In this document: positions 1 to 64,000 of the stretch, in pieces
Layout: every line of letters begins with the position of its first letter
Numbering within the stretch: position 1 is the stretch's first letter
Origin: Dehalococcoidales bacterium
GTDB lineage: Bacteria > Chloroflexota > Dehalococcoidia > Dehalococcoidales > RBG-16-60-22
Length of the DNA stretch: 64,000 nt
Direction of reading: 5' to 3'
NCBI GenBank assembly: GCA_034430495.1
Contig: DAOUEG010000048.1
Coordinates: forward strand, 709-64,708
Notes under the pieces: model-generated
The model's input: the letters and a program-made list of their open reading frames with translations, nothing else
Told to the model about the DNA's origin: nothing
Databases searched by the model: none
Program-made: the position numbers and the translations under genes

Positions 1-502
1 GCATCTCGAACAGCAGGCCCGTCAGCAAAACGAGCTTGCTCAGGAAGCCGATGTAGTTGCCGATGCGGGGGAAGAACTCCGCCACGCTGCTGCCGAAGGT
101 GGCCAGGAACTTCATCGTCCAGGGCGCTAGCACGAGGAACCCGAAGGCCACCCCGCCGAGGAACATCACGAAAATCCAGGGGATGATGAGAAAGACCCAC
201 CTCTTCTCCCGGGGGGTCAGCGCCGGGGCCACGAACATGATGAGCTCGTAGATGAGGACGGGCATAGCCAGGATGATGCCGCCGACGATGCTGACCAGCA
301 TGATGGAACTGGCGCGCTCCATCATATCAATGGACGTGAAGGTAATCTGCCGCGCCGGGTACTCCAGAATGTCGAAAATCTGCTGGTAGAAAATGAAGCA
401 GACGACCGACCCGATGAAGATGACGATGATACTGACGATCAGGCGGTTGCGGAGCTCGCGGATGTGGTCCATGAAGGACAGCTTCGGCGTTTCACTGCTC
501 AT
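1..502 (-). CDS. tatC: Tat translocase subunit TatC (C-terminal part lies beyond the window edge)
   Basis: Own translation from ATG at 502: MSSETPKLSFMDHIRELRNRLIVSIIVIFIGSVVCFIFYQQIFDILEYP...FVAPALTPREKRW... This is a TatC-like N-terminus with several TM helices. It lies directly downstream of two TatA/B genes. The ORF runs off the window, so it is absent from the track. Alternative start at 472. Confidence 0.85.
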   Translation of the reverse strand, partial: MSSETPKLSFMDHIRELRNRLIVSIIVIFIGSVVCFIFYQQIFDILEYPARQITFTSIDMMERASSIMLVSIVGGIILAMPVLIYELIMFVAPALTPREKRWVFLIIPWIFVMFLGGVAFGFLVLAPWTMKFLATFGSSVAEFFPRIGNYIGFLSKLVLLTGLLFEM

Positions 503-806
503 CGTGCGTTGACCGACCGGCCGGGAGCGAATCCCGGGAGGGTTTCGGCGGGGTAGTTTCAGGGACTTTGGTCTTGGCGGCTTCGTCCTTGGGCGGCGAC
601 GGCCGGTTTTCGGCCTCTTTCCGGGCGTCGTCCAGCGCAATCTCGCGGGCCATGCTGGCGGTCAGTTCCGAGGTAATGCGGCGGATGTTGCGGATGATGG
701 TGCCGAGTGTCCGCATGATTCCGGGAATCTTGGAGGGTCCCAGCACCACGATGACGACCACCACGATGAGGAGAAACTCCCAGAAGCTGATTCCCAGAAA
801 CTCCAT
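492..806 (-). CDS. tatB: TatA/B-family Tat translocase subunit (TatB-like)
   Basis: MEFLGISFWEFLLIVVVVIVVLGPSKIP...: an N-terminal TM helix, a Gly-Pro hinge and an amphipathic helix. It overlaps the tatC start. Confidence 0.8.
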   Translation of the reverse strand: MEFLGISFWEFLLIVVVVIVVLGPSKIPGIMRTLGTIIRNIRRITSELTASMAREIALDDARKEAENRPSPPKDEAAKTKVPETTPPKPSRDSLPAGRSTHDEQ

Positions 807-869
807 GGCGTGTCAGTTTCCCCGGACGAACGCCCGCTCATAAGCGGGCCATCCCTCCGGCCGGCCTTC

Positions 870-1124
870 CTAGGCCTTCTTGACGGTCTTTCTGGTGGTG
901 GTGCGCTTGCGCGTGGTGGTGCGGGAAACGGCGGCGCGTTTCGGTGCTTTCTCCTCCTCTGCCTCTTCTTCGTCTGCGTCTTCGTCTCCGGAGACCCCCC
1001 GTTTGAAGGAACGGATGCCTTTGCCGAGGGCGCTGCCGACCTGCGGCAGCTTGCCCGCGCCGAAAATAATGAGCACGATTACCAAAATGAGAATTATTTC
1101 CCAGGGGCCAATCCTGCTGAACAT
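870..1124 (-). CDS. tatA: Tat translocase subunit TatA (84 aa; the real gene inside the 363-aa track ORF)
   Basis: [43 protein letters not shown] is the canonical TatA N-terminus. It is followed by an acidic stretch and then a T/R/K-rich tail ([16 protein letters not shown]). ATG confirmed at 1122-1124. Confidence 0.85.
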
Positions 1125-1271
1125 CTCCCCGCACCTCCTGAAGGTCTTCCTCCCTAAATTATAGCGCGTTTGCCTGACGCCTCCAAGTAAGTCGGTCAAC
1201 AATCTTGCGGCAGACTCATTTTGCCGGGTTGTGGTTTGGTACGGGCCGGGACGAGGGTCTATAATGAACGT

Positions 1272-2159
1272 ATGAGGATCAAGGCGTTTGAAATCCAGGA
1301 GCCCCTGCCGGAGCTGGAAGGGCCGCACGCCATCGCCATGCTGGAGCCGTGGATAGATGCCGGCAACGTGGGTTCGATGACGCTGTCCTGGCTCGAGGAC
1401 GAAACCGGGGCGCGCCCGCTCGCCGAGCTGGTCAAACCGGGCGCCTTCTACGATTTCACCCGCTACCGGCCGATGACCTACTTCCTCGGAGCGGAACGCC
1501 GCCTGCGCCTGCCCAACACCCGCATCACCTTCGCCAAGCGGACGGACGGCCCGGACTTCCTCTTCCTGCGCCTGCTGGAACCCACCAGCTTCGGCGAATA
1601 CTTCGTGGAATCCGTCGTCAGGGTGCTGGAAACCTTCGGCGTGAGCCGTTTCAGCCTCGTCGGGAGCATGTACAACCTGGTGCCCCATACCCGTCCGCCG
1701 ATGGTGTCCGGCAGCGGCTCCCCGGCCGCCCTGCGACGGCAGCTGGAAGAGCTCGGCGTCCGCGGCGGCCGCTACGAGGGGCCGACCTCGATTTGCTCGG
1801 CCATCACCCAGCGCATGGCGGACCTGGACCGCGAGACGATGACCATGATCGTCAGCCTGCCGCAGTACACCCAGCTCGACGACGACTACATCGGGACGCT
1901 GCGGCTGCAGGGCATCCTGGCGTCGCTCTACGGCTTCTCCCTGCCGGACGAGACCATCCACCAGGCCGAGCTGCAGCGGGAGCAGATCAACGAGGCGGTG
2001 GCGGCCGACCCGCAGGTGAAGGACATAGTAGACCAGCTGGAACGCAGCTACGACCTGCCCGCCGGGGAAGACGAGCCGGACGAGGCCGAGACCCCGGCGC
2101 TCTCGCCGCAGGTGGAGGACTTCCTGCGGGAGATGGAGCGCCGCTTCCGGCGGGAGTAG
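1272..2159 (+). CDS. PAC2 (proteasome assembly chaperone 2-like) family protein
   Basis: [35 protein letters not shown]...[15 protein letters not shown]... resembles bacterial PAC2-family proteins. Assignment is from memory of the family. Start chosen at the internal ATG 1272. Confidence 0.55.
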
Positions 2160-2160
2160 G

Positions 2161-2490
2161 CTAGAGCTTCGTCCGGGCGTTCCGGGCGTTTTTCACCATC
2201 GTTTCCAGCCGCTTGATCTGGTCCTGGAGCACCAGCCGTCCCCTGAGGGTGAGGATGTAGTTCTTGCGGCGGCGCTCATCGCTGTCCCGGGCGATGAGCG
2301 CCTGCTTCTCCAGCGCCGCCAGGACGCCGTAGAGGGTGCCCGGCCCCAGCTTGACGGCGCCTTCGCTGATGCGCCGCACGTCCCGCATGATGCCGTAGCC
2401 GTGGCGCGGCTCCACGAGACAGAGCATGGCGTAGTAGGTGGCCTCGGTGAGGGGCAGGTAGGGGCTGGTATCGAACGCTGGCACGATCAC
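2161..2490 (-). CDS. PadR-family transcriptional regulator
   Basis: [48 protein letters not shown] is a PadR winged-HTH signature. The start codon is GTG at 2490 or, with better SD spacing, GTG at 2484. Confidence 0.8.
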
Positions 2491-2499
2491 CTCCCGACG

Positions 2500-2543
2500 G
2501 TTACTATAACGTAAGACGATACATCGTCAGACGATATAGTAAC
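2500..2543. promoter_or_regulatory. Nested inverted repeat upstream of padR (candidate autoregulatory operator)
   Basis: The outer arms GTTACTATA (2500-2508) / TATAGTAAC (2535-2543) and the inner palindrome GACGAT-AC-ATCGTC (2515-2528) share one centre. The outer arm overlaps a minus-strand TATAGT -10-like hexamer. Confidence 0.45.
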
Positions 2544-2572
2544 ACGTCCGGACGGGAGCCGTCAACCGATAT

Positions 2573-3460
2573 TCAGCTCATCCAGACGGGGCCGGTCGTG
2601 CCGGTTATCTGCCAGGTACCGTCCGTCTTGGCGAGAACGTAGACCCGGCCGGTCCCGTCGAAGCTGCCGACCTGCAGCGCGCCGTACACCTGACAGGTTT
2701 CCCCGTCGCCGGGGTGGATATTGCCCAGGCTGATGACCACGCCGCCGCCGGCTACGGTCATATTCGGGCCTTCGAACGAAAGGCTGTCCATGCCGGCGAC
2801 CCAGTGGATCCCGGCGGAGAGATCGGCCAGCTGCGAGGATATTTCGTCCCGGAGCGTCGCAGCCAGCAGGTGCGGGTCCGGCGCCGCCGTGGGATTGACG
2901 GGCGTGGCATCACTGGTGGTATAAATCAGATACAGGCTGGAAAGGTCCAGCGTGCCGGGCGGATTGTTGGAATCCGTGGTCAGCAGGCGGCGTATCACGG
3001 CGGCGTAGACGGCCGCCATGTCGTCTTCCGGGAGCGCATCGGCCACCGGCGGACGGGTGATGGTCAGCTGCAGGACGTAGTCTTCCGGCGGGATGCCGCC
3101 GGCCTGTTCCGGGTAGGGCTGGATGGAGGCGGCGATGCTGTAATCGAGGAAGGTGGCCGTGGTCGGGTCGGAGCCCAGTGCGGTGAAGGTCACGCCGGCG
3201 GCGGCGCTCCCCCTGGTGAAGCGGACGGTAAAGACGGCCTCGCCGGCGGTGACGCACTGGACGCCGCGGGGGCAGCGGCTGTCCTTGCTGACCTCTTGGA
3301 AGGTGAGGCGCAGGTTCTCGGCGGGCAGGAAGGCCTCGCGGTGGATGGGGACGTCGAACGTCTGGCCGAGGGTAGCCTCGACGACCTGGTTCGAGGCACA
3401 GCCCCCCAGCGGCAGCACCGCCGCGATGAGCCCGAGCGCCAGCAGCAGCAGCTTTTTCAC
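2573..3460 (-). CDS. Hypothetical lipoprotein
   Basis: The N-terminus VKKLLLLALGLIAAVLPLGGCASNQ is a signal peptide plus lipobox (LGGC). The longest ORF extends to 3499. GTG at 3460 gives a normal signal peptide. Confidence 0.6.
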   Translation of the reverse strand: MKKLLLLALGLIAAVLPLGGCASNQVVEATLGQTFDVPIHREAFLPAENLRLTFQEVSKDSRCPRGVQCVTAGEAVFTVRFTRGSAAAGVTFTALGSDPTTATFLDYSIAASIQPYPEQAGGIPPEDYVLQLTITRPPVADALPEDDMAAVYAAVIRRLLTTDSNNPPGTLDLSSLYLIYTTSDATPVNPTAAPDPHLLAATLRDEISSQLADLSAGIHWVAGMDSLSFEGPNMTVAGGGVVISLGNIHPGDGETCQVYGALQVGSFDGTGRVYVLAKTDGTWQITGTTGPVWMS

Positions 3461-3831
3461 GAGCCGTCCTCCGGCCGCCCGGCCATGCCCCGGCGGCACT
3501 CGCTCTTATCGAGCCCGGCCTGCCACGCCGCGCAGCAGTCCGGCTTGACCGGCTGGACGGTGCAGGTCGACAGGCCGTCCTCCCGGGCTAGGAAGGCGCA
3601 GGCGCCGTCCACGTGGCGGATGAGGTAGTAGTCGTTGTACTGCCAGCGGGAGTCGAGGTAGGCGCTTTCCCACTCGTCCACGGTCAGGCCCAGGCAGGTG
3701 GCGAGGCGGGTTATCTCGTGGGGGCGGACCCAGGCTTGGTGGAGGGTGCAGCAGGTGCCGCAGCGGCGGCAGGCCATGGGCTGGTGCGAGGGGGCCAGCG
3801 GGAGGGATTCGGCGTCGGTGGTGCTATCCAT
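3457..3831 (-). CDS. YkgJ-family cysteine-cluster protein (UPF0153)
   Basis: Carries the CRRCGTCC motif and downstream conserved Cys (GACAFL, STCTV), typical of YkgJ/Fe-S-or-Zn cluster proteins. Confidence 0.7.
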   Translation of the reverse strand: MDSTTDAESLPLAPSHQPMACRRCGTCCTLHQAWVRPHEITRLATCLGLTVDEWESAYLDSRWQYNDYYLIRHVDGACAFLAREDGLSTCTVQPVKPDCCAAWQAGLDKSECRRGMAGRPEDGS

Positions 3832-3895
3832 ACCAAAAATATTGAGGGGAGCCCGGCGCGGCGGCCGAAGTTCCCCTCAATGTAGTGTAATTAAC

Positions 3896-3976
3896 CTACT
3901 TCTTTTTCGGAGCGGCCGGTTTGGCCTGCCCGGGTTTTGGCTTGCCCGCGGGGTGTTGGGCACCCTTGTGTCCCAT
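3896..3976 (-). CDS. Candidate 26-aa Lys/Pro-rich small protein
   Basis: Own translation: MGHKGAQHPAGKPKPGQAKPAAPKKK*. A GGAGG lies ~12 nt upstream of the ATG, and a TGTATAAT-like element lies ~100 nt upstream. It is below the track size cutoff. Confidence 0.3.
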   Translation of the reverse strand: MGHKGAQHPAGKPKPGQAKPAAPKKK

Positions 3977-4151
3977 AGCTTGATGCGCCTCCTTTTCTTG
4001 AAATCACCTACTAGACCCGGCAGGCATCTCGACCGGACGCCGGGCGCGTCTGCTGGCTGGGTTACCCTTCTATTATACAGGAAAACGGGCCCGGTAGCTA
4101 GATATTATGTCTAATATATTTCCCCGTACCTTCGGGGGGTGAAGGCAGTCT

Positions 4152-5207
4152 TCAGCCGGAAAACGAGGGACGCAGCCCGGCCGTGGCCGTCTCCGGCGGC
4201 AGGATGCAGACGTTCTCCTGCTGGAGGACCTGGTAGTAGAACTGGTCGCTCGTCGGCACCGGGGAATAGAGGAGCGAGCCGCGCGGCGTCAGCCTGACGT
4301 GGGTCCAGAAGCGGCCGGCGTCGAACCCGGAACAGGTGGCCAGGTTGAAGCTGACGAGATTGTGAGCGTCCAGCCAGGCGAAGACTTTGAGGAGCCCGGC
4401 TGCGAGGTCGCGGAGGTCTTGTTCGGTGAGGTCGAGGAGGGAGGCCCGCTCCGGGAACACCGCCATGATGTCCGAGAGGCGGCCGAGCGGGGCGAAGGCG
4501 GTCAGCCACTCCACGTCTCCGAGCCGGCCGATGTAGCGCTCGCCGAGCTGTTTTTCCCGCGCCAGCAGGTCGCCCCAGTAGTTGCTGCCGTGGGCCGCAT
4601 GGTACCGGTCCGAGGCCTCGAGCACCTCCCGCTGGCTGTTCGTCGGGTAGTAACCCGCGTTGCTCTGGAGGTGGGGATGGACGAGGCTGCCGCCGGATTC
4701 CGGCATGTAGTTCCAGGCGATGAAGCGGTACCGCGCCGCCGGGTCCGCCCGGGCCACGCCTCGCAGGTGGGTAAGGGCCGCCATCAGGGCGTCGGCGACG
4801 AGGTCCTCGTCGAAGGCGTCCAGGCGGACGAAGTGCCGCTCCGGCGAGACGACGACGACGGCGCCGTGGACGTCGTAGGGGCCGAGGTTGGGGAAACCGT
4901 AGGCCTCCCCGATCCGGATGGCACCCCCCGGCACGAGGTCCGGCGGAAAGACGGGCGTGATGCGGGTCACGTTCGGGGGGCAGAAGGGGCAGAACAGCTC
5001 GCGGGACTGGCGTTCCAGGGCGTCCAGGTCCGGCCGGATGATGCGGTCCAGACTGAAGGGCACCAGCCGCAGGGTACGCCCGGTGAGCGGGTCGGTGCGG
5101 AACTCCACCGGCGTCGCGGCTTCCGCGAGCTCGCCGGTGGCAGCGTCACGGACGAGCAATCGCCCCTGGTGGACGGCGGTGCGGAACTCGATGGGATTGG
5201 CGGTCAT
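4152..5207 (-). CDS. Galactose-1-phosphate uridylyltransferase-like (GalT / HIT-superfamily) nucleotidyltransferase
   Basis: Carries an FCPFCPPN zinc-site motif and the LVHPHLQ (HxHxQ) active-site motif. Confidence 0.7.
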   Translation of the reverse strand: MTANPIEFRTAVHQGRLLVRDAATGELAEAATPVEFRTDPLTGRTLRLVPFSLDRIIRPDLDALERQSRELFCPFCPPNVTRITPVFPPDLVPGGAIRIGEAYGFPNLGPYDVHGAVVVVSPERHFVRLDAFDEDLVADALMAALTHLRGVARADPAARYRFIAWNYMPESGGSLVHPHLQSNAGYYPTNSQREVLEASDRYHAAHGSNYWGDLLAREKQLGERYIGRLGDVEWLTAFAPLGRLSDIMAVFPERASLLDLTEQDLRDLAAGLLKVFAWLDAHNLVSFNLATCSGFDAGRFWTHVRLTPRGSLLYSPVPTSDQFYYQVLQQENVCILPPETATAGLRPSFSG

Positions 5208-5210
5208 GCG

Positions 5211-5765
5211 CTATTTTACTATGGCGCTTATCCGCTTGAAAACCTCGCCGCAGCCTTGCTGCAGCATTTCGAAGAGCGCCATCTCCACATTGGTGGGGCT
5301 GACGCCGGCGGCGGCCATCCGCTGGTAGGCGGCGGTTTCGTTGGCGGGGTCGCGGGAGGCGCAGCCATCGGCGACCACGTGGACCTGGAAGTCCCGCCCG
5401 GCGAGGGCCAAAGCGGTCTGGTAGACGCAGATGTGGGTCTCGATGCCGGCCAGCAGCACCCGGCGCCGGCCGGAGGCTTCGAGGGCCGCCGTGAAGACGG
5501 GTTCGTCGCAGGCGGGGAAGCAGGTCTTTTCGATGGGTACCACGTCCGGGAGCAGCTCCCGAATCTCCGGCAAGGTCGGGCCGAGCCCCCTGGGGTACTG
5601 CTCCGTCAGGATGACCGGCAGCCCGAAGACCGCGGCCCCGCGGACCAGCTTGAGGACGTTCCGCAGGAGGCGGTCGCGGTCGTGCATGGCGGGGAAGAGC
5701 CGTTCCTGGTAGTCAATCAGGACGAGGACGGCCTCGTCGGGCGTGAGCCTGTCCGGTATGGTCAT
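5211..5765 (-). CDS. Isochorismatase-family cysteine hydrolase
   Basis: VLVLIDYQERLF..., LLAGIETHICVYQTALAL and VADGCASR are the typical isochorismatase/nicotinamidase fold motifs, including the catalytic Cys. Confidence 0.75.
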   Translation of the reverse strand: MTIPDRLTPDEAVLVLIDYQERLFPAMHDRDRLLRNVLKLVRGAAVFGLPVILTEQYPRGLGPTLPEIRELLPDVVPIEKTCFPACDEPVFTAALEASGRRRVLLAGIETHICVYQTALALAGRDFQVHVVADGCASRDPANETAAYQRMAAAGVSPTNVEMALFEMLQQGCGEVFKRISAIVK

Positions 5766-5799
5766 GCGGTACCTCGCGGCGCGGGGCCTCCGGGCGGTG

Positions 5800-7059
5800 C
5801 TAGGCCAGGAAACCGCCCCTGACCCCGGCGATGTAAATGCCGGTGATGATGGCCGTGGTGATGACCCCGGCCACGTTCGGGCCCATGGCGAAATTCAGTA
5901 TCATGGCCTTCTTGTTGACGGAGTAGGCGCACTTCTGCGCCACCTTGGCCGTGGTGGGCACGCAGGAGACGGCCGCCAGGCCGATGAGCGGATTGAACGG
6001 CTTCTTGGAGAATCTGGCGTAGATGAGCCCGCCGATGATGCCCCCCAGGCCGGACAGCACGAGCGCGATGATGCCGAGCAGGAGCAGCAGCAGGACCTTC
6101 GGGTTGAAGATGACATCAACCCCGAGCAGCGCGCCGAGCGTGAACCCGAGGAAGAGCGTCGAGCCGTAGAGGAGCGGGCCGGCGAGGAACTCCTGGAAGC
6201 GCGTGATGCCGGCTTCCTTGACGGCGAGGCCGAGGAAGAAGGACGCGAAGAGCGGCGTGGCCACCGGGAAGAGGAACGACAGCAGCGTGAAGGTGGCGAT
6301 GCAGAAGGCGAACTTCTTGCCGGCGGAGACGGTCGGGATTTCCCGCCAGTTCATCTCGATGCCGCGCATTCGGCGCGGGATGATGCGCGCCAGGAACGGG
6401 TAGCCGGCGTAGGTGATGCCGAGGTACACGTAGGCGACGATGGTGATGGGAATGAAGAGGTCCGGCGCCATCTGGAGCGAGCCGTAGAGGACCATCGGGC
6501 CGTCCGCCCCGCCGATGAGGGCCGTCGCCGCGGCGTTGCCGGGATGGAACCCCATCGCCATGGCGATGGGCAGCACGAGGATGGTCCCCAGCTCCGCGAA
6601 GATGGCCAGGAAGAAGCTCATGCCCGGCTTGGCGAGCAGGATATCAATATCCGTGATGGCCCCGATGCCGAGGAAGACGAGACAGGCGATGAGGCCGTTG
6701 CTGAACATATAGGTATAGATAGGCTGGAGGAAGTCCACCTGGAGGAAGGCGGTCAGCTCGTCCACGTTGGAGAGGGACGGGTTGATGAACAGGTTGCCGA
6801 CCGGCCCGTGGGCCGTCTGGTACAGGCCGTTGGTGATGGTGCCGCCGCTCGCCGTCGTCACCTCCAGCACCATCAGGCCGGCGTTGACGGCTATCATGCC
6901 GATGCCGAGCGGCAGCATGATGAGCGGCTCCAGGACGTGCTTGTAGGCGAGCCAGATGAGCAGAATGCCAAGGACGACGAGCAGCACCCGTCCCCAGGCC
7001 TGGCTCGGGTCCGTGATGAAGAACGTGTAGATGCCCTGGAAAAACTGTAAGAAGAACAT
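5800..7059 (-). CDS. Na+-translocating decarboxylase beta subunit (OadB/GcdB/MmdB family)
   Basis: 419-aa polytopic membrane protein. MFFLQFFQGIYTFFITDPSQAWGRVLLVVLGILLIWLAYKH...IGGADGPMV... resembles the family. It sits next to a biotin carrier gene. Confidence 0.85.
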   Translation of the reverse strand: MFFLQFFQGIYTFFITDPSQAWGRVLLVVLGILLIWLAYKHVLEPLIMLPLGIGMIAVNAGLMVLEVTTASGGTITNGLYQTAHGPVGNLFINPSLSNVDELTAFLQVDFLQPIYTYMFSNGLIACLVFLGIGAITDIDILLAKPGMSFFLAIFAELGTILVLPIAMAMGFHPGNAAATALIGGADGPMVLYGSLQMAPDLFIPITIVAYVYLGITYAGYPFLARIIPRRMRGIEMNWREIPTVSAGKKFAFCIATFTLLSFLFPVATPLFASFFLGLAVKEAGITRFQEFLAGPLLYGSTLFLGFTLGALLGVDVIFNPKVLLLLLLGIIALVLSGLGGIIGGLIYARFSKKPFNPLIGLAAVSCVPTTAKVAQKCAYSVNKKAMILNFAMGPNVAGVITTAIITGIYIAGVRGGFLA

Positions 7060-7064
7060 CCGGC

Positions 7065-7232
7065 CTATCCTGCCTTCGTCCTGGAGGCGGCCTCTTCAGC
7101 CTTGGCGGGTTTTTTCTCCCGGATGAAGAACGCGATTGCCTTGATGATGAACGTAACGAGCACCGCGATAATCGCGGCGATGCCGTAGGCAATGAGTGCG
7201 AATATGATAGGTGAAAACGAATGGTCGTTCAT
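7065..7232 (-). CDS. Small single-TM subunit (OadG/MmdD-like) of the decarboxylase
   Basis: Own translation: MNDHSFSPIIFALIAYGIAAIIAVLVTFIIKAIAFFIREKKPAKAEEAASRTKAG* (55 aa). It lies between the biotin carrier and beta subunit genes. It is below the track cutoff. Confidence 0.5.
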   Translation of the reverse strand: MNDHSFSPIIFALIAYGIAAIIAVLVTFIIKAIAFFIREKKPAKAEEAASRTKAG

Positions 7233-7271
7233 GTTCGCCTGCGTTTTTAACGATGCGATTGGTCGGACGGG

Positions 7272-7493
7272 CTAGTAGTCTATCACGGCGATAATGTCAC
7301 CGGGCTTGACCACCTGGTCTTCCTTGATGGATATCTCCGCGACCGTCCCGTCCACCGGCGAGGTGATGGGGTTCTCCATCTTCATGGATTCCAGGATGCA
7401 GATGATATCGCCCTCTTCCACGGTGTCACCGACCTTGACGTCAATGCTGATGATTTTGCCGGTAATAGGGACTTCAACCTTTTCCTGGGCCAC
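7272..7493 (-). CDS. Biotin carrier (biotinyl/lipoyl attachment domain) protein, 73 aa
   Basis: The ILESMKMENPITSP biotinylation motif (E-x-M-K-M) sits in a minimal biotinyl domain. Confidence 0.85.
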   Translation of the reverse strand: MAQEKVEVPITGKIISIDVKVGDTVEEGDIICILESMKMENPITSPVDGTVAEISIKEDQVVKPGDIIAVIDY

Positions 7494-7673
7494 TTTCGGA
7501 CTCCTCTCTCAACGCCGGAGGTCGTAAACGATGAAGGGCGAAAGGCCCGATTAACGAACCCTTCGCCCTATTATACTTGATTGTCGTGCCCAAGTCACGC
7601 GCAAAGATATGCGTGAATCGTCGCTCAAAGCGGGAAACGAGGTGCCCGGGTCAGGCGCAGACCGGCGCGTGAA

Positions 7674-10454
7674 TCAGGCGGCAGCGCCGACCGGCTGCGG
7701 CGGAAAAGCGAACTTGCTCTTGGACTCGATGACGATGTCCTCGTCCTTGGTATCCACGACGACGTAGGACACATAGGTGTTCTCGGCTATCTTGAGCTCC
7801 GGCACCTTGCCGCGGGTGCCCTTGTTTTTCCCGGCGCCCTTTTCGAGCTCCCTGATAATCTTCTCCACGTCCCACTTGATGCTCTTGGTGGAGTAGACCA
7901 CCAGCTTGTCGCCGTCCAGTTCCGCCTGGGTAATCTCCGGCAGCGTCTTGGGGGCGTCCTCGGGGGCGTCCGTCATGAGCCGGGCCGGGATTTCCCTGAC
8001 GGCGGCAAGCACCGCTTCCCGGATATCCGGGTTCTTGATGGTGGCCCTGACCTCGAAGACGCGGCTGAACACCTTGAACTCCTCCCGGAGCACGGCCTCG
8101 GAGAGCTTGTCCTCGACCATCGTCTGGATGACGCGGCGGAGCGGGCGGGCGCCGTAGACCTCGTCGTAGCCCTTGTCGCCGAGGAGGTCCTTGGCGGCGT
8201 CGGTCACGCTGAGCTTGATTTCCTTATCGGCGAGCTGGGTGCTGACGTTGGCCAGCATCAGGTCCACGATGGCGCGTATCTGCTCCTTGGCGAGCGGGTG
8301 GAAGACCACGGTGCCGTCTACGCGGTTGAGGAACTCCGGCCGGAAGGCTTTCTTCAGCTCCTGGAGCAGGTTGTCCTTCATGCGGTCGTAGCTCTGCTCG
8401 CGGGCCTTGGCCTGGTCCGAGCGCTGGGCGAAGCCGAGCGCGGTTCCCTTGCGGATGGTCTCGGCGCCGATGTTACTCGTCATGATGATGACGCTGTTGC
8501 GGAAGTCCACGCGGCGGCCCTTGGCGTCCGTCAGGTGGCCGTCGTCGAAAATCTGTAGCAGCAGATTGAAGACGTCCGGGTGGGCCTTCTCGATCTCGTC
8601 GAGCAGGATGCAGCTGTAGGACTTGCGCCGGACAGCCTCGGTGAGCTGGCCGCCCTCGTCGTAGCCGACGTAGCCGGGCGGCGCCCCGACGAGGCGGGAC
8701 ACGGCGAACTTCTCCATGAACTCGGACATATCAATGCGGATGAGGGCGTCCTCGCTGCCGAACATGAACTCCGCCAGGGCCCGGGCCAGCTCGGTCTTGC
8801 CGACGCCGGTGGGGCCGAGGAAGATGAAATTGCCGATGGGACGGCGCGGGTCCTTGAGGCCGGCGCGCGCCCGGCGGATGGCCTTGGAGATGGTGTCAAT
8901 GGCCTCGTCCTGGCCGACGATGCGCTCGTGGAGGACGTCTTCCATGTTGAGCAGGCGGCTCGTCTCGTCGTCGGAGAGTTGGACGACCGGCACGCCGGTC
9001 CACATGCTGACAACCTCGGTGACGTCGTCCTTGCCGACCACGACATTGTCCTGGTCCTGCTCGTTCCGCCACTCGTCTTCCATCTGCTGGGCCATTTCCT
9101 CGATGCGGGTCTCTTCGTCCCGCTTCTCGGCGGCCACGTCGTACTGCTGGGTGGTGAGGGCCTCTTCCTTTTCCTTGCGGATGTTATCGAGCTCAGCCTT
9201 CTTCTCCTTGAGCGTGAGGGGCATGGTGTAGTGCTTGATGCGCACGCGGGAGGCGGCCTCGTCAACGAGGTCAATGGCCTTGTCCGGCAGGAAGCGGTCC
9301 GGGATGTAGCGCGCCGCCAGGTTGGAGGCGGCGGCCAGCGCCTCGTCGCTTATCTTGAGGCGGTGGTGCTCTTCGTAGCGCTCCCGGAGGCCGCGGAGGA
9401 TTTGCAGGGTCTCGTCCACGGAGGGTTCCTCGACGAGGACCTTCTGGAAGCGGCGTTCCAGGCCGGCGTCCCGCTCGACGTACTTGCGGAAGTCGTCCAG
9501 TGTGGTCGCGCCGATGCACTGGAGCTCGCCGCGCCCGAGCGAGGGCTTCAAAATGTTGGCGGCGTCCACGGCGCCTTCGGCGGCGCCGGCACCGACCATG
9601 GTATGGAACTCATCAATGAAGATGATGCAGTTGCCGGCGGTCTTAATCTCTTCGATGATTTTCTTGAGACGTTCCTCGAACTCGCCGCGGTACTTGGTGC
9701 CGGCCACGAGCGAGCCCATGTCGAGGGCGATGAGCCGCTTGTCCGCCAGGGTCTCCGGCACGTCGCCGCTGATGATGCGGTGGGCCAGCCCTTCCACGAT
9801 GGCCGTCTTGCCGACGCCGGGCTCGCCGACCAGGGCAGGGTTGTTCTTGGTGCGGCGGCTGAGGATCTGGATGAGCCGCTCGATCTCGTTATGGCGCCCG
9901 ATGACGGGGTCCAGCTTGCCGGCGCGGGCGGCGGCGGTGAGGTCCGTGCCGAGCTGGTCGAGGGCGGGGGTGCGGCTGGAGCCGCGCGGCAGGCGCTGCT
10001 TGCTGGGGGTGCTCTGGGTCAGGATGTGGCCCACCTCGGCGCGGGTGCGTTCCAGGGTGATGCCGAAGCTGTCCAGCACGCTGGCGGCGACACCTTCGCC
10101 TTCGCGGAGGAGGCCGAGCAGCAGGTGTTCGGTGCCGATATAGTTATGGCCCATCTGGCGGGCCTCGTCAATGGCAAGCTCGATGACCTTCTTGGCGCGC
10201 GGGGTCAGGCCGGTCTCGCCGGTGCCCGGCTTCTCGCCCCGGCCGATGATGAACTCCACCGCCGAGCGTACCTTGTTGAGGCCGATGCCGAGGTTGGTGA
10301 GCACCCGGGCCGCCACGCCCTCTTCTTCCCGCACCAGCCCGAGCAGGATGTGCTCGGTGCCGATATAGCTGTGGTTCAGGTTGCGGGCTTCTTCCTGGGC
10401 GATGGTGAGGACCCGGCGGGCTCGCTCTGAAAACTTCTCAAACCTGCTGGCCAT
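7674..10454 (-). CDS. clpC: ATP-dependent Clp protease ATP-binding subunit ClpC (926 aa, with a C-terminal extension)
   Basis: Two N-terminal Clp repeats ([13 protein letters not shown] / [13 protein letters not shown]), Walker A motifs [15 protein letters not shown] and [15 protein letters not shown], and a UVR-like middle domain. Confidence 0.95.
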
Positions 10455-10595
10455 AAATCAATCCTGTGCGTCCACGCGAAACGGTGCTGCTATCCTCATG
10501 TTATAACAAAACCAAAAGTGACGCAAGCAAAGAATAGCCTGATTGTGCGTGGGGGGCGGCATGCATATTGGGGAGGGTCAGGAAGGGGGAATACC

Positions 10596-10763
10596 GAACA
10601 GGCAGAAATAGCAAAGCCCCCTGGCGGTGGCATATTTTCCACAAGGAGTCGCCCCCTCAGTATCGTCTGCGCTGAAGCGTTTCACTTCCGTGTTCGGGAT
10701 GGGAACGGGTGGGACCGCTCCGCTAAAACCACCAAGAGGCTTAAAGCTCTTGTCTGCCTGTTC
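10596..10763 (-). repeat. 11-bp inverted repeat bracketing the 5S gene (candidate precursor processing stem)
   Basis: GAACAGGCAGA at 10596-10606 is the exact reverse complement of TCTGCCTGTTC at 10753-10763. The two arms flank the 5S coding segment. Confidence 0.5.
10618..10736 (-). rRNA. rrf: 5S ribosomal RNA
   Basis: The minus strand reads CUUGGUGGUUUUAGCGGAGCGGUCCCACCCGUUCCCAUCCCGAACACGGAAGUGAAACGCUUCAGCGCAGACGAUACUGAGGGGGCGACUCCUUGUGGAAAAUAUGCCACCGCCAGG. This closely parallels the E. coli 5S core (CCCACCUGACCCCAUGCCGAACUCAGAAGUGAAACGC). The terminal helix I pairs. Ends are +/- a few nt. Confidence 0.95.
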
Positions 10764-10796
10764 AGTTGTTAAGGGTCGCTTTCACAACCAATGACT

Positions 10797-10825
10797 ATTC
10801 TAGCATACTTTTCCGCCGTTGAAAA
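10797..10825 (-). promoter_or_regulatory. Candidate sigma70-type promoter for the 5S rRNA gene
   Basis: Minus strand: TTTTCA, then 17 nt, then an extended -10 (TGC TAGAAT), ~55 nt upstream of the mature 5S 5' end. Confidence 0.45.
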
Positions 10826-11123
10826 GAGGGTAACGCGGTGCCCCTGCAAAGAGGTGAAAAAATCCTCCCACGCGCGGAAAACCCAGCATGGGTAGCTAGA
10901 ACCGCCCTTGACAACCCTGAGGACACATGCTAGGTTAGGAGAGGGTTTTTTCCGGACAGGCACAGTACGCTCCGGCACCACGCCGGAGCGCCTCCCGTTA
11001 CCGGCCACAGCGTGAACGGGCGCCTTACGGATGCCCCCGTATGATGATGGAATGGTAAACATCGCCGAAGTTCCCACCATACCGCCCGCTTCTTCCATGA
11101 AACTGCCGCGAGGTGACAACGAC

Positions 11124-11414
11124 ATGAGCATAGAGCTGGTTCACATCGGTTTCGGGAACATCATGGCGATGAACCGGGCTATTGCCATCGCCTCGCCGAA
11201 CTCCGCCCCCACCAAGCGCACCATCCACGAAGGAAAAGCCAGCGGCATGGTGATTGACATGACCAGCGGGCGGCGGACCAAGGCCGTCATCTTCACGGAC
11301 AGCGGGCACATTATCCTGGCGGCCCTGGCGCCGGAAACCATCGCCAGCCGCCTGCAATCGAGCCGCAACGGGGGTCTCCGGCAGGACTCCCACGACGGTG
11401 ACGATGAACCCTGA
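11124..11414 (+). CDS. remA: RemA/YlzA-family (DUF370) regulatory protein
   Basis: [77 protein letters not shown] is near-colinear with Bacillus RemA. Conserved remA-gmk arrangement. Confidence 0.85.
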
Positions 11415-12030
11415 ACCCGACCTCTCCTCGTACCTCAACCCCCCACCGCTCCTCGTCATTCTCTCCGGGCTGTCCGGCGCCGGCAAGGACGCCGTCCTGG
11501 CCGAGCTCCGCAAGGACGGCCCGCCCCTGGAAATCATCGTGACGATGACGACGCGCGCCCTGCGCCCCGGCGAGCGGGACGGCGCGCCCTACCACTTCAT
11601 TTCCCGGGACCGCTTTCTCGCCATGCGCGACGCCGGTGAGTTCCTGGAATGGGCCGAGGTCTACGGGAACTACTACGGCAACTCCCGGTCCGAGGTTAGG
11701 GCCGCCCTGGACGCCGGCAAGGACGTCCTCCTCAAGGTGGACGTTCAGGGGGCGGCCACCATCAAGCAGCTCGTGCCGGAAGCCATCGCCGTTTTCCTGG
11801 CTACGCCGACGCTGGCCATGCTGGAGGCGCGGCTGCGCAACCGCCGGACGGAATCCTCCTCAGACCTGGCGCTGCGGCTGAAGACGGCCGCCCGGGAGCT
11901 CGAACAGCTGCCGCGGTTCGACTACGTGGTGATGAACGACGAGGGCGGCATAAAGCAGGCCGCCGCGGACGTCCGCGCCATCATCACGGCGGAAAAGGGC
12001 CGTATCGGGCGGCGCCGCCCCACCGTCTGA
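11398..12030 (+). CDS. gmk: Guanylate kinase
   Basis: P-loop [27 protein letters not shown] and [11 protein letters not shown]. Start is GTG 11398 or ATG 11404. Confidence 0.9.
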
Positions 12031-12035
12031 CCCGG

Positions 12036-13055
12036 CTACGTCCAGAAATGGAGCAGCCAGGAGAAGATGTAGCCGAGCGCGCCGCAGATGGGGAAGGTGA
12101 GGATCCACGCGGCGACGATGTTGCCCGCAATCCCCCAGCGCACCGCCGAGAACCGCTCCGTGGCGCCGACGCCCATCGTCGAGGCGCTGATGAGGTGCGT
12201 GGTGCTGACGGGAATCCCGAAGGCCGAGGCGACCTCGATGACGGTGGCGGCGGAGGCCTGCGTGGTGAACCCCTGCACCGGCCGGAGCGTCGTGACCCGG
12301 GTGCCCATCGTCCGGATGACCTTCCAGCCGCCCATGGCCGTGCCCGTGCTGATGGCGACGGCCGGCACCAGGATGACCCACCAGAGACTGGCCGAGGCAA
12401 TCGAGAGCCGGTCCCAGATGGTGGGGTCGTTGAAGTAGACGACCATCGCCATGGCGATGACGCCGATGGGCATCTGGCCGTCGTTCTTGCCGTGGCTGTA
12501 GGCCATGAAGACCGTCGTCAGGTACTGGCCCCGGGAGAAGTTCCGGCGTATGGCGTCCGGCGCGGAGCGCCGGAACAGCCAGTAGATGGCTATCATCCCC
12601 GCGTAGCCGCCGGCGAACCCGAGCATCGGCGCGATGACCACCGCCAGCAGCACCGTTACCATGACGTTCCAGACGACGGCGTGGATGCCGGCGACGGCGA
12701 TGCCGGCCGCGGCCAGCCCGGCGATGAACCCGTGGTGGAGGCTGATGGGCAGGCCCATCCAGGTGGCGAGCGTGCCCCAGATGATGATGGAGGCCAGCGC
12801 CGCGATGACGGTGGAGAAGGAGATGGCGTCCGCCGCCAGGATGCCCTTGCCGATGGTATGGGCGACGGCGGTGCCGGTGCAGGCGCCGGCCAGGTTACCG
12901 GCGGCGGCGAGGGCGATGGCCGTCCGCGAGGAGAGCGAGCGCGCCCCGATGGCCGGCGCGATGGCGTTGGCGGCATCGTTGAAGCCATTGACGACGGCGA
13001 AGCCGATGGTCAGCAGGATGATGAAGATGAAGAGGACCAGCGACGAATCAGGCAT
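12036..13055 (-). CDS. pit: Inorganic phosphate transporter, PiT family
   Basis: Carries GFNDAANAIA and HGKNDGQ signature repeats. The real start is ATG at 13055 (MPDSSLVLFIF...). The upstream part of the 442-aa track ORF is non-coding-looking. Confidence 0.9.
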   Translation of the reverse strand: MPDSSLVLFIFIILLTIGFAVVNGFNDAANAIAPAIGARSLSSRTAIALAAAGNLAGACTGTAVAHTIGKGILAADAISFSTVIAALASIIIWGTLATWMGLPISLHHGFIAGLAAAGIAVAGIHAVVWNVMVTVLLAVVIAPMLGFAGGYAGMIAIYWLFRRSAPDAIRRNFSRGQYLTTVFMAYSHGKNDGQMPIGVIAMAMVVYFNDPTIWDRLSIASASLWWVILVPAVAISTGTAMGGWKVIRTMGTRVTTLRPVQGFTTQASAATVIEVASAFGIPVSTTHLISASTMGVGATERFSAVRWGIAGNIVAAWILTFPICGALGYIFSWLLHFWT

Positions 13056-13677
13056 GCTTGAGGGCCACTCCCTCGAGGACGTTGGCGACGTCCTCGGCGC
13101 GGTCCGTGGCAGACTCGAGGTGCTCGTAAATCTCGCGCCACTTGATGAGCAGGGCGATATCCGAGGTGTTCTCGAAGAGCTCCGCCATGGCGGCGCGGTA
13201 GACGCGGTCCGCCATGTTCTCCAGCCGGTTGAGCTCCACGCAGCCGGCCATGATGTTCTTGAGCTCCTTGCGGTGGCGCAGGCCGGAGACGGCCTTCTGG
13301 ACCTCCACGGCGCCCTTGACGATGATGCCGGCGAGCTCCTTGGCGCGGCCGGTGGGCTGGTCAATCTTATAGATGAACATGGCGTCCGCGGCGGAGTGGA
13401 TGAAGTCCATGATGTCGTCCATGGTGTGGGCGAGCAGGGCGATGTCCTCGCGGTCGAAGGGAGTGACGAAGGTGCGGTGGAGGAGGGAGATGATCTGGTG
13501 GGTGATGGTATCGCCCTTGTGCTCCAGCTCGGTAATCTCGGCGACGCGGCTGTCCACGAACTCCCAGGTGGTGAGCATTTCCAGGAGCTCCTCGGCCGCC
13601 TTCAGGATGTTCTCGGCGCTTTCCTCGAAGAGCTGGAAGAACTTGCTTTCCTTGGGGATAAAGGCCAGTCTCACCAT
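13048..13677 (-). CDS. DUF47-family (PhoU-like) PiT accessory protein
   Basis: MVRLAFIPKESKFFQLFEESAENI...ELEHKGDTITHQI...FDREDI... is the typical YkaA/DUF47 pattern. There is an 8-nt overlap with pit. Confidence 0.8.
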   Translation of the reverse strand: MVRLAFIPKESKFFQLFEESAENILKAAEELLEMLTTWEFVDSRVAEITELEHKGDTITHQIISLLHRTFVTPFDREDIALLAHTMDDIMDFIHSAADAMFIYKIDQPTGRAKELAGIIVKGAVEVQKAVSGLRHRKELKNIMAGCVELNRLENMADRVYRAAMAELFENTSDIALLIKWREIYEHLESATDRAEDVANVLEGVALKHA

Positions 13678-13813
13678 CGCAGTTGCTCCTTTACCGGACG
13701 TTCGTGAAAGACCGGGACAGCCGGAGGGCGGCGCGCCGGGCGACCCCGAAAAACCTACCCGAGTTTATTCGGAAAATGTTAAGAATGTCAAGGCGGAGCC
13801 GGGCCGGAAGAGG

Positions 13814-15205
13814 CTACTCCTCGCCATCGAGGCCGAGGGGTTCGTCACCGCCGTCATCGGGCGATTGGCGGCCGAGGGCCCGCTGCCAGATGGACTTGAG
13901 CCGGTCGGCCATCTTCTGCTCGTAACCGAGGCTGCCGGGGGTATAGAACTGCTTGCCCTTGAGGGAGTCCGGCAGGTGCTGCTGCTCGACGACGTGCTCC
14001 GGGAAGTCGTGGGCGTACTTGTAGCCCTCGCCGTAGCCCATCTCCTCCATGAGGGGGGTGGGGGCGTTGCGGATGTTCAGGGGGACGTCCTCGCTGGCGC
14101 CGCCCTTGATCTCCTCGCGGGCGCGGTTGTAGGCGGCGTAGAGGGAGTTGCTCTTGGGGGCGGTGGCCATATAGACGGCGGCCTGGGTCAGGGCCAGATT
14201 GGCCTCCGGCATGCCGATGAAGTGGACGGCCTGCTGGGCGGCCATGGCCTGGACGAGGGCCTGCGGGTCCGCCAGGCCGATATCCTCCGAGGCGAAGCGG
14301 ACGATGCGCCGGGCGATGTAGAGCGGGTCCTCCCCGTTCTCCAGCATGACGGCGAGCCAGTAGACAGCGGCGTCCGCGTCCGAGTCCCGCATGGACTTGT
14401 GGAGGGCGGAGATGAGGTCGTAGTGCTGCTCGCCGGCCTTGTCGTAGATAGCGGCGCGGCGCTGGAGGGCGTCCTCGATGATGGTGAGGCTGACGACGCG
14501 CTTGCCGCGCTCGTCCGGGGGGGTGCTCTGGGCGGCCGTTTCCAGCGTGTTGAGGGCGATGCGGGCGTCATGGTTGCACATGGCGATGAGGTGGCTGATG
14601 GCCTCCGAGGAAATCTCCACGTTGAGGGTGCCGATGCCCTGGAGCTTGTCCTTGAGGGCGCGCATGATGAGGACCTGTATCTCCTCCTCCGAGAGGGGTT
14701 TCAGCGGCAGGACGCGGGAGCGGGAGAGGAGCGGCGAGGTGACCTCGAACGAGGGATTCTCCGTGGTGGCGCCGATGAGGGTAATGGTGCCGTCCTCGAC
14801 GAAGGGCAGGATGACGTCCTGCTGGGCCTTGTTGAAGCGGTGGATCTCGTCAATGAAAAGGATGGTCTTCTGGAGGTGCACCTTGCGGCGCTCCTGCGCC
14901 TGCTGGATGGCCTTGCGGAGGTCGTTGACGGAAGCGCTGGTGGCGCTGATGGGGGCGAAGAAGGCGCCGGTGCTGGAGGCGATGATAAAGGCGAGGGTGG
15001 TCTTGCCGCAGCCGGGCGGGCCCCAGAAAATCATGGAGGGGATGCGGTCCGCCTCGATGGCGCGGCGGAGCACCTTGCCCTTGCCGATGAGGTGCTCCTG
15101 GCCCACGTAGGTATGGAGGCTGTTGGGGCGCATGCGGGTGGCGAGCGGGGCGCCGGCCAGGGCCTGCTGGTCGTCCTGGTGGTCGAACATATTCATGCTG
15201 CTCAT
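13814..15205 (-). CDS. rarA: Replication-associated recombination protein A (RarA/MgsA AAA+ ATPase)
   Basis: MRPNSLHTYVGQEHL, Walker A GPPGCGKTTLA, FIDEIHRFNKAQQD and GATTENPSFE. Confidence 0.9.
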   Translation of the reverse strand: MSSMNMFDHQDDQQALAGAPLATRMRPNSLHTYVGQEHLIGKGKVLRRAIEADRIPSMIFWGPPGCGKTTLAFIIASSTGAFFAPISATSASVNDLRKAIQQAQERRKVHLQKTILFIDEIHRFNKAQQDVILPFVEDGTITLIGATTENPSFEVTSPLLSRSRVLPLKPLSEEEIQVLIMRALKDKLQGIGTLNVEISSEAISHLIAMCNHDARIALNTLETAAQSTPPDERGKRVVSLTIIEDALQRRAAIYDKAGEQHYDLISALHKSMRDSDADAAVYWLAVMLENGEDPLYIARRIVRFASEDIGLADPQALVQAMAAQQAVHFIGMPEANLALTQAAVYMATAPKSNSLYAAYNRAREEIKGGASEDVPLNIRNAPTPLMEEMGYGEGYKYAHDFPEHVVEQQHLPDSLKGKQFYTPGSLGYEQKMADRLKSIWQRALGRQSPDDGGDEPLGLDGEE

Positions 15206-15301
15206 CGCCGGCCTCCTTCCCGGTTGCCGCCGGTCAATCCAAGGCTATTGTGGCACAAAAGGAGGGGACTGTCCAGCGTATTTTGTCGCGTTTTGGTGAG
15301 G

Positions 15302-15925
15302 CTAAATAGTACCACGGATGATGGTGACGGTGCCGAAAAAGGCGCGCTTCTCCGCGACGACGGTGATGCCGGCCTCGCGGACGAGGGCGGCGAGGTCAAT
15401 AAAGGCGAAGGACGGGTAGTACTTGCTGTCGATGGTGCGGATGAAGCGGTAGGCGAACCAGCGGCGCAGCCCCCGCGGGGGGAGGTAGTAGTCCACCACG
15501 AAGACGGTGCCGCCGGGGCGGGTGACGCGGCGCATCTCCGCGAGCACCTTGGGCCGCATGTCCGGGGGCATATCATGGAGGGCGAAGGCGACGTGGGTGA
15601 CATCGAAGCTGGCGTCCTCAAAGGGGAGCGCGGCGGCATCCCCTTCCACCAAAGTGACGTTACGGTAGCGGTCCCTGGAGCGGGCGACGGCGAGCATGTC
15701 CGGGGAGAGGTCCAGGCCGGTGACGATATTGCCCCGCCGGGCCAGGGCGAACGCCTGACGGGCGGTGCCGGTAGCGACATCCAGCACCTTGACCTGCGGG
15801 CCGGGCGGCACGAGGGCGGCGACCTGTTTCTCCACGACCTTGAACGGGATGGTCACGAGGTCGTAGTAGGCGTGATGCTTCTTGAAGAACGCCTTGATGT
15901 AGGCGTAGTCGGCGGATTGGTTCAT
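15302..15925 (-). CDS. Class I SAM-dependent methyltransferase
   Basis: VLDVATGTARQAFALA (motif I), LPFEDASFDVT and RPGGTVFVVDY. ATG 15925 avoids the 41-nt overlap with the upstream gene. The longest ORF reaches 15967. Confidence 0.8.
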   Translation of the reverse strand: MNQSADYAYIKAFFKKHHAYYDLVTIPFKVVEKQVAALVPPGPQVKVLDVATGTARQAFALARRGNIVTGLDLSPDMLAVARSRDRYRNVTLVEGDAAALPFEDASFDVTHVAFALHDMPPDMRPKVLAEMRRVTRPGGTVFVVDYYLPPRGLRRWFAYRFIRTIDSKYYPSFAFIDLAALVREAGITVVAEKRAFFGTVTIIRGTI

Positions 15926-15926
15926 A

Positions 15927-16400
15927 TTAGAAGGTACGGCCGGGTTGGTCGTCGTTTTCTCCGCCAATCTTGCGCCATCGCTCCCGGTTAGGAAACGTCA
16001 GGACGAGAGCGGCCATAGAAACGAGGATAAAGGGCAGTGAAATATACACTTCCGCACCGAGGACGGCCAGAATGAGGCCGTAGATGCCTATCGCTTCAAA
16101 AAGTGAGGCGCGCACTATAATAAAGTTCAGGGCGTCCGCCGACGCATTACCGGAGCCACGTATGAACCTGGTGAGGACCGATGGAAAGCCGGCACCGAGC
16201 AGTAAGGTAATGACAGCGAGGACCGCCAACGCTATTTCGATGAGCTGAAAGTCAGGGTCGGCGGGGTCAAAGATGCCGCCTATCACGTTCGGGACGAGGA
16301 GGTAGGCAATAAGGAGGTACATCAACCCGGCCGTCAGCATGAGGGAATACATGATCTGGGCATTCTTGAGAGTACGTCCCGATCCAAACAGCTCCAGCAT
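15927..16400 (-). CDS. Hypothetical integral membrane protein
   Basis: Contains four predicted hydrophobic helices. No recognisable family. Packed tightly in a co-directional gene string. Confidence 0.5.
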   Translation of the reverse strand: MLELFGSGRTLKNAQIMYSLMLTAGLMYLLIAYLLVPNVIGGIFDPADPDFQLIEIALAVLAVITLLLGAGFPSVLTRFIRGSGNASADALNFIIVRASLFEAIGIYGLILAVLGAEVYISLPFILVSMAALVLTFPNRERWRKIGGENDDQPGRTF

Positions 16401-16430
16401 TCGAGTTTTCCTCCTCCGCGATAACGATTG

Positions 16431-17003
16431 CTACCTGAGGATGATATCGTCCAGCTTGCGCTTGGGCACGTGGTGGACGCCGTTGGCATCCCGCCAGTAC
16501 TTGATGCTGCCGTCCGGGGGGAGCTCCTCCAGCACGACCTCTTCCTTGGGGCGGCCGAGGGAGAGGACGAGCAGGATCTCATACCGGGCGGGGATATCCA
16601 GCGCGGCCCGCAGCTCCGGCTGCTTGATGCTGCCGTGCATGCAGCCGCCGAGGCCCCGCTCCCGGGCGCCGAGGAAGATGCTCTGGGCGGCGATGCCGTG
16701 GTCGCAGAACCAGTTTTTGGCTATCTCGGTATCCGCCAGCACGACGATGTAGGCGGCGGGGCGCTCGCCCTCCGCGGGGCCGGGCCAGTCCGTCAAATAG
16801 CCGGCCCAGCCGAGGGTAGCGAAGACCCTGGCGCGCTCGGCGGCGTCCGTGACGGTGAGGTACTTGAGGGACTGGAGGTTGGCGCCGGACGGGGAGAGGC
16901 GGGCGAGGTCAATGAGCTCGCGGAGGGTCTCTTTGGAGACGGGGACGTCCTCGTAGAAGCGGCGGCAGGTGCGGTTGGATTTGACGAGGTCTCGTACTGA
17001 CAT
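16431..17003 (-). CDS. Nitroreductase-family flavoprotein
   Basis: RTCRRFYEDVPVSKETLRELIDLARLSPSGANLQ is the canonical nitroreductase N-terminal motif. Confidence 0.8.
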   Translation of the reverse strand: MSVRDLVKSNRTCRRFYEDVPVSKETLRELIDLARLSPSGANLQSLKYLTVTDAAERARVFATLGWAGYLTDWPGPAEGERPAAYIVVLADTEIAKNWFCDHGIAAQSIFLGARERGLGGCMHGSIKQPELRAALDIPARYEILLVLSLGRPKEEVVLEELPPDGSIKYWRDANGVHHVPKRKLDDIILR

Positions 17004-17013
17004 GGGTGACTCC

Positions 17014-18342
17014 TTACTCTTTGTGGCGTACCACCTCGAACCGGTAGAGGTTGACGGGCTCGTCCGGGTGGATGCCGGCCTTCTGGCGGCAGATAGCGAT
17101 TTGCTGCTCCACGGTGTCCACGCCCTCGAGGTCCGGCAGGAGCAGGCCGCGCCGCCAGCCGGACTCCACGATGAGCCCGTACCGCTTGGGGTCGAGGGTG
17201 CTCATGTCATCCACGGGCACCGGGCTGGTGAGGACGTCCACGGTGTACTCCAGGTCGGCCAGCTCCTCCTCGCGGACGGGATGGAAGCGGGGGTCCTGGG
17301 TGGCGGAGCTGATGGCGTTGGTGATGATTTCCCAGGCGATGTCCGGCTGCTGGGGCTCGAAGGTGCCGATGCAGCCTCGCAGCGAGCCGTCCTTCTTGTG
17401 GATGGAGACGAAGACGCCGGCCTTTTCCTGGAGTTCCGGGGTGGGGTCTTCCGGGGCGTCGAGGCGGCGGCCCTCCTTGACGAGCGTCTCCACGGTGGCT
17501 CGGGCGAGGCCCACGAGGGGGTCGGTGGGGGACTTCGGGATAATGACGCCGGCGTAGCCGACGACGGCATCGCGGTCGCCGGTGGCGTCGCCGCTCGTGG
17601 CGTACTTGACCGGCTCCCCGGCGGCGGCGCCGAGCTCTTTCGCCACGGTAATGAGGACCATGGCCGGGCCGAAGGCGCACATGGTGATGTGGAGCTCGCG
17701 GTAGCGGCGGTCCAGCTCCGCATCGTCGAGGGCGACGATGGCCTCGACGGCCTTATAGTCCTTCTCCCGGGCGGTGGCGTCCGGCTCGTAGTGGGTCATG
17801 TCCCCGCTGGCCAGGACCAGGGCCTCGCGGCCGGTCTCGCTGAGGGTGCGGGCGATGTCCCGCCCGATTTCCCGGTAGAGGGCCGCCGGGGCGAGGGACA
17901 GGATGATGGGGACGATTTTCACGTCCGGCTTGAGGTACTGGAGGAAGGGGAGCTGTATCTCCACGGCGTGCTCCTCGCGGTGGGCGGCGGTGTCCGCCTC
18001 CAGGTAGCCGGAGTGGTTGATGAGCTCGAAGGCGAGGGCCTCGTCCACCTCCACGTCCCCGAGGGGGGTACGCCAGGTGCCTTCCGGCATGACGGAAAAC
18101 GGCTTGCCCCGGCCGCTGTGGGACGGCCCGATGATGATGACGGTATCCGTGAGGCGGACGCGGGAGATGGTGGCCCCGGCCACGGCGCCGGAGTAGATGT
18201 AGCCGGCGTGCGGCACGAGGAGCCCGATGGCCTCCGTCCGGGCCGCGTCCGGGTCCACCAGGGCGGCGACCATCTTCTTCAGTTCCGAGGCGGTGCCGGG
18301 ATAGAACGACCCGGCGGCGTACGGCTGACGTACCATTTTCAT
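17014..18342 (-). CDS. Fusion of AmmeMemoRadiSam system protein B (Memo-like) and protein A (AMMECR1 domain)
   Basis: The N-terminal half has the Memo motifs AAGSFYPG and [14 protein letters not shown]. The C-terminal half has AMMECR1 motifs [19 protein letters not shown] and RRGLLLPD. Confidence 0.85.
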
Positions 18343-19373
18343 CCCTCCGGCGGGGCGGGATTGCGGAAATTGAGCTCCGTCCCGCAGACCTGGCAGGCTG
18401 AACCCTTCAGGTTGACGAGCTCGGTCAGGTAGCCCAGCCGCCGCACGACGAGGCTGCCGCAGTTATAGCAGCGGGTGGACTCGCTCTCGTGGCCGGGGAC
18501 GTTCCCGGCGTAGACGAACTTGAGGCCGGCTGCCCGGCCGATATCGCAGGCCTTGTCAATGGTGGTGACGGGGGTGGGCGGCAGGTGGCGCAGGTTGTGG
18601 TGGGGCTGGAAGCGGGTGACGTGCCAGGGGGTGAGCTCGCCGAGCTCGGCGACCATCCAGCGGGCGATGCCTTCGAGCTGCTCGTTATCGTCGTTCATGG
18701 TGGGGATGATGTTGGTGACCACCTCCACGTGCATGTTCCAGACCTGCCTGGCGCGGACGGTGACCTCCAGAATCTCGTCCCACTGGGGCACCCCGGCGAT
18801 GTCCTTGTAGAACTCGTCCGAGAAGCCCTTGATGTCCACCCGCCAGGCGTCCAGGTAGGGGCCGATGGCGTCCAGGGCGGCCGGCGAGGCGTAGCCGTTG
18901 GTGACGTAGGCGGTGTAGAGGCCGGCTTCCTTCGCCAGCCGGGCGGACTCCAGCGTGTGCTCGAACCAGATGGTGGGCTCGTTATAGGTCCAGGCCATGC
19001 CCTGGCAATCGTACTGCCTGGCCAGCTTGACGGAGGCTTCCGGCGTGAGGGTGCGGCAGGCTTTCTCGAGGGCCTCGCCGTCGGCGGTGGAAATCTCCCA
19101 GTTCTGGCAGTGACGGCACCGGAAGTTGCAGCCGATGGTGCCGAGCGAGAAGCAGAGGCTGCCGGGGTAGAAGTGGAAGAGGGGTTTTTTCTCGATGGGG
19201 TCCGCCGCCAGCGAGGAGACCCGGCCGTAGTTCAGGTTGTAGAGGGTGCCGCCCTCGTTGCGGTACATCCCGCAGGCGCCGAGCTTGTCCGGGTTGATGC
19301 GGCAGTGCCACTGGCAGGTGTGGCACTGGACCCGGGAACCCGGCAGTTTCTCGTAGATGGCCGCCTCGTGCAT
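18339..19373 (-). CDS. AmmeMemoRadiSam system radical SAM enzyme
   Basis: [12 protein letters not shown] auxiliary Cys motif, the radical-SAM [11 protein letters not shown] (CxxxCxxC) motif, and a C-terminal CYNCG...CQVCG. Confidence 0.85.
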
Positions 19374-19447
19374 GGTACCCCCTCAACGGGCATTGTAACA
19401 CCGGGGCGGCGGCCTGTACAGGACTTAACTCACCCGGGGCGGGAGCG

Positions 19448-20656
19448 TCAGATGATGGCCTTGAGGAACCACGAGTAATCGTAGTTGAAGACCGGCGAGA
19501 GGATATAGAAGGACACCAGATGGAGGACGATGACGAGGACGACGAAGCCGATGGCGACCCAGCGGAGCTTGCCCGTCTTACGGCGCTTGAAGAAGCCGAT
19601 GAGGTCCCCCAGGCCGAGTGCCATGCCGAGGCAGACGGCGCCGATGGTGGGGTAGAAGTAGTACGGGTAGGTGGCCCGGTCGGTGATGATATCAGCGGGA
19701 ATCCAGATGAGGTAGGTGCCGATGAACCAGGCCGCGCCGAAGAGCCCGGCCTCGCTGCCGCGGATGGCCTTCCAGACCAGATAGAGGAAGGCGGGAATGG
19801 CGAGCGCCCAGACGGTGAAGCTGATGGCGGAGGTATAGTGGGGGTCAACGTAGTAGGCCATCGGCTTGTAGCCGATGAGCCACGACCAGGGCCGGCTCAG
19901 CGCGGGATGGTTCACGTTGGCGAAGGTGAGGCTGCCGGAGAGCTGGAGCATCTCCTTGATGCGGGCGATGGGGTCCAGCGCCGTGCTGAAATGGCGGGTG
20001 ATGACCCAGGCGAAGAGGATGAGCCCCTCCACGAAGGTCACGATGGAGAAGAGGGCGGTCAGGCTGAACCACCAGGAGTGTTTCTGGCGCTTGCTGAACA
20101 GCCAGTGCATGAAGACGACCGGCGCCGCCAGGGCACCGTCCAGCTTGGCCAGGGCGCTCAGGCCGATGCCGACCCCGGAGAGCAAGTACCGCTTGCTGAC
20201 GTAGAGCAAAAAGGCGGCCAGCATGAGCGTCACGTAAAACACGTCCAGCATGGCGACGTGGTTCTGGACGAAGGAGGCGTTCTCGAAGGCGAGAAAGAAG
20301 GTGGCCAGATTGGTGGTGGTACGGCCCATCTCCAGCTTGCGGCAGAGGAAGTAGAAGAGGACGATGCCGGCCGTGCCGAAGAGGATGGGGAAGACGCGCC
20401 AGCCCCAGGGGTTATCGCCGAAGGCCTCGATGCCGCCGACGATGATGAGCTTGGCGAGGTCCGGGTGCTCCGGGCGCTCGGTCGTGTGCTGGGTCATGAT
20501 GACGCGGGCGTCCCTGACGTAGTGAATCTCGTCCAGGATGGTTTCCGTGGGAGTGGTGATGATGGCGAAGTGCATCGCCAGCGTGAGAGCGACGATCACG
20601 CAGAGGAAGAAGTGCTCCCAGCGTATCACCCGCAGGACGCGCGCTTTCACTTCCAC
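19448..20656 (-). CDS. GT39/PMT-family polyprenyl-phosphate-mannose-dependent protein mannosyltransferase-like membrane protein
   Basis: Polytopic membrane protein with a loop-1 DEIHY (Asp-Glu) motif typical of PMT/GT-C enzymes. It overlaps the upstream PPM synthase gene by 10 nt. Confidence 0.7.
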   Translation of the reverse strand: MEVKARVLRVIRWEHFFLCVIVALTLAMHFAIITTPTETILDEIHYVRDARVIMTQHTTERPEHPDLAKLIIVGGIEAFGDNPWGWRVFPILFGTAGIVLFYFLCRKLEMGRTTTNLATFFLAFENASFVQNHVAMLDVFYVTLMLAAFLLYVSKRYLLSGVGIGLSALAKLDGALAAPVVFMHWLFSKRQKHSWWFSLTALFSIVTFVEGLILFAWVITRHFSTALDPIARIKEMLQLSGSLTFANVNHPALSRPWSWLIGYKPMAYYVDPHYTSAISFTVWALAIPAFLYLVWKAIRGSEAGLFGAAWFIGTYLIWIPADIITDRATYPYYFYPTIGAVCLGMALGLGDLIGFFKRRKTGKLRWVAIGFVVLVIVLHLVSFYILSPVFNYDYSWFLKAII

Positions 20657-21729
20657 GTCCAGTTACGGTTGATGAAGTAGTTCCAGAGGAAGGCGATGAC
20701 GATGCCGATGAAGTCCGACAGGACATCGAACACGCCGAAGGCGCGCGTAAAGAGCAAAAAGACGCCGGTCTGGATGCCGGCCCCGGCCAGCGAGATGAAG
20801 TTGAACTTGAGCAGCCGGCCGATGAAGCTCTTGCCGGCGCGGCGGCTGCGGAAGGTGACGGTATCGTTGAGGATGAAGTTGGTGATGATGGAGACCTCGA
20901 TGCCGATGAGCACGGCCACCCAGTCCATGCTGCCGGACAGGCCGGTCAGGCGCGAGAGCAGCGTGTAGACGCCGAGGTTGACGCCGGTGCCGATGAGGCC
21001 GACGATGATAAACTTGACGAAGAAGCCCATCTCTCCGGTGCGCACCATGAGGCTGAGGATGTGGCGCAGGTACTCTATCTGGGTGCTCGCCTTGAGCTTG
21101 GAGGCGCCGGCGGAGCGGTCCTCGAAGACGTAGGGGACCTCCACCACGTTCTCGAAGCGGCCGAGCAGCAGGATTTCCATGGCGATCTTGTAGCCGATGG
21201 GCTTGAGGACGTCCGGGTCCACCCGGTCCCGGCGGAACATGAAGAAGCCGGACATGGGGTCCTTGACGCGGCGGACGGCCGGCAGCAGCACGTGGGCGAT
21301 GAGCGAGGCCCCCCGGGAAATTATCTTGCGGAGGGTGCTCCAGTGGGGGACGCCGCCGCCGGGTACGTAGCGGCTGCCGAAGGCCATGTCCGCGCCGGAT
21401 TCGATGGCTTTGACGAGGTCCGGCAGCTTCTCCGGCGGGTGCTGGAGGTCCGCGTCCATGACGCCGATGATGGAGCCCCCGGCGTGGCGGATGCCGTGGA
21501 TGACGGCGGTGGAGAGGCCGCGCTCCTCGGTGCGGACGAGGAGGCGGACGGGGAACTCGCCGGCGAGGGAGTTGACGATGTCAATGGTGCCGTCCTGGCT
21601 GTTATCGTCCACGACGATGACCTCGTAGTCATACCCGGCGAGGGCGGCGTGGATACGGGTGAGGAGCGGCCGGACGTTGTCACGCTCGTTGTAGGAAGGC
21701 ACGATGATAGAGACTTTTTCCGTGGTCAC
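20647..21729 (-). CDS. Polyprenol-phosphate mannose synthase (GT2, DPM1/Ppm1-like) fused to a GtrA-like membrane domain
   Basis: VSIIVPSYNERDN, VIVVDDNSQDGT, DADLQHPPE and DPMSGFF are GT2 motifs. The C-terminal ~130 aa has 4 TM helices ending in WNYFINRNWTWK (GtrA-like). Confidence 0.8.
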   Translation of the reverse strand: MTTEKVSIIVPSYNERDNVRPLLTRIHAALAGYDYEVIVVDDNSQDGTIDIVNSLAGEFPVRLLVRTEERGLSTAVIHGIRHAGGSIIGVMDADLQHPPEKLPDLVKAIESGADMAFGSRYVPGGGVPHWSTLRKIISRGASLIAHVLLPAVRRVKDPMSGFFMFRRDRVDPDVLKPIGYKIAMEILLLGRFENVVEVPYVFEDRSAGASKLKASTQIEYLRHILSLMVRTGEMGFFVKFIIVGLIGTGVNLGVYTLLSRLTGLSGSMDWVAVLIGIEVSIITNFILNDTVTFRSRRAGKSFIGRLLKFNFISLAGAGIQTGVFLLFTRAFGVFDVLSDFIGIVIAFLWNYFINRNWTWK

Positions 21730-21840
21730 AATGACTCCCGGGGGGACCGGCAGGTCCCCGGCCGCGTTCCACTAGATTATAACCTCTTTACGAATTGGTT
21801 TCAAAAGATTATAATAGAGTGGTTCCTTCCGAGTATATTT

Positions 21841-22776
21841 TTGAAGCTGGAGTTGCCCGTGGCTGTTGTATACGTTGCCTCCGTGGAAGCCGGCGCCGGC
21901 AAGACGTCAGTCTGCGCGGGCCTGGCCCGAAATCTGGTGGACGCCGGGAAGAAGGTCGGCTACCTGAAGCCGAACGCCGACGAGGCCGGGGACGGCGACC
22001 TGACCTTCATGAAGGGATTGCTGCAGCTCGGCGACGGCCCGGAAGCGGCCAACGGCCGCGATATCGTCCTCGTGGAGGCAAGGCTCGGCGGCACGGTCGA
22101 GGAAAGCCAGACGGTCTACGGGGCCGCCCGCGAGATGCAGGCCAAGGTCATTGCCGTTGAAGCCTACGCGGAAGAGGCGCCGGACTACGCGGCCGTCTAC
22201 AAGGGCTTCGGCGACGGGCTGGTCGGCCTGCTCGTCAACAAGGTGCCGAAGAGCCGCCTCGACGAAGTGCGGGGCACCGCCGCGACGCGCTGCAACGATG
22301 CCGGCGTGCGGCTGCTCGGGGTCATCCCGGAGAGCCGGACGCTGCTGGCCGTCTCCGTGCAGGAGCTGGCCGAGCGGGTGAGCGGCACCATCATCAGCGA
22401 GGCCGACAAGGCGGACGACCTCGTGGAGAGCTTCATGCTCGGCGCGATGGTGGTGGGCTCCGGGGTGGACTACTTTAAGATTATGGAACGCAAGGCGGCC
22501 ATCGTGCGGCAGGACCGGCCGGACATGCAGCTGGCGGCGCTCGATACGCCGTCCGCCTGCCTGGTGCTCGGCGGGAGCACCGAGCCGCCGCTCTACAACG
22601 TTTTGGAGCGGTCGCGGCTGCGGGGCGTCCCGGTCATCAGCACGGCGACGCCGGTGAGCGACATCGCCGAGGCGCTCGACGAGATGCTGCTGGCGTCCCG
22701 CATGAGCCAGGAAAAGAAGCTTCCCAGGCTGGCGGAGCTGGTCAAAGACAGCCTGGACATCAGTACGCTGGTGTAG
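21841..22776 (+). CDS. Pta N-terminal-like protein (BioD/CobQ-like P-loop domain plus DRTGG domain)
   Basis: VAVVYVASVEAGAGKTSVCAGLA P-loop-like start, and a C-terminal ACLVLGGSTEP...VPVIST segment resembling a DRTGG domain. The start (TTG 21841/21853 or GTG 21859) is uncertain. The upstream part of the track ORF is an antisense shadow. Confidence 0.55.
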   Translation: MKLELPVAVVYVASVEAGAGKTSVCAGLARNLVDAGKKVGYLKPNADEAGDGDLTFMKGLLQLGDGPEAANGRDIVLVEARLGGTVEESQTVYGAAREMQAKVIAVEAYAEEAPDYAAVYKGFGDGLVGLLVNKVPKSRLDEVRGTAATRCNDAGVRLLGVIPESRTLLAVSVQELAERVSGTIISEADKADDLVESFMLGAMVVGSGVDYFKIMERKAAIVRQDRPDMQLAALDTPSACLVLGGSTEPPLYNVLERSRLRGVPVISTATPVSDIAEALDEMLLASRMSQEKKLPRLAELVKDSLDISTLV

Positions 22777-23015
22777 CCGGCACCGTACTCCGGCCGAGAA
22801 GGGAGCCCACCGACAACCAAGCTAACCGTCATCCGCGGCCAACCGCATTCCCCGCACGCGCAGCAACCCATCGGGGAGAGTTCCTGGGGTGGTTTCAAGA
22901 CTTTACCTTGGGAATTTTTATTTGGCCGGAATGACCGGGATGGTGGCCTGCCGGACAGCGAGGCCCGGCCGGAGCGGGCCGGATAGAGACTACAATCTGC
23001 AAGGAGGGAAGGTGA

Positions 23016-23375
23016 TTGAATGCGTTAGGTAGACATCTGCTGATAGAACTGCATCAATGCGACCCGGAGGTTTTGAACGACCTGAGCGCCATCCGCGGGG
23101 CCATGCTGAAGGCGGCCGTGGACTGCGGCGCTGTGGTGATGGGTGATTCGTTCCACCGCTTCAGCCCGCAGGGAGTGAGCGGGGTGGTGGTCATCGCGGA
23201 ATCCCACCTTTCGGTCCACACCTGGCCGGAGTACGGCTACGCCGCGGCGGACATCTTCACCTGCGGCACGACGGTGGACCCGAAAATCGCGGCGGACGTG
23301 CTTATCGAGGCGCTCGGGTGCAAGAATCCCAACCTGACGGAAATCCAGCGCGGGATTCTGGTGGCCGCGGCCTGA
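23016..23375 (+). CDS. speH: S-adenosylmethionine decarboxylase proenzyme (SpeH type)
   Basis: GRHLLIEL..., VVIAESHLSVHTWPE (Glu-Ser self-cleavage site) and DIFTCG. Confidence 0.9.
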   Translation: MNALGRHLLIELHQCDPEVLNDLSAIRGAMLKAAVDCGAVVMGDSFHRFSPQGVSGVVVIAESHLSVHTWPEYGYAAADIFTCGTTVDPKIAADVLIEALGCKNPNLTEIQRGILVAAA

Positions 23376-23388
23376 CGCGGCGCCTGTT

Positions 23389-24309
23389 ATGGATACCGAA
23401 TCTGGTACGTGGCTCCACGACAAAATAAGTAAAGATTTCATCCAGATGTACCGTCTGGACGAGGTGCTGTACGACGGCCGGACGGACTACCAGTCCGTGA
23501 AAATCGTGCGGACCAGCTCTTTCGGGCTGTGTCTCGTGCTGGACGGCAAGATACAGTCCAGCGAGGCGGACGAGTTCATCTACCACGAGACGCTCGTCCA
23601 CCCGGCCATGCTGCTGCACCCGGAACCGAAGCGCGTCTTCATCGCCGGCGGGGGCGAGGGGGCGACGCTCCGGGACGTCCTGCGCCACAAAAGCGTGGAA
23701 AAGGCGGTGATGGTGGACATTGACGCGCAGGTGACGGCGCTGAGCCGGCAGTACCTGCCGAACGAGAGCGCCGGGGCCTTCGAGGACCCGCGGGCGCAGG
23801 TCTACCACGAGGACGCCCGGGCGTTCCTGGAGGCCAGTGACGAGCGGTACGACGTTATTATCATAGATTTGCCGGACCCCATCGAAGAGGGCCCGGCCTA
23901 CCGGCTGTTCACCAGGGAATTTTACCGGACCGTCCACGACCGGCTGACACCCGAAGGGTGCGTCTCCGTGCAGGCCGGCTCCGCCTCGCCGACGGAGCTG
24001 CTGAACCTGACGGCGGTCCACAAGACGCTGGAAACCGCCTTCCCGGTGGTGGCGGCCTTCAGCACCTACATGCCGTGCTTCGGGGGGGAGTGGGGCTTCT
24101 GCGTGGCCTCCCGCGGGGCGGACCCGCGGGCGCTGGCGCCGGCGGACGTTGACGCGAAGCTGCAGGAACGCGGGCTGAGCGGCCTGCGGCACTACGACGG
24201 CGTGACCCACGTGGGGATGTTCGCGCTGCCGGTGTACCTGCGCGAGGCCATCAAGGCGCAGACGCGGCTCATCGCCGACGATGACCCGCTCTACCTCTAC
24301 GGTACCTAG
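23389..24309 (+). CDS. speE: Polyamine aminopropyltransferase (spermidine synthase)
   Basis: YQSVKIV, LVLDGKIQSSEADEFIYHE, FIAGGGEGATLR and VIIIDLPDP. Confidence 0.9.
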   Translation: MDTESGTWLHDKISKDFIQMYRLDEVLYDGRTDYQSVKIVRTSSFGLCLVLDGKIQSSEADEFIYHETLVHPAMLLHPEPKRVFIAGGGEGATLRDVLRHKSVEKAVMVDIDAQVTALSRQYLPNESAGAFEDPRAQVYHEDARAFLEASDERYDVIIIDLPDPIEEGPAYRLFTREFYRTVHDRLTPEGCVSVQAGSASPTELLNLTAVHKTLETAFPVVAAFSTYMPCFGGEWGFCVASRGADPRALAPADVDAKLQERGLSGLRHYDGVTHVGMFALPVYLREAIKAQTRLIADDDPLYLYGT

Positions 24310-24378
24310 CGCGGGCCTTCCGTACAAACGAGCAGGCCGGCACGCGTGCCGGCCTGCTGTCTTATCCAGGAACGATGC

Positions 24379-24681
24379 CTAGCGGTTGGCCCGGATCTTG
24401 TTGAAGCATTCGCTGCAATAGACGGGGCGTCCCTCCCGAGGCTCGAACGGAACCTCCGTATCCCGCCCGCATTCCGCGCAAATTGCGGGGAACATCTGAC
24501 GGGTCCGGAAGCCGCCTCCGCTGCTGCCGAGCCGTTCCGCTTTGCGGGCCTGCCGGCAGGTCGGGCAACGCTTGGGTTCGTTAGTGTAACCCTTGGACTG
24601 GAAGAATTCCTGTTCCGACGCGCTGAAGGTGAAGGTTGAGCCGCAATCGGAGCACTGGAGCGTCTTGTCCTCGAAACTCAA
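24379..24681 (-). CDS. Zinc-ribbon protein with a CxxC-x17-CxxC module (paralog 1)
   Basis: MSFEDKTLQCSDCGSTFTFSASEQEFFQSKGYTNEPKRCPTCR, followed by CAECG-x17-CSEC. TTG start with a GGAGG SD. It is a paralog of 33863-34159. Confidence 0.75.
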   Translation of the reverse strand: MSFEDKTLQCSDCGSTFTFSASEQEFFQSKGYTNEPKRCPTCRQARKAERLGSSGGGFRTRQMFPAICAECGRDTEVPFEPREGRPVYCSECFNKIRANR

Positions 24682-24796
24682 CGGATAACCTCCTTTCTAC
24701 AAGTAGTTGGTTAGTGCTAAGGTCATCCATTTCGTTCGAGTCGAGATACGGTACTGGCATACGTATATCTGACCTAGGCTGAAAACCACTTCGCCT

Positions 24797-24825
24797 ATTA
24801 TATACCGCAGTTTTTGCAATAGCAA
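24797..24825 (-). promoter_or_regulatory. Candidate promoter for zinc-ribbon paralog 1
   Basis: Minus strand: TTGCTA, 17 nt, TATAAT. This implies a ~110-nt AT-rich leader. Confidence 0.4.
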
Positions 24826-24961
24826 TAGGTTTGAAAATAAAAATTTCCAGGGGATTTCTACCTGAACCACAACGTGGTAGACCCTTGAGGACGCCCGGGC
24901 GGATTTACCCGTCCCGGTTATTCTGGTATACTAGACCAGTTGCCCGCGGACGAACGGAACG

Positions 24962-26104
24962 ATGGAAATACGGCTCGATTATCACGCCCTGACACCGCTC
25001 TACCTGCAGATAGCGGACCAGCTCCGGGAGTGCATCGCCACCGGAGAGGTCAAGCCGGGCGAACGCCTGCCGCCCATCCGGGCGCTGTCCCAGACCCTCA
25101 ACGTGAACCCCAACACCGTGGCCCGCGCCTATCTGGAGCTGGAGCAGGAGCGGGTCATCGTCTCGCGGCGGGGGGGCGGCACCACGGTAGCGCCGCGGGG
25201 CGGCACGCCGGACATCCAGGCGGCGCGCCAGAAGAAGCTGCTGGAGACGGTGAACGAGGACGTGGTGCGGTCGCTGAGCCAGGGCTACAGCCCGGAAGAG
25301 CTGGAAGCGGCCTTCTACCTGAGCCTGGAGCGGTGGCGGGAGGAGCGGCGGGCCCAGGCCGAAGAATTGGCCGAGCCGCCGTCCTCGGCGGCGGCGGGGC
25401 GGGTCGTCCGCATCGTCGGGAGCCATGACCTGGCGCTGAGCATATTGCTCGACATCATGCGCAACCGGGACACGGAGCTGTCCTTCGACGTCATCCACGC
25501 CGGCAGCCTCGGCGGGCTCATCGCCCTCCAGGAAGAGCGGGCGGACCTGGCCGGCACCCATCTCCTCGACGAGGAGACCGGCGAGTACAACGACCCCTAC
25601 GTCAAGCGCATCCTCACCGGGCGGCGGATGGTCATCATCAATCTGGTCTACCGCGTCCAGGGGCTCATCTACGGGACGGGCAACCCCAAGCACATCGAGA
25701 CGCTGGCGGACCTCGTCCGGCCGGACGTGACCTTTGTTAACCGGCAGAAAGGCTCCGGGACGCGGGTGCTGCTCGACATGCAGCTCAAGAAGGACGGGCT
25801 CGACCCGGCCGCCATCAAGGGCTACGACGTGGAGCTGGACACCCACCTGGCGGTGGCCTCCCACGTGTCCCGCGGGCAGGCGGATGTGGGGCTCGGCATC
25901 GAGGCGGCCGCCCGCGGCAGCAATCTCGGCTTCAAGCCGCTCTTCCGGGAGCGGTACGACCTCGTCATCCCGCGGGAGGTCTACGACGACCCGCGGCTGG
26001 CGGCGCTGTTCGAGATTATCCCGAGCCAGGAGTTCAAGGCCATCATTGACCGCGTCGGCGGGTACGATACGGCCCACACCGGCGAGACCCGGTTCATCGA
26101 ATAA
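24962..26104 (+). CDS. GntR-type HTH regulator fused to a periplasmic-binding-protein-like (PBP-like, oxyanion-type) domain
   Basis: The N-terminus PLYLQIADQLRECIATGEVKPGERLPPIRALSQTLNVNPNTVARAYLELEQERVI is a GntR HTH. The C-terminal ~240 aa (HAGSLGGL...VNRQKGSGTR...) resembles the PBP-like domain found in molybdate/tungstate-linked regulators. That second assignment is from memory. Confidence 0.65.
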   Translation: MEIRLDYHALTPLYLQIADQLRECIATGEVKPGERLPPIRALSQTLNVNPNTVARAYLELEQERVIVSRRGGGTTVAPRGGTPDIQAARQKKLLETVNEDVVRSLSQGYSPEELEAAFYLSLERWREERRAQAEELAEPPSSAAAGRVVRIVGSHDLALSILLDIMRNRDTELSFDVIHAGSLGGLIALQEERADLAGTHLLDEETGEYNDPYVKRILTGRRMVIINLVYRVQGLIYGTGNPKHIETLADLVRPDVTFVNRQKGSGTRVLLDMQLKKDGLDPAAIKGYDVELDTHLAVASHVSRGQADVGLGIEAAARGSNLGFKPLFRERYDLVIPREVYDDPRLAALFEIIPSQEFKAIIDRVGGYDTAHTGETRFIE

Positions 26105-26128
26105 ACCTGAACTGACGGCAAAGCAAAA

Positions 26129-26162
26129 CCGCCCGGCGGCATCCGCCGGGCGGTCTGTTTTT
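26129..26162. terminator. Bidirectional rho-independent terminator
   Basis: CCGCCCGGCGG-cat-CCGCCGGGCGG stem followed by TCTGTTTTT, with an A-run on the other side. It lies between convergent genes. Confidence 0.7.
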
Positions 26163-26176
26163 ACCGGATAGTGGCC

Positions 26177-28255
26177 CTAAATCTGGTGGGCGATGAGGGC
26201 GCCGGCCGCGGTGGCCTCGGCGATGAGGTGGGGCTCGTTGCAGTCCCCGATGAAGTAGACCTCCGGGGCCTTGTCCCTGAACGTCTCCATCATCTCGTCG
26301 TTAGGGTCGAGCGGCAGGGTGGTAACGATGGTATCCGCGTGGAGGAGCTCCTCCTTGCCGTCCGCGGTGGTCAGGGCGAGGCGCCCGTTGGCGATGCCCT
26401 TGTAGGTAACGCCGAGGTAGCGCTTGACGCCTTTCTTATCGAACCAGGGGAAGAGGAGGTACTTATCGTCGCCGGTCATGCCCTCGCCGAGGTTTTCCGT
26501 CTCCTCGACGATGGTGACCCTGCGTCCCCGCTTGGTGAGGAACTCGGCCGTCTCGCAGCCCATAATCTTGCCGCCGATGATGACGACGTTCTTGCCGACC
26601 ATGGGCAGGAAGAGCTTGCTGAGCTTGGCGATGGTCTGCGGCCGCATGAATTTCAGGGCCAGCTTGACCTGCTTATGGAGCTTGGCGCTGGTGAGGACGT
26701 TGGCGCCGCCGAAGCCGGGGATGTTCGGCGAGGAATGCTTGCCGCCGGCGGCGACGATGATAACGTCCGGCTTGAGCTGGTCAATGACCTCCGGGGTCAC
26801 CTCCTGGCCGAGCTCCTGGCGGACGCCGAGCTTCTTGAACTGGCCGTCTTCCCAGTCCACGAAGGCCATCATGTCGTCCACTTCCACTTCCTTGACGGTG
26901 CCGGCCAGCGGGATGAGCCCGCCGAGCTTGGGCTGCTTGTCGAAGATGGTGACGCGGTGGCCGCGGACGGCGGCGCAGCGGGCGGCCTCCATGCCGGAGG
27001 GGCCGGCGCCGACGACGAGGACGTTCTTTTTCTTTTCGGCGGGGGCGTAGGTGACCTCCGTCTCCCGGTTGATGCGCGGGTTGACGCGGCACTGGACGTA
27101 CTTGTTCTGGAGGCGTACGTCCATGCAGTGCAGGCAGCCGAGGCAGGGGCGGATATCGTCGAGGCGGCCTTCCTTGACCTTGTTGGGGTAATCGGGGTCG
27201 GCGAGGAAGCGGCGGGTCATGCCGACGTAGTCCAGCACGCCGTCCCGGAGGGCCTTCTCGCCGAGGTCGTAGTCCAGCCGGACGGCGGAGAGGACCGGCA
27301 CCTTGGCGAACTTCTTGACGGCGGAGGCGAAGGGCAGGATGGAGCCCTTGCCCTTGTTGCTCCAGTCGAGGTCCTTGGGCGGGTTGTCTATCAACTCCGG
27401 GTAGAAGAAGCGGTCCGGGTGCATGAGGCCGTCGCGGTGGCCGTAGAGGTGGCCGCGGACCTGGATCATCTCGGCGCCGGCGGCCTCGAAAATCCTGGCG
27501 AACTCGAGGCCTTCCTCCATCGGCGTGGCGAGCGGGTGGTGATACTCCGCGATGTTGAGGATGACGCTGACGGCGAAGTTGGGGTAGTTCTTGGCGCGAA
27601 TCTTGCTGATAATCTCGGCGACGAAGCGGGCGCGGTTCTCCAGGGTATCGGCGCCGTACTGGTCCGTGCGGCGGTTGAAGACGCGGGAGAGGAAGCTGTT
27701 GGGCAAAGTGCAGGTGGCGGCATTGATTTCGCAGCCGTCCCAGCCGGCCTCGTAGGCCCGGCGGGCCGCCTGGACGAACATATCCTGGACCATGGCCACC
27801 TCTTCCAGGGTCATCTCCTTGGTGGGCACGAAGTCCGTCCCGGGGAGCATGTCCTCGGTGAGGGTGGAGGAGCAGCGGGCGTTGGTGAGGTCGCGGAGGC
27901 CGGTGGGGTTCCAGGGACCGGAGTGGATGAGCTGGATAAAGATGCGGCAATCGTATTGGTGGACGCGCTCCGCCAGCTTGCTGAAGCTGGGGATGAGGGC
28001 GTCATCGTGGAGGCGGAACTGGACCGGCGGATGGTGAACGCCGAGGGGATATTCCACGCCGCAGGACTCCGTCAGCAGCAGGCCGATGCCGCCCTTGGCG
28101 AGGTTTTCATAGTAGTTTAGGCAGCGTTCGCCGACGAAACCGGTATCCGGCTCGATGGTGGAGGAACCCTGGGCCGTCTTGACCCACCGGTTCTTGGTGG
28201 TAACCTGGCCGATCCTCCCGGGTTCGTACAGCCGGGTAAACGTTTCGCTCGTCAT
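26177..28255 (-). CDS. Old-yellow-enzyme / 2,4-dienoyl-CoA reductase-like FMN, FAD/NAD(P) and [4Fe-4S] oxidoreductase
   Basis: OYE-like N-terminus (IFIQLIHSGPW), a CLGCLHC...C iron-sulfur motif, and a VLVVGAGPSGMEAA dinucleotide fold. Confidence 0.85.
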   Translation of the reverse strand: MTSETFTRLYEPGRIGQVTTKNRWVKTAQGSSTIEPDTGFVGERCLNYYENLAKGGIGLLLTESCGVEYPLGVHHPPVQFRLHDDALIPSFSKLAERVHQYDCRIFIQLIHSGPWNPTGLRDLTNARCSSTLTEDMLPGTDFVPTKEMTLEEVAMVQDMFVQAARRAYEAGWDGCEINAATCTLPNSFLSRVFNRRTDQYGADTLENRARFVAEIISKIRAKNYPNFAVSVILNIAEYHHPLATPMEEGLEFARIFEAAGAEMIQVRGHLYGHRDGLMHPDRFFYPELIDNPPKDLDWSNKGKGSILPFASAVKKFAKVPVLSAVRLDYDLGEKALRDGVLDYVGMTRRFLADPDYPNKVKEGRLDDIRPCLGCLHCMDVRLQNKYVQCRVNPRINRETEVTYAPAEKKKNVLVVGAGPSGMEAARCAAVRGHRVTIFDKQPKLGGLIPLAGTVKEVEVDDMMAFVDWEDGQFKKLGVRQELGQEVTPEVIDQLKPDVIIVAAGGKHSSPNIPGFGGANVLTSAKLHKQVKLALKFMRPQTIAKLSKLFLPMVGKNVVIIGGKIMGCETAEFLTKRGRRVTIVEETENLGEGMTGDDKYLLFPWFDKKGVKRYLGVTYKGIANGRLALTTADGKEELLHADTIVTTLPLDPNDEMMETFRDKAPEVYFIGDCNEPHLIAEATAAGALIAHQI

Positions 28256-28282
28256 GCGTTGCAGCTCCTGTCGTTTTTTCCA

Positions 28283-29212
28283 TTATACCTTTACGCCGAA
28301 AAATGAGTCCACTTCCGCCATGGCCGGTCGCAGGAGGGCGAGGGTCTTCTCCAGCTGCTTTTCCTCGTCGGGGGCGAGCTCCGCCTCGACGACCTTGTAG
28401 ATGCCGCCGGTGCCGAGCTGGACGGGCACGCCCATGCTCAGGTTGCGCTGGCCGTACTCGCCATCGAGGACGACGGAGCTGGGGACGATGCTGTGGGTGT
28501 TGTTGACGATGGCGTCCACGATGTCCCGCATGCCGACGGCGGAGGTGATGCCGGAGGTGCGGCCGGTGCGGAGCTCCTCGAAGCTGCGCAGGATTTCCGG
28601 GATGTGGGCGAGGATTTTGATCTTGGTGGCCTCGTCGAACTTGACCGGCTTGCCCTTGACCCGGACCGAGCTGAAGAGGAGGACCTGGCTCTCGCCGTGC
28701 TCGCCGATGGCGAAGCCTTCGACATCGCGGGTGACCTGGCCGAGCGTCTGGGCGACGAGGGCGCGGAAGCGGAGGGTATCGTTCATGGAGTAGCCGAGCA
28801 GGCGGTGGCGGTCGAAGCCGGTGGCGAGCTTCATGGCGTAGTTCAACGGGTCAACCGGGTTGGTGGCGGTGACGACGACGGCGGAGGGGCAGAGGTCGCG
28901 GACCTTCTCGCCGACATCGCGGATGATGGGGAGGTTCTTGTCCAGCATCTCCATGCGCGACTTGATGAGGCCCTGGGGGGCGCCGCCGCACATGATGACG
29001 ATGTTGGAGTCCTTCATATCGTCGTAGCCGCCGGGCCGGATATCCACCTTCTTGTCGGTGATGGCAGTGGCCATATCCATGGCGAGGTGCTCCACGAGGT
29101 TGGTGCGGTTGGGGGCGATGAGGATGAGTTCGTCGGCCAGGCCCTGGAGGGCGAGGATGAAGGCGACGTTCGAGCCGACGTAACCGGAAGCGCCGATGAC
29201 GGTGATTTTCAT
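28283..29212 (-). CDS. LDH/MDH-family L-2-hydroxyacid dehydrogenase (archaeal-type LDH-like MDH fold)
   Basis: MKITVIGASGYVGS, TATNPVDP and IGEHGES (catalytic His). The substrate-loop sequence is GGAPQGLIKSRMEML. Confidence 0.85.
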   Translation of the reverse strand: MKITVIGASGYVGSNVAFILALQGLADELILIAPNRTNLVEHLAMDMATAITDKKVDIRPGGYDDMKDSNIVIMCGGAPQGLIKSRMEMLDKNLPIIRDVGEKVRDLCPSAVVVTATNPVDPLNYAMKLATGFDRHRLLGYSMNDTLRFRALVAQTLGQVTRDVEGFAIGEHGESQVLLFSSVRVKGKPVKFDEATKIKILAHIPEILRSFEELRTGRTSGITSAVGMRDIVDAIVNNTHSIVPSSVVLDGEYGQRNLSMGVPVQLGTGGIYKVVEAELAPDEEKQLEKTLALLRPAMAEVDSFFGVKV

Positions 29213-29565
29213 GGTGTCTGCTCCTCGGTGTAGAAGTAATGTACTAGTACATATACTACAAGTGATACGGGGGCCTTGGCAACGATGCCGGGTCGAGCCG
29301 GTCGTTGCCGCCGTGAAGGTCGAGACGTATCTCTGCGGCCGTTTTTCTCAGCCGCGAACACTGCCCCGAGCGGGTTGTGCCTGACGGCGGCGAACCACCC
29401 GGTCCGCCCCGCCCTGAGAACCATCGTCTACCACCCCGTGGTACTTTCCTTCTATTGTACCACATTTATCCGTTTTCAGGGCACCACGTTTGTTTCAGGG
29501 CGTGCAACCTGCTAGAATGACGCATAAAAACCGCACGGGAGTCCGCCACTGGCGGGCGAGGAGGC

Positions 29566-29790
29566 GTGATGACGATTCGGAATTTCTACCGGGAGAAGTG
29601 CACCGGCTGCGGCCGCTGCGTGGCCTGCTGCCCGATGGATGTGTTGCGGCTCGACCCGCAGGACGGCAAGGCGGTGGTGGCCTACCCGGACGACTGCGTG
29701 GCCTGCTGGGGCTGCGAGTCTTTCTGCCCGGCGGGCGTCTTCGACGTCGCCCCGGACCGGGGCCGCGGCGAGATGGCCTCGCCGTACTAG
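29566..29790 (+). CDS. 2x[4Fe-4S] ferredoxin (74 aa)
   Basis: Two cluster motifs: CTGCGRCVACCP and CVACWGCESFCP. Confidence 0.85.
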   Translation: MMTIRNFYREKCTGCGRCVACCPMDVLRLDPQDGKAVVAYPDDCVACWGCESFCPAGVFDVAPDRGRGEMASPY

Positions 29791-29807
29791 GAGAACGGAG
29801 CGATACG

Positions 29808-31502
29808 ATGAAGCGACTGGAAGATCTCGGAACGGTTATCACCACGGACGTCCTCGTGCTCGGGGCCGGCGGGGCCGGCACCTGTGCCGCGCTCAAGGCC
29901 AGGCGACCGGGTGTGGACGTGCTGCTGCTCGATAAGGGCGGCGTGGGCTACTGCGGGCAGGTGCCCATCGGCGGGGGCATCCTCGCCTACGTCTACCCGG
30001 ACTACGCCGACCAGTGGGTGGAGAAGGTCACCCGCCAGAGCTTCTTCTTCAACAACCAGCACTGGACGGAGGTCTACGCCAGGTCCTTCCACCCGGTGAC
30101 GATGGAGCTGGCGGAGATGGGGCTGACCTTCCACCAGGAAAACGGGAAGATGAAGATACTGGACTGGGGGCCGCACGTCCACGTGACGCTCTTCGACGCC
30201 CCCAAGTCCCTGGCGGCGCTCAAGCAGACGGCCTTACAGCGCGGCGTGAAGACGATGGACAAAATCAACATCGTTGACCTGCTGACGCGGGACGGCCGCG
30301 TGGTGGGCGCGGTGGGCCTCGGGCTGGTGGATGGCAAGACTTACCTGTTCAACGCCAAGGCCACCATCATCGCCATGGGCAACTGCGGCTATATGCACGA
30401 GAAGACCTATGCCTCCTGCCTCGGCGACGGCGCCGCGGCCGGCTACCGGGCCGGGGCGGAGCTCGTCAACGCGGAGTTCGGCTCCAGCTACGTGTGGGGC
30501 ACCAAGGTGCTCGGCAAGGAGCTCTTCGGCATCCACTTCTACCTCTACCTGGAGAACGCCAGGGGCGAGAAGATCATGGGCAAGCACTTCCCGGACCTCA
30601 TGGAGCACGTCCAGCCGGTCTACACCTTCGACCCGCGCGTCATTGACGCCATGCAGAAGGAGGTCCAGGCGGGCCTGGGGCCCATCTACCTCAACCTGCG
30701 CGGGCTGAGCGACGCCCAGATAGCCGACTGCGCCGAGGACGTGGTCGAAGACTTGAGCCACCTGATGGCGAACGATAACCTGATGCTCCTGCGGGAGAAG
30801 GCCGGCATCGAGCCGAAGGAGGCGCTCATCGAGATGGGCCCGAAGCTCCTCTACAGCGGCGGCGGCATGCGGACGGACACGACCGGCCGGACGACGCTGG
30901 CAGGGCTGTGGGCGGCCGGGGCCGCCTCGTCCAACGGCTGGTCCAACGGCGGGGGCGGCCAGGGAGGTCTCGGGGTGGCCTCGGCGGCCATCACCGGGTT
31001 CGTGGCCGGGGAAAACGCCGGGGCGTACGCGGCGGGGGCCGGGCTGATGGGTATTGACGCGGCGGCCGCGGAAAAGGTCTTGAGCCGGGTGCTGGCCCCG
31101 ATGAAACGGAAAGGCGATACCGACCCGTCCAGGGTCACCTACCGCGTCCACGACGCCGTCGTGCCGATGAAGTACACCCGCCAGCGGGAGGCCGGCCGGA
31201 TGAAGGAGGCGCTCGGCATCGTCAGGGAAGCGCGGGAGATGCTGGCGCGGGTGGGCGTGAGCAACTACCACGACCTGGCCCGCTACCACCAGGCGGCGAG
31301 CATGGCGCTGGCGGCGGAGGGTACCTTCAACGCGGCGCTGCTGCGGGAGGAGAGCCGGGCCGGCCACTTCCGCGAGGACTTCCCAGAGCGGGACGACGCC
31401 AACTGGTTCAAGTGGATAACCGTCCGCGAGCAGGGCGGCGCGCCGAAGCTGGACACCCTGCGGATACCGGTGGAGACGTACCGCCTCCGGCCGGAAAGCT
31501 AA
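29808..31502 (+). CDS. FAD-dependent oxidoreductase of the fumarate reductase / succinate dehydrogenase / AprA flavoprotein superfamily
   Basis: DVLVLGAGGAGTCAA FAD fold, and C-terminal ESRAGHFREDFPERDD typical of this superfamily. The real start is ATG 29808 with an AGGAG SD. The upstream part of the track ORF overlaps the ferredoxin gene in another frame. Confidence 0.75.
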   Translation: MKRLEDLGTVITTDVLVLGAGGAGTCAALKARRPGVDVLLLDKGGVGYCGQVPIGGGILAYVYPDYADQWVEKVTRQSFFFNNQHWTEVYARSFHPVTMELAEMGLTFHQENGKMKILDWGPHVHVTLFDAPKSLAALKQTALQRGVKTMDKINIVDLLTRDGRVVGAVGLGLVDGKTYLFNAKATIIAMGNCGYMHEKTYASCLGDGAAAGYRAGAELVNAEFGSSYVWGTKVLGKELFGIHFYLYLENARGEKIMGKHFPDLMEHVQPVYTFDPRVIDAMQKEVQAGLGPIYLNLRGLSDAQIADCAEDVVEDLSHLMANDNLMLLREKAGIEPKEALIEMGPKLLYSGGGMRTDTTGRTTLAGLWAAGAASSNGWSNGGGGQGGLGVASAAITGFVAGENAGAYAAGAGLMGIDAAAAEKVLSRVLAPMKRKGDTDPSRVTYRVHDAVVPMKYTRQREAGRMKEALGIVREAREMLARVGVSNYHDLARYHQAASMALAAEGTFNAALLREESRAGHFREDFPERDDANWFKWITVREQGGAPKLDTLRIPVETYRLRPES

Positions 31503-32038
31503 CCGGCGGCCAGCTTCCTGCCGAGGCGTTCCAGCCGCCGCTTGAGGGCTGGCTGGCGGGAGGCATCTTTCGGGAGCTTGGCGAGGGCGGTGACCCCGCC
31601 GCGCCACGTCATGCCGAGCAAGTCCCCGTAGGTCCGCAGGTTCCGTAACGCCGCCATGAGGCTCTCTTCCGCGACGGCGAGACCGGCCAGTCCCTTGCCG
31701 CGCAGGGCCGGCCAGACGGGGCAGGTGCGGTCGAGGAAGGTCTTGAGCTGGCCGGACAGCAGCCCCATGTAGCCGGGCGTGGCCAGCACGATGACATCGG
31801 CGGCGAGCAGCCGGGGAAGGATGTCCTGCATGTCATCGTCAATGACGCAGGCGCCGCGCCCGTTTTTATCCCGCTTCTCGCAGGCCAGGCAGCCGCGGCA
31901 GGGTTCGATGGTCCGCTCCCTCACCAGCACCCGGTCGGTCACGGTGCCGGCGGCGGTCGCAGCCGCCAGCAGCGTGGACAGCATCCACTCCGTGTTGCCC
32001 TTCCGGGGCGAGCCGCAGATACCCAGAATGTTCATCAT
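31499..32038 (-). CDS. Flavodoxin-like / iron-sulfur flavoprotein (Isf)-like NADPH-dependent FMN reductase family protein
   Basis: MMNILGICGSPRKGNT, and the compact Cys motif CRGCLACEK...C. Its 3' end overlaps the convergent FAD oxidoreductase stop by 3-4 nt. The start is uncertain (ATG 32038 vs GTG 32065). Confidence 0.7.
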   Translation of the reverse strand: MMNILGICGSPRKGNTEWMLSTLLAAATAAGTVTDRVLVRERTIEPCRGCLACEKRDKNGRGACVIDDDMQDILPRLLAADVIVLATPGYMGLLSGQLKTFLDRTCPVWPALRGKGLAGLAVAEESLMAALRNLRTYGDLLGMTWRGGVTALAKLPKDASRQPALKRRLERLGRKLAAG

Positions 32039-32103
32039 GCCGGTAGTCCGGGTACCACTATACACCCTGGGCGGCTCCGGGGATACCCTGACGCCGGTGG
32101 GGC

Positions 32104-33360
32104 CTAGCGGGAAGCGGCCGGGGTAGACCGGCGGGGCCGGTGGTGGTGCGGCGGCCGGCGGCGGCGTGGCTGGCGGGGTGCGACCGGTTGCTCCGGGGCG
32201 CGGGACGGGCGGCGTTCCGGGGGGGCCGCGTCGGGGTCCGGCTGGTCGTAGTCGAACCCGGCTACCTTGCGGCGCTCCAGCGGCCGCTTGAGAATCTTCT
32301 CCAGCGCGCGCACCTTGTTGTCGTCGGCGTGGGAGACGAAGGTGAGGGCCTCGCCGTTGTTATCAATGCGTCCCGTCCGCCCGATGCGGTGGATGTAGTC
32401 ATCCGGGCTCTGCGGCATATCGTAGTTGATGACGTGGGAGATGGAGAGGATGTCAATGCCGCGGGCGGCGATGTCCGTGGCGACGAGGATTTTCACCGAG
32501 CCGGAGCGGAAGCTGTCAATGGCCACCTGGCGGCGGTGCTGGGGTAAATCGCCCTGGAGGGAGGTCACGCGGTAGCCGGCGCGGCGGAGCTGGTCCGTGA
32601 GGCGCTCGGCGCGGTGCTTGGTGCGGGTAAAGACGAGCACGGAATCCGTCTCGGTCGTGTCCAGATAGCGCTTGAGCAGGGAGGTCTTGAGGTGCGGCGC
32701 CACCGGGTAGAGGGCGTGGGAGATGGTGCGGGCCGGGGCGGTGAGGCCGATCTGGATGGTGAGGGGCTTGCGGAGCACCTCGTTGGTGAGCTTGCGGATG
32801 CCGGGCGGCATGGTAGCGGAGAAGAGGAGGGTCTGGTGCTCCTGCATGATGCAGCTCAGGATGTTGTGGATATCCGGCAGGAAGCCCATATCGAACATGC
32901 GGTCCGCCTCGTCAATGACGAGGACCTCGAGGGCGTTGAGGCGGATGGTGCCGTTCCAGAGGTGGTCGAGCAGGCGGCCCGGGCAGGCGACGATGATATC
33001 GGCGCTGGGGAGGCGGGTCTTCTGGTCGAACATGCTGACGCCGCCGTAGATGGGGACGGCCTTGAGGCCGGTCTCTTCCCCGAGGGAGTTGAAGACGTCG
33101 CAGGTCTGCTCGGCGAGCTCCCGGGTGGGGGAGACGACGAGGGCGCGGATGTTGCCGCGGGGGCCCTCGATGAGCTTCTGGAGGAGCGGCAGCACGAAGG
33201 CGGCCGTCTTGCCGGTGCCGGTCTGGGCGAGGCCGATGATATCCCGCCCGGCCAGGATGGGCGGGATAGCCTGGTCCTGGATGGGGGTGGGCTCTTCAAA
33301 CCCGAGGGCCTCGACGCCGGCCATGATGCTCGGGTGGAAGTCAAATTGCTGAAAGGTCAT
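32104..33360 (-). CDS. DEAD-box ATP-dependent RNA helicase with an Arg-rich C-terminal tail
   Basis: Q motif FEEPTPIQ, AQTGTGKT, VIDEADRMFDMGF, SAT and HRIGRTGR. Start is ATG 33360 (MTFQQFDF). Confidence 0.9.
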   Translation of the reverse strand: MTFQQFDFHPSIMAGVEALGFEEPTPIQDQAIPPILAGRDIIGLAQTGTGKTAAFVLPLLQKLIEGPRGNIRALVVSPTRELAEQTCDVFNSLGEETGLKAVPIYGGVSMFDQKTRLPSADIIVACPGRLLDHLWNGTIRLNALEVLVIDEADRMFDMGFLPDIHNILSCIMQEHQTLLFSATMPPGIRKLTNEVLRKPLTIQIGLTAPARTISHALYPVAPHLKTSLLKRYLDTTETDSVLVFTRTKHRAERLTDQLRRAGYRVTSLQGDLPQHRRQVAIDSFRSGSVKILVATDIAARGIDILSISHVINYDMPQSPDDYIHRIGRTGRIDNNGEALTFVSHADDNKVRALEKILKRPLERRKVAGFDYDQPDPDAAPPERRPSRAPEQPVAPRQPRRRRPPHHHRPRRSTPAASR

Positions 33361-33608
33361 AAAACTCCTGTAAGAGGGGACCGCCGGTGGGCGGCCGGAA
33401 ACGGCATGCGAAAGAAGCGGCGTACGCGCCGCCGCGGGCGGCGGCAAGAACGGCGAAGGCCGGAAGGGATGGTGAAATAGAGTGGCGGTTCAGAATGCTA
33501 TCAGACGTCCGGTCCGGGCCGAAGGCGGCTGGACCGGGGGGGAGAAGCTTCCTGGCAACGTCCCTGGCGGAACCGGCGGTACCGGCGTGGGCCAGGTCCC
33601 TGGGCAAC

Positions 33609-33794
33609 TTAACCCTGCCGCCGGCGCCGCCGGGCGTTGGCCTTAGCCCGGATGCGGGCGGCCTCGCTCTTGGGCACGAAGTGGCGGTTGGCTTTCAGTT
33701 CCCGGAGGACGCCGCTCATCTGCACCATTTTCTGGAAACGGCGCAGCAGCGATTCCTGGGACTCGCCTTCATGTATGGTTACTTCTAGTGACAA
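33609..33794 (-). CDS. rpsU: 30S ribosomal protein S21
   Basis: ESQESLLRRFQKMVQMSGVLRELKANRHFVPKSEAARIRAKANARRRRR is an S21 pattern. TTG start. Confidence 0.85.
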   Translation of the reverse strand: MSLEVTIHEGESQESLLRRFQKMVQMSGVLRELKANRHFVPKSEAARIRAKANARRRRRQG

Positions 33795-33862
33795 TGCTTT
33801 CTCTTATTTACGGTCACTCCGGGCAGCAGGGCCACCCGGAGTGATCCGTTATTTTGCTTGCT

Positions 33863-34159
33863 TTAGTGGCGCGGGCTGATTTTCCTGAAGCAGTCGCTGC
33901 AGTACACAGGCTTGTCGCCGCGGGGCTGGAACGGAACCTCGGCCGTCTTGCCGCACTCGGCGCAGACCGCCTCGTACATCTGGCGCGGCGCTCCGTAGGA
34001 ACCGCCCTGGCGTTCCGTCTTGCGGGCGCGCCGGCAGTCCGGGCAGCGCTTGGGCTCGTTCAGGTAGCCCTTGGACTGGTAGAACTCCTGATCTTCGGCG
34101 CTGAATACGAAATCAGAACCGCAATCAGCGCATCGAAGGGTCTTATCCTCGAAACTCAT
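33863..34159 (-). CDS. Zinc-ribbon protein with a CxxC-x17-CxxC module (paralog 2)
   Basis: MSFEDKTLRCADCGSDFVFSAEDQEFYQSKGYLNEPKRCPDCR...CAECG-x17-CSDC. It is colinear with 24379-24681 over its full length. Confidence 0.75.
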   Translation of the reverse strand: MSFEDKTLRCADCGSDFVFSAEDQEFYQSKGYLNEPKRCPDCRRARKTERQGGSYGAPRQMYEAVCAECGKTAEVPFQPRGDKPVYCSDCFRKISPRH

Positions 34160-34271
34160 CGGATGCCCTCCTCTCTTTGTATATTAGGTAGAGTTCGGGA
34201 CATCCAATTCCGAAGAACACCCTTTACCAGGGATTTCCGGGCCGTGGTACTCCCCTCAACCAACTTTACAT

Positions 34272-34300
34272 AGTATACCTTTTTTCCGACAGGTTGGCAA
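34272..34300 (-). promoter_or_regulatory. Candidate promoter for zinc-ribbon paralog 2
   Basis: Minus strand: TTGCCA, 17 nt, TATACT. Confidence 0.45.
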
Positions 34301-34405
34301 GTGGTTTTTGTCACCTTTTCTGGAAGCCGGGACGAGCGGCGCGATTGACTGGCCGGGTCAATGTGAGATAATAAAAAAGGAACGCCGGACCCGGGGAGAA
34401 GAAGC

Positions 34406-35233
34406 ATGGAGACCAACACCGAACTGAACGAAACCAAGCCAGCCGTGGAGCCGGACCTGTTCGAGCTCGAGAAAAAGCCCATCATGGTCAAGTCCATTGA
34501 CCGGGCGGCCATCATCCTGCACTGCATCAGCGACGGCATCAACACCGTCTCGGACATCGCGGCGTACTGCCGGCTGGGGAAGTCAACGGTGCACCGGCTG
34601 CTGAACGCCCTGCGGGAAGCCGGCCTGGTGATGCGGGACCCGGTGAACCGGGACTACCTGTTCGGGGACCTGCTGTCCCGGCTGGTGACCAACCCGCGCA
34701 TGACCCACGAGTACCTGGTGCGGGCGGCGGCGCGGGAGATGGCGTTCCTGGCGGACTACACCAAGGAAGCCGTTTCCCTGGGGGTGAAATCCGGGATTAA
34801 CTTCATCGGTCTGGCCAGCCTGCCGAGCGCCCACGCGCTGCGGGTGGTGGACGATACGAATTTCCACGGTGACCTCTACGCCGGGGCGAGCGGCCGGGTG
34901 CTGCTGTCCCAGCTCGGCAGCGCGGAGGTGCAGCGGGTAGCGCAGTTCTTCCAGGCGGAGTTCGCGGAGGGGCCCAACCGCTTCAACGAGGCGCGTTTCC
35001 TGGAGGACATTGACCGCATCCGGGAGCAGGGCTACGCGGTTTCCGGCGGGGAGCGGGTCTACGGGGCGATGTGCATCGCCGCGCCGGTGCGGTACTACCA
35101 CGTGCCGGCGGCGCTGAGCATACTGGGGCCGGAGAGCCGGCTGACGCCGCACACGCGGGAATACCTGGACCTGCTGCTGGCCGCGGCCAACCGCATCGGG
35201 CAGCGGGTGCGGGAAACGCGGAAACTGACCTAG
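34406..35233 (+). CDS. IclR-family transcriptional regulator
   Basis: VKSIDRAAIILHCISDG...VSDIAAYCRLGKSTVHRLLNALREAGLV is the HTH. The rest is an IclR effector domain. Confidence 0.85.
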   Translation: METNTELNETKPAVEPDLFELEKKPIMVKSIDRAAIILHCISDGINTVSDIAAYCRLGKSTVHRLLNALREAGLVMRDPVNRDYLFGDLLSRLVTNPRMTHEYLVRAAAREMAFLADYTKEAVSLGVKSGINFIGLASLPSAHALRVVDDTNFHGDLYAGASGRVLLSQLGSAEVQRVAQFFQAEFAEGPNRFNEARFLEDIDRIREQGYAVSGGERVYGAMCIAAPVRYYHVPAALSILGPESRLTPHTREYLDLLLAAANRIGQRVRETRKLT

Positions 35234-35244
35234 CCCGGCACCGC

Positions 35245-36228
35245 CTAGACGTACTTCATCTTGTGGCAGCGTACCTGCTGGGTGCCGATGGTCTGCAGCT
35301 CCGGCTCCACCTGGGAGCACTCCTCCATGGCCTCCGGGCAGCGGGTATGGAACCGGCAGCCGGGGGGCGGGTTGAGGGGCGAGGGCATCTCGCCGGTGAG
35401 GATAATCTCCTGGACGTCCGGCCCTTCCTCTTCCGGCAGCACGAGCATGGAGGCGGAGATGAGCGCCCGCGTATAGGGGTGGAGCGGCTTCTGGAACATC
35501 GTCTCCGTATCTCCGTACTCCACAATCTGCCCGAGGTACATGATGGCGGTCAAGTGACTCATGTAGCGGACGGTGGCCAGGTTGTGGGCGATGATGAGGT
35601 AGCTGAGGTGGTACTGCTCCTGGAGGTCCTTGAGGAGGTTCATGATCTGGGCGCGGATGGAGACATCGAGGGCGGAGACGGGCTCGTCGAGGACGACGAG
35701 GCTCGGGTTGAGGGCGAGCGCCCGGGCGACGGCGATGCGCTGGCGCTGGCCGCCGCTGAACTCGTGGGGGTAGTGGTCCATGTGGCGGGGCTCCAGCCCG
35801 ACGGCCCCGAGCAGCTCCATGGCGCGCTCCCGGACCTCTTCCTTGGTTTTTTTGGTGTTGACCACGAGCGGTTCCCCGATGATGTCCCGGACGCGCATGC
35901 GGGGGTTCATGGAGCTCCAGGGGTTCTGCTGCACGGCCTGGACGCGGGGCCGGTATTCGTTCTTGAGGCGGGCGGCGGACCACTTGGTGATGTCATCGCC
36001 CTCGAAGAGGATGGCCCCGGAGGTGGGACGTTCGAGGAGGAGGACCTGCTTGGCGATGGTCGTCTTGCCGGCGCCGGACTCCCCGACGAGGCTCAGCGTC
36101 TGGCCGGCCGGGATCGAGAACGAGATGCCGTCCACGGCCCGCACGTAGCCCGCGATGCGCTGGAGAAAGCCCTGGGTCACGGGGTAGTACTTGGTGATGT
36201 CCTGCGTTTCCAGTATGACGTCAGCCAT
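35245..36228 (-). CDS. Peptide/nickel-type ABC transporter ATP-binding protein (OppF/DppF-like)
   Basis: Walker A GESGAGKTT, signature FSGGQRQR, Walker B LVVLDEP, and a C-terminal oligopeptide-type extension with CRFHTRCP. Confidence 0.9.
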   Translation of the reverse strand: MADVILETQDITKYYPVTQGFLQRIAGYVRAVDGISFSIPAGQTLSLVGESGAGKTTIAKQVLLLERPTSGAILFEGDDITKWSAARLKNEYRPRVQAVQQNPWSSMNPRMRVRDIIGEPLVVNTKKTKEEVRERAMELLGAVGLEPRHMDHYPHEFSGGQRQRIAVARALALNPSLVVLDEPVSALDVSIRAQIMNLLKDLQEQYHLSYLIIAHNLATVRYMSHLTAIMYLGQIVEYGDTETMFQKPLHPYTRALISASMLVLPEEEGPDVQEIILTGEMPSPLNPPPGCRFHTRCPEAMEECSQVEPELQTIGTQQVRCHKMKYV

Positions 36229-36231
36229 GGT

Positions 36232-37209
36232 CTATTTCACTCTCCAACAGGCCACGGAATGGCCGGGCTCGATATCGATCAGCTGGGGCTGCTGCGTATC
36301 GCAGATGTCCATGTGGACGCTGCAGCGGGGGTAGAAGCGGCAGCCGACCGGCAGGTTGGCGAGAGAGGGGGGCTGGCCTTCGATCGAGTAGAGCCGGTCG
36401 TCCTTGCGGTCGAGCCGGGGAACGGAGTTGATGAGAGCGACGGAGTAGGGATGGAGCGGGTGTTTGAACAGCGCGCTCGTCTTGGCCGTCTCGACGATCT
36501 TGCCGGAGTACATGACCGCCACGCGGTCGCACATCTTGGCGATGACGCCGAAGTCATGAGTGATGAAGATGATGGCGACGTTGGTCTGCTTCTGGACGTC
36601 CTTGAAAAGGTGGATGTACTGGGCCTGAATGGTGGCATCGAGGGCGGTGGTGGGCTCGTCCGCGATGAGCACGCGGGGGTAGCACGACATGGCGATGGCA
36701 CCGACGACGCGCTGGCGCATGCCGCCGCTCATCTGGAAGGGGTAGTCCTTGAGGCGGCGTTCCGGGGCGGGAATCTTGAGCAGGCGGAGGGCGTTGATGA
36801 CCTCGTCCTGGACCTGCGTTTCCGTGAGCTCCTTGCGGAGGCGGATGGATTCCGCGATCTGGTCACCGACGGTGTAGACGGGATTGAGGGAGGTCATGGG
36901 GTCCTGGAGGATCATGGAGATGAGCCGACCGCGGACCTGGCGCATGGCTTTGGGGCTGAGCTTGAGAATATCAATGCCGTTGATGACGATGCGGCCGGAA
37001 ACGATCTTGCCGGGCGGGTCCGGCAGCAGGCGGAGGAGGGAGAGACCGGTGACCGTCTTGCCGCAGCCGGACTCGCCGACGATACCGAGCGTTTCGCCTT
37101 CATCGACGTAGAAGCTGATGCCGTCCACGGCCTTCTGCTCGCCGGCCTTGGTGAAGAACGAGATGCCCAGGTTTTCCACTTCCAGGAGGTGGGTACTGAC
37201 TTTGCTCAT
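36232..37209 (-). CDS. Peptide/nickel-type ABC transporter ATP-binding protein (OppD/DppD-like)
   Basis: GESGCGKTV, MSGGMRQR, LIADEPTTALD and CRFYPRC. Confidence 0.9.
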   Translation of the reverse strand: MSKVSTHLLEVENLGISFFTKAGEQKAVDGISFYVDEGETLGIVGESGCGKTVTGLSLLRLLPDPPGKIVSGRIVINGIDILKLSPKAMRQVRGRLISMILQDPMTSLNPVYTVGDQIAESIRLRKELTETQVQDEVINALRLLKIPAPERRLKDYPFQMSGGMRQRVVGAIAMSCYPRVLIADEPTTALDATIQAQYIHLFKDVQKQTNVAIIFITHDFGVIAKMCDRVAVMYSGKIVETAKTSALFKHPLHPYSVALINSVPRLDRKDDRLYSIEGQPPSLANLPVGCRFYPRCSVHMDICDTQQPQLIDIEPGHSVACWRVK

Positions 37210-38081
37210 AGCTGCCTCAATCTCGGATCGAGTTTGTCACGGAGCCAGTCACCGAAGAAGTTCCCGGAGAGCACAACCAGCCCGATGAGAATGCCCGGGA
37301 AGGTGGAAATCCACCAGGCCCGATCGATGTCGTTCCGGCCATCGGCAACCATGTTACCCCAGGAGGGCTCGGGAGGGGGCACGCCGACGCCGAGGTAGCT
37401 CAACGCCGCTTCGGCGAGGATCATGCTGCCGACCGCCAGCGTCATGATGATGATGAGGGGGTTGATGACGTTGGGGAAGATATGCCGGAGCATGATCCGG
37501 AAGGTGGAACAGCCGTTGATGCGGGCCTGGGCCACGAAATCGACCTCCCGCAGGCGCAGCGTTTCACCCCGTATCAGCCGGGCGTAGGGCGCCCAGCCGA
37601 GCATGGACAACGCGATGATCACGGTTGTTATTGACGGTCCCATGATGGCCGCCAGCAGCAAGGCGATAATCAACCCCGGGAAGGCCATGGCCACGTCGAC
37701 CACCCTCATGAGGAAGGCGTCCAGCCTCCCTCCCAGATAGCCGGCCAGAATGCCGAGCACCGTGCCGATGAAGGAGGTGATGAGAATGACGGCGAGCGAG
37801 ACGGTGAGGGAGATGCGGGCGCCGAAGATGGCCCGGCTGAGGATGTCACGGCCGAGGTTATCCGTGCCGAGGAGGTGTCCGGCCATGCCTGGGGCCAGGC
37901 GCCGGTGGATCAAATCGGTCTTGATGGGATCATACGGGGCCAGTAAGGGGGCAAAGATTGCGGTAAGCACGAGGGCGGTCAGGATGACCATCGGCAGCAC
38001 GAGGGTGAGCATGCGTACCACCCGGAAGCGGACGGTGAGCGCCGTGCCGACCTTGGCGGGGTTGCTTGTCGCTGTTACCAT
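37206..38081 (-). CDS. ABC transporter permease (OppC/DppC-like)
   Basis: Polytopic BPD-transporter fold with an EAALSYLGVG EAA-loop. 4-nt overlap with the ATPase gene. Confidence 0.85.
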   Translation of the reverse strand: MVTATSNPAKVGTALTVRFRVVRMLTLVLPMVILTALVLTAIFAPLLAPYDPIKTDLIHRRLAPGMAGHLLGTDNLGRDILSRAIFGARISLTVSLAVILITSFIGTVLGILAGYLGGRLDAFLMRVVDVAMAFPGLIIALLLAAIMGPSITTVIIALSMLGWAPYARLIRGETLRLREVDFVAQARINGCSTFRIMLRHIFPNVINPLIIIMTLAVGSMILAEAALSYLGVGVPPPEPSWGNMVADGRNDIDRAWWISTFPGILIGLVVLSGNFFGDWLRDKLDPRLRQL

Positions 38082-38090
38082 GTTCGACCT

Positions 38091-39017
38091 CTATGATTTC
38101 TGATATCTGATCTGCGGATCGATGTAGGCGTAGAGGACGTCCACAAGCAGGTTCACCAGGAGAACGACCGCCGCGACGAACAACACCAGGGACTGGACGA
38201 CCGGAAAGTCACGGGCGGTCACGGCATCGAGCATCAGCTTGCCCATGCCGGGCCAGTTGAAAATCTGTTCCGTGATGACGGCGCCGGTGATCATCATGGC
38301 TATCAGCATGCCGGCGATAGTGAGCGGGGCGATGAGGGCATTCCGCAGGGCATGTTTCCAGATGATGACCCGTTCCGGCAGGCCCTTGATGCGGGCGAGC
38401 TTGATATATTCACTATCCAGGATGTCAAGCATGCTGGAACGGATGAGCCGCATCATGCCGGGCAGCAGGAAAAAGGCCATCGTGCCGACGGGCAGGACGT
38501 AGCTGAGCGCGCCGTTATTCTGTCCGCCGGCCGGCAATATGGGCCAGTCGACGGAAAAGACGAGGATGGCCATGATAGCCAGCCAGAAGCCCGGCAGGGC
38601 TTGGCCGAGAATGGCCAAAAACTTGACCCCCTGGTCATATATGGTATCACGGCGGACCGCGGCCAATACCCCCAGGAGCAAGGCCAGCCCCATGCCTACT
38701 ATAAAGGCAAAGCCGCTCAGCTTGACGGTGTTGGGGAGGGCATCGCCGATCATGGCCACGACGGTGCGGTGTTTGATATAGGAGGTGCCAAGGTCCCCGG
38801 TGAGGAGGTTCTTCGAGTAGATACCGAACTGCACGATCAGCGAGCGGTCGAGGCCGAACTGGTGGCGCATCACGGTCAGCTGCTCCGGCGTTGTCGTCGG
38901 GGTGCGCAGCAGGTCGGAGGGATCACCGGTGAGCCTGACGACCACGAACACCAGGAACATGATGCCGAAGAGGGCAATCACCGTTTGTATGAGCCGCATT
39001 ACGATGAAACGTGTCAT
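38091..39017 (-). CDS. ABC transporter permease (OppB/DppB-like)
   Basis: The MTRFIVMRLIQTVIALFGIMFLVFVVVRL start is typical of OppB/DppB. It also has the SEYIKLARIKGL EAA-loop region. Confidence 0.85.
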   Translation of the reverse strand: MTRFIVMRLIQTVIALFGIMFLVFVVVRLTGDPSDLLRTPTTTPEQLTVMRHQFGLDRSLIVQFGIYSKNLLTGDLGTSYIKHRTVVAMIGDALPNTVKLSGFAFIVGMGLALLLGVLAAVRRDTIYDQGVKFLAILGQALPGFWLAIMAILVFSVDWPILPAGGQNNGALSYVLPVGTMAFFLLPGMMRLIRSSMLDILDSEYIKLARIKGLPERVIIWKHALRNALIAPLTIAGMLIAMMITGAVITEQIFNWPGMGKLMLDAVTARDFPVVQSLVLFVAAVVLLVNLLVDVLYAYIDPQIRYQKS

Positions 39018-39166
39018 CTGTCCTGTCCTATCGACGATTGGAGTAGGGTACCGAAACTTCTATTCTATAAGGTTTCCGGGGGCGGCGGCTGGTCAAGTCC
39101 CCCGGAGAGCTATATTTTTGTCTGAGCGGTACGGCTGACCATGCTGTTTGGTCTCTTCAAGTGTAC

Positions 39167-39195
39167 ACTATAAAGCACTGGCCTAGCCCTGTCAA
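39167..39195 (-). promoter_or_regulatory. Candidate promoter for the ABC permease/ATPase operon
   Basis: Minus strand: TTGACA (39195-39190), 17 nt, TATAGT (39172-39167), ~150 nt upstream of the permease ATG. Confidence 0.5.
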
Positions 39196-39487
39196 CTTTG
39201 GAACGTAAAAAACTCTGCGGGACGTTTGCAGGGGTGATATTGGAACGGTCAACACCGTACGGTTGGTCCGGTTATCGAAACAGCCAGCCCAAGAGAACCG
39301 TTCCGGCGGTGCGCCGGCCTGGAACACGTCCCGGGAAGAAACCGGGTACCGCAGGGCGAAAATGGAGCCGGCGAGGCCCCGGTGCGGCGGCGCACGAAGC
39401 TCCGGCGCGGTGAATTTGTAAAATCGCCACCGAAATCTGTACCGTCCGGAGTGAGCTACCTTATTTAGAGACGGCGGCGGGGGAGAT

Positions 39488-39517
39488 TTGAATTTCGGAG
39501 GGACCGGCGCGTACAAT
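39488..39517 (+). promoter_or_regulatory. Candidate promoter for the cupin gene pair
   Basis: TTGAAT, 18 nt, TACAAT, ~45 nt upstream of ATG 39561, which is preceded by a GGAGAG SD. Confidence 0.4.
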
Positions 39518-39560
39518 AGGGGCTAACCGGTCACTCCCTGAGAAAACGAAGGAGAGATAT

Positions 39561-40022
39561 ATGCAGGCAGGTAAATACGGCAAATACTTTCTGGAAGAGC
39601 CCTGGGGCGTCATTCACCCCGGTACCCCGGAGGACGCGCCGAAGTATATCGGGCTGGGGCAGGAGCACCGGGTCGAGCACTGGCAGGAACCGCTGACCCA
39701 GGTGCTGCGGCCCATCTACCGGCCCTACGTCATGATCCCGCAGGGCCACCGGCACGCCGTGCCCGAGGTCCTCTACTTCATCGGCGGGGACCCGATGAAC
39801 TTCGAGGAGTTCGGGGCGGAGGTGGAGTTCACCATCGGGGAAGGCGACGACGCCGAGGTCCACGTCATCACCAAGACGACCTGGGTCCAGGTGCCGGGCA
39901 ACGTCCCCCACTGCCCCCTCAACTTCAAGCGGGTGGACAAGCCCATCATGTTCGGGCACATCATGTTCGCCGACACGTTCGCTTCCACCGTCGTCGGCAA
40001 GAACCCCCTGGAACGGGACTAA
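39561..40022 (+). CDS. Cupin-like protein, unknown function (paralog A)
   Basis: PQGHRHAVPEVLYFIGG fits cupin motif 1 (HxH-x3-E-x5/6-G). VPGNVPHCPLN fits motif 2. Confidence 0.55.
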   Translation: MQAGKYGKYFLEEPWGVIHPGTPEDAPKYIGLGQEHRVEHWQEPLTQVLRPIYRPYVMIPQGHRHAVPEVLYFIGGDPMNFEEFGAEVEFTIGEGDDAEVHVITKTTWVQVPGNVPHCPLNFKRVDKPIMFGHIMFADTFASTVVGKNPLERD

Positions 40023-40125
40023 CCGGGCCAAGGCGCTTTCCCGCCAATAAATAGTAATCAACGGGCCGCTGCGTGGGATGTCATTTCCCGGACCGGCGGC
40101 CCGTTCATGTTCAGTGAGGACAACC

Positions 40126-40617
40126 ATGACTTCCAGGTACGAACAGTACGTCGTCAGGAAACCGGCCATCGTTACGGCGGACTACGAGGACGCGATGCCG
40201 GAGGGCGACGTCATCCCCAACGTGAGCGACGTGGATACCGGGCCGCGCGTCATCTTCTCCCACGCCCTCGTGCCGGCGTCCGATACGATGGTGGAGTACG
40301 GGATAATCTCCGGGGACACCGTCATCGGCGACCGGGACGCCAAGAACGTCACCGAGCCGCACCGGCACAACTACGAGGAGATTTTCCTGTTCCTCGGGAC
40401 GGATAAGAACAACACGGCGGACCTGGGCTGTGAGGTGGAGTTCTGGGTGGGCGAAGGCGACGACCTGGAGAAAATCATCTTCACCACCTCATCCAGCATC
40501 TACCTCCCGCCGAACGTCGTCCACTTCCCCCAGATATGGCGGAATGTGCGGCGGCCGGTGATGACGTTGGTCATCATGCCGGCGGCGCGGGAGCGGCGGC
40601 TGGAAACGGTGAGCTAA
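40126..40617 (+). CDS. Cupin-like protein, unknown function (paralog B)
   Basis: EPHRHNYEEIFLFLG and LPPNVVHFPQIW. It shares the block G(A/C)EVEF-x-(I/V)GEGDD-x-E with paralog A. Start is ATG 40126 with a GAGG SD. Confidence 0.55.
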   Translation: MTSRYEQYVVRKPAIVTADYEDAMPEGDVIPNVSDVDTGPRVIFSHALVPASDTMVEYGIISGDTVIGDRDAKNVTEPHRHNYEEIFLFLGTDKNNTADLGCEVEFWVGEGDDLEKIIFTTSSSIYLPPNVVHFPQIWRNVRRPVMTLVIMPAARERRLETVS

Positions 40618-40632
40618 CGCCGCGGCGCCTCT

Positions 40633-41232
40633 TCATTTCAGGCCCAGCTTTTCGTTGCGGGCCAGCAGGCTCACGGCTTCCTGCGAGCGCCGGACGCGCG
40701 TTTCGCTGCGCCTGGCGCTGGCTATCCAGGCGATGTACTGCTTCCGGTGGGAGGGCGCCAGCTTCTCGAAATTTTCGCGGGCGGCTGTGTCGGCGGCGAG
40801 GGCGGCTTCGAACTCCGGGGGCATCTCCCACGGCTGCCGACTTTCCGGCACCCTGTCCCAGCTGCCGTTTTGCTTCGCCTCGTCAATGATGCGCCGGCCG
40901 GCCTCCGTCATACGGCCTTCCTGGAGCAGCTTCTCGACGCGGCGCTTGTTGTCCGCCGACCAGACCGCCGTGGCGGTGCGGGGGGTGAATTTCCGGGCGT
41001 AGCGCTCGCCGTCGAGGTTCTTGATGAGGCTGTCAATCCACCCGAAGCAGAGGGCTTCCTCCACCGAGTCCTCGTAGGGGATGCTCGGTGTGCCGGTCGC
41101 CTTCTTGAAGAAGACGAGCCAGACTTCTCTGGCGGCGGCGTGGTGCTCCCTGAGCCACGAACGCCAGTCGTCCCGGTCTGTCACGTACAGCTGATTGTCA
41201 GACGGCACGCTAAACCTTCTGGCAGCCGTCAC
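40633..41232 (-). CDS. YdeI/OmpD-associated family protein (DUF1801-related)
   Basis: WRSWLREHHAAAREVWLVFFKK...SIPYEDSVEEALCFGWIDS...RKQYIAWI pattern. The longest ORF overlaps the upstream gene by 23 nt. Confidence 0.65.
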   Translation of the reverse strand: MTAARRFSVPSDNQLYVTDRDDWRSWLREHHAAAREVWLVFFKKATGTPSIPYEDSVEEALCFGWIDSLIKNLDGERYARKFTPRTATAVWSADNKRRVEKLLQEGRMTEAGRRIIDEAKQNGSWDRVPESRQPWEMPPEFEAALAADTAARENFEKLAPSHRKQYIAWIASARRSETRVRRSQEAVSLLARNEKLGLK

Positions 41233-42037
41233 AAAAATAGACGCTGCCTCCCATATAGGCCTGTTTGATAATGGTGCCCCCGCACACCGGGCAGGGTTTT
41301 TGGGCGGTCGCCTGGCTCAGCTTGGTGACGTACCCCCCTGGCCGGCCGAGCAGGTCCCGCGTGGTATCCCGGCCGCCCTGCTCCGCCATCTCTCTGAGCG
41401 TGGCTTTCACGGAGCGGAAAAGGGCGTCCTTCTCGCCGCCGGTAAGATTTTCGACCTTTTGCCTGGGGTGAATTCTGGCGTTGTAGAGGATATCCTGCGA
41501 GACCCCGTTTCCCAGCCCGGGGATGCGCTGCCCGGTGGCCAGCAAGGCCTTGAGGCTCAGCTTCTGGACCTCGGGGGCGGCGATGAGGCGGTCGAAGTAG
41601 TCCTGGTCGAACTCGTCCGATAGCGGCGACGGCTTGCCGACGGCGGCCTCGTAGTAGGGGTTACTGAAGTCGCCTTCCCTGAAGCACCACAGGCCGCCGT
41701 ACATCTGGACGGAGGCGCTGACGGCGGTACCGTCCTCGAACTCGATCAGGAGCTGGTGCCTGGCGGGGCGCCGCTCGTCCCTGGCATGAAACCTGAGCAC
41801 GACGCCGTCGGTAAACAGGAGCACGGCGTCACCGGCCCTGATTTCCACCATGCCGCCGCGGGCGACGGCCGGGCCGACCGTCTGGCCGCGCAGCAGGGCA
41901 TCATACCCTTTCGGGTCGCCGTGGTACCAGGCAAACTTGTGAGGGGAAAGACCGGCGATAACCCGGGCCACGGTCTTGCCGCCAACGGTCTGGTTGAGTT
42001 GCCTCGAGAGAAATTCCGCTTCCGGTAGTTCAATCAT
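41210..42037 (-). CDS. Fpg/Nei-family DNA glycosylase homolog with an atypical N-terminus (MIELPE)
   Basis: The N-terminus MIELPEAEFLSRQL compares with canonical MPELPEVE. An H2TH region (LLATGQRIPGLGNGVSQDILYNARIHP) and a C-terminal zinc finger (CPVCGG...CDGCQ) are present. Confidence 0.8.
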   Translation of the reverse strand: MIELPEAEFLSRQLNQTVGGKTVARVIAGLSPHKFAWYHGDPKGYDALLRGQTVGPAVARGGMVEIRAGDAVLLFTDGVVLRFHARDERRPARHQLLIEFEDGTAVSASVQMYGGLWCFREGDFSNPYYEAAVGKPSPLSDEFDQDYFDRLIAAPEVQKLSLKALLATGQRIPGLGNGVSQDILYNARIHPRQKVENLTGGEKDALFRSVKATLREMAEQGGRDTTRDLLGRPGGYVTKLSQATAQKPCPVCGGTIIKQAYMGGSVYFCDGCQKV

Positions 42038-42235
42038 CGGCCGCGTCCCACCAGTGAGGTAGAGTATCCTGCCTGATTATAGATGATGCCGATTGAAAGT
42101 CAAGATAAGGTTTATTGGAGAAGGAAGTGGAGCTGGGGGGATCCGCCGGTCAAATTGACAGATACCGGTGGAAAAGCTACACTCCCTTCAAAGCTGTGCT
42201 GCAAACAGCACGCGCCGGTAAGGGGGGACACTGTC

Positions 42236-42856
42236 ATGGATGTTTCGGACGCCATTCTGAAGAGGGCAAGTATCCGGAGAATCAAGCCGGACCCGGTGGA
42301 AAGGGCCAAGATCGAAAAGGTGCTGGAGGCAGGCCGGCGGGCGCCGTCATGGGGGAACACGCAGCCGTGGCGCTTCATCGTCGTTCAGGACAAGGCGAGG
42401 AGAGAAGAGATAGCCGCGGCCGGGGGCATGCCTCAGATCAGCGGCGCGCCGGTGATTATCGTCTGCTGTGCCACCATTGACGACTTCACCAAGAAGGGGC
42501 ACGGCGCGGCGCTGGAGAGCCTCATTCCCGCGGGAGCGATGACGGAGGAGCTTAAAAATTTCGTCCTGCAGAGCGACCAGTTCGCGCCGTACCTGAAGGG
42601 AGAGGCGGTGATGACCGTCCGGGCCGGCGAGCAGCTTATGATAGCCGTCGCCTACATGACGCTGGAAGCGGTCAACCAGGGCCTCGGTACCTGCTGGGTG
42701 GGGGCGATAACCCCGGCCGGCGTCCACAAGGCCATGAACCTGCCGGATACTATCTTCGTCCACTCCTTGCTGCCCCTGGGGTATCCCGACGAGGACCCCA
42801 AGCCCCGGCCGAGAAAAGCCATGGACAAAATCGTTTTCTGGGAGAACTACGGGTAA
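42236..42856 (+). CDS. Nitroreductase-family protein
   Basis: ILKRASIRRIKPDPVERAKIEKVLEAGRRAPSWGNTQPWRFIVV. Start is ATG 42236. Confidence 0.8.
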   Translation: MDVSDAILKRASIRRIKPDPVERAKIEKVLEAGRRAPSWGNTQPWRFIVVQDKARREEIAAAGGMPQISGAPVIIVCCATIDDFTKKGHGAALESLIPAGAMTEELKNFVLQSDQFAPYLKGEAVMTVRAGEQLMIAVAYMTLEAVNQGLGTCWVGAITPAGVHKAMNLPDTIFVHSLLPLGYPDEDPKPRPRKAMDKIVFWENYG

Positions 42857-42884
42857 AAGCGTCTGTTTCCAAGGGTGGTGAACA

Positions 42885-42969
42885 TGGAGCCGGGGGTATT
42901 CGAACCCCCTGCCTCCGGGGTGGACCCATCACCCGATCCCACTTCTGGGTCACCATATACCGTGGCTCC
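42885..42969 (-). pseudogene. Degenerate tRNA-like element (tRNA-Ala-derived 3' half, aberrant core, no CCA)
   Basis: Its 3' 32 nt, GGAGGCAGGGGGTTCGAATACCCCCGGCTCCA, match 30/32 with the variable-loop, T-arm and acceptor strand of tRNA-Ala (43419-43494). Its 5' end GGAGCC can pair with the 3' strand. No canonical D or anticodon arm could be folded by hand, and the conserved G53:C61 pair is broken. Confidence 0.5.
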
Positions 42970-42990
42970 CCTGCGACGTCGTGAAGACCT

Positions 42991-43368
42991 CTAGAAATGA
43001 GGGTCTTCCAGGTCCTCGAAATCCTGTGCGTCTATTTCCCAAAGGTACTCATTCAAATCGACTTCATAGCCGTCCGAGACCTTGACACCTTCTTGTTCCA
43101 GGAGCCATTTTTGGTGTTCTTTGCCATCAACGGACGGCAACGAAAGCGTCCCCTTTGAATTTATGACGCGGTGCCACGGCAAGTCATACTTTTCAGACAT
43201 GGAATGCAGGGTCCGCGAAACCTGTCTTGCAGCTCTCGGGGCCCCCGCCCACCGGGCGATCAGCCCATAGGTAAGAACTTTACCCTTGGGGATATTTTTG
43301 ATTATCCGGAGGGTATCTCTCGTGAAATTGGTGATGTCGTCGTCCATTGGTTCGGCCTGGCTCGGCAC
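42991..43368 (-). CDS. Alkyltransferase-like protein (ATL; MGMT-family DNA-binding domain lacking the acceptor Cys)
   Basis: VLTYGLIARWAGAPRAARQVSRTL...DLPWHRVINSKG: the active-site PCHRV is replaced by PWHRV, as in ATL proteins (E. coli YbaZ, S. pombe Atl1; recalled). Confidence 0.8.
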   Translation of the reverse strand: MPSQAEPMDDDITNFTRDTLRIIKNIPKGKVLTYGLIARWAGAPRAARQVSRTLHSMSEKYDLPWHRVINSKGTLSLPSVDGKEHQKWLLEQEGVKVSDGYEVDLNEYLWEIDAQDFEDLEDPHF

Positions 43369-43418
43369 CAGTGGTTTATCTCCAAAAGTGGTTCCAGCCT
43401 TTACGACTTTTCAGGTGG

Positions 43419-43494
43419 TGGTGGAGCCGGGGGGATTCGAACCCCCTACCTCCTGCTTGCAAAGCAGGCGTTCTCCCGAGTGAACTACGGCCCC
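43419..43494 (-). tRNA. tRNA-Ala (anticodon UGC), CCA encoded
   Basis: GGGGCCG-TA-GTTC-ACTCGGGA-GAAC-G-CCTGC-TTTGCAA-GCAGG-AGGTA-GGGGG-TTCGAAT-CCCCC-CGGCTCC-A-CCA. This is a full cloverleaf with the G3:U70 alanine identity pair and a TGC anticodon. Confidence 0.95.
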
Positions 43495-43602
43495 GCGCTG
43501 TCAGGATTATAGCATACCGGCCCGGCGCCGGGCACGCTGCCGCCGATTGTCAGCTACCGGCATTGTTGCTATACTGGAACTGTTGTTTTTCAGGGCCGAC
43601 CG

Positions 43603-45057
43603 ATGAACTACGAGACCGTTATCGGGCTGGAAGTCCACGCCCAGCTCCTCACGCACAGCAAGATGTTCTGCGGCTGCTCGGCGGACTATGCCAGCACGCC
43701 GCCGGATACCCACGTCTGTCCCGTCTGCCTGGGGATGCCGGGGGTGCTGCCGGTCATCAACCGGCAGGCGGTTGAGTACACCATGATGACGGCGCTGGCC
43801 CTCCACTGCACGGTGCCGGAGTACACCAAGTTCGACCGCAAGAACTACCACTACCCGGACCTCATGAAGGCGTACCAGATATCCCAGTACGACGAACCCA
43901 TCGGCCTGGGGGGCTGGCTGGAGATAGAGGCGGAGGGCGTGCGGCAGCGTATCCGCGTGACGCGGGTGCACCTCGAGGAAGACACCGCCAAGCTCTCCCA
44001 CCGGAGCGGCCTCGGCGGGGACTTCTCCCTGGTGGACGTCAACCGGGCGGGCTGCCCGCTCATGGAAATCGTCGGGGAGCCGGACCTGCGCTCGCCGGAG
44101 GAAGCCCGCCAGTACCTTATCAAGCTCCGCAGCATCTTGCAGTACCTCGGCGTGTCCACCGGCAACATGGAGGAGGGCAGCTTCCGCTGCGATGCCAACA
44201 TCAGCGTGCGGCCGGAGGGGAGCACCGAGCTCGGCGTGAAGGTCGAAATCAAGAACATGAACAGCTTCCGGGCCGTGTTCCTGGCCATGGAGTACGAGGC
44301 CACCCGGCAGCGCAAGGCCCTCGCCGAGGGCAAGCCCATCGTGCAGGAGACGCGCGGCTGGGTGGAGGCCAGCGGCAAGACGGTCTCTCAGCGCACCAAG
44401 GAGTACGCCCACGACTACCGCTACTTCCCGGAGCCGGACCTGCCGCCGATGATCATCTCCCGCGAGTGGGTCGCGGCGGTCAAGGCGCGGCTGCCGGAGC
44501 TCGCCGAGGCGCGCCGCGACCGGTTCATGGAGGGGTTCGGGCTGCCCCGCTACGATGCCGAGCAGCTCACCGTCAGCAAAGCCCTGGCGGACTACTTCGA
44601 GGCGGCGGCCGGTGCCGGCGCGGACGTCACGCCCAAGGACGTCAGCAACTGGCTGCTCGGGGAGGTGAGCCGTATCCTCAACGCCAACCAGGCGGACATC
44701 GAGGCGTTCGGGGAAAAGGTCGCGCCCGCGCGGCTGGCGGAGCTTATCGCGGCCTCCCGCGGCACCATCAACGCCGCCACGGCCAAGTCCGTCCTCGAGG
44801 AGATGTATCAGAGCGGCCAGAGCGCCGGGGACATCATCGCGGCGCGGGGCCTGAGCCAGATCAGCGACACGGCGGAGCTTGAGAAAATAGCCGCCGAAGT
44901 GATAAACTTGAATGTGCAGCCCGTGGCGGACTATCGGGCCGGGAAGGAACAGGCCCTCAAATTCCTCGTCGGGCAGGTCATGAAGGCGACCAAGGGGCGG
45001 GCCAATCCCCAGGTCGTCAACGACGTTCTCAAGCGGAAGCTGGATGAGGCCGGGTAG
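43603..45057 (+). CDS. gatB: Asp-tRNA(Asn)/Glu-tRNA(Gln) amidotransferase subunit B
   Basis: MNYETVIGLEVHAQLLTHSKMFCGC...VCPVCLGMPGVLPV...YHYPDL... is a canonical GatB. Confidence 0.95.
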   Translation: MNYETVIGLEVHAQLLTHSKMFCGCSADYASTPPDTHVCPVCLGMPGVLPVINRQAVEYTMMTALALHCTVPEYTKFDRKNYHYPDLMKAYQISQYDEPIGLGGWLEIEAEGVRQRIRVTRVHLEEDTAKLSHRSGLGGDFSLVDVNRAGCPLMEIVGEPDLRSPEEARQYLIKLRSILQYLGVSTGNMEEGSFRCDANISVRPEGSTELGVKVEIKNMNSFRAVFLAMEYEATRQRKALAEGKPIVQETRGWVEASGKTVSQRTKEYAHDYRYFPEPDLPPMIISREWVAAVKARLPELAEARRDRFMEGFGLPRYDAEQLTVSKALADYFEAAAGAGADVTPKDVSNWLLGEVSRILNANQADIEAFGEKVAPARLAELIAASRGTINAATAKSVLEEMYQSGQSAGDIIAARGLSQISDTAELEKIAAEVINLNVQPVADYRAGKEQALKFLVGQVMKATKGRANPQVVNDVLKRKLDEAG

Positions 45058-45081
45058 CCGGTACGGGGGAGAGACAACGGC

Positions 45082-45303
45082 ATGGACACCTATTTATATA
45101 TAGCGCAGATAGTGGTGGCGGTGGCCCTCATCGTCGTCTCGCTGCTCCAGGTACGGGGCGGCGGGCTCGGCGGCATCTTCGGGCAGGCGGACACGGTCTA
45201 CCGGACGAAGCGGGGCGTCGAGAAGACGATGTTCCAGCTGACCATCGTGCTGGCGGTCATCTTCGTGATCCTGGCTATCGTCTCGCTCCGGATTACCGGC
45301 TGA
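45082..45303 (+). CDS. secG: Preprotein translocase subunit SecG
   Basis: 73 aa with two TM helices. The pattern LLQVRGGGLGGIFG is typical of SecG. Confidence 0.8.
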   Translation: MDTYLYIAQIVVAVALIVVSLLQVRGGGLGGIFGQADTVYRTKRGVEKTMFQLTIVLAVIFVILAIVSLRITG

Positions 45304-45329
45304 GACCGCCCTCTGGAAAGAGTCCTCGC

Positions 45330-45361
45330 GCGGCGGGCTGCAAAGCCCGCCGCTTTCGTTT
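45330..45361 (+). terminator. Rho-independent terminator after secG
   Basis: GCGGCGGGCT-gcaa-AGCCCGCCGC stem followed by TTTCGTTT. Confidence 0.7.
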
Positions 45362-45511
45362 GGGCGGGCCGGCACCGGCCGCTTCGCGGCGACCCGCCGC
45401 CTCACGTACGGCGCCGTGACTGAAAAAGGGTTGGAAATGAACCTGTAGCTATTGACAAACGGGGGAAGGTTTGTTAACCTCCTAGGCAAGACAACCGAAG
45501 GAGGTCCGGAA

Positions 45512-45655
45512 ATGGTTCAGGCCTATTGCATGAAGGACAGAAAAAAGGTTGAAATCAAGAATCCCAGGAACGTGACACTGAAGAACGGCCGGCCGGCTGT
45601 CCAGGGCGTCTGCCCCATCTGCGGGACCAAGGTTTTCCGCATCGGGAAGGGCTAG
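45512..45655 (+). CDS. Small zinc-ribbon protein (DUF5679-like), 47 aa
   Basis: MVQAYCMKDRKKVEIKNPRNVTLKNGRPAVQGVCPICGTKVFRIGKG. A GGAGG SD lies 7 nt upstream. A TTGACA-17-TAACCT promoter candidate lies upstream. Confidence 0.6.
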   Translation: MVQAYCMKDRKKVEIKNPRNVTLKNGRPAVQGVCPICGTKVFRIGKG

Positions 45656-45805
45656 CAGGCCGGAGCTTGTCCCTGCCGGGCAACCGGCACCACGCGTGGC
45701 AAAACCGGAGTGCTGGAAACAGCCCGCCCACGGGACCCTGTGGCAGCGGGTGAGGAGAGGCGCAATCACCCGGAAAGGAAACGGCGAGCCGCGAGTGGCC
45801 ATGAC

Positions 45806-45846
45806 GGGGAGGTACGGAGTAATGACCGTGCCTCCCCTGTTTTTTT
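45806..45846 (+). terminator. Strong rho-independent terminator (plus strand)
   Basis: GGGGAGGTACGG-agtaatga-CCGTGCCTCCCC stem followed by TGTTTTTTT. It lies ~150 nt past the DUF5679 stop and abuts the convergent ybjQ stop. Confidence 0.7.
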
Positions 45847-46159
45847 ACTCCAGGACGACCGCCGTGCCGTAGGCGAGGACCTCGGCGGCGTTCTGCATGA
45901 CCATCGAGGTGCCGAAGCGGACGCAGATGACGGCGTTGGCGCCCATCTCCTCGGCCATGTCCTCCATACGCTTGAGGGCCTCCTCGCGCGCCTGGGCCAT
46001 CATCTGGACGTACTCGGTAATCTCGCCGCCGGCCATGTTGCGGAAGGCGGCCATGATGTCCTTGCCGATGTTCTTGGCCCGGATGGTGCTGCCGCGCGCC
46101 ATGCCGAGGGTGCGCTTGACCTTCTTACCTTCGACGCTTTCCGTGGTGGTGATAATCAA
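45845..46159 (-). CDS. YbjQ-family protein (UPF0145)
   Basis: The 104-aa sequence MIITTTESVEGKKV...GANAVICVRFGTSMV...AYGTAVVLE is the typical YbjQ pattern. Confidence 0.8.
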   Translation of the reverse strand: MIITTTESVEGKKVKRTLGMARGSTIRAKNIGKDIMAAFRNMAGGEITEYVQMMAQAREEALKRMEDMAEEMGANAVICVRFGTSMVMQNAAEVLAYGTAVVLE

Positions 46160-46365
46160 TGCTCCACCTCCTTGAATTCGTCCTTCTTCGTGAGACGGTC
46201 CTTGACGGCGACGCCGAGCAGAATGACCACGCCGACGCCGATGACGCCGGCGGCGATGCGGAGCAGGAGGGGGACGGCGTCAGAGACGAAGAAGCCCTTG
46301 ACCGCCCAGCCGATGAGTACGAGGACACCGATACCGATGAGGGTATACCCGATGTTCTGCCACAT
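46156..46365 (-). CDS. Small two-TM membrane protein
   Basis: 69 aa with two hydrophobic helices. 4-nt overlap with ybjQ. Confidence 0.45.
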   Translation of the reverse strand: MWQNIGYTLIGIGVLVLIGWAVKGFFVSDAVPLLLRIAAGVIGVGVVILLGVAVKDRLTKKDEFKEVEH

Positions 46366-46383
46366 GGCCCGTACCTCCGTACG

Positions 46384-47748
46384 CTAGCGTTTCCGTTTCC
46401 AGGTGGTGCCCTGGGGGGTGTCTTCCAGGACGACGCCCAGCTCCGTCAGCTTGTCGCGGATACCGTCCGCGAGCTGGAACTGCTTGGCCTTGCGGAGCTC
46501 GGCGCGGGTGGCGATGAGGAGCTCGATGAAGGGGCCGGCGTCACCGGCGCCGTCGCTTTCCGGGGCGGCGAAGGTCAGCCCGAGCACGCCGCCGAGCTCC
46601 TTGAGGGTAGTCTGGAGCGCGGTGACGTCCTCGCCGGCGTCGGCCGCCTTGTTGATGTCCCGGACGAGGTCGAAGAGGACGGCGAGGGCCTGGGGGGTGT
46701 TGAAATCATCGTCCATGGCGGCGATGAAGGCGTCCCGGCCGGTCTTCGGGTCGGTGCCGGCCGGGGCCGAACCGCCGGTACGGGTGGCGGCCTGGCGGAG
46801 CCGCTCGGCGCCCTTCTCCGCGGCGGCGAGGGCTTCCTCCGAGTAGGTGAGGGGGCTGCGGTAGTACGAGCCGAGCACGAACACCCGCAGGCCGTCCGAG
46901 GAGACGATGTCCAATGCTTCACGGATGGAGATGAGGTTGCCGAGCGACTTGCTCATCTTCTCGCCGCCCATCTGGAGGGCGCCGTTGTGCAGCCAGTACC
47001 GCACGAAGGGGGCCTTGCCGGTGTAGCTCTCCGACTGGGTAATCTCGTTCTCGTGGTGGGGGAAGACGAGGTCCTGGCCGCCGCCGTGGATATCAATCTG
47101 CTCGCCGAGGTATTTGAGGGACATGGCGGAGCACTCGATGTGCCAGCCGGGCCGTCCCGGTCCCCAGGGGCTGTCCCAGGCGGGCTCGCCGGGCTTGGCG
47201 GCCTTCCAGAGGACGAAGTCCAGCGGGTCTTCCTTCTCCTCGCCGGGCTCGGTGCCGGCCCCGGTCATCATGTCATCGAACTTGCGGCGGGACAGCTTGC
47301 CGTAGTCGCTCACCTTACGGACGCGGAAATAGACGCTGCCGGCGGCGGGGTAGGCGTAGCCCTTGTCCACCAGGCCCTGGATGACGTCCAGTATCATCGG
47401 CACCTCTTCCGTGGCGTAGGGGATGACGTCCGGCGGCGCCACGTTGAGGGCGGCCATGTCCTCGAAGTAGCGGGCGGTGTACTTCTCCGCCAGCTCCCGG
47501 ACCGGGACCTCCAGGCGGTTGGCGCGGTTGATGAGCTTGTCGTCAATGTCCGTCACGTTCTGGACGGCCTTGAGGTTGTAGCCGCGGAAGCGGAGGTAGC
47601 GGCGGATGACATCGAAGAGGATGTAGCTCATGGCGTGGCCGAGGTGGGCGTCATCGTAGGGGGTGACGCCGCAGACGTACATCGTCACCGGGTCGCCGAT
47701 GGGCGTGAACTCCTCTTTTTTCCCGGAAAGGGTGTTGAAAATCTTCAT
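46384..47748 (-). CDS. cysS: Cysteine--tRNA ligase
   Basis: YVCGVTPYDDAHLGHA (HIGH region) and KMSKSLGN. Confidence 0.95.
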   Translation of the reverse strand: MKIFNTLSGKKEEFTPIGDPVTMYVCGVTPYDDAHLGHAMSYILFDVIRRYLRFRGYNLKAVQNVTDIDDKLINRANRLEVPVRELAEKYTARYFEDMAALNVAPPDVIPYATEEVPMILDVIQGLVDKGYAYPAAGSVYFRVRKVSDYGKLSRRKFDDMMTGAGTEPGEEKEDPLDFVLWKAAKPGEPAWDSPWGPGRPGWHIECSAMSLKYLGEQIDIHGGGQDLVFPHHENEITQSESYTGKAPFVRYWLHNGALQMGGEKMSKSLGNLISIREALDIVSSDGLRVFVLGSYYRSPLTYSEEALAAAEKGAERLRQAATRTGGSAPAGTDPKTGRDAFIAAMDDDFNTPQALAVLFDLVRDINKAADAGEDVTALQTTLKELGGVLGLTFAAPESDGAGDAGPFIELLIATRAELRKAKQFQLADGIRDKLTELGVVLEDTPQGTTWKRKR

Positions 47749-47843
47749 GTCAAGCCGCCTGTCATGGTAATCGGTCGGGCGCGGGCACGGGGCCGGCCCC
47801 GTTTCATTATACCAGCCGAAGGCGCCGGAAGGAATGCCCCCGT

Positions 47844-48488
47844 TCAGAGGAGGGCGATGACGAGCGGGATACAGAACACGACGAGGGGTACGAGGTTCAT
47901 CGAACCGTAGGTGCGCATGCCGTGCCGGACGATCGGGAAGCCGTAGTAGACCGCCGTGGTGCCGGCGATAACGTCCGGCGGGTACCTCTTCAGGGGCACG
48001 CGGCCTTCCTTGGCGAAATGGGCGACGTTCTCGCGGTGGCGGTCGAGCAGCCCGGCCGCGTCCAGCCCTTCCGGGACGGACTGGTAGAGGCCGCCCTCGT
48101 TGACGGGCTTGAAGCCGCTCCCGGCGGTGATGACCAGGCCGCCGTCCTCGAAGAGGGTCTCGAAGTACCAGGTGATGGACCGCTTGGCGGGGATGACGCA
48201 GGCCAGCTCCGCGCCGGGGCCGGCAAGGACGAGCACCTTGAGGACGCGTGACCAGAGCGGGGGTTTTTCCAGCTGGAGGCCGACGGGGGTGAAGCCGAGC
48301 AGGGTGAGCGCGTCCACGGTTTCCAGGGATTTTTCGCGGGCCCCGAACCGGAGCTGGTCGCCCTCGCGGAAGGTGCCGCGGATACCGCCCGGCAGGACGT
48401 AGAGGAGGGCCCGGGGCAGGTAGCGCCAGACGCCGTAGGCGGCGATGAGCGCGCCGATGACGACGAAGATGACGTGGCCGAGGCTCAT
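47844..48488 (-). CDS. Hypothetical membrane-anchored protein
   Basis: N- and C-terminal hydrophobic helices. No recognisable family. 4-nt overlap with ispF. Confidence 0.5.
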   Translation of the reverse strand: MSLGHVIFVVIGALIAAYGVWRYLPRALLYVLPGGIRGTFREGDQLRFGAREKSLETVDALTLLGFTPVGLQLEKPPLWSRVLKVLVLAGPGAELACVIPAKRSITWYFETLFEDGGLVITAGSGFKPVNEGGLYQSVPEGLDAAGLLDRHRENVAHFAKEGRVPLKRYPPDVIAGTTAVYYGFPIVRHGMRTYGSMNLVPLVVFCIPLVIALL

Positions 48489-48961
48489 GAGCGCTCCTCG
48501 ATGACGGCCACGGCCAGCGCGGCGATGCCCTCCCCCGCGCCGAGACTGCCGAGGGTGTTATTGGTGCTGGCCTTGACGCTGACGGACTCTACGTCAATCT
48601 CCAGCGCGGCGGCGAGGTTGGCCCGCATGACGTCAATATACTCCCGCAGCCTGGGGCGCTCGGCGACGACGGTGACGTCCACGTTGGCCGGTGCGTAGCC
48701 CTTCTCGTCCAGCAGGTCCGCGACCCGTTCCAGCAGCACGAGCGAGGAAATCCCTTTCAAAGATTCGTCGCCGGGAGGGAAGTGAAGGCCGATGTCCCCG
48801 AGCGCGGCGGCGCCGAGCAGGGCGTCCATGACGGCGTGGGTGAGGACGTCGGCATCGCTCCAGCCGTCGAGGCCCTTCTCGAAGGGAACGGTAACCCCGC
48901 CCAGCACGAGCTTCCGGTCCGCCACGAGCGGGTGGATATCGTAGCCGATGCCGGCCCTCAT
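48485..48961 (-). CDS. ispF: 2-C-methyl-D-erythritol 2,4-cyclodiphosphate synthase
   Basis: MRAGIGYDIHPL...GWSDADVLTHAVMDALLGAAALGDIG. Confidence 0.9.
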   Translation of the reverse strand: MRAGIGYDIHPLVADRKLVLGGVTVPFEKGLDGWSDADVLTHAVMDALLGAAALGDIGLHFPPGDESLKGISSLVLLERVADLLDEKGYAPANVDVTVVAERPRLREYIDVMRANLAAALEIDVESVSVKASTNNTLGSLGAGEGIAALAVAVIEERS

Positions 48962-49650
48962 GAGAACTCGCCCCGCTGGCGGAGGATGTTGTGCGCCACG
49001 GTCAGGTCGTCCGGGGTGGTAATCTTGATGTTATCGTAGGCGCCCAGGTAGAGCTTGACCTTGTGGCCGAGCCGCTCCACGAGGGAGGCGTCGTCGGTGG
49101 CTTCCTCGGCGTCCTGGAGGTGGGCTATCTGGATGACATCGAACCGGAAGACCTGCGGTGTCTGGACGGCCCAGAGGTTCTGGCGGGAGAGCGTTTCCAC
49201 CACGGTGAGGTCTTCGTCCGCCCGCTTGATGGTGTCCGTGACGGGCACGGCGGCCACGGCGGCGCCGGTCTCACGGGCGGCCTCCAGGCCGCGCTTGATG
49301 ATAGCCGCGGTGACGAGGGGACGAGCGCCGTCATGGATCATGACGTAGTCGAACCGGTTGAGGCGCTTGAGGCCCTCGGCGACGGAGTCCTGGCGGCGCG
49401 GGCCGCCGATGCAGATGTGGGTGACCTTGGACCAGGCCTCCCCGCCGATGAGATGGCGGCACATCTCTTCCTTCTCCCCGGCGATGACGATGACGATCTG
49501 GCTGATGGCGTCCGATTCCTGGAAGGGCCGGGTGGCGCGGAGCAAAATGGGCTCGGCGCCGAGGGGGGAGAGCACCTTATCAACGCCGCCCATGCGGAGG
49601 CCCTGCCCGGCGGCGACGATGACGGCGGCGACGATTGGTTTGGTGGTCAT
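48958..49650 (-). CDS. ispD: 2-C-methyl-D-erythritol 4-phosphate cytidylyltransferase
   Basis: AVIVAAGQGLRMG...DKVL, VMIHDGARPLV and VPVTDTIK. Confidence 0.9.
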   Translation of the reverse strand: MTTKPIVAAVIVAAGQGLRMGGVDKVLSPLGAEPILLRATRPFQESDAISQIVIVIAGEKEEMCRHLIGGEAWSKVTHICIGGPRRQDSVAEGLKRLNRFDYVMIHDGARPLVTAAIIKRGLEAARETGAAVAAVPVTDTIKRADEDLTVVETLSRQNLWAVQTPQVFRFDVIQIAHLQDAEEATDDASLVERLGHKVKLYLGAYDNIKITTPDDLTVAHNILRQRGEFS

Positions 49651-49692
49651 TGGCTTATCTCTTGGTGAAGCAAAATGAGCTTAATAGTAAAT

Positions 49693-50589
49693 TTAGTTTT
49701 TGTTTGCATTGCTAGTTTTATAACTGGTACCTCGCATTTTCAATATCTGAGTAAGATATGGGTCCTTGATTTTGCTTTGGAGGCTTTTAAATTCAGCTCT
49801 AATTTGGCGTAGAGCTAATTTCCCTCCGCCTTCTTTCTTGATGAAGGGATATAACGTGAGCAATTTATATAACATTAAGAATACGAGCTTCCGAAAATAG
49901 CCTGACCACTCAATTAGCCCGTCTTCACTAAATTCAACTTCGGCAAAACAACCAGGTATTTCATCGTTACCATCGATTATTTTCCTTCCCATGGGAGTGT
50001 GAAGGATTGTATGAACAAACTGTGATAATTCGTTAAACAACGATTTCCATTCTTTAGTTTCTGTTTTGGTGTTTATCTCTGCCTTTTCAATAATATCTAG
50101 CAAATAGGATTCCTGTTTACGAAACCCTCCCTTGACCCAGGACTTGAAATTATGCTGGTTAGTCGTTGCGTCGTCATTACACTTATTGAATTTATAATGC
50201 TCCGCCGAAAAATATAGCCCATAGAGGAAATTTTCTAAGATGCACCTTTGTAACAATATTGCTTGCCTATAGTGTCCGCACATTGCCAAGAAAAAACTAG
50301 TCTTTAGGTCGCGCATTATTTCGTTACAAATTATCGTGAGATACTCATTTTCTGAAAGATTGAAATAGGCGGTTCCTATTACAAAGCAGGCGCATTGTAG
50401 CAATCGCCCATTTGAACATACGTGTTCTGCCAACCCTTTCTTCGTAATGAAGCTGTGACTTAGTAGTTGATATGTATAAAGCTCTCCTCCGGCAAATTCA
50501 TTGTCGTCCCTTAAGTGTCGAAAGAGATCAATGCAATTGGTTACTTGGCAATGTGCGCAAGTATCCCGCAAGTCAGTTTTTTGCTTCAT
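49693..50589 (-). CDS. Low-GC orphan protein of unknown function (298 aa)
   Basis: Long intact ORF in a segment with roughly 33-40% GC (hand count of sample stretches), against ~65% in the flanks. Its ATG overlaps the radA TGA (ATGA at 50586-50589). It has an N-terminal CAHCQVTNC motif. No confident family assignment. Confidence 0.7.
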   Translation of the reverse strand: MKQKTDLRDTCAHCQVTNCIDLFRHLRDDNEFAGGELYTYQLLSHSFITKKGLAEHVCSNGRLLQCACFVIGTAYFNLSENEYLTIICNEIMRDLKTSFFLAMCGHYRQAILLQRCILENFLYGLYFSAEHYKFNKCNDDATTNQHNFKSWVKGGFRKQESYLLDIIEKAEINTKTETKEWKSLFNELSQFVHTILHTPMGRKIIDGNDEIPGCFAEVEFSEDGLIEWSGYFRKLVFLMLYKLLTLYPFIKKEGGGKLALRQIRAEFKSLQSKIKDPYLTQILKMRGTSYKTSNANKN

Positions 50590-52001
50590 CCTTGCCCCTC
50601 CTCTTCAAATAGCGGGCTTAAATCCGGCGTCTCGTCGCCCTTTTCCACGAGGGCGGCATTGACCGCCTCGCGGAGGGTAGCGGCCTTTACCAATCGGATG
50701 CCGTCCGGGGCGGCGTACCTGGGGCCGTTCTTCGGCACGATGCAGGCGGTGAAGCCGAGCCGGGCCGCCTCCTGCAGGCGGCGCTCCATCTGGGCGGCGG
50801 CGCGGAGCTCCCCGCTCAGCCCCACCTCGCCGATGGCGGCGGTGTGGGCGGCGACCTCTTTATCACGGAAGCTGGAGGCGATGGCCAGGGCCGTGCCGAG
50901 GTCGGCGGCGGGCTCGCCCACCTTGAGGCCGCCGGTGACGTTGACGAGGATGTCCTGGTTGCCGAGTTTTGTCCCCACCCGCTTGGTGAGGACGGCGGTA
51001 ATGAGCAGCAGGCGGTTGTAGTCCACGCCGTTGGCGGTGCGGCGGGGCATGCCGAAGGCGGTCGTGGTGGTGAGGGCCTGTATTTCTACGAGTAACGGGC
51101 GGGAGCCCTCGATGGTGGGAACGACGGCGGAGCCGACGGCGGCGGCGCCGCGCTGGGAGAGGAAGGCCTTGGAGGGATTGGCGACCTCCTCGAGGCCCTT
51201 TTCCTTCATCTCGAAGACGCCTATCTCATTGGTCGAGCCGAAGCGGTTCTTGACGCAGCGGAGCAAACGGTAGGCGGAGAACGGCTCTCCTTCCAGGTAG
51301 AGCACCACGTCCACGATGTGCTCCAGCACGCGCGGCCCGGCGATGGCGCCCTCCTTGGTGACGTGGCCGGTGATGAAGACCGAGACGGCCTGCCGCTTGG
51401 CCCACTGCATGAGGCGCATGGTGCACTCCCGCACCTGGGTGATGCTGCCGGGGACGGACTCCACGGAGGGGAGGTAGACGGTCTGGATGGAGTCCACGAC
51501 GAGCAGGGAGGGGGCCATCTGCTCCACGTGCTCCAGGACGGCCTCCAGGTCCGTCTCCGCCATGATGAAGAGGCCCTTGCCGCCGAGGCCGAGGCGCTCC
51601 GCCCTTAGTTTGATCTGGTGGGCGGTCTCCTCACCGGTGACGTAGACGACGGATTTTTGCGATGAAGCAAGCGAAGCTGAAGCCTGCAGCAGCAACGTGG
51701 ACTTGCCGATGCCGGGGTCGCCGGAGATGAGGGTGAGCGAGCCGGCCACGAGGCCGCCGCCGAGGACGCGGTCGAACTCCCCGATGGCGAGCGGGAAGCG
51801 GTCGGCGGTCTCGATGGAGACCTCGGAGAGCTCCTGCGGCGGTGATATGGGCATGACGGGGCGGGCGGGCGCGGCCATCGCGGAGGCCCTGATTTCTACC
51901 ATGGTGTTCCACTGTCCGCAGTCCGAGCAGCGGCCGAGCCACTTGGAAGACTCCTTGCCGCACTCCTGGCACACGTAGACGATTTTATCCGCCTTGCTCA
52001 C
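50586..52001 (-). CDS. radA: DNA repair protein RadA/Sms
   Basis: Zinc finger YVCQECGKESSKWLGRCSDCGQWN, Walker A GDPGIGKST, the KNRFG motif, and a Lon-like C-terminal domain. Confidence 0.95.
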   Translation of the reverse strand: MSKADKIVYVCQECGKESSKWLGRCSDCGQWNTMVEIRASAMAAPARPVMPISPPQELSEVSIETADRFPLAIGEFDRVLGGGLVAGSLTLISGDPGIGKSTLLLQASASLASSQKSVVYVTGEETAHQIKLRAERLGLGGKGLFIMAETDLEAVLEHVEQMAPSLLVVDSIQTVYLPSVESVPGSITQVRECTMRLMQWAKRQAVSVFITGHVTKEGAIAGPRVLEHIVDVVLYLEGEPFSAYRLLRCVKNRFGSTNEIGVFEMKEKGLEEVANPSKAFLSQRGAAAVGSAVVPTIEGSRPLLVEIQALTTTTAFGMPRRTANGVDYNRLLLITAVLTKRVGTKLGNQDILVNVTGGLKVGEPAADLGTALAIASSFRDKEVAAHTAAIGEVGLSGELRAAAQMERRLQEAARLGFTACIVPKNGPRYAAPDGIRLVKAATLREAVNAALVEKGDETPDLSPLFEEEGQG

Positions 52002-52187
52002 GGTTTGACTTTAGCGGATTTGGCCGGGATTGGCAAGGCGATTTTGTCGCGGTTTGGCGACTGTTTCAAAGCTGAAACGAGCGTGGAAAACGAATTGCCG
52101 AACGAGACAAATATCGTATTCCCGTATCTCCGCCGGCGGTAGTATAATAGTGTCACTGAAAACAAGCAGGCACGGGAGGCGGCGGCA

Positions 52188-53372
52188 ATGACCGAGACAA
52201 ACGGCACCAAGAAAGCGGCGCTGAAAGACATTATCCTCAAGCTCCACGAGGGGCTCACCGCCGAGGCGGCCAGGGACCGCTTCGAGAAGGAAGTGGGCAA
52301 CGTGACCTCGACGGAGATAGCCGAGCTGGAGCAGGGGCTCCTCGACGAGGGGCTCACCGCGGAGGAAATCAAGAAGTTCTGCAACGTCCACGCCCTCATC
52401 TTCCAGAGCGCGCTGGAAAGCGTCGAGATGGCGGAGACCTCGCCCTCGCACCCGGTCTACCTCTTCAAGCAGGAGAACCGGGAGATAGAGAAGCTGCTCG
52501 ACGCCCTGCAGCGGGCGAAAGCCAAGAAGGGCATGACGGCCCTGCTGACGATGCTGCGCGGCATCGCCACCCACTACGAGCGCAAGGAGCAGTTCCTCTT
52601 CCCGTTCCTCGAAAAGAAGAATTTTACCGGGCCGTCCAAGGTGATGTGGGGCAAGGACAACGAGATACGCGATATGCTCAAGGCGGCCATCGCCGAGCTC
52701 AAGGACACGCCGGCGGAGAAGCTGGAGACATTCCGGGAGAAGACCCTCGCCCCGCTCATCGAGGAAGTGAACGGCATGATTTTCAAAGAGGAGAACATCC
52801 TCTTCTCCACGGCCCTGGAAAAGCTCGACGCGGCGGACTGGGTGGAAATCCTGCGGGAGAGCGAGGAGGTGGGCTACGTGTTCATCGAAAAGCCCGCCGA
52901 GGCCTCCCACCTCATCGCCAACCTGACCGGGACGGTCGTCGAGGAGGCCTGTGTCGGCGACGGCGTCATCACCTTCCCGACGGGCGCTATATCGGCCGCC
53001 GAGATACTGCCGCTCCTCAACGCGCTGCCGGTGGACATCACCTTCGTCGGCGCGGACGATACGGTCAAGTACTTCTCCAAGGGCAAAGACCGCATTTTCA
53101 CCCGCTCGACGTCCATCATCGGGCGGAACGTCAAGAACTGCCACCCGCCCCAGAGCCTCGACGCGGTGGAGCGCATCGTGCAGTCCTTCAAGGACGGCAG
53201 CCGGGACTCCTACGAGTTCTGGCTGACCATCGCCGGCAAGTTCATCTACATCCGGTTCTTCGCGCTGCGGGACGCCGCCGGGAAGTACCTGGGGGTCATC
53301 GAGGTGGCGCAGGACGTGACCCGCATCCGGGCCCTGGAGGGAGAAAAGAGGCTGATAGATGAGCGAGATTGA
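52188..53372 (+). CDS. DUF438 domain protein (hemerythrin-like plus PAS-like regions)
   Basis: N-terminus LKDIILKLHEGLTAEAARDRFEKEV...FCNVHALIF, and C-terminal VGADDTVKYFSKGKDRIFTRS...GRNVKNCHPP. This is the typical DUF438 architecture (recalled). Confidence 0.65.
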   Translation: MTETNGTKKAALKDIILKLHEGLTAEAARDRFEKEVGNVTSTEIAELEQGLLDEGLTAEEIKKFCNVHALIFQSALESVEMAETSPSHPVYLFKQENREIEKLLDALQRAKAKKGMTALLTMLRGIATHYERKEQFLFPFLEKKNFTGPSKVMWGKDNEIRDMLKAAIAELKDTPAEKLETFREKTLAPLIEEVNGMIFKEENILFSTALEKLDAADWVEILRESEEVGYVFIEKPAEASHLIANLTGTVVEEACVGDGVITFPTGAISAAEILPLLNALPVDITFVGADDTVKYFSKGKDRIFTRSTSIIGRNVKNCHPPQSLDAVERIVQSFKDGSRDSYEFWLTIAGKFIYIRFFALRDAAGKYLGVIEVAQDVTRIRALEGEKRLIDERD

Positions 53373-53583
53373 TCTGAACAGCACGCTGTTCGAAATAACC
53401 GAGGCGCACAGGGACCTCATCCCGGTGCTGGCGGAGCTCGGCTTCGCCGGGGTGACCAACGAGGCCATGCGCACCACCCACGCCAAGGTGATGACGCTCA
53501 CCAGCGGCAGCGAGCAGCTGGGTATTGACCCGGTGAAAATCCGGGCGGCGCTCGAAGCCGCCGGCTATACGGTCAAGACCTAG
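53359..53583 (+). CDS. DUF1858 domain protein
   Basis: 74 aa with LFEITEAHRDLIPVLAELGF. It is the usual small partner of DUF438 genes and overlaps that gene by 14 nt. Confidence 0.6.
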   Translation: MSEIDLNSTLFEITEAHRDLIPVLAELGFAGVTNEAMRTTHAKVMTLTSGSEQLGIDPVKIRAALEAAGYTVKT

Positions 53584-53595
53584 GAACGGAGGTAT

Positions 53596-54138
53596 ATGCG
53601 TATGCACCTGCAGCACTGGGTTCTGCTGGCCATCATGGCGGCCGGAGGGGCGGCGGTCATCGGCAGCTATGTCTGGGGATTCAGCGCGCACCCGGGTTCC
53701 GCCGAGGCGCTGTGGGGCGGGGTCACCGGCTGGCTGCGGCAGTTCAACTACGTCACCATGCTGCTGGCCGCGCTGGGCTACTTCGCTTTCGCGTTCTGGC
53801 TGTTCTTCCGGGCCGACCCGGACACGGTAACGGTTTTCGGCGGGGCGCGCTACTGGCTGTTCCACGTTATCTTCGTGGTTATCCTGGTGCCGTCGGCGCT
53901 GTGGATGCCGCTGCTTTTCGGCTACCTGGCCCAGCCGGGCGGCGGGCAATGGGCGGCGGTCAGGCTGGTGCTCGTGCTGGCAGGCATCGGGTCGCTGGCG
54001 CTACTGGCCGCCATCCTTACCGTGAGCCCGCGCGAGACCGGAACGTCTTACTGGCTGGCGGTCGCCGGGGCGGCGGCCTTCTGCGTGCAAACGGCCGTGC
54101 TCGACATGCTGGCGTGGCCGGCGCTGTTCAGGACCTAG
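53596..54138 (+). CDS. Hypothetical integral membrane protein
   Basis: ~5 hydrophobic helices. No recognisable family. Confidence 0.5.
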   Translation: MRMHLQHWVLLAIMAAGGAAVIGSYVWGFSAHPGSAEALWGGVTGWLRQFNYVTMLLAALGYFAFAFWLFFRADPDTVTVFGGARYWLFHVIFVVILVPSALWMPLLFGYLAQPGGGQWAAVRLVLVLAGIGSLALLAAILTVSPRETGTSYWLAVAGAAAFCVQTAVLDMLAWPALFRT

Positions 54139-54983
54139 GGGGCGGCGCGTTCCCGGGTGCCGACGAGCAGCACGCCGGGGCCGCCGTGCACGCCCAGGCC
54201 GGCGCCCATCTCGAACACCGGTATCTGTTCTTTCGGGAACAGACCACCGAGGCGCTCCCGCAGTGTCTCCGCCCGGTCCGACACGGCGCTGTGCACGATG
54301 ACCACCTCCGCCAGATCACGCTTGTCCGCCACGAAGCCGCAGAGCCGGTCCAGGCCGGCGGACAGGCTCCGCACCATCCCGGCCCGGACGATTTGACCCT
54401 CCCGGAAGGTAAGCAGCGGCATGACGTTGATGATGGCAGCCACCATGCCGATGGCCCGCGACACGCGGCCGCCCCGCACGAGGTACTTCATGGTGCTGAA
54501 CATGCCGAGCATGTCCGTCCGGCGCAGGGCCGCGCGGGTGCGCTCGAGAACGGCCGTATAGTCGCTGCCGGCTTGAGCCGCGCGGGCCGCCTCCATGACG
54601 ACGATCGCCAGACCGGCCGAGTTCAAGCCGGAGTCAATCACCTCTATCGGACACCGGGGGTGGAGGTTCGCGGCGGCGATGGCGGCGGCGTTGCAGGTCC
54701 CGCTGATTTTCGAGGAAATGTGGATGGAAACGATGCCCTCCGCATCGTCGCAGAAAGCGGCGTAGGCGTTCTCGAAGTCCTCCGGCGTGGGCTGGGAACT
54801 GGCCGGATGATGGGGTGATTCCGCCAGGAGACGGAAAAACTCGTCCGGAGTGATGTCCACGCCGTCACGGTATGCCCGGTCCCTGAAACGCACGTAGATG
54901 GGCACCACGGCAATGCCGAGTTCAGCAGCCAGCCCAGGAGGGATATCCGCGGTGCTGTCAGTGACGATTTTGACAGCCATCAC
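54135..54983 (-). CDS. degV: DegV-family fatty-acid-binding protein
   Basis: MMAVKIVTDSTADIP...DGVDITPDEFF...SSQPTPEDF...HISSKISGT. Confidence 0.85.
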   Translation of the reverse strand: MMAVKIVTDSTADIPPGLAAELGIAVVPIYVRFRDRAYRDGVDITPDEFFRLLAESPHHPASSQPTPEDFENAYAAFCDDAEGIVSIHISSKISGTCNAAAIAAANLHPRCPIEVIDSGLNSAGLAIVVMEAARAAQAGSDYTAVLERTRAALRRTDMLGMFSTMKYLVRGGRVSRAIGMVAAIINVMPLLTFREGQIVRAGMVRSLSAGLDRLCGFVADKRDLAEVVIVHSAVSDRAETLRERLGGLFPKEQIPVFEMGAGLGVHGGPGVLLVGTRERAAP

Positions 54984-54989
54984 TCGCCT

Positions 54990-55757
54990 CTATACCGGGC
55001 GCAGCGTCCCGGCGAACACCTGCCAGGCGAGGGCGGACTTGGCGACCAGGCTGAGCAAGATGTACGCCTTCTCGCCGTAGAGGTAGTCCCGCCACTTCCC
55101 CACCTTCCGGTACTGGAACACCATGTTCAGCGCAAAGCTGAAGAAGAAGACGAACAGGGTGGGCAGGATGACGTACACGAAGGTCGGGACGCCGCCGCCC
55201 GCCTGCGCCAGCGAGCCGAAGAAGTAGATGGCGATGGCCACCCACGGGGCGACGCCGGCCAGGCAGCCGACCCAGAAGGAGAGCCAGTGCGTCTTCTCCG
55301 TGGTCTGGTTGTGGACCTCCATGATGAGCCCGCAGAGGTTCATGACGGCGGTGAGGACGAAGGCCATCAGCAGCGCGCCGAGGTCGTAGACGCCGCAGAG
55401 CATCCCGATGAGCACGATCATCAGCGAGGCGCTGAGGGCGTACTCGTACCAGCGGGCCTTGTTGATGCCCTTGCTCAGGTTGGCGGTGTACCACCGGTAG
55501 GCCGGCCCGGCCACGGTGAAGTGGGCCAGCGCGGAGAGGAAGAGGAAGACGGCCACCATGATGCCGAGCGGCAGCTCCACGAGGGCGTCCGTGGACGGCC
55601 AGAGCTTGCCGAGCGACTGGTTCAGGGTGAGGAATGACGTGGTGACGGGCAGGGTGAAATTGTTGCTGAGGACGATGATGACCACGCCCTGGGCCAGGTG
55701 CAGGCAGCCCATGACGAGGTTGTAGGTGCGCAGCCGGCGGAATGGGGTCTCGCTCAT
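54990..55757 (-). CDS. Heliorhodopsin (255 aa, 7-TM retinal protein family)
   Basis: RRLRTYNLVMGCLHLAQ (TM1 His), LSALAHF (TM2 His), RWYEYALSASLMIVLI (TM3 Glu counterion position), FWVGCLAGVAPW, and GEKAYILLSLVAKSALAWQVFAGTL (TM7 Schiff-base Lys). These blocks are colinear with heliorhodopsin 48C12 as recalled. ATG 55757 has a GGAGG SD. Confidence 0.85.
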   Translation of the reverse strand: MSETPFRRLRTYNLVMGCLHLAQGVVIIVLSNNFTLPVTTSFLTLNQSLGKLWPSTDALVELPLGIMVAVFLFLSALAHFTVAGPAYRWYTANLSKGINKARWYEYALSASLMIVLIGMLCGVYDLGALLMAFVLTAVMNLCGLIMEVHNQTTEKTHWLSFWVGCLAGVAPWVAIAIYFFGSLAQAGGGVPTFVYVILPTLFVFFFSFALNMVFQYRKVGKWRDYLYGEKAYILLSLVAKSALAWQVFAGTLRPV

Positions 55758-55790
55758 ACGAAGCCTCCTTCCACGAGGTTGTGGTGAGGC

Positions 55791-55820
55791 ATTGTAACCG
55801 ATGGCGCTGCCCTCTGTCAA
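55791..55820 (-). promoter_or_regulatory. Candidate promoter of the heliorhodopsin-degV unit
   Basis: Minus strand: TTGACA (55820-55815), 18 nt, TACAAT (55796-55791), ~35 nt upstream of the heliorhodopsin ATG. Confidence 0.5.
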
Positions 55821-55835
55821 TACCCTCGCGGGAGT

Positions 55836-56852
55836 TCAGGCCGGGCCGTCGAGGACGCGGCGGGCGCGGACGGTGACCCACTTATTCGGCCGGCCGCCGC
55901 GGCCCCAGTCGCACCAGGTCTTGCCGGCGTAGTTGTACTCCATCTTCCACGTCCCCTGGAGGCCGCCCTTGTCGCGGATGTACTCGAGCGTCCCGGCGAG
56001 GCGGGGGTCGTTGCCATAGCCCAGGCCGGCGAGCGCTCCGGCGACCTGGAGGATATCCGTCACGTAGAACACGGGGAAGCCGAACTTCCACCAGTTGGGG
56101 CTCGGCTTGGGGGCGTAGCCGCAGGGCCAGGCGGCGGTCACCGGGTCCACCGAGAAGAGGAAGTCCACCCCGACCCGGATGGCGGCCTCGATGCGGGGGG
56201 TGCGGTCCTCACGGGGGAGCTTCGAGAAGGCGAGCATGACCTTGGCGGCGCCCCAGGCGCAGGGGAGCTTGTTGTTTGGGCCGCAGCGGAAACCGGGGCC
56301 GCACTTGTAGGCGTAGTAGCGGAGCGGTGCATCACGGTCTTTTTGTTCGGCTATTCCTTCTCCCGTGACGGTGCGGGCCATCCAGTCGAAGGCATTCTCC
56401 AGCTTTTCCGGCGCGACGCCGAGGTCGAGGAGGACGGCCAGCATATTGCCCTGGAGGCAGTCGATGGTGCCGCCGGGCGCGCCGTTGTAGGAAATCTGCC
56501 CCGCCGGCGTCACGGCGTGGTCCAGGTAGTAATTTGCGGCGGCGCCGAGGCGCGGGTCCTCATCGATGGAGGCGCCGAGCTGGGCGAGGGCGATCAGCGA
56601 CCACACGCCGCTCCGGTACTTGGGCCCGTAGCCCCCGCCGGGCTTGACCCAGTAGCCGTCCGGGTGCATGTTGGCGAGGATTTGGGCGATGGGGCCGCGG
56701 CGGTGCGCCTCGCGGCGGGCGGCGGCGAGCTCCGGCTCGTCGGCGGGGAAGAGGTGGCGGAGGGCCAGGTAGCGCGGGCCGGGGTCGGCGGGGTCGAGGA
56801 GCCAGTCCGCGATGTCCGGGGAGGCAACACTCCGGGACATACCACACCTCAC
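55836..56852 (-). CDS. Hypothetical protein, possibly alpha/alpha-toroid (prenyltransferase / terpene-cyclase-like repeat) fold
   Basis: Repeated aromatic/Gly-rich segments (HPDGYWV..GGYG, WSLIALAQLG, CLQGNMLAVLLDLG, WGAAKVMLAF) are reminiscent of toroid repeats. The assignment is weak. Confidence 0.4.
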   Translation of the reverse strand: MRCGMSRSVASPDIADWLLDPADPGPRYLALRHLFPADEPELAAARREAHRRGPIAQILANMHPDGYWVKPGGGYGPKYRSGVWSLIALAQLGASIDEDPRLGAAANYYLDHAVTPAGQISYNGAPGGTIDCLQGNMLAVLLDLGVAPEKLENAFDWMARTVTGEGIAEQKDRDAPLRYYAYKCGPGFRCGPNNKLPCAWGAAKVMLAFSKLPREDRTPRIEAAIRVGVDFLFSVDPVTAAWPCGYAPKPSPNWWKFGFPVFYVTDILQVAGALAGLGYGNDPRLAGTLEYIRDKGGLQGTWKMEYNYAGKTWCDWGRGGRPNKWVTVRARRVLDGPA

Positions 56853-56907
56853 ACGGGAGATTCCGGGGACAGTATAGCCGGAAACGGGGAGGGCGGCAAG
56901 ACGCCCG

Positions 56908-58353
56908 TCACTCCATGACGGTCACCGGGACCGGTCCCGTCTCGGGACCGGAACCCGAGTCCAGGCCGCCATCGGGATCGCCTTCGCCGGACCTGGCCTG
57001 GCGGCGGAAGCCCCGCAGCACCGGTATGACGAGCGACGTTACGAGCAGCGTCGTTAGCAGGTCCGAGCCGGGGAAGGACAGCCAGAGCCCGTTGAGGCCG
57101 ATGAACCGCGGCACGATGAGGACGATGGGAATGAGGAAGAGCACCTGCCGGGCGACCGCCACGATGAAGGCCGGTACCGCCCGGCCGATGGCCTGGAACA
57201 CCATGAGGCCCACGTTGACGAAGCCGAGCAGCGGCATACCGAGGAACATGAACTTGGCCGCCCCGACGGCGACGCTGATGAGCTCCGTATCATTCGTGAA
57301 GACGCGTATCATGGGCGCCGGGATGAAGTAGAGGAAGAGGAACATGACGCTGCCGAGAATGGTGGAGGCCGCGAAGGCCATGACGACGACCTTCATGGCC
57401 AGGCCGAACCGCCGGGCGCCGTAGTTGTAGCCGAGGATGGGCTGGGCCCCCTGGGCGAGCACGAGCGACGGCATGATGGCGAACATGAAGATGCGCTGGA
57501 TGATCCCGAAGGCGGACAGGGCGTAGTCGCCGCCATAGTGCACGACGGAGTTGATGAGGATCATCGCGGACAGACTGCCGCTGACGGTCTGCACGAAGGC
57601 GCCGACGCCGATGGAGAACATCGGGCGGATGATGGCCATTTTCAGCCTCAGGTTGGCCAGGCGCACCTTGAGGAAGCTGTTGCCGTTGAAGTAGTAGAGC
57701 GCCAGGAAGACGAGCGACACCGCCTGGGAGATGAAGGTGGCCCAGGCCGCGCCCTTGACGCCGTAGCCGAGCCAGGCGATGAAGGTGGCATCAAAGATGA
57801 TGTTGGTCACGGCGCCGAGTATCATGGCCACCATGCCGACCCGGGCGTTGCCCTCGGCGCGGGTGTAGTTGAGCAGCGCTAGGGACAGTATCTGGAACGG
57901 CAGCGCGTACATGACGATGCTCAGGTAGTCCCGGGCGAAGGGCAGTACCTCGTCCGTGGCGCCGATGAGCCGCAGCCAGTAGTTGACGAGCGGCAGCACG
58001 AGCGCCATGACGATTACGGAGATGAGAATGCCCAGGCTCAGCCCGTTGCCGAGCGCCTTCTCCGCGTCCTCCGACCGGCCGGCGCCGATGTAGCGCGAGA
58101 TGAGGGACATGCCGCCGATGCCGACCATCTGGCCCATGCCCATGCCGAGCATCTGGATGGGGAAGACGATGGAGAGACCGGCGATGCCGAGCGGCCCCAC
58201 GTTGTGCCCGACGAAGATGGTGTTCATGACGTTGTACATCGTCTGGACGAACATGCCGAGGAAGACCGGCATGGAGAGATGGAAGAGGAGCCGGCCGATG
58301 CGGTCCGTATCCAGGGCGTGATGCAGGCTGGTGGGGGAGGCCGTCTGTTTCAT
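56908..58353 (-). CDS. MATE-family efflux transporter
   Basis: 12-TM protein whose N-terminus has the typical MATE start: RIGRLLFHLSMPVFLGMFVQTMYNVMNTIFVGH. Confidence 0.85.
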   Translation of the reverse strand: MKQTASPTSLHHALDTDRIGRLLFHLSMPVFLGMFVQTMYNVMNTIFVGHNVGPLGIAGLSIVFPIQMLGMGMGQMVGIGGMSLISRYIGAGRSEDAEKALGNGLSLGILISVIVMALVLPLVNYWLRLIGATDEVLPFARDYLSIVMYALPFQILSLALLNYTRAEGNARVGMVAMILGAVTNIIFDATFIAWLGYGVKGAAWATFISQAVSLVFLALYYFNGNSFLKVRLANLRLKMAIIRPMFSIGVGAFVQTVSGSLSAMILINSVVHYGGDYALSAFGIIQRIFMFAIMPSLVLAQGAQPILGYNYGARRFGLAMKVVVMAFAASTILGSVMFLFLYFIPAPMIRVFTNDTELISVAVGAAKFMFLGMPLLGFVNVGLMVFQAIGRAVPAFIVAVARQVLFLIPIVLIVPRFIGLNGLWLSFPGSDLLTTLLVTSLVIPVLRGFRRQARSGEGDPDGGLDSGSGPETGPVPVTVME

Positions 58354-58356
58354 GGC

Positions 58357-59790
58357 TCAGTCCGCGGCGGGGCTCTCCTCCGGGTGAAGTAGCGGCTGCC
58401 CGTGGAGCGCCGGGGCGCTCCCGCCGGGCCCGCCCGCCTGGGACCGGAAGTACCGGATGACGGGGACGATGAGGATGATGACCAAGGTGAAGGTAAAGGT
58501 ATCCGATACGGGGAAGGTGAACCAGACCCCGTTGAGGCCCAGGAAGTGGGCCAGGATGAAGACGGCCGGGATGAGGAAGAGGACGGGCCGGGCGATGGCG
58601 GCCACGAAGGCCCGCCGGGCCTTGCCGATGGCTTGGAATATCATCGTCCCGATGCCGATGGGGGCGATGAGAGGCAGGGAGAGGAGCATGCGGCGGGAAG
58701 CGTCCGCCCCCAGGTTGACGAGCTCGACGTCATCACTGAATATCCGCATGATGGCGTCCGGGATGAAGTACACCACCAGGAAGCCCGCGATGCTGAGCGC
58801 GACGCCCAGGGCGAGCGCCTGGTTCATGGATTTCAGCAGCAGGCCGAACCGCTTGGCGCCGTAGTTGAAGCCGATGATGGGCTGGGCGCCCTGGCTGAGG
58901 ACCATGGCCGGCATGTTGGCGAACATCATGATGCGCTGGACGATGCCGAAGGCGCCGACGGCGAAATCGCCGCCGTGGCGCTCCACCATGTTGATGACGA
59001 TCATCACCGAGAGACTGCCGGCGAACATCTGGGCGAAGGCCCCGAGGCCGATGCCGACCATCTCCTTCATGATCCCGAAGTCCGGCCGCAGGTTGACGCG
59101 GCGGACTTTCAGGTAGCTGTTGCCGTTCCAGTAGTAGAGGGCGAGATAGCCGGTGGCCACCAGCTGGGCCAGCAGCACGGCCAGGCCGGCACCCTCGACG
59201 CCCCAGCCGAGCCAGACGATGAAGACGAAGCTGAACAGGATGCTGAGGAGCGCCCCGGAGACCATGGCCACCATGCCGACGCGGGCGTTGCCCTCGGCGC
59301 GGGCGAAGTTCAGCAGCGAGGTGGACACCACCTGGAACAGGATGGCCACGCCGACGTAAAGCATGTAGCCGTGGGCGTAGGGCAAGACCTCCTCCGAGGC
59401 GCCGATGAGCCGCAGCCAGAAATCGAGGAACGGCAGCAGCGCCAGCATCATGACGCCGCTCAGGATGAGCGACAGGGTGATGCCGTTGCCGAGGGACTTC
59501 TCCGCCCGCTCGTTCTCGCGGGCGCCGAGCATCCGGGAGATGAGCGACATGCCGCCGATGCCGGACAGGCTGCCGAGGCCGAAGCCCATCATCTGGAGGG
59601 GGAAGGCGACGGACAGGCCGGCGATACCCAGCGGCCCCACATCCCGGCCGATGAAAATCGTGCTGATGATGTTGTACATGGACTGCACGAACATGCCCAT
59701 GAAGACCGGTCCGGACAGCTTGAAAAGGAGCTTGCCGACGGCCTCGGTATCGAGGATATTCTTATAGTCTTGCCCGGCGCGTTGCTGCAT
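58357..59790 (-). CDS. MATE-family efflux transporter (tandem paralog)
   Basis: AVGKLLFKLSGPVFMGMFVQSMYNIISTIFIGR. It is colinear with the downstream paralog. Confidence 0.85.
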   Translation of the reverse strand: MQQRAGQDYKNILDTEAVGKLLFKLSGPVFMGMFVQSMYNIISTIFIGRDVGPLGIAGLSVAFPLQMMGFGLGSLSGIGGMSLISRMLGARENERAEKSLGNGITLSLILSGVMMLALLPFLDFWLRLIGASEEVLPYAHGYMLYVGVAILFQVVSTSLLNFARAEGNARVGMVAMVSGALLSILFSFVFIVWLGWGVEGAGLAVLLAQLVATGYLALYYWNGNSYLKVRRVNLRPDFGIMKEMVGIGLGAFAQMFAGSLSVMIVINMVERHGGDFAVGAFGIVQRIMMFANMPAMVLSQGAQPIIGFNYGAKRFGLLLKSMNQALALGVALSIAGFLVVYFIPDAIMRIFSDDVELVNLGADASRRMLLSLPLIAPIGIGTMIFQAIGKARRAFVAAIARPVLFLIPAVFILAHFLGLNGVWFTFPVSDTFTFTLVIILIVPVIRYFRSQAGGPGGSAPALHGQPLLHPEESPAAD

Positions 59791-59807
59791 TGTTCCCTTC
59801 GGTCTGG

Positions 59808-60266
59808 TCAGGCTTCCAGCTTGAAGAGGGCGTCCCGCACGTTCCGGAGCGCCCGGCAGAGGGACGCCAGCTCATCCGGTTCCAGGGAGGACATGTTCTC
59901 CCGGACGGCGTTGACGATGGTGTCTTCCTGCTCCCGGACGAAGCGGCGGCCGGCCCTGGTGAGGCCGATGTTGAGGGTGCGGCGGTCGGCGGTGTCCGGC
60001 TCACGCTCGACGAGGCCGAGCCCCACGAGGTGGTCAATGATGTGGGTCATCTGGGCCTTGGCGAGGACGAGCTGCTCCCCGATGCGGGCGACGTGAAGGG
60101 TGCCTTCCTGGTCGAGGAGGCGCAGCACCTCGTAGTGGGTGAACTTGATGTCCACGTCCAGGTCCGCCAGGGTGGTCTTGATAATCTTCTTGCGGATGAT
60201 GCGGAAGACGAGCGGCGGCAGGGAAAGCAGGTCCGCCGCGACCTTTTCAATGGTTTCCTCGGTCAT
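59808..60266 (-). CDS. MarR-family transcriptional regulator
   Basis: FTHYEVLRLLDQEGTLHVARIGEQLVLAKAQMTHIIDHLVGLGLVEREPDTADRRTLNIGLT is a winged HTH. ATG 60266 has a GGAGG SD 9 nt upstream. The longest ORF extends to 60353. Confidence 0.8.
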   Translation of the reverse strand: MTEETIEKVAADLLSLPPLVFRIIRKKIIKTTLADLDVDIKFTHYEVLRLLDQEGTLHVARIGEQLVLAKAQMTHIIDHLVGLGLVEREPDTADRRTLNIGLTRAGRRFVREQEDTIVNAVRENMSSLEPDELASLCRALRNVRDALFKLEA

Positions 60267-60300
60267 GGGCCCGTTCCTCCGTAGGTTGCTCGCGGACATG

Positions 60301-60317
60301 GTATACTCTGTATACAG
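60301..60317. promoter_or_regulatory. GTATAC repeats / 10-bp palindrome upstream of marR (candidate operator)
   Basis: GTATAC-tct-GTATAC, with the perfect palindrome CTGTATACAG at 60308-60317, in the AT-rich marR/SDR divergent region. Confidence 0.35.
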
Positions 60318-60438
60318 TTTACATTTTGACTGTTGAGAAATTATATAGTTCATATATTAAACTAAAAATACCCGGCCGTCAAGAGGACTTTCGTCCTGCC
60401 GGAGCCTTTCCGGCAGGCTCGAAACGAGCGTGCGCCAT

Positions 60439-60467
60439 TTGACAGTCCCCCGGCAAAACAATAAGAT
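60439..60467 (+). promoter_or_regulatory. Candidate promoter of the SDR-thiolase cluster
   Basis: TTGACA (60439-60444), 17 nt, TAAGAT (60462-60467). Confidence 0.45.
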
Positions 60468-60514
60468 TGAGGAAGACCGCGTTCCCTACTACCAGGACGA
60501 CAGGAGGTATCCCG

Positions 60515-61279
60515 ATGGCAGGCATGTTCCAGGGAAAAGTTGCGCTCGTGACGGGGGCCGGGCTCGGGCTGGGGCGCTGCTCGGCGCAGGCGTTCGCCCG
60601 CGAGGGTGCCAGGGTGGTGGTGGCGGATATTGACGAGAAGCTCGGCAGCGAGACCGTGGCGCTCATCAAGAAGGACGGCGGCGAGGCCGCCTTCGTCAAG
60701 GTGGACGTCAGCGACGACGCCCAGATGAAGGCGCTCATCGAGCAGACCGTCGCCCTCTACGGCGGGCTCAACTTCGCCCACAACAACGTCGGCATCGAGG
60801 AACTGCCGGAGCAGATTACCGACGCTACCGCGGAGAAATTCGACAACCTCGTGGCCGTTGACCTCAAGGGCGTCTGGCTCGGGCTGAAGTACGAGATAGC
60901 CTGGATGGAAAAGCACGGCGGCGGGAGCATCGTCAACACCTCGTCCATCGCCGGGCTCATCGGGGCACCGGGGCAGATTATCTACTCCGGCTGCAAGTGG
61001 GGCGTCAACGGCATGACCAAGGCGGCCGCCGGGATGTACGGCAAGGCCGGCATCCGCATCAACGCCGTCTGCCCGGCCGGCATGAAGGGGACCGGGTTCT
61101 ACAACCGGATGCTGGACTTCAATCCCGGCATGGCCCAGGCCGTGGTGGACATGGTGCCGCTGGGGCGGGACGCGGACCCGGCCGAGGTGGCCGAGGCGGT
61201 CGTCTGGCTGTGCTCGGACAAGGCCGCCTACGTCACCGGTATCCTCATGCCGGTGGACGGCGGCTTCACCATCACCTAG
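60515..61279 (+). CDS. Short-chain dehydrogenase/reductase (SDR)
   Basis: ALVTGAGLGLGR (TGxxxGxG), NNVG, and S...YSGCKWG (YxxxK). Confidence 0.85.
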   Translation: MAGMFQGKVALVTGAGLGLGRCSAQAFAREGARVVVADIDEKLGSETVALIKKDGGEAAFVKVDVSDDAQMKALIEQTVALYGGLNFAHNNVGIEELPEQITDATAEKFDNLVAVDLKGVWLGLKYEIAWMEKHGGGSIVNTSSIAGLIGAPGQIIYSGCKWGVNGMTKAAAGMYGKAGIRINAVCPAGMKGTGFYNRMLDFNPGMAQAVVDMVPLGRDADPAEVAEAVVWLCSDKAAYVTGILMPVDGGFTIT

Positions 61280-61400
61280 CTTTTCAAGCGCCCCCGAACC
61301 GAATCGGAGGCGTCGTAGTTTTACGCCCGTGTCACCCTTCGACCGGCCCCGAGCGCCGGCCTTGCGGACGTGACCGGACGGCGAGAAAGGAAACCGGGAT

Positions 61401-62846
61401 ATGGTCGGGATTACAGCTCTGGGGACGTACCTCCCCATCTTCAGATTGAGCCGGGACGCGCTGGCCGCCATGTGGTCCGGGCGGGGCGGCGCCGGTACGA
61501 AAGCCGTGGCCGGCTACGACGAGGATACCCTCACCATGGCCGTGGCGGCGACGATAGAGTGTCTCAACCGGGCTGGCACCGGGGCGGACAGCCTCACCCT
61601 GGCGACCACGACGGCCCCCTACCGCGAGAAGCAGGCGGCGGCCATGGTAGCCGCGGCGGCCGACCTCGGCGAGGGGTGCCAGACGGCGGACGTCACCAAC
61701 TCCCTGCGGGCGGCCGGACAGGCGCTCAAAGCGGCCTGCGACGCCGTGACCGCCGGTTCCGCCAAGACGGCCCTCGTGGCGGCGAGCGACTGCCGGCCCG
61801 CCGCGGCCAAGGGAACGCTGGAAGCGGCCTTCGGGGACGGCGCGGCGGCGGTGATGGTGGGCTCCGAGAACGTCATCGCCGAGATAAACGGCTGGTACTC
61901 CGTCAACAACGATTTCACCGACTACTGGCGGCTGGCCGAGGAGGCCTACGTGCGCACCACCGAGGGGCGGTTCATTGACGAGAACGGCTACCTGCCGGCG
62001 GTACAGGCCGCGGTGACGGGCCTGCTGGAGCGGCAGAAACTCGCACCGGCGGATGTCACCACCTGCGTCTACTACGCCTCAGACGCCCGCCAGCACGCCT
62101 TGCTGGCCCGGCGAATGGAACTGGACAAGGGACAGGTGCAGGACTGTCTCTACAACGATATAGGCAACACCGGCACGCCGGCGGCGCTCCTCATGCTGGC
62201 GGCGGCGCTCGAAAAGGCCAAGCCCGGCGACCGCATCGTCGCGGCTTTCTACGGGGACGGCTGCGACGCCTTCCTGCTGACCGTCACGGACGCTATCAAG
62301 GGATTTCAGAAGAAACCGGCGGTCTCGGACAAACTGGCCGGCTCCCAGGCGATAGACTATGGGCGCTACGCCGTCTGGAAGGGGCTGGTGCCGCTCGAGG
62401 CGAGCACCCTGCCGGACCGTTCGCCGCTCTCCCTGCCGAACCGCTGGCGGGAGCGCCAGGTCATCACGGCGCTTTACGGCAAGAGGTGCACCAACTGCGG
62501 CACGCCGCAGCTCGCCCAGATTGGCCAGAACATCAGGGTCTGCGTGCAGTGTCAGGCGAGGGACCAATTCGAGCCGTACAAGTTCTCGGACAAGAAGGCG
62601 ACGCTCTTCACCTACGCCATTGACCAGCTCATGCCGACGCAGAACCCGCCCGGCGTCAACGGCGTCATTGACTTCGTCGGCGGGGGGCGGCTCGTCTGCG
62701 AGCTGACGGACTGCGACATTGACAGGCTCGCCGTCGGCATGACGGTGGAGATGACCTACCGCCGCATGTTCGTGAGCCGCGGCATCATCAACTACTTCTG
62801 GAAGGCCAAGCCGGCGACGGACGAACCGGAAGGGGGGAGGTCGTAA
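61401..62846 (+). CDS. Fusion of an HMG-CoA-synthase-like thiolase-fold domain (catalytic residues apparently substituted) with a DUF35 OB-fold/zinc-ribbon domain
   Basis: The N-terminal ~340 aa are colinear with archaeal HMGCS (GITALGTYLP..., GNTGTPAALL, FYGDGCDAF). The C-terminal region has a CTNCG...CVQCQ rubredoxin-like knuckle plus an OB segment, as in DUF35 proteins. Confidence 0.7.
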   Translation: MVGITALGTYLPIFRLSRDALAAMWSGRGGAGTKAVAGYDEDTLTMAVAATIECLNRAGTGADSLTLATTTAPYREKQAAAMVAAAADLGEGCQTADVTNSLRAAGQALKAACDAVTAGSAKTALVAASDCRPAAAKGTLEAAFGDGAAAVMVGSENVIAEINGWYSVNNDFTDYWRLAEEAYVRTTEGRFIDENGYLPAVQAAVTGLLERQKLAPADVTTCVYYASDARQHALLARRMELDKGQVQDCLYNDIGNTGTPAALLMLAAALEKAKPGDRIVAAFYGDGCDAFLLTVTDAIKGFQKKPAVSDKLAGSQAIDYGRYAVWKGLVPLEASTLPDRSPLSLPNRWRERQVITALYGKRCTNCGTPQLAQIGQNIRVCVQCQARDQFEPYKFSDKKATLFTYAIDQLMPTQNPPGVNGVIDFVGGGRLVCELTDCDIDRLAVGMTVEMTYRRMFVSRGIINYFWKAKPATDEPEGGRS

Positions 62847-62847
62847 T

Positions 62848-64000
62848 ATGGACGGTATCAAGAATAAAGTCGCCATCGTCGGGATGGGGTGCACCAAGTT
62901 CGGGGAGCGCTGGGACAAGGGCGTCGAAGACCTCATCGTCGAGGCGGCCTACGAGGCGTTCGAGGACGCCGGCGTCGAGCCGAAGGACCTCCAGGCGGCC
63001 TGGATAGGCACCGTGTTCTCCGGCCTCAGCGCCATCACCCTCTCGCCGCTCCAGCTGCCCTACATCCCGATGACGCGCGTCGAGAATATGTGCGCCACCG
63101 GCTCCGAGGCGCTGCGGGCGGCCACCTTCGCGGTGGCGTCCGGGGCGGTGGACGTGGCACTGGCGGTGGGCGTGGAGAAGCTCAAGGACTCCGGCACGAC
63201 GGGAGTCAAGGGCCCGGCGGTGGTCGGGGACAACGGCGACGGCTCCTCCGGCATCGGGCCGGGGTACAGCGCGCCGGCCTCCTTCGCTTACCTGGGGACG
63301 CGTTACTTCCACGACTACGGCATCCCGCCCGAAGAGGGCAAGCGGATGCTCGCCAAAATTGCCGTCAAGAACCATCACAACGGCAGTTTGAACCCCAAGG
63401 CGCACTTCCAGAACGAGCTGACCATCGAGCAGGTGGTCAACGCGCCCATCGTGGCCTGGCCGCTCGGCCTCTACGACTGCTGCGGCGTCTCCGACGGGGC
63501 CTCGGTGGCCGTCGTCACCCGGGCGGACATGGCCAGGAGCTTCCGCGACGACCCCATCTACATCAAGAGCATGCAGATATGCGCCGGGGCGCGACAGGGG
63601 GCCATGCGGCAGGACTACGACTTCGTCCACATGGACGAGAACGTCATCGGCTCCGGGCGCGCCTACGAGGAAGCGGGCGTCAAGGACCCGCGGAAAGAAA
63701 TTTCCATTGCCGAGGTGCACGACTGCTTCTCCGTCCACGAGATGATCGTCTACGAGGACCTGCGCTTCACCAAGCGGGGAGGGGCCCGGGAGGACATCAA
63801 CGCCGGGACGTTCGAGCTCGATGGCGAGATGCCCATCAATACGGATGGCGGGCTGAAATGCTTCGGGCACCCGCTCGGGGCGAGCGGTCTGCGCATGATG
63901 TACGAGGTCTACAAGCAGCTCCAGGGCAAGGCGGGGCCGCGGCAGGTCAAGAACCCGCGGCTCGGGCTGACCCACAACCTCGGCGGCAACGCCGGGACGG
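62848..64000 (+). CDS. Thiolase-domain protein (SCP-x / archaeal acetoacetyl-CoA thiolase-like); 3' end beyond the window
   Basis: Own translation: MDGIKNKVAIVGMGCTKFGERWDKGVEDLIVEAAYEAFEDAG...RVENMCATGSEALR (nucleophilic Cys). ATG 62848 lies 1 nt after the upstream stop. The ORF runs off the window, so it is absent from the track. Confidence 0.85.
   Translation, partial: MDGIKNKVAIVGMGCTKFGERWDKGVEDLIVEAAYEAFEDAGVEPKDLQAAWIGTVFSGLSAITLSPLQLPYIPMTRVENMCATGSEALRAATFAVASGAVDVALAVGVEKLKDSGTTGVKGPAVVGDNGDGSSGIGPGYSAPASFAYLGTRYFHDYGIPPEEGKRMLAKIAVKNHHNGSLNPKAHFQNELTIEQVVNAPIVAWPLGLYDCCGVSDGASVAVVTRADMARSFRDDPIYIKSMQICAGARQGAMRQDYDFVHMDENVIGSGRAYEEAGVKDPRKEISIAEVHDCFSVHEMIVYEDLRFTKRGGAREDINAGTFELDGEMPINTDGGLKCFGHPLGASGLRMMYEVYKQLQGKAGPRQVKNPRLGLTHNLGGNAGT

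Follow-up and report, generated by a model that had tools for sequence, protein, structure and literature searches.

The 64,000-nucleotide stretch of Dehalococcoidales DNA analysed here (hereafter the window) carries a complete 5S rRNA gene at positions 10619-10736 of the minus strand, which matches Rfam family RF00001 over model positions 1-120 without truncation (87.2 bits against a gathering score of 38, E = 2.8e-17). The original prediction had placed a clear 5S gene at 10618-10736 (minus strand) and had proposed an Rfam 5S_rRNA search; run on the 64-kb window, that search returned the full-model match above the gathering score and confirmed the gene, with the 10618 end one base off (10619). 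No LSU or SSU rRNA reached the Rfam threshold anywhere in the 64 kb, and blastn with Chloroflexota 16S and 23S queries gave zero matches in the window at E<=1e-10, which bears out the earlier claim that no 23S gene lies upstream of the 5S. Where a canonical 16S-23S-5S rrn operon has a same-strand 23S gene just upstream of the 5S, the window has a divergent remA (11124-11414, plus strand; Pfam RemA-like, 101 bits), with gmk beyond it (11398-12030, plus strand; confirmed by Pfam). Downstream and co-oriented with the 5S is clpC (7674-10454, minus strand), encoding a 926-aa protein with two Clp_N domains, AAA, AAA_lid_9, AAA_2 and ClpB_D2-small; a 164-nt spacer separates its ATG (10454) from the 5S. 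ClpC residues past approximately 795, where ClpB_D2-small ends (the last ~130 codons, roughly 7674-8070), match no Pfam family; this tail is conserved in the clade, and tblastn alignments to L039, L065 and L096 (related loci are denoted by L numbers) reach residues 923-926.

Besides the 5S, the 64 kb contain one further RNA gene, a tRNA-Ala(TGC) (43419-43494, minus strand), which is solitary, with no rRNA close by. Since the 16S-23S spacers of the canonical Chloroflexota operons L010 and L046 hold tRNA-Ile(GAT) and tRNA-Ala(TGC), this tRNA gene may be another orphaned part of a fragmented rrn operon.

The 5S gene is preceded by a promoter of its own (10797-10825, minus strand), in which a consensus scan recovered a -35 element TTTTCA (10825-10820), a 17-nt spacer and an extended -10 element TGcTAGAAT (10805-10797), with TG in front of the hexamer TAGAAT (10802-10797). 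This is the TTTTCA-17-TGcTAGAAT promoter that had been predicted, and it is conserved in seven related assemblies: the pattern CTTTTC...TaTGcTAnAAT is invariant in alignment A1, which comprises the window and seven relatives. It is also present in L121, a locus from a metagenome scan that is 81% identical to the window over 1.4 kb and has the same layout. Transcription is predicted to start near 10790. The 300 nt upstream of the 5S are ordinary unique intergenic DNA with conserved promoter elements and no rRNA similarity. A candidate remA promoter on the plus strand, TTGACA-17-TGcTAGGTT (~10895-10930), is conserved in L121 and did not reach the consensus-scan threshold; its TGCTAG core recurs in the -10 element of the divergent 5S (inverted repeats I2 and I4).

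Two elements occupy the leader between this promoter and the 5S. A small hairpin (10774-10789, minus strand; predicted fold GGUUGU-GAAA-GCGACC) abuts the 5' side of a boxA-like antitermination element, CCCTTAACAACTGAACA (10759-10775, minus strand), and is therefore in a boxB-like position. All clade members have a hairpin just 5' of boxA, with stem sequences that differ among L121 (GGUUGU-GCGA-ACAGCC), L065 (UGACU-GGAA-AGUCA) and the group L084, L099, L043 and L096 (GCUU-GAAAA-AAGC), and we infer that it is functional. The boxA assignment draws on motif count, conservation and the match to rRNA leaders. TTAACAACTGAA occurs once in the window, where 0.04 occurrences are expected, and CCCTTAACAAC lies ~20 nt past the 5S -10 element in the window, L121, L065, L084, L099, L043 and L096. 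TTAACAACTGAACA (10772-10759) and the boxA that precedes 23S in L010 and L069 agree at all 14 nt, and the window element is also close to the 16S leaders of L010 and L037. The motif reads CCCTTAACAACTGAACAGG upstream of the window 5S, CATTAACAACTGAACAAGG and CTTTAACAACTGAACATGG upstream of 23S in L010 and L069, and CCTTAACAACTGGATAG and CCTTGACAACTGAATAG upstream of 16S in L010 and L037, respectively. The E. coli boxA is GCTCTTTAACAA, to which the window motif is similar. The window element lies between a promoter and a structural RNA and matches the rRNA leaders of its own lineage. As a 118-nt gene has little obvious need for antitermination, boxA on the 5S leader could be an inherited relic.

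The flanks of the 5S gene are complementary to each other. The exact 11-bp inverted repeat originally noticed at 10596-10606 / 10753-10763 is real and extends to 14 bp (10593-10606 / 10753-10766; 14 nt, 93% complementary, one mismatch). The two 45-nt flanks pair with z = -5.1 relative to shuffles, and the predicted 208-nt precursor has an MFE fold of -88.5 kcal/mol (z = -5.9), in which helix I is followed by a 6-bp extension, 3 bp and a 14-bp distal helix, with two internal loops between. The extension is continuous with helix I and is formed by AAGCCU (10737-10742, minus strand) and GGCUU (10614-10618, minus strand), together with a pair between G10619 and U10737. The distal helix consists of the leader strand ACTGAACAGGCAGA (10753-10766, minus strand), which overlaps the 3' part of boxA, and the trailer strand TCTGCCTGTTCGGT (10593-10606, minus strand).

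The helix I extension covaries, with GCC/GGC in the window and GTC/GAC in L121, L043, L084 and L096, and class-wide the real flank pairs form a mean of 4.2 bp, compared with 2.7 bp for cross-paired flanks (p = 4e-10). L121 retains the 9-bp core (GAACAGGCA/TGCCTGTTC) of the distal helix with no informative changes. A metagenome search for closer relatives yielded this one locus alone, which does not suffice to test the distal helix for covariation. The 14-bp helix is absent from L065 and more distant relatives and was seen only in the window and, as the core, in L121. Because L065, L043, L096, L084 and L099 have the helix I extension alone, followed by a T-tract, the distal helix appears to be a young feature of the window's own lineage, and the conservation of its 5' arm could reflect constraint on boxA instead of on pairing.

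In the canonical operons L010, L069 and L046, the long 23S leader-trailer helix uses the bases just past boxA (CAACTGAAC...) as its 5' strand, and the equivalent post-boxA bases in the window pair with the trailer beyond the 5S. The use of the same boxA-adjacent nucleotides as in 23S processing helices, together with the core kept in L121, supports the processing role that the original prediction had suggested for the stem. We rejected the possibility that it is a literal relic of the 23S processing helix left by clean excision of the 23S gene. In the canonical layout the 5S comes after both strands of that helix, so the trailer strand past the window 5S must be new, and the parts that could have been inherited or copied would be the leader strand and boxA only.

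A terminator scan found no adequate intrinsic terminator (GC-rich hairpin plus U-tract) in the 164-nt spacer past the window 5S. The T-tract that follows the gene is degraded (GGCTTTGCTATTTCT) with no terminator after it, and the one weak terminator-like match in the spacer, a 5-bp stem at 10541-10524, overlaps the clpC promoter region. Part of the spacer (10524-10593, minus strand), likewise without an intrinsic terminator, is C-rich and G-poor (43% C and 13% G on the transcribed strand) and might possibly serve as a Rho-loading site. The spacer also holds a promoter for clpC (TTGCTTGCGT ... TATAAC; 10500-10530, minus strand) ~50 nt before the ATG. Its pattern (TTGCtT/TTGACC, 15-17 nt, TATAAn) aligns in the window, L065, L118, L084, L099, L062, L078 and L039 (alignment A2) and is also present in L121; a strict consensus scan did not pick it up. 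Because this sigma-70-type promoter is conserved, clpC need not rely on the 5S promoter and is apparently independent of it. No CtsR-type heptad repeat was seen by eye in the 5S-clpC spacer. The earlier claim that no terminator separates the two genes and that read-through is possible thus holds as to the lack of a good terminator, while clpC would not need read-through, having a conserved promoter of its own. Transcription may plausibly continue at some level from the 5S into clpC, all the more so if boxA renders the polymerase resistant to termination.

An exact-sequence look-up of the window's ClpC matched no record. Relatives were sought by scanning one genome per species with a 37-nt 5S core, which gave at least 120 loci; 90 Chloroflexota loci were among the matches listed, mostly metagenome-assembled genomes (MAGs) filed as Dehalococcoidia. 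The closest among the matches listed (L065, L118, L084, L099, L043 and L096) are 90-93% identical in the 5S and 73-90% identical in ClpC, and the best ClpC and 5S matches among those listed (L065, L118, L084 and L099) are Dehalococcoidales/Dehalococcoidaceae MAGs. By these matches the window most likely derives from a member of the Dehalococcoidia and, with its lone 5S gene, shares the fragmented rRNA genes of that class. The divergent remA-gmk pair is also found upstream of the 5S in L043, L065, L084, L096 and L099. Among the loci listed from this one-core seed, which the synteny proportions describe rather than the whole class, 23S is absent upstream of the 5S in 72 of the 80 Chloroflexota loci with at least 600 nt of upstream sequence, and a co-oriented clpC start lies downstream, directly or after rpsA, in 45 of the 55 loci with at least 2.6 kb of downstream sequence. 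The downstream ClpC orthologues in relatives share 65-90% identity. Across all listed loci in which clpC was found, the 5S-clpC distance is below 500 nt in 28 and includes an insert of 1.2-3.2 kb in 31; in 30 of the latter the insert is a co-oriented rpsA (ribosomal protein S1, four S1 domains). Loci with rpsA in this position include L001, L002, L004, L011, L016-L018, L023, L026, L035, L040, L050 and L055, among others. No S1 homologue was found within the 64 kb of the window. Other placements of the rRNA genes were also observed: the 5S of L037 (1179-1296) lies 420 nt upstream of a 16S gene (from 1719), and in L060 a 16S gene (49-1542) lies ~4 kb upstream of the 5S (5621-5738), with 23S undetected between them. 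The original prediction had called unlinked 5S genes uncommon, which is correct for bacteria in general (PMC8172020) but not for this class, given the predominance of lone 5S genes among the listed loci. A lone 5S is unusual for bacteria generally and, from these comparisons, normal for this lineage.

Among 56 aligned lone 5S genes from relatives, compensatory changes occur at 11 of the 36 predicted pairs of the three-helix-junction 5S fold, and the Rfam score of the window 5S is as good as those of its relatives. Since the fold has been kept through such changes, the lone 5S genes across the class appear to be working genes and not pseudogenes. Many relatives have a terminator or a T-tract right past the 5S, and many other Dehalococcoidia have a canonical terminator ~25 nt past it. 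In ~21 Dehalococcoidia loci the -10 hexamer ends 6-10 nt before the 5S 5' end, which makes these genes nearly leaderless. Eleven such loci (L003, L011, L018, L036, L049, L073, L079, L082, L100, L108 and L120) have CATACT or GATACT as the -10 hexamer, ending 6-7 nt before the 5S, and most of them have a canonical GC hairpin and T-run ~25 nt past the 3' end; the primary transcript of these mini-genes would nearly equal the mature RNA. The 5S-proximal promoters and terminators of relatives argue that the 5S is an autonomous unit class-wide.

A few relatives retain a 23S gene. A sarcin-ricin-loop motif (AGTACGAGAGGACC) gave false negatives in the test for upstream 23S (L017 reads ...GGACTGG), and Rfam and blastn with 23S/16S queries were used; these detected 23S in front of the clpC-adjacent 5S in some Dehalococcoidia-type loci. 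The order is 23S-tRNA-Met-5S-rpsA-clpC in L017, a record filed as a complete chromosome, and in L040, while L046 reads 16S-tRNA-Ile-tRNA-Ala-23S-tRNA-Met-5S, followed by a 2.2-kb gap and clpC. In L039 (JAUYDJ010000143.1, 5345-6072) the order is 23S, a 90-nt spacer, 5S and clpC; the 90-nt 23S-5S spacer holds CTTCTC-17-TGcTAAAAT, the same promoter as that of the lone 5S genes. L039 could represent an intermediate step in evolution, or else its 6-kb contig could be mis-joined. L072 (QIDL01000017.1) is also 23S-linked; it is filed under a Gammaproteobacteria MAG, but the 3' end of its 23S shares 99% identity with the one in the Dehalococcoidia chromosome L017, and misbinning of the contig is probable. 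A tRNA-Met(CAT) lies between 23S and 5S in the linked operons of L010, L017, L021, L040 and L046. The Chloroflexia-filed MAGs L010, L021 and L069 have canonical operons, with no clpC downstream where the downstream sequence suffices. Because a few relatives keep the order 23S-(tRNA-Met)-5S-(rpsA)-clpC, the lone 5S is probably the stranded 3' end of a fragmented rRNA operon. The simplest reading, in which we infer the direction of change, would be that (rpsA-)clpC adjoined the 3' end of the rrn operon in the ancestor of the clade.

Taken together, the locus is probably a working 5S gene that is transcribed independently and arranged like a miniature rRNA operon. An extended -10 sigma-70-type promoter would give rise to a transcript of ~200 nt, whose ~53-nt leader would carry a small hairpin and a boxA like those that precede 16S and 23S in the phylum. 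Through boxA, NusB/NusE and further antitermination factors would be brought to RNA polymerase. The nucleotides after boxA would pair with the trailer and, with the 6-bp helix I extension, would form a leader-trailer helix that encloses the 5S; this helix would be a likely substrate of a double-strand-specific RNase (RNase III or M5-like), leading to release of the pre-5S. clpC, 164 nt downstream, would be expressed mainly from its own promoter; as the window offers no good terminator, some transcripts from the 5S promoter are likely to extend into it. The 5S-(rpsA)-clpC adjacency would be old in Dehalococcoidia and would represent the former 3' end of a 16S-23S-tRNA-Met-5S operon, from which the 16S and 23S genes moved away, and the stranded 5S would then have used promoters of its own.

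An alternative is that the 5S and clpC, with rpsA in other lineages, form one transcription unit, in which a boxA-modified polymerase reads through from a strong rRNA-type promoter, ClpC and S1 synthesis is coupled to ribosome synthesis, and the 5S is cut from the 5' end of an mRNA. The adjacency and co-orientation in 45 of the 55 listed loci, where upstream neighbours vary, would fit such a unit, as would the boxA in the 5S leader, the lack of a convincing terminator in the 164-nt spacer of the window, and the C-rich, G-poor composition of that spacer, at which Rho might halt transcription that lacks antitermination. Nevertheless, clpC has a conserved promoter of its own, rpsA in relatives has its own TGcTATAAT element, a canonical intrinsic terminator or T-tract directly follows the 5S in many relatives, rpsA can be inserted or missing with the arrangement undisturbed, and seven listed lone-5S loci have neither clpC nor rpsA downstream, which leads us to regard a single unit as unlikely. 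We are more doubtful that 5S-(rpsA)-clpC is a conserved regulatory unit of Dehalococcoidia in which read-through ties S1 and ClpC to rRNA output and the helix excises the 5S.

The lone 5S could also be a spare or decaying copy, with the working 5S behind a 23S gene elsewhere in the genome; the 5S census here is confined to the 64-kb window, and a 23S-linked 5S exists in a few relatives. In those relatives, however, the linked 5S is the same clpC-adjacent gene and there is no second copy, and each Dehalococcoidia record filed as a complete chromosome has a single 5S-core match among the matches listed. The Rfam score of the window 5S on a par with its relatives, the compensatory changes that maintain the fold of lone copies class-wide, and the maintenance of the promoter, boxA and helix also make a spare copy very improbable. 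Metagenome bins are often mis-assembled at rRNA regions, which raised the concern, shared by the original prediction, that a collapsed or mis-joined rRNA operon had produced the arrangement. Yet the layout of remA divergent from a 5S that is followed by clpC recurs in L043, L065, L084, L096, L099 and L121, each from a separate project, many records filed as complete chromosomes carry a lone 5S with clpC behind it, and the 300 nt upstream are unique intergenic sequence with conserved promoter elements and no similarity to rRNA. The recurrence in many independent assemblies, complete-chromosome records included, means that an assembly artefact can be considered effectively excluded on comparative grounds. 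The miniature rRNA operon remains our preferred reading.

The leader of the window 5S follows the plan of the canonical rrn leader of E. coli, with the shared order of promoter, small hairpin, boxA and 5' strand of the helix (PMC10250234, PMC4807359), and its boxA matches the 16S/23S leaders of the same phylum. In E. coli, boxA and boxC lie in or beside leader-trailer helices that are cleaved by RNase III (PMC10250234). In contrast to canonical operons, whose 5S lacks a separate boxA and promoter and is cut out of a 23S-5S precursor, the helix in the window encloses the 118-nt 5S only. Resemblances to another processing system can also be seen. In pre-5S processing of the B. subtilis type, RNase M5 acts on an extended helix I. 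The window 5S is similar to such a substrate in that its helix I is extended by covarying base-paired flanks, and differs from it by the added 14-bp distal helix, which is typical of RNase III substrates.

Separately located 5S genes are known from Leptospira and Thermoplasma. Separation of 23S and 5S is very unusual in bacteria, and separately located 5S genes have been described in CPR bacteria and archaea (PMC8172020). These are likewise apart from 23S and need transcription signals of their own; in the literature we found, coverage of which was incomplete, no boxA leader, leader-trailer helix or conserved protein-gene neighbour is described for them. In Dehalococcoidia, 16S and 23S genes that are not linked to each other form a conserved trait, which is also known from other phyla (Brewer et al., bioRxiv 10.1101/705046). 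The arrangement described here involves the same lineage and the same phylogenetically conserved fragmentation of rrn operons, and goes beyond that report in that the 5S is also detached from 23S and its position by (rpsA-)clpC is conserved; neither "5S rRNA" nor "23S-5S" appears as a term in the text of the preprint. Within incomplete full-text coverage, we found no published description of 5S-clpC or 5S-rpsA-clpC linkage, or of boxA on a lone 5S. While unlinked rRNA genes are a known phenomenon, the class-wide synteny and the presence of boxA on a 118-nt gene appear to be new.

In conclusion, our findings suggest that in a large environmental class the 5S gene is routinely detached and has kept the same protein-gene neighbours. 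Genomes of this kind will be misjudged by annotation pipelines and completeness checks built on a 5S gene beside 23S. As antitermination is of little use to a 118-nt gene, the locus also offers a test of whether the role of boxA and Nus factors lies in RNA folding and processing instead. If the 5S and its downstream genes were to form one transcription unit after all, an rRNA gene would be the processed 5' module of a protein-coding operon, and cells would make a ribosomal protein and the main AAA+ unfoldase in step with rRNA output. At least two kinds of private 5S unit appear to exist, namely near-leaderless mini-genes and, in the lineage of the window, a gene with a full miniature rrn leader that includes boxA and a processing helix. 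Such loci could provide a natural series for studying how rrn operons break up and how the three rRNAs are kept at equal levels without co-transcription.

Follow-up and report, generated by a model that had tools for sequence, protein, structure and literature searches.

The five genes at positions 15302–19373 of the window (the whole 64,000-nt stretch of DNA that was analysed) contain a complete AmmeMemoRadiSam system, as had been proposed from the sequence alone. Its three components, the AMMECR1-like protein A (TIGR04335), the Memo-like protein B (TIGR04336) and the radical SAM enzyme (rSAM; TIGR04337), all score above the cut-offs of their families, and they are adjacent, co-stranded and intact in their motifs. 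The best explanation of the locus, held with a probability of roughly 0.75, is that of a standard, self-contained system of an uncultured member of the Dehalococcoidales, in which the following genes for a nitroreductase-family protein (NR), a small membrane protein (TM) and a methyltransferase (MT) are lineage-specific cargo rather than dedicated partners. This three-part enzyme system is already known and widespread, and the copy here is genuine but unremarkable, with no essential difference from the others; proteins B and A are carried on one polypeptide (B-A), an arrangement common to Dehalococcoidales and many further lineages. Balaji & Aravind 2007 (PMC2034487) already reported the AMMECR1-Memo (dioxygenase) fusion together with its rSAM neighbourhood, and their account shares with this locus its three components, the fusion, and the RGChG and DxRa motifs. 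Related 'Memo-Ammecr1 systems' are those of Burroughs et al. 2019 (JBC), in the form in which PMC7159879 cites them. Beyond these two accounts, the second as represented in that citation, the locus adds a new host lineage and the single junction stop codon that separates the fused from the split state.

Layout of the locus

The rSAM, B-A, NR, TM and MT genes all lie on the minus strand, at the positions that the sequence-only reading had assigned to them (Table 1). That reading described a six-gene string; the interval 15302–19373 contains five ORFs, and the co-directional run to which they belong comprises ten genes from 21729 to about 12036, in the order GT2-GtrA, PMT-like, rSAM, B-A, NR, TM, MT, RarA, PhoU_div and PHO4. 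The overlap of 4 nt (ATGA) that it placed between rSAM and B-A holds if the first ATG (18342) is used; with the likelier ATG at 18336, the rSAM stop and B-A are instead 2 nt apart. The homologues of B-A and the public gene call begin at this second ATG, and in the sequence GGAGGGATGAAAATG a Shine-Dalgarno site is located 6 nt ahead of it. With either start codon the two genes are tightly coupled. The spacing of 10–30 nt claimed for the genes that follow is borne out by measurement, with 10 nt between B-A and NR and 30 nt between NR and TM, whereas MT most likely starts at ATG 15925, 1 nt past the TM stop, rather than at TTG 15967.

Table 1. Features of the AmmeMemoRadiSam locus and its neighbours, in coordinates of the window
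Feature	Position	Strand	Basis
Radical SAM enzyme (rSAM), 344 aa	18339..19373	-	TIGR04337 290.5 bits vs curated cut-off 220; PF04055 71.3 bits
Fused protein B-protein A (B-A), 442 aa from first ATG, likelier 440 aa from ATG 18336	17014..18342	-	
Memo-like (protein B) module, residues 5-268	17539..18330	-	TIGR04336 298.2 bits vs cut-off 26; PF01875 235.5 bits (residues 7-266)
AMMECR1 (protein A) module, residues 276-438	17029..17517	-	TIGR04335 136.9 bits vs cut-off 99; PF01871 162.4 bits (residues 278-438)
Nitroreductase-family flavoprotein (NR), 190 aa	16431..17003	-	PF00881 74 bits
Small membrane protein (TM), ~4 TM helices, 157 aa	15927..16400	-	Hydrophobicity scan
Class I SAM methyltransferase (MT), 207 aa from ATG 15925	15302..15925	-	PF13649/PF08241
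RarA/MgsA AAA+ ATPase	13814..15205	-	PF12002
PMT-like glycosyltransferase gene	19448..20656	-	
GT2-GtrA glycosyltransferase gene	20647..21729	-	
Promoter-like site TGTACA-17-TACAAT with TG	19392..19420	-	Consensus scan only

The promoter-like site lies within the 74-nt gap that precedes the rSAM gene and is a possible start of a transcript running from rSAM to MT. The consensus scan of the minus strand from rSAM to MT detected neither a promoter-like nor a convincing terminator-like site. Terminator-like sites showed no excess over chance (4 observed, 4.6 in shuffles). From this arrangement, NR, TM and MT are probably co-transcribed with the system in this genome.

The radical SAM enzyme

The CX3CX2C motif of rSAM is formed by C82, C86 and C89, which are invariant in 57 homologues, as is an N-terminal set of cysteines (C17, C20, C24 and C34); a C-terminal CxxC...CxxC is formed by C302, C305, C327 and C330, with conservation gauged in the same homologues. 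After TIGR04337, the next-best NCBIfam matches are enzymes that activate pyruvate formate-lyase (PFL) or other glycyl-radical enzymes (E = 1e-11 to 1e-12); outside the family of rSAM itself, no characterised radical SAM enzymes are closer. The protein remains below the cut-offs of these activases (45.3 bits against 231.75 for TIGR02493; 43.8 against 174.35 for TIGR02494) and differs from them by additional Cys clusters, invariant at both the N and the C terminus, and by a locus devoid of a glycyl-radical enzyme partner.

By analogy with these activases, or with maturases of the anSME type, rSAM could be the activase of B-A itself, for instance by creating a radical or modifying a residue at the Gly or Cys of RGCIG. 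Such a role would agree with the family of its next-best matches and with the AMMECR1 cysteine, which is invariant and has been described as exposed in a cleft (PMC2034487). It is quite unlikely, given activase scores that fall so far under the cut-offs and the existence of a triple rSAM-A-B fusion (P0229), in which the components are covalently joined 1:1, as would suit a multi-domain enzyme better than a catalytic activase.

The fused Memo-AMMECR1 protein

Both modules of B-A retain their signature residues. The putative metal-site residues of Memo (H45, H75, D181, H184 and C222) are invariant in the homologue alignment and align with the PHAGY, GPSH, SxDxxH and xxC positions of human MEMO1 (structures 3bcz and 7kq8), which we take to be the metal site of those structures. 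In the AMMECR1 module, the RGChG and DxRa motifs, as defined in PMC2034487, correspond to R322-G-C-I-G326, with Cys324, and to D350-P-R-F353, and both are invariant in the same alignment. Homology to human MEMO1 and to the archaeal AMMECR1 proteins PH0010 (1vaj) and MM0484 (1zq7) is apparent at the sequence level (E = 4e-15 and 2e-21; 1.9e-21 for the AMMECR1 module against 1vaj), with LRGCIG aligning to PH0010 as the His/His/Asp/His/Cys set does to the MEMO1 site. Unlike B-A, these three are stand-alone proteins, and eukaryotes are not known to have a partner radical SAM gene. The AlphaFold model of B-A has a mean pLDDT of 91.2 and a pTM of 0.71, the latter giving moderate confidence only in the packing of the domains, which are joined by a short linker of about 4 residues.

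The fused ORF could in principle have been produced by an assembly or sequencing frameshift that joined two separate genes, a possibility that the sequence-only reading named as a refutation; nothing was found in its favour, and it is virtually impossible here. Three independent assemblies (GCA_964462855.1 and two JGI metagenomes) contain the identical 440-aa protein, a 90%-identical fused orthologue is present in another MAG, and the best 120 homologues are all of about 438 aa and carry both Pfam domains. A genome scan limited to species representatives of the Dehalococcoidales, and to the best 80 of at least 579 matches, contained the fused form in 70 of 80 species. In 9 others the gene is split by an in-frame stop followed directly by ATG or GTG at the B/A junction, where GGAGG is encoded by KKGG codons; in the remaining locus (L056) the stop is placed inside the Memo module. 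In many of the fused forms a Met persists at the junction position. Fused and split forms thus differ only by an in-frame stop and a start codon between two coupled genes, and because the two ORFs of the split relatives already share a frame, no frameshift is involved. The independent identical copies and these same-frame relatives refute the artefact, and the fusion is genuine.

It is also less rare than the sequence-only reading assumed in calling the two modules normally separate genes. Among the best 150 representatives at 50% identity, 84 have the B-A architecture, 61 consist of B alone, 4 are A-B and one is the triple fusion; JGI names such proteins "protein B/protein A". In the Dehalococcoidales the B-A fusion is the majority state, and it is best read as a fixed evolutionary state.

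Conserved core and variable flanks

Genes in the neighbourhoods of the 80 loci were called with a per-locus codon-usage model, greedy longest-ORF calling being prone to pick antisense ORFs in DNA of 65% GC. In this sample, the best 80 of at least 579 matches within Dehalococcoidales, rSAM is directly upstream of B-A in all 66 informative loci. RarA follows downstream, in the same direction, in 49 of 80, at a distance from B-A that varies from 86 to 7141 nt. It is a syntenic backbone gene at the far edge of a slot and does not belong to the system. The slot between B-A and RarA contains NR in 6 and MT in 3 of 63 informative loci, and TM in none of the 80; in other species it is occupied by unrelated families, such as SRPBCC and GNAT proteins, a Zn ribbon, an RHH+ParE pair and a DUF2779 protein. 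The NR-TM-MT block is preserved in the three closest lineages, and among the loci in L165 and in the MAG of L001/L164; it recurs only in very close relatives, with fused proteins at least 88% identical.

The three cargo proteins themselves match generic families at most. NR reaches none of the NCBIfam equivalogs (BluB, 46.5 bits against 150; NfsA-type, 39.2 against 223) and is assigned by PF00881 alone. MT carries generic class I methyltransferase domains and is UbiE/CpaM-like, below the cut-offs of both CpaM (NF043040; 91.2 against 180) and UbiE/MenG (TIGR01934; 86.1 against 158.35). TM has no match in Pfam, NCBIfam or PADLOC, even at E = 10, and belongs to a very narrow family that amounts to only 6 clusters in a set of 5.8 billion proteins; the label "ATP synthase subunit c" given by JGI to one homologue is backed by no model. 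A defence island was considered for the slot genes and rejected, PADLOC returning no convincing match and only weak generic ones to a radical SAM (pVip, 24 bits) and to methyltransferase domains.

The sequence-only reading suggested that NR, TM and MT are accessory or tailoring enzymes acting on the product of the system, so that the whole would form a five-gene biosynthetic operon. In favour of this are the common strand and the narrow gaps, the position of the only promoter-like site upstream of rSAM, the conservation of the block in the lineages just mentioned, the presence of NR directly after B-A in loci L054, L061, L062, L081 and L082, and its recurrence in this slot in a second sub-clade that is more distant. 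The proposal is nevertheless unlikely, as the frequencies given above show no conservation of the three genes with the system, and the same slot elsewhere holds toxin-antitoxin pairs, a GNAT, an SRPBCC protein or a nuclease. RarA, which is clearly unrelated in function, is positionally far more conserved than any of the three, and position at this locus therefore reflects synteny and not function. The comparison of gene neighbourhoods that had been suggested, as run in Dehalococcoidales, gave the outcome named there in advance as a refutation of the accessory-gene idea: the downstream genes do not accompany the system consistently.

A second scan, centred on NR and covering 80 metagenome loci, gave the same picture. 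Of the 50 NR orthologues for which 1.5 kb or more of upstream sequence was available, only 4 have the system in their vicinity; the few closest metagenomic relatives (68–69% identity) adjoin the fused gene, and about 90% of the orthologues are found in unrelated, diverse contexts. A conserved NR partnership is rejected by both scans; a loose or facultative functional link of NR to the system may exist.

It could also be argued that NR, TM and MT were recruited into the operon in a narrow lineage, where they would further reduce or methylate the product at the membrane. This is improbable; if true, the block would represent a naturally extended pathway, and its additional chemistry could show what class of substrate is involved. 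The recruitment scenario regards TM as a fast-evolving protein.

Upstream of rSAM, a PMT-like gene is present in 18 and a GT2 gene in 11 of the 80 loci, and elsewhere an arylsulfotransferase-like gene or nothing is found. The GT2-GtrA and PMT-like genes of the window fill an upstream slot whose content varies, and they are not conserved together with the system. Their location directly upstream and on the same strand, and the frequency of the PMT-like gene, would suit a system acting on polyprenyl or isoprenoid lipids and tied to these polyprenyl-phosphate-sugar enzymes and to the UbiE-like MT; Memo contexts have reportedly been linked to isoprenoid modification. This is very improbable, since the pair is absent from most loci, the slot being otherwise filled or empty, rSAM has a promoter-like site of its own, between it and the PMT-like gene, and the association is confined to one sub-clade, in line with plain synteny.

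Proposed mechanism

In the preferred reading of a self-contained system, a PFL-activase-like rSAM is translationally coupled to one polypeptide carrying the Memo-like and AMMECR1 modules. The system is embedded in a housekeeping syntenic backbone, with a DRTGG protein upstream and RarA, PhoU_div, PHO4 and Gmk downstream, and bordered by variable slots on both sides, NR, TM and MT being the presumed cargo of the downstream one. The radical SAM enzyme is predicted to split SAM to the 5'-deoxyadenosyl radical, which would start the reaction of a substrate bound in the AMMECR1 cleft, beside the invariant RGCIG cysteine, while the Memo metal site (His/His/Asp/His/Cys) may perform a coupled redox or ring step. 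It is argued from the linker of about 4 residues and from the A-B and rSAM-A-B fusions that the three modules form one complex, which would act on a third-party, conserved cellular substrate. A published prediction proposes an RNA or nucleotide base as this substrate, with RNA-base modification as the reaction (PMC2034487). In agreement with the sequence-only reading, the literature search, within the library covered, retrieved no paper that gives a substrate and no experimental characterisation of a bacterial system; the NCBIfam models of the system are typed hypoth_equivalog.

Significance

Memo and AMMECR1 have been conserved all the way from archaea to humans and have links to disease, and a bacterial context that revealed their substrate would be valuable. 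The locus of the window gives no substrate clue: its fusion was published in 2007 and its neighbours are variable cargo, and NR, TM and MT are not to serve as a guide to the chemistry. The A-B and rSAM-A-B fusions found among its relatives support the view that the three modules operate together as a single physical complex.

Organization of the locus

Five ORFs occupy positions 15302-19373 on the minus strand (see table), and their analysis bears out the sequence-only reading of an AmmeMemoRadiSam system, in which a radical SAM enzyme and a fused Memo–AMMECR1 protein (B-A, with the Memo-like protein B preceding the AMMECR1 protein A) are followed by a nitroreductase, a membrane protein and a methyltransferase. 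That reading counted six genes in the string; the interval contains five, and the co-directional run comprises ten, in the order GT2-GtrA, PMT-like, radical SAM, B-A, nitroreductase, membrane protein, methyltransferase, RarA, PhoU_div and PHO4.

Features of the AmmeMemoRadiSam locus and of the genes downstream of it
Feature	Position	Strand	Characteristics
Radical SAM protein	18339-19373	minus	344 aa; TIGR04337 290.5 bits (cut-off 220); PF04055
Fused B-A protein	17014-18342	minus	442 aa from first ATG
Memo part of fused protein	residues 7-266		PF01875 235.5 bits; TIGR04336 298.2 bits
AMMECR1 part of fused protein	residues 278-438		PF01871 162.4 bits; TIGR04335 136.9 bits (cut-off 99)
Nitroreductase-family protein	16431-17003	minus	PF00881
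Membrane protein	15927-16400	minus	157-aa ORF; hydrophobic stretches enough for about 4 TM helices; no family match
Class I SAM methyltransferase	15302-15967	minus

The radical SAM and fused genes meet at the junction GGAGGGATGAAAATG, where a 4-nt overlap had been read. The ATGA start is probably not the one used, since a Shine-Dalgarno sequence lies 6 nt ahead of the second ATG (18336), and both the homologues and the public gene call begin there, giving a protein of 440 aa and a gap of 2 nt. The methyltransferase most likely starts at the ATG at 15925, 1 nt past the stop of the membrane protein gene. From the radical SAM gene to the methyltransferase gene the gaps are thus 2, 10, 30 and 1 nt, and a consensus scan found no minus-strand promoter-like site between these two genes, which together suggest a five-gene transcript in this genome. 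Promoter-like sites on the same strand, which are consensus matches only, were found upstream of GT2-GtrA, radical SAM (19420-19392), RarA and PhoU_div, while shuffled sequence gave terminator-like sites at least as often. The divergent gap between GT2-GtrA and a plus-strand DRTGG/AAA_26-type gene (21776-21815) holds two strong opposed promoter-like sites, TTGAAA-17-TATAAT on the minus strand with 11/12 matches and a plus-strand site with 10/12.

Fusion of proteins B and A

The B-A fusion is genuine, but it is not unusual. Two separate JGI metagenome assemblies and one MAG (GCA_964462855.1) encode the identical 440-aa protein, and the best 120 database homologues all have about 438 aa and both Pfam domains, many of them carrying the JGI product name "protein B/protein A". 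With each species represented by a single genome, a scan yielded at least 579 relatives, and the best 80, all Dehalococcoidales-type MAGs, were used; 70 of these loci encode the fused form. Nine others (L021, at 10004-11326, L024, L026, L028, L029, L031, L033, L046 and L063) encode B and A as two ORFs that share a reading frame. The one other locus, L056 (1-1200), has an in-frame stop inside the Memo module, some 54 residues into the matched part and at about query residue 94, which could reflect a pseudogene or a sequencing error.

At the nine split junctions, near residue 271, a stop codon is followed at once by ATG or GTG (for example ...KKGGA*MHP...), and the KKGG codons that end protein B encode the Shine-Dalgarno sequence GGAGG. 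Many fused orthologues retain a Met at the exact junction position. As the same-frame ORFs are parted only by a stop and a start, fused and split forms differ by one junction codon between translationally coupled genes. Two junction types, KKGGx* and KGGGG*, occur in the split loci, and this suggests that fusion or fission took place more than once. An origin of the fusion in a sequencing frameshift is ruled out, given that the split ORFs share one frame and that the identical protein appears in separate assemblies.

Proteins B and A had been taken to be normally separate genes, a view that does not hold for the 80 loci, nor for the best 150 representatives of clusters at 50% identity, among which 84 are B-A, 61 B alone, 4 A-B and one a triple fusion, rSAM-A-B, of 822 aa (P0229; other architectures are represented among P0191, P0198, P0199 and P0264). 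In another representative, P0159 (861 aa), B-A is preceded by a 400-aa N-terminal extension. Gene fusions of AMMECR1 with a "ring-opening dioxygenase" (Memo), and likewise its persistent radical SAM neighbourhood, were reported in 2007 (Balaji and Aravind; PMC2034487).

Integrity of the three modules

H45, H75, D181, H184 and C222 of the Memo module align with the conserved His/His/Asp/His/Cys of human MEMO1 and are invariant in an alignment of 29 sequences. The AMMECR1 module retains the RGChG (R322-G326) and DxRa (D350-F353) motifs, which have been proposed as its active site (PMC2034487). The radical SAM enzyme keeps C82/C86/C89 of the CX3CX2C motif, and C123 is invariant in it, as are two sets of four cysteines, C17/C20/C24/C34 (Cx2Cx3Cx9C) at the N-terminus and C302/C305/C327/C330 (CxxC...CxxC) at the C-terminus, which may bind auxiliary clusters or zinc. 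The AlphaFold model of the fused protein (mean pLDDT 91.2, pTM 0.71) predicts both domains as confidently folded and their relative packing with moderate confidence. The locus agrees with AmmeMemoRadiSam membership on every testable point. Model scoring, in contrast, separated its radical SAM enzyme from the glycyl-radical activases, its nitroreductase from both BluB and NfsA, and its methyltransferase from both UbiE/MenG and CpaM, and likewise gave no assignment to defence systems.

The variable region downstream of the fused gene

The radical SAM gene lies directly 5' of B-A in all 66 loci with enough sequence, and in 49 loci RarA follows in the same orientation, at a distance from B-A of 86-7141 nt (median 1224). 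The contents of the slot between B-A and RarA are unrelated and differ by species, including an SRPBCC protein, a GNAT acetyltransferase, a Zn-ribbon (Zn_ribbon_2) protein, RHH+ParE toxin-antitoxin pairs, a DUF2779/Cas4-like nuclease and a conserved 97-aa protein. This slot (loci L003-L080; 15206-17013 in the window) is a hot spot for variable cargo.

The nitroreductase, membrane protein and methyltransferase had been proposed as accessory or tailoring partners of the system, a proposal against which the neighbourhood comparison speaks. Of 63 informative loci, 6 carry a nitroreductase orthologue in the slot, as does L001, and 3 carry the methyltransferase there, while the membrane protein is absent from all 80 genome loci. 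Taking the nitroreductase as the centre instead, 80 metagenome loci with orthologues at 60-69% identity were collected, 50 of them with at least 1.5 kb upstream, and the fused gene is nearby in only 4 of these 50; in the others the neighbouring genes are diverse, and GC content spans 0.35 to 0.66. On metagenome contigs, nitroreductase orthologues are often preceded by a pair of proteins of about 900-1000 aa (L086, L099, L126, L131, L139, L149 and others), and further recurrent contexts exist. L060 carries two nitroreductase-family genes (8223-8885; 11813-12382), one ahead of the radical SAM gene and the other beyond the fused gene, and L057 a tandem pair (11894-13171).

Among 5.8 billion proteins, the family of the membrane protein amounts to just six clusters, and its homologues were found only in the closest relatives of this organism, where the order nitroreductase, membrane protein, methyltransferase, RarA is kept. 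In one such MAG (L001/L164), the fused protein shares 90% identity with that of the window, and the membrane protein is encoded at L164:137-610. In another, L165, the membrane protein (1917-2387) is 52% identical, the adjacent nitroreductase 83%, the methyltransferase 76% and the fused protein 88%, so that the membrane protein evolves much faster than the proteins encoded around it. In L165, an additional class I methyltransferase (667-1299) is inserted ahead of the nitroreductase, directly separating it from the fused gene, and is 41% identical to the window methyltransferase over 122 residues.

Low slot occupancy and recurrence only in the closest relatives therefore mark the three genes as a lineage-specific block in a variable slot. 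Their recruitment in this lineage to tailor the product of the system is improbable. Gene order here reflects synteny more than function, as RarA, whose function is clearly unrelated, keeps its position much more consistently. The GT2-GtrA and PMT-like genes upstream follow the same pattern, the former being present in 11 and the latter in 18 of the 80 loci, with an arylsulfotransferase-like gene or nothing elsewhere.

Proposed function

A functional prediction in print is an uncharacterised RNA base modification (PMC2034487). The system consists of three tightly coupled modules with intact motifs and a very short inter-module linker, and B/A fusions occur in both orders, plus the triple fusion, among the cluster representatives. 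The proposed model is that the three modules would form one complex acting on a conserved, third-party cellular substrate. The radical SAM enzyme would supply the 5'-deoxyadenosyl radical, substrate binding and relay of the chemistry would fall to the cleft of AMMECR1 with its invariant cysteine, and the Memo metal site would perform a redox or ring step. Burroughs et al., in 2019, reportedly extended the earlier prediction to contexts involving nucleotide bases and isoprenoids. Both the fusion and the neighbourhood are on record, as is the open question of function, and public databases already contain the exact protein. The position in a housekeeping backbone and the lack of a further conserved partner fit a core cellular role of AmmeMemoRadiSam, rather than one in specialised metabolism.

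Follow-up and report, generated by a model that had tools for sequence, protein, structure and literature searches.

DNA inserted by tRNA-targeting integrases ends up between the intact tRNA gene and a direct copy of the 3' part of that tRNA. In Dehalococcoides, tRNA-Ala is an island recombination site at which up to four repeated 3' fragments have been described (PMC2764846). The islands of high-plasticity region 1 (HPR1; McMurdie et al. 2009, PMC2764846) measure anywhere between kilobases and tens of kilobases; their genes include rdhA, phage-type genes and recombinases, and their hosts are cultivated. At the Dehalococcoides ssrA gene, tandem islands are bounded by 3'-end repeats (McMurdie et al. 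2011, PMC3146451); some of the segments are without integration genes, the proposal for these being that they are either passengers flanked by att sites or remnants that have become fixed. In the tycheposon islands of Prochlorococcus (Hackl et al., bioRxiv 10.1101/2020.12.28.424599), repeated insertion at a single tRNA displaces the older elements towards the interior, and the island is strewn with degenerate remnants and additional partial tRNAs.

We analysed a 64,000-nt stretch of DNA (the window) from an uncultured marine-sediment member of the Dehalococcoidales, in which a tRNA-Ala(UGC) gene is followed, in this order, by an alkyltransferase-like (ATL) gene, a 32-nt copy of the tRNA 3' part (30/32 match), a nitroreductase-family gene and a 19-nt copy (17/19). 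The locus is an ordinary further case of the tRNA-gene insertion footprint already described in this bacterial group, and the DNA downstream of the tRNA is probably a site-specific integration hotspot where two or more integration events have left decayed remains. With HPR1 it shares the class and the kind of target gene; in both, the repeats (about 25 bp in Dehalococcoides, 19-32 nt here) lie downstream of the gene and adjoin compositionally atypical genes, which in Dehalococcoides are strain-variable. In contrast to HPR1, the window has one gene per interval, no recombinase between the repeats and an uncultured host. The ssrA islands likewise form arrays of segments parted by 3' direct repeats of a tRNA-like gene, but their target is the tmRNA and a serine integrase, DsiB, lies adjacent to attL, neither of which is seen here. 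Tycheposons resemble the window in that partial tRNAs separate the elements, whereas they belong to another phylum and element family, and their defining features, a tyrosine recombinase and replication modules, are all missing here.

Results

The tRNA-Ala(UGC) gene at 43419-43494 (minus strand), reported in the initial annotation of this DNA, was called by ARAGORN and by the Rfam tRNA model (RF00005, 68.3 bits); it has an encoded CCA and is functional. This gene is the integration target and the tRNA-proximal boundary. Divergent from it lies a housekeeping flank, gatB (43603-45057, plus strand; Pfam GatB_N and GatB_Yqey), whose adjacency to tRNA-Ala is preserved in the relatives L097-L099. 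GatB of the window is 93-97% identical to that of the closest related loci, L185 and L186, and 73-76% identical to that of the closest GTDB species representatives, while the tRNA-Ala genes of the window and L185 are 100% identical. An extended -10 promoter-like box, TGcTATAAT, was read from the sequence at 43506-43514 (minus strand), 11 nt upstream of the tRNA 5' end, and is conserved in the alignment with L185/L186. This box is the probable promoter of tRNA-Ala and, by read-through, of ATL, which would now be transcribed from the tRNA promoter; a consensus scan of the tRNA-ATL interval gave no separate promoter-like or terminator-like site. The spacer that separates tRNA-Ala from the ATL start codon (43348-43418, minus strand) has a GC content of about 46-50% and is homologous to L185/L186 over its first ~35 nt; the equivalent spacer of L185 measures 29 nt and that of L175 13 nt.

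The ATL gene (42991-43347, minus strand) is called as a 118-aa gene in public assemblies (P0001). Pfam DNA_binding_1 (PF01035) matched residues 14-95 of the 125-aa ORF with an E-value of 9.5e-24, and the closest solved structures in the PDB were S. pombe Atl1 (3GVA) and Vibrio vpAtl (2KIF), with E-values of about 1.5e-19. The protein has the hallmarks of the ATL family, namely an MGMT-type DNA-binding domain alone, with Trp replacing the active-site Cys (PWHRV), and thus the earlier statement that the interval between the tRNA and the first repeat holds a single gene, ATL, is borne out by the Pfam match and the closest PDB relatives. Atl1, vpAtl and E. coli YbaZ likewise consist of a single ~110-aa DNA_binding_1 domain with Trp in place of the alkyl-acceptor Cys; this likeness, seen at the sequence level, concerns the cargo gene only and is silent on the repeat architecture.

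The lowered GC content of ATL, previously counted by hand on one sample, was confirmed by measurement, at 51-52% (51% for the 118-aa gene) against 64.4% for the window (same-length windows, sd 5.1; ATL at the 2.3rd percentile). GC3 agreed, with 0.61 for ATL and 0.82-0.93 for 14 neighbouring genes. The gene is also low in GC3 in relatives, with 0.70 vs 0.83-0.94 in L185/L186 and 0.59 vs 0.80 in L176. Judged by its composition, ATL is foreign, a predicted horizontally acquired cargo gene. ATL relatives of 70-74% identity occupy unrelated, tRNA-free surroundings. ATL and tRNA genes are not linked in general, as only one of ~80 metagenome loci carrying ATL relatives of 50-68% identity had an adjacent tRNA; this single locus, L069, has tRNA-Ala GGC and is compatible with chance.

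We considered a recent private insertion of ATL and rejected it, as the gene occupies the same place in a relative whose GatB is 93-97% identical. Nor was there support for allelic replacement of ATL between the window and L185/L186, since dS is not significantly higher for ATL (0.57) than for gatB (0.38; about 70-80 synonymous sites each), and the contrast lies instead in dN (ATL 0.15 vs gatB 0.013). Given the presence of ATL at this site in the sister lineage too, and a dS that does not significantly exceed the gatB value, the ATL event must be an old one.

Downstream of ATL, an att-type direct repeat (repeat 2; 42885-42916, minus strand) matches positions 42-73 of tRNA-Ala at 30 of 32 nt. 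It comprises the variable loop, T-arm, 3' acceptor strand and discriminator, lies on the same strand as the tRNA, and is weakly extended to 42921 by nhmmer. A search with its 22-nt core, allowing up to three mismatches, found two sites only in 64 kb, the tRNA and repeat 2, where shuffles predict none. Since its position, orientation and extent (it starts where the anticodon stem ends and reaches the discriminator base) fit a direct repeat of this kind, repeat 2 can be read as an att scar. In the variable loop it has C for T, as does a 48-nt tRNA-Ala fragment in L175, and T is present in six of the six real tRNA-Ala(UGC) genes examined (window, L185, L186, L097, L098 and L099).

The initial annotation had correctly noted this 30/32 match in direct orientation, as the last 32 nt of an 85-nt tRNA-like element at 42885-42969, but only the ~32-33-nt 3' part of that element proved to be tRNA-derived. 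The remainder (42917-42969, minus strand) contains a GGAGCC hexamer and a 9-bp bulged hairpin, gave no tRNA call, is not conserved in L175, L176 or L185, and may be an element arm or mere spacer. The proposed check with a tRNA finder was made, and ARAGORN called no tRNA in 42885-42969; Rfam at E<=10 gave no tRNA match there, only a tmRNA fragment (7.4 bits, E = 1.9). The reported change of the identity pair G3:U70 to A3:U70 falls away, because it depends on the GGAGCC hexamer, which occurs at chance level (in 4.9% of 74-nt spacer shuffles). For the same reason a 5' acceptor strand was rejected as proof of a full tRNA copy, and the GGAGCC-bearing 5' part was rejected as an acceptor since it aligns with the ATL 3' flanks of relatives, which do not pair. 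A stretch of ATL 3' flank common to related ATL loci lies at 42970-42990 (minus strand), where ~20-25 nt past the stop can be aligned with L175 and L176. Two further details did stand: the G53:C61 pair is broken, A61 being present, and the core is not tRNA-like, with C8 for U8, no D-stem pairing and a middle 50 nt that cannot be aligned with tRNA.

It had also been suggested that the ATL transcript carries, in the 85-nt element, a functional tRNA-like structure at its 3' end; such a structure could act as an RNase P/Z processing site, a stabiliser or a terminator substitute. The element begins 21 nt past the ATL stop, between convergent genes, and a consensus scan found no canonical terminator; its MFE fold has a 6-bp acceptor-like stem closing a T-arm-like hairpin together with a 9-bp hairpin, and the element has 0 SNPs across five same-species contigs that are 98-99.8% identical overall. 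Set against this, the fold is no better than that of shuffles (z = -1.2), its closing hexamer is the chance-level one, U8, the D-arm and G53:C61 are missing, and neither an ARAGORN call nor a match at E<=10 to an Rfam tRNA or tRNA-like family was obtained. Covariance models of known tRNA-like cis-RNAs (viral TLS, mascRNA, the tRNA-like domain of tmRNA) did not match either. The structure is not conserved at related ATL loci, and same-clade ATL relatives, which show none after the gene, therefore offer no material for a covariation test. A functional RNA is thus scarcely credible, and we infer that the supposed pseudo-tRNA is an att scar joined to an unrelated flank, and not a tRNA or a designed RNA structure.

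A further att-type direct repeat, additional to those in the initial annotation, was found in the intergenic region between the nitroreductase and Fpg genes (repeat 3, CGGATCCCCCCAGCTCCAC; 42127-42145, minus strand), a decayed copy of tRNA-Ala positions 56-74 with a 17/19 match. The 19-nt pattern with up to three mismatches occurs at three sites in 64 kb, which share the minus strand and span no more than 1.4 kb, against 0.07 expected; the score of repeat 3 was equalled in 1 of 300 shuffles of 1.9 kb and in none of 300 shuffles of the intergenic stretch. It has a GGATCC variant in common with the tRNA copy downstream of ATL in L175. Between repeats 2 and 3 lies the nitroreductase-family gene (42236-42856, plus strand; 206 aa, Pfam PF00881, called as a gene in L001/L003), which is convergent with ATL and absent downstream of ATL in L185, L186, L176, L175 and L187. 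Its composition is near-native, so that an atypical composition is found for ATL and not clearly for the nitroreductase (GC3 0.82). The earlier view of this gene as a simple native far flank has to be given up, as it is itself bracketed by the older third copy. The first gene beyond the last recognisable repeat encodes an Fpg/Nei-like DNA glycosylase (41210-42037, minus strand; Pfam H2TH and Fapy_DNA_glyco, GC3 0.83), for which NCBIfam fpg matches were below cut-off. The arrangement has two marks of a tRNA-targeted integrated element, an intact tRNA at one boundary and direct 3' repeats beyond chance at the other.

The copies could instead have arisen by recombinase-independent local duplication or gene conversion, for example as a decayed tandem tRNA duplicate, with ATL arriving separately. 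That repeat 2 still matches the tRNA so closely (30/32), although ATL appears to be old at the site, fits conversion by the tRNA 500 nt away, and L098, which has tRNA fragments of its own (29 nt copied from the 5' part and 12 nt from the 3' part), has duplicated the tRNA 5' half, which integration into the 3' half does not predict. However, what the window repeats is the 3' part only, present in three direct copies as would be expected from integration, and the similarity on the 5' side is at chance level; the intervening DNA is compositionally foreign, L175 shows 3' fragments in the same pattern amid other neighbouring DNA, and repeat 2 differs from the resident tRNA precisely where it agrees with the L175 fragment. 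We therefore regard duplication as quite improbable.

Comparison of relatives showed that L185/L186 and the window have gatB, tRNA, spacer and ATL in common, with divergence beginning just past the ATL stop, where L185 has a different next gene. Between L185 and L186, ATL and spacer are identical over about 507 nt, while the two loci differ in the tRNA T-stem and by 7 SNPs over 316 nt of gatB. L187 has the same ATL as L185 and different DNA from 32 nt past the stop. In L176/L177, a low-GC HAD hydrolase gene lies between the tRNA end and ATL, with no tRNA-derived site between the two genes in L176. Downstream of ATL in L185, L187 and L176 no repeat rose above shuffle level. In L175, only the 3' 48 nt of tRNA-Ala (47/48) lie upstream of ATL, behind a segment of 41% GC, and ATL is followed by a significant decayed tRNA-Ala copy (17/19, 0/300 shuffles), in surroundings unrelated to the window. 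In L098 (GatB 73%) tRNA-Ala adjoins gatB and ATL is not present. The contigs of several relatives end at the tRNA, as is mostly the case among GatB relatives of 73-76% identity. Thus the content downstream of tRNA-Ala differs among L185/L186, L187, L176, L175 and L098, ATL itself being present in the closest relative. No locus was found at which the nitroreductase gene directly adjoins tRNA-Ala, as it would in an empty site, and an exact-protein look-up of the nitroreductase matched the same genome only.

These comparisons bear on the possibility that the att-ATL-att unit is a small integrase-less cassette, comparable to a cis-mobilizable element or an integron cassette and moved by a tRNA-Ala-specific recombinase encoded elsewhere, with single-gene cassettes accumulating behind the tRNA promoter. 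The ATL interval of the window and that of L175 fit the anatomy of a cis-mobilizable element, in having an att site at either end and lacking mobility genes; these are two unrelated settings in which tRNA-Ala 3' sequences bracket the gene, and the nitroreductase makes a second interval with one gene. The identity of ATL and spacer between L185 and L186 despite their differing gatB and tRNA T-stem, the variable-loop C common to repeat 2 and the L175 fragment and not found in real tRNAs, and the integrase-less att-flanked units proposed for Dehalococcoides ssrA islands (PMC3146451) point the same way. In contrast, the bracketed instances number only two, with unequal spacer lengths at both ends; L185, L176 and L187 have no downstream site and HAD hydrolase and ATL in L176 no intervening one; L175 is equally explained by an island in the tRNA that displaced its 3' part next to a resident ATL, whose GC3 (0.79) matches that of its right flank (0.77); and no recombinase was found in the regions scanned. 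Such a cassette is unlikely. That single genes in general (ATL, the nitroreductase and the HAD hydrolase of the relative) were collected behind tRNA-Ala as minimal integrase-less cassettes, each with a tRNA-Ala 3'-end site as its boundary, moved in trans by an unlinked recombinase specific for tRNA-Ala and expressed from the tRNA promoter, is very unlikely; if true, the tRNA gene would serve as the base of a gene-capture platform resembling an integron. The locus is not an integron itself, since no integrase was found nearby and its sites derive from the tRNA 3' end and do not have the form of attC-like imperfect inverted repeats.

The intervals between the repeats hold ATL and the nitroreductase and no gene for an integrase or recombinase, and Pfam searches of large ORFs at 31.5-43 kb and small ORFs at 39.5-40.6 kb gave nothing recombinase-like; three ORFs of the scanned region, including a 457-aa ORF at 30234-31607, had no Pfam match of any kind. 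As no recombinase lies inside it, the structure is only a remnant or passenger and not an autonomous element. A search for a donor phage or element in viral contigs matched neither the exact att pattern nor the ATL protein, and tblastn against phages and plasmids returned only relatives of <=50% identity.

Discussion

The initial annotation had read this locus as the footprint of a tRNA-targeted integrative element. The att-like repeat, the foreign ATL gene and the variability of the site uphold that view, while a recent single insertion and a simple nitroreductase flank do not stand. We consider decayed integration scars the probable explanation because three same-strand tRNA 3' copies lie within 1.4 kb and none elsewhere in 64 kb, because ATL is compositionally foreign and the site downstream of the tRNA varies among relatives, because ATL relatives at 70-74% identity occupy unrelated, tRNA-free contexts, and because there is published precedent at tRNA-Ala in Dehalococcoides (PMC2764846). 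Against it stand the lack of an integrase or recombinase between the repeats, of an empty site, of a circular form and of an intact donor, the one-gene intervals of 0.45 and 0.75 kb, which are unusually small for island remnants, and the lack of a significant repeat after ATL in L185, L176 and L187.

On the integration reading, the recombinase genes and most of the original elements would have been lost, leaving one gene per interval. Two orders of events are possible: two successive insertions into the tRNA may have taken place, that of ATL last, or the nitroreductase segment may have been inserted later, into an older scar behind ATL. Repeat 2 is 94% identical to the tRNA, which is above the neutral-decay prediction for an old ATL, and a later event or gene conversion is thus required.

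For annotation, the supposed pseudo-tRNA should be labelled as an att-type tRNA 3' fragment, and ATL, possibly also the nitroreductase, should be flagged as accessory. A new mechanism would be at issue only if the one-gene intervals turned out to be cassettes under active mobilisation. The locus offers a small, clear example of tRNA-Ala as a gene-acquisition site in an uncultured marine-sediment member of the Dehalococcoidales, which extends the picture drawn from cultivated Dehalococcoides, and it suggests that ATL, a DNA-damage-sensing gene, travels as accessory DNA in the Dehalococcoidales.

Copies of the tRNA-Ala 3' part beside an ATL gene

The locus lies in a GC-rich Dehalococcoidales genome (GC of the window, 64.4%) and recurs, at 99.8% identity, in MAG GCA_964462855.1 and on several contigs from JGI sediment metagenomes; judged by GatB, its nearest species representatives are MAGs of Dehalococcoidaceae and Dehalococcoidales (73-76% identity). 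tRNA-Ala(UGC), recognised by ARAGORN and by Rfam (68.3 bits), occupies 43419-43494 on the minus strand. A 71-nt spacer separates it from a 118-aa gene (42991-43347, minus strand) and gatB (43603-45057, plus strand) diverges from its other side. Downstream of the 118-aa gene, on the same strand, follow a 21-nt flank and a stretch (42885-42969) termed an 85-nt tRNA-like element in the initial annotation. A nitroreductase-family gene (42236-42856, plus strand) converges toward this stretch, with an Fpg/Nei-like gene (41210-42037, minus strand) beyond it. The DNA directly behind the tRNA (41210-43347) forms a damage/detoxification accessory run of ATL, nitroreductase, Fpg/Nei-like glycosylase and a YdeI/OmdA-domain protein, the glycosylase scoring under NCBIfam equivalog cut-offs.

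The 118-aa product carries one Pfam domain only, DNA_binding_1 (E 9.5e-24), its PWHRV motif places Trp at the acceptor-Cys position of alkyltransferases, and the nearest solved structures are those of S. pombe Atl1 and a Vibrio ATL (E about 1.5e-19). These features identify it as a predicted alkyltransferase-like (ATL) protein, as had been read from the motif. Its reduced GC, previously estimated by hand, proved more pronounced than could be seen then, at 51-52% (2.3rd percentile among equal-length windows) with a third-position GC of 0.61 versus 0.82-0.93 in 14 neighbouring genes. The tRNA has an extended -10 promoter-like box (43506-43514), conserved in two related contigs, L185 and L186, and a scan of the tRNA-ATL interval, just 13-29 nt long in relatives, gave no promoter-like or terminator-like site; the ATL is probably transcribed by read-through from the tRNA promoter. 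Among the matches listed outside a small Chloroflexota cluster, the nearest ATLs (59-67% identity) came for the most part from Asgard archaea (Promethearchaeota/Lokiarchaeota and Hodarchaeota MAGs) of similar sediments, a hint that the gene family has been exchanged between domains.

The direct copy of the tRNA 3' part that had been noted downstream of the ATL was confirmed. The tRNA segment 42-73, which takes in variable loop, T-arm, 3' acceptor strand and discriminator, recurs on the same strand at 42885-42916 (copy 2) with 30 of 32 nt matching. When no more than three mismatches were allowed, a 22-nt core matched only the tRNA and copy 2 in 64 kb, where shuffles predicted none. A further copy, CGGATCCCCCCAGCTCCAC (copy 3), lies on the tRNA's strand at 42127-42145, between the nitroreductase and Fpg genes, and matches tRNA positions 56-74 at 17 of 19. 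Its score was reached by 1 of 300 shuffles of the 1.9-kb downstream region and by none of the nitroreductase/Fpg intergenic stretch. Allowing three mismatches at most, a 19-nt pattern has exactly three matches in the window, all of them minus-strand sites inside a 1.4-kb span (0.07 expected). Behind the tRNA, the ATL is thus followed by copy 2 (94%), the nitroreductase gene, copy 3 (89%, across a shorter stretch) and Fpg, so that the nitroreductase gene too is bracketed by tRNA 3' copies. Less probably, the copies arose by duplication or gene conversion independently of a recombinase; 3'-only, same-orientation copies around foreign DNA are not predicted by that explanation.

Elsewhere in the window, a 298-aa ORF (49693-50589, minus strand) of 38.5% GC and GC3 0.41, in a 64%-GC genome, is flanked by a radA-like gene (50586-52001) and ispD (48958-49650), with a sharp composition drop at both gene borders. 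It had no match in Pfam or NCBIfam and looks like a single-gene foreign insertion.

The 85-nt stretch contains only a tRNA fragment

Neither ARAGORN nor Rfam, even at E<=10, recognised a tRNA at 42885-42969, the stretch folded no better than shuffled sequence (z = -1.2), and its middle 50 nt did not align to the tRNA. A change of the identity pair G3:U70 to A3:U70 had been deduced from a GGAGCC hexamer pairing with the 3' end. When the 74-nt spacer was shuffled, this hexamer came up in 4.9% of cases, and the stretch bearing it aligns to the ATL 3' flank of related loci, in which the pairing is absent. These results do not support an 85-nt pseudo-tRNA or the A3:U70 change; the tRNA-derived part is therefore a 3' fragment of about 33 nt only. 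The same Rfam, fold, shuffle and relatives' alignment results give no positive support to the alternative that the stretch is a functional tRNA-like RNA, proposed earlier as a 3' structure on the ATL transcript.

Related loci differ in the DNA behind the tRNA

ATL homologues of 76-82% identity were found on short marine-sediment contigs. In L185 and L186, GatB is 93-97% identical to that of the window and tRNA-Ala 100% and 95% identical, and a homologous spacer and ATL occupy the same position, the ATL protein being only 76% identical. Similarity to the window ends directly after the ATL stop codon, where a different gene follows. Between the window and these contigs dS was 0.57 for ATL and 0.38 for gatB, a difference that is not significant with about 70-80 synonymous sites each, while dN was 0.15 and 0.013, respectively. 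The common ancestor therefore probably carried the ATL at this site already, and the gene evolves under weaker constraint. Its GC3 is low in L185/L186 too (0.70 versus 0.83-0.94). In the comparison with relatives suggested in the initial annotation, the contents behind the tRNA vary and the ATL is shared, low GC3 included.

Across about 507 nt, from the tRNA 3' end through the spacer and ATL to its flank, L185 (1244-1815) does not differ from L186, yet their tRNA T-stems differ by two compensatory pair changes (GGGGG/CCCCC versus ACGGG/CCCGT) and their gatB genes by 7 SNPs in 316 nt, which suggests that the ATL segment or the tRNA was recently exchanged between strains. The gatB frame of L185 (324-1136) seems broken (called as 269 aa without a Pfam match; tblastn matches in two frames), probably by an assembly error or a frameshift. 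A further contig, L187, carries the same ATL as L185, but a comparison of L187 453-576 with L185 1738-1990 shows completely different DNA starting 32 nt past the stop; the 3' end of the ATL thus has breakpoints of a second class. L176 and L177 begin within the tRNA-Ala 3' end and continue with a low-GC HAD hydrolase gene, an ATL (82%) and then the downstream gene of L185. In shuffle comparisons, no significant tRNA copy was found past the ATL in L185, L187 or L176.

In contig L175, only the 3' 48 nt of tRNA-Ala (anticodon stem to CCA, 47/48) lie 13 nt upstream of the ATL (80% identical), the 5' half being absent there. Upstream of the fragment come a hairpin resembling a terminator and a segment of 41% GC that encodes a DUF4279 protein, and a decayed copy, GTTCGGATCCCCCCGCCTC, follows the ATL (17/19; score reached by 0 of 300 shuffles). 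That the ATL is bracketed in two unrelated surroundings, and identical in L185 and L186 with differing flanks, would suggest a minimal cassette mobilised in trans. For L175, however, insertion of an island into the tRNA, upstream of an ATL already resident, is an equally good explanation; in that contig the ATL resembles its right flank in composition.

ATL relatives of 70-74% identity stand in unrelated contexts without tRNA. In an unrelated low-GC organism (L069, 171-579), an ATL gene (58% identical) begins 27 nt downstream of a tRNA-Ala(GGC) and has a normal terminator after it, but no tRNA fragment; the shared tRNA amino acid is curious, but one case in about 80 loci is compatible with chance.

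In more distant GatB relatives (L097-L099) tRNA-Ala still adjoins gatB, and several contigs among the GatB relatives stop at the tRNA, as expected for a strain-variable site. L098, a 1.47-Mb contig, is without ATL but has scars of its own. An exact 12-nt copy of the tRNA-Ala 3' end (1343-1354) lies in an intergenic gap 2.4 kb downstream. Ahead of the gatB-adjacent tRNA-Ala (3840-3895 and 1343-1354 being the two sites noted), the 5' 29 nt of this tRNA recur exactly, joined to an unrelated tRNA-like remainder, unlike what 3'-end integration predicts.

A probable integration hotspot with decayed scars

The simplest account of these sequences is a tRNA-Ala integration hotspot with decayed scars. 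Site-specific integration into the tRNA 3' part leaves the inserted DNA between a restored tRNA and a direct 3'-part copy, and repeated integrations build arrays of such copies. Three same-strand 3' copies, foreign-composition DNA beside the tRNA and differing contents at the same point in relatives show this pattern. The junctions would have been made by a recombinase, although a scan of large ORFs at 31.5-43 kb revealed none, and the original elements were presumably larger and since reduced. The initial observation is for the most part correct, and the earlier proposal of a tRNA-targeted integrative element reduced to the ATL was right in kind, with three amendments: the 85-nt element is not a pseudo-tRNA but a tRNA fragment, the ATL was inserted long ago and is shared with relatives, and tRNA copies enclose the nitroreductase gene too.

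In the classical order, both segments would have entered the tRNA itself, that with the nitroreductase before that with the ATL. The stronger decay of copy 3 relative to copy 2 agrees with this, as does the ATL composition, more foreign than that of the nitroreductase gene. Two shared variants favour a different order and would fit an ancestral tRNA-ATL-scar arrangement, with the nitroreductase segment later inserted into the scar, which would also account for a copy 2 fresher than the apparent age of the ATL at the site. A GGATCC variant is common to copy 3 and the copy directly after the ATL in L175, and a variable-loop C to copy 2 and the L175 48-nt fragment, the position being T in all real tRNA-Ala genes examined; each shared variant is one position and is given little weight.

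This account has matching published parallels in the same bacterial class. Dehalococcoides has a high-plasticity region bounded by tRNA-Ala genes (PMC2764846) and, at ssrA, tandem islands set apart by 20-bp 3'-end repeats, some without integration genes and discussed as cis-mobilizable or fixed remnants (PMC3146451). Tycheposon islands, with partial tRNAs between tandem and degenerate elements (bioRxiv 10.1101/2020.12.28.424599), follow the same logic. The locus is a further instance of a phenomenon already described in this bacterial group. A reading in which single-gene cassettes are actively captured by a tRNA gene is not favoured by present evidence; if true, it would be the sole reading to raise the otherwise modest interest of the locus.
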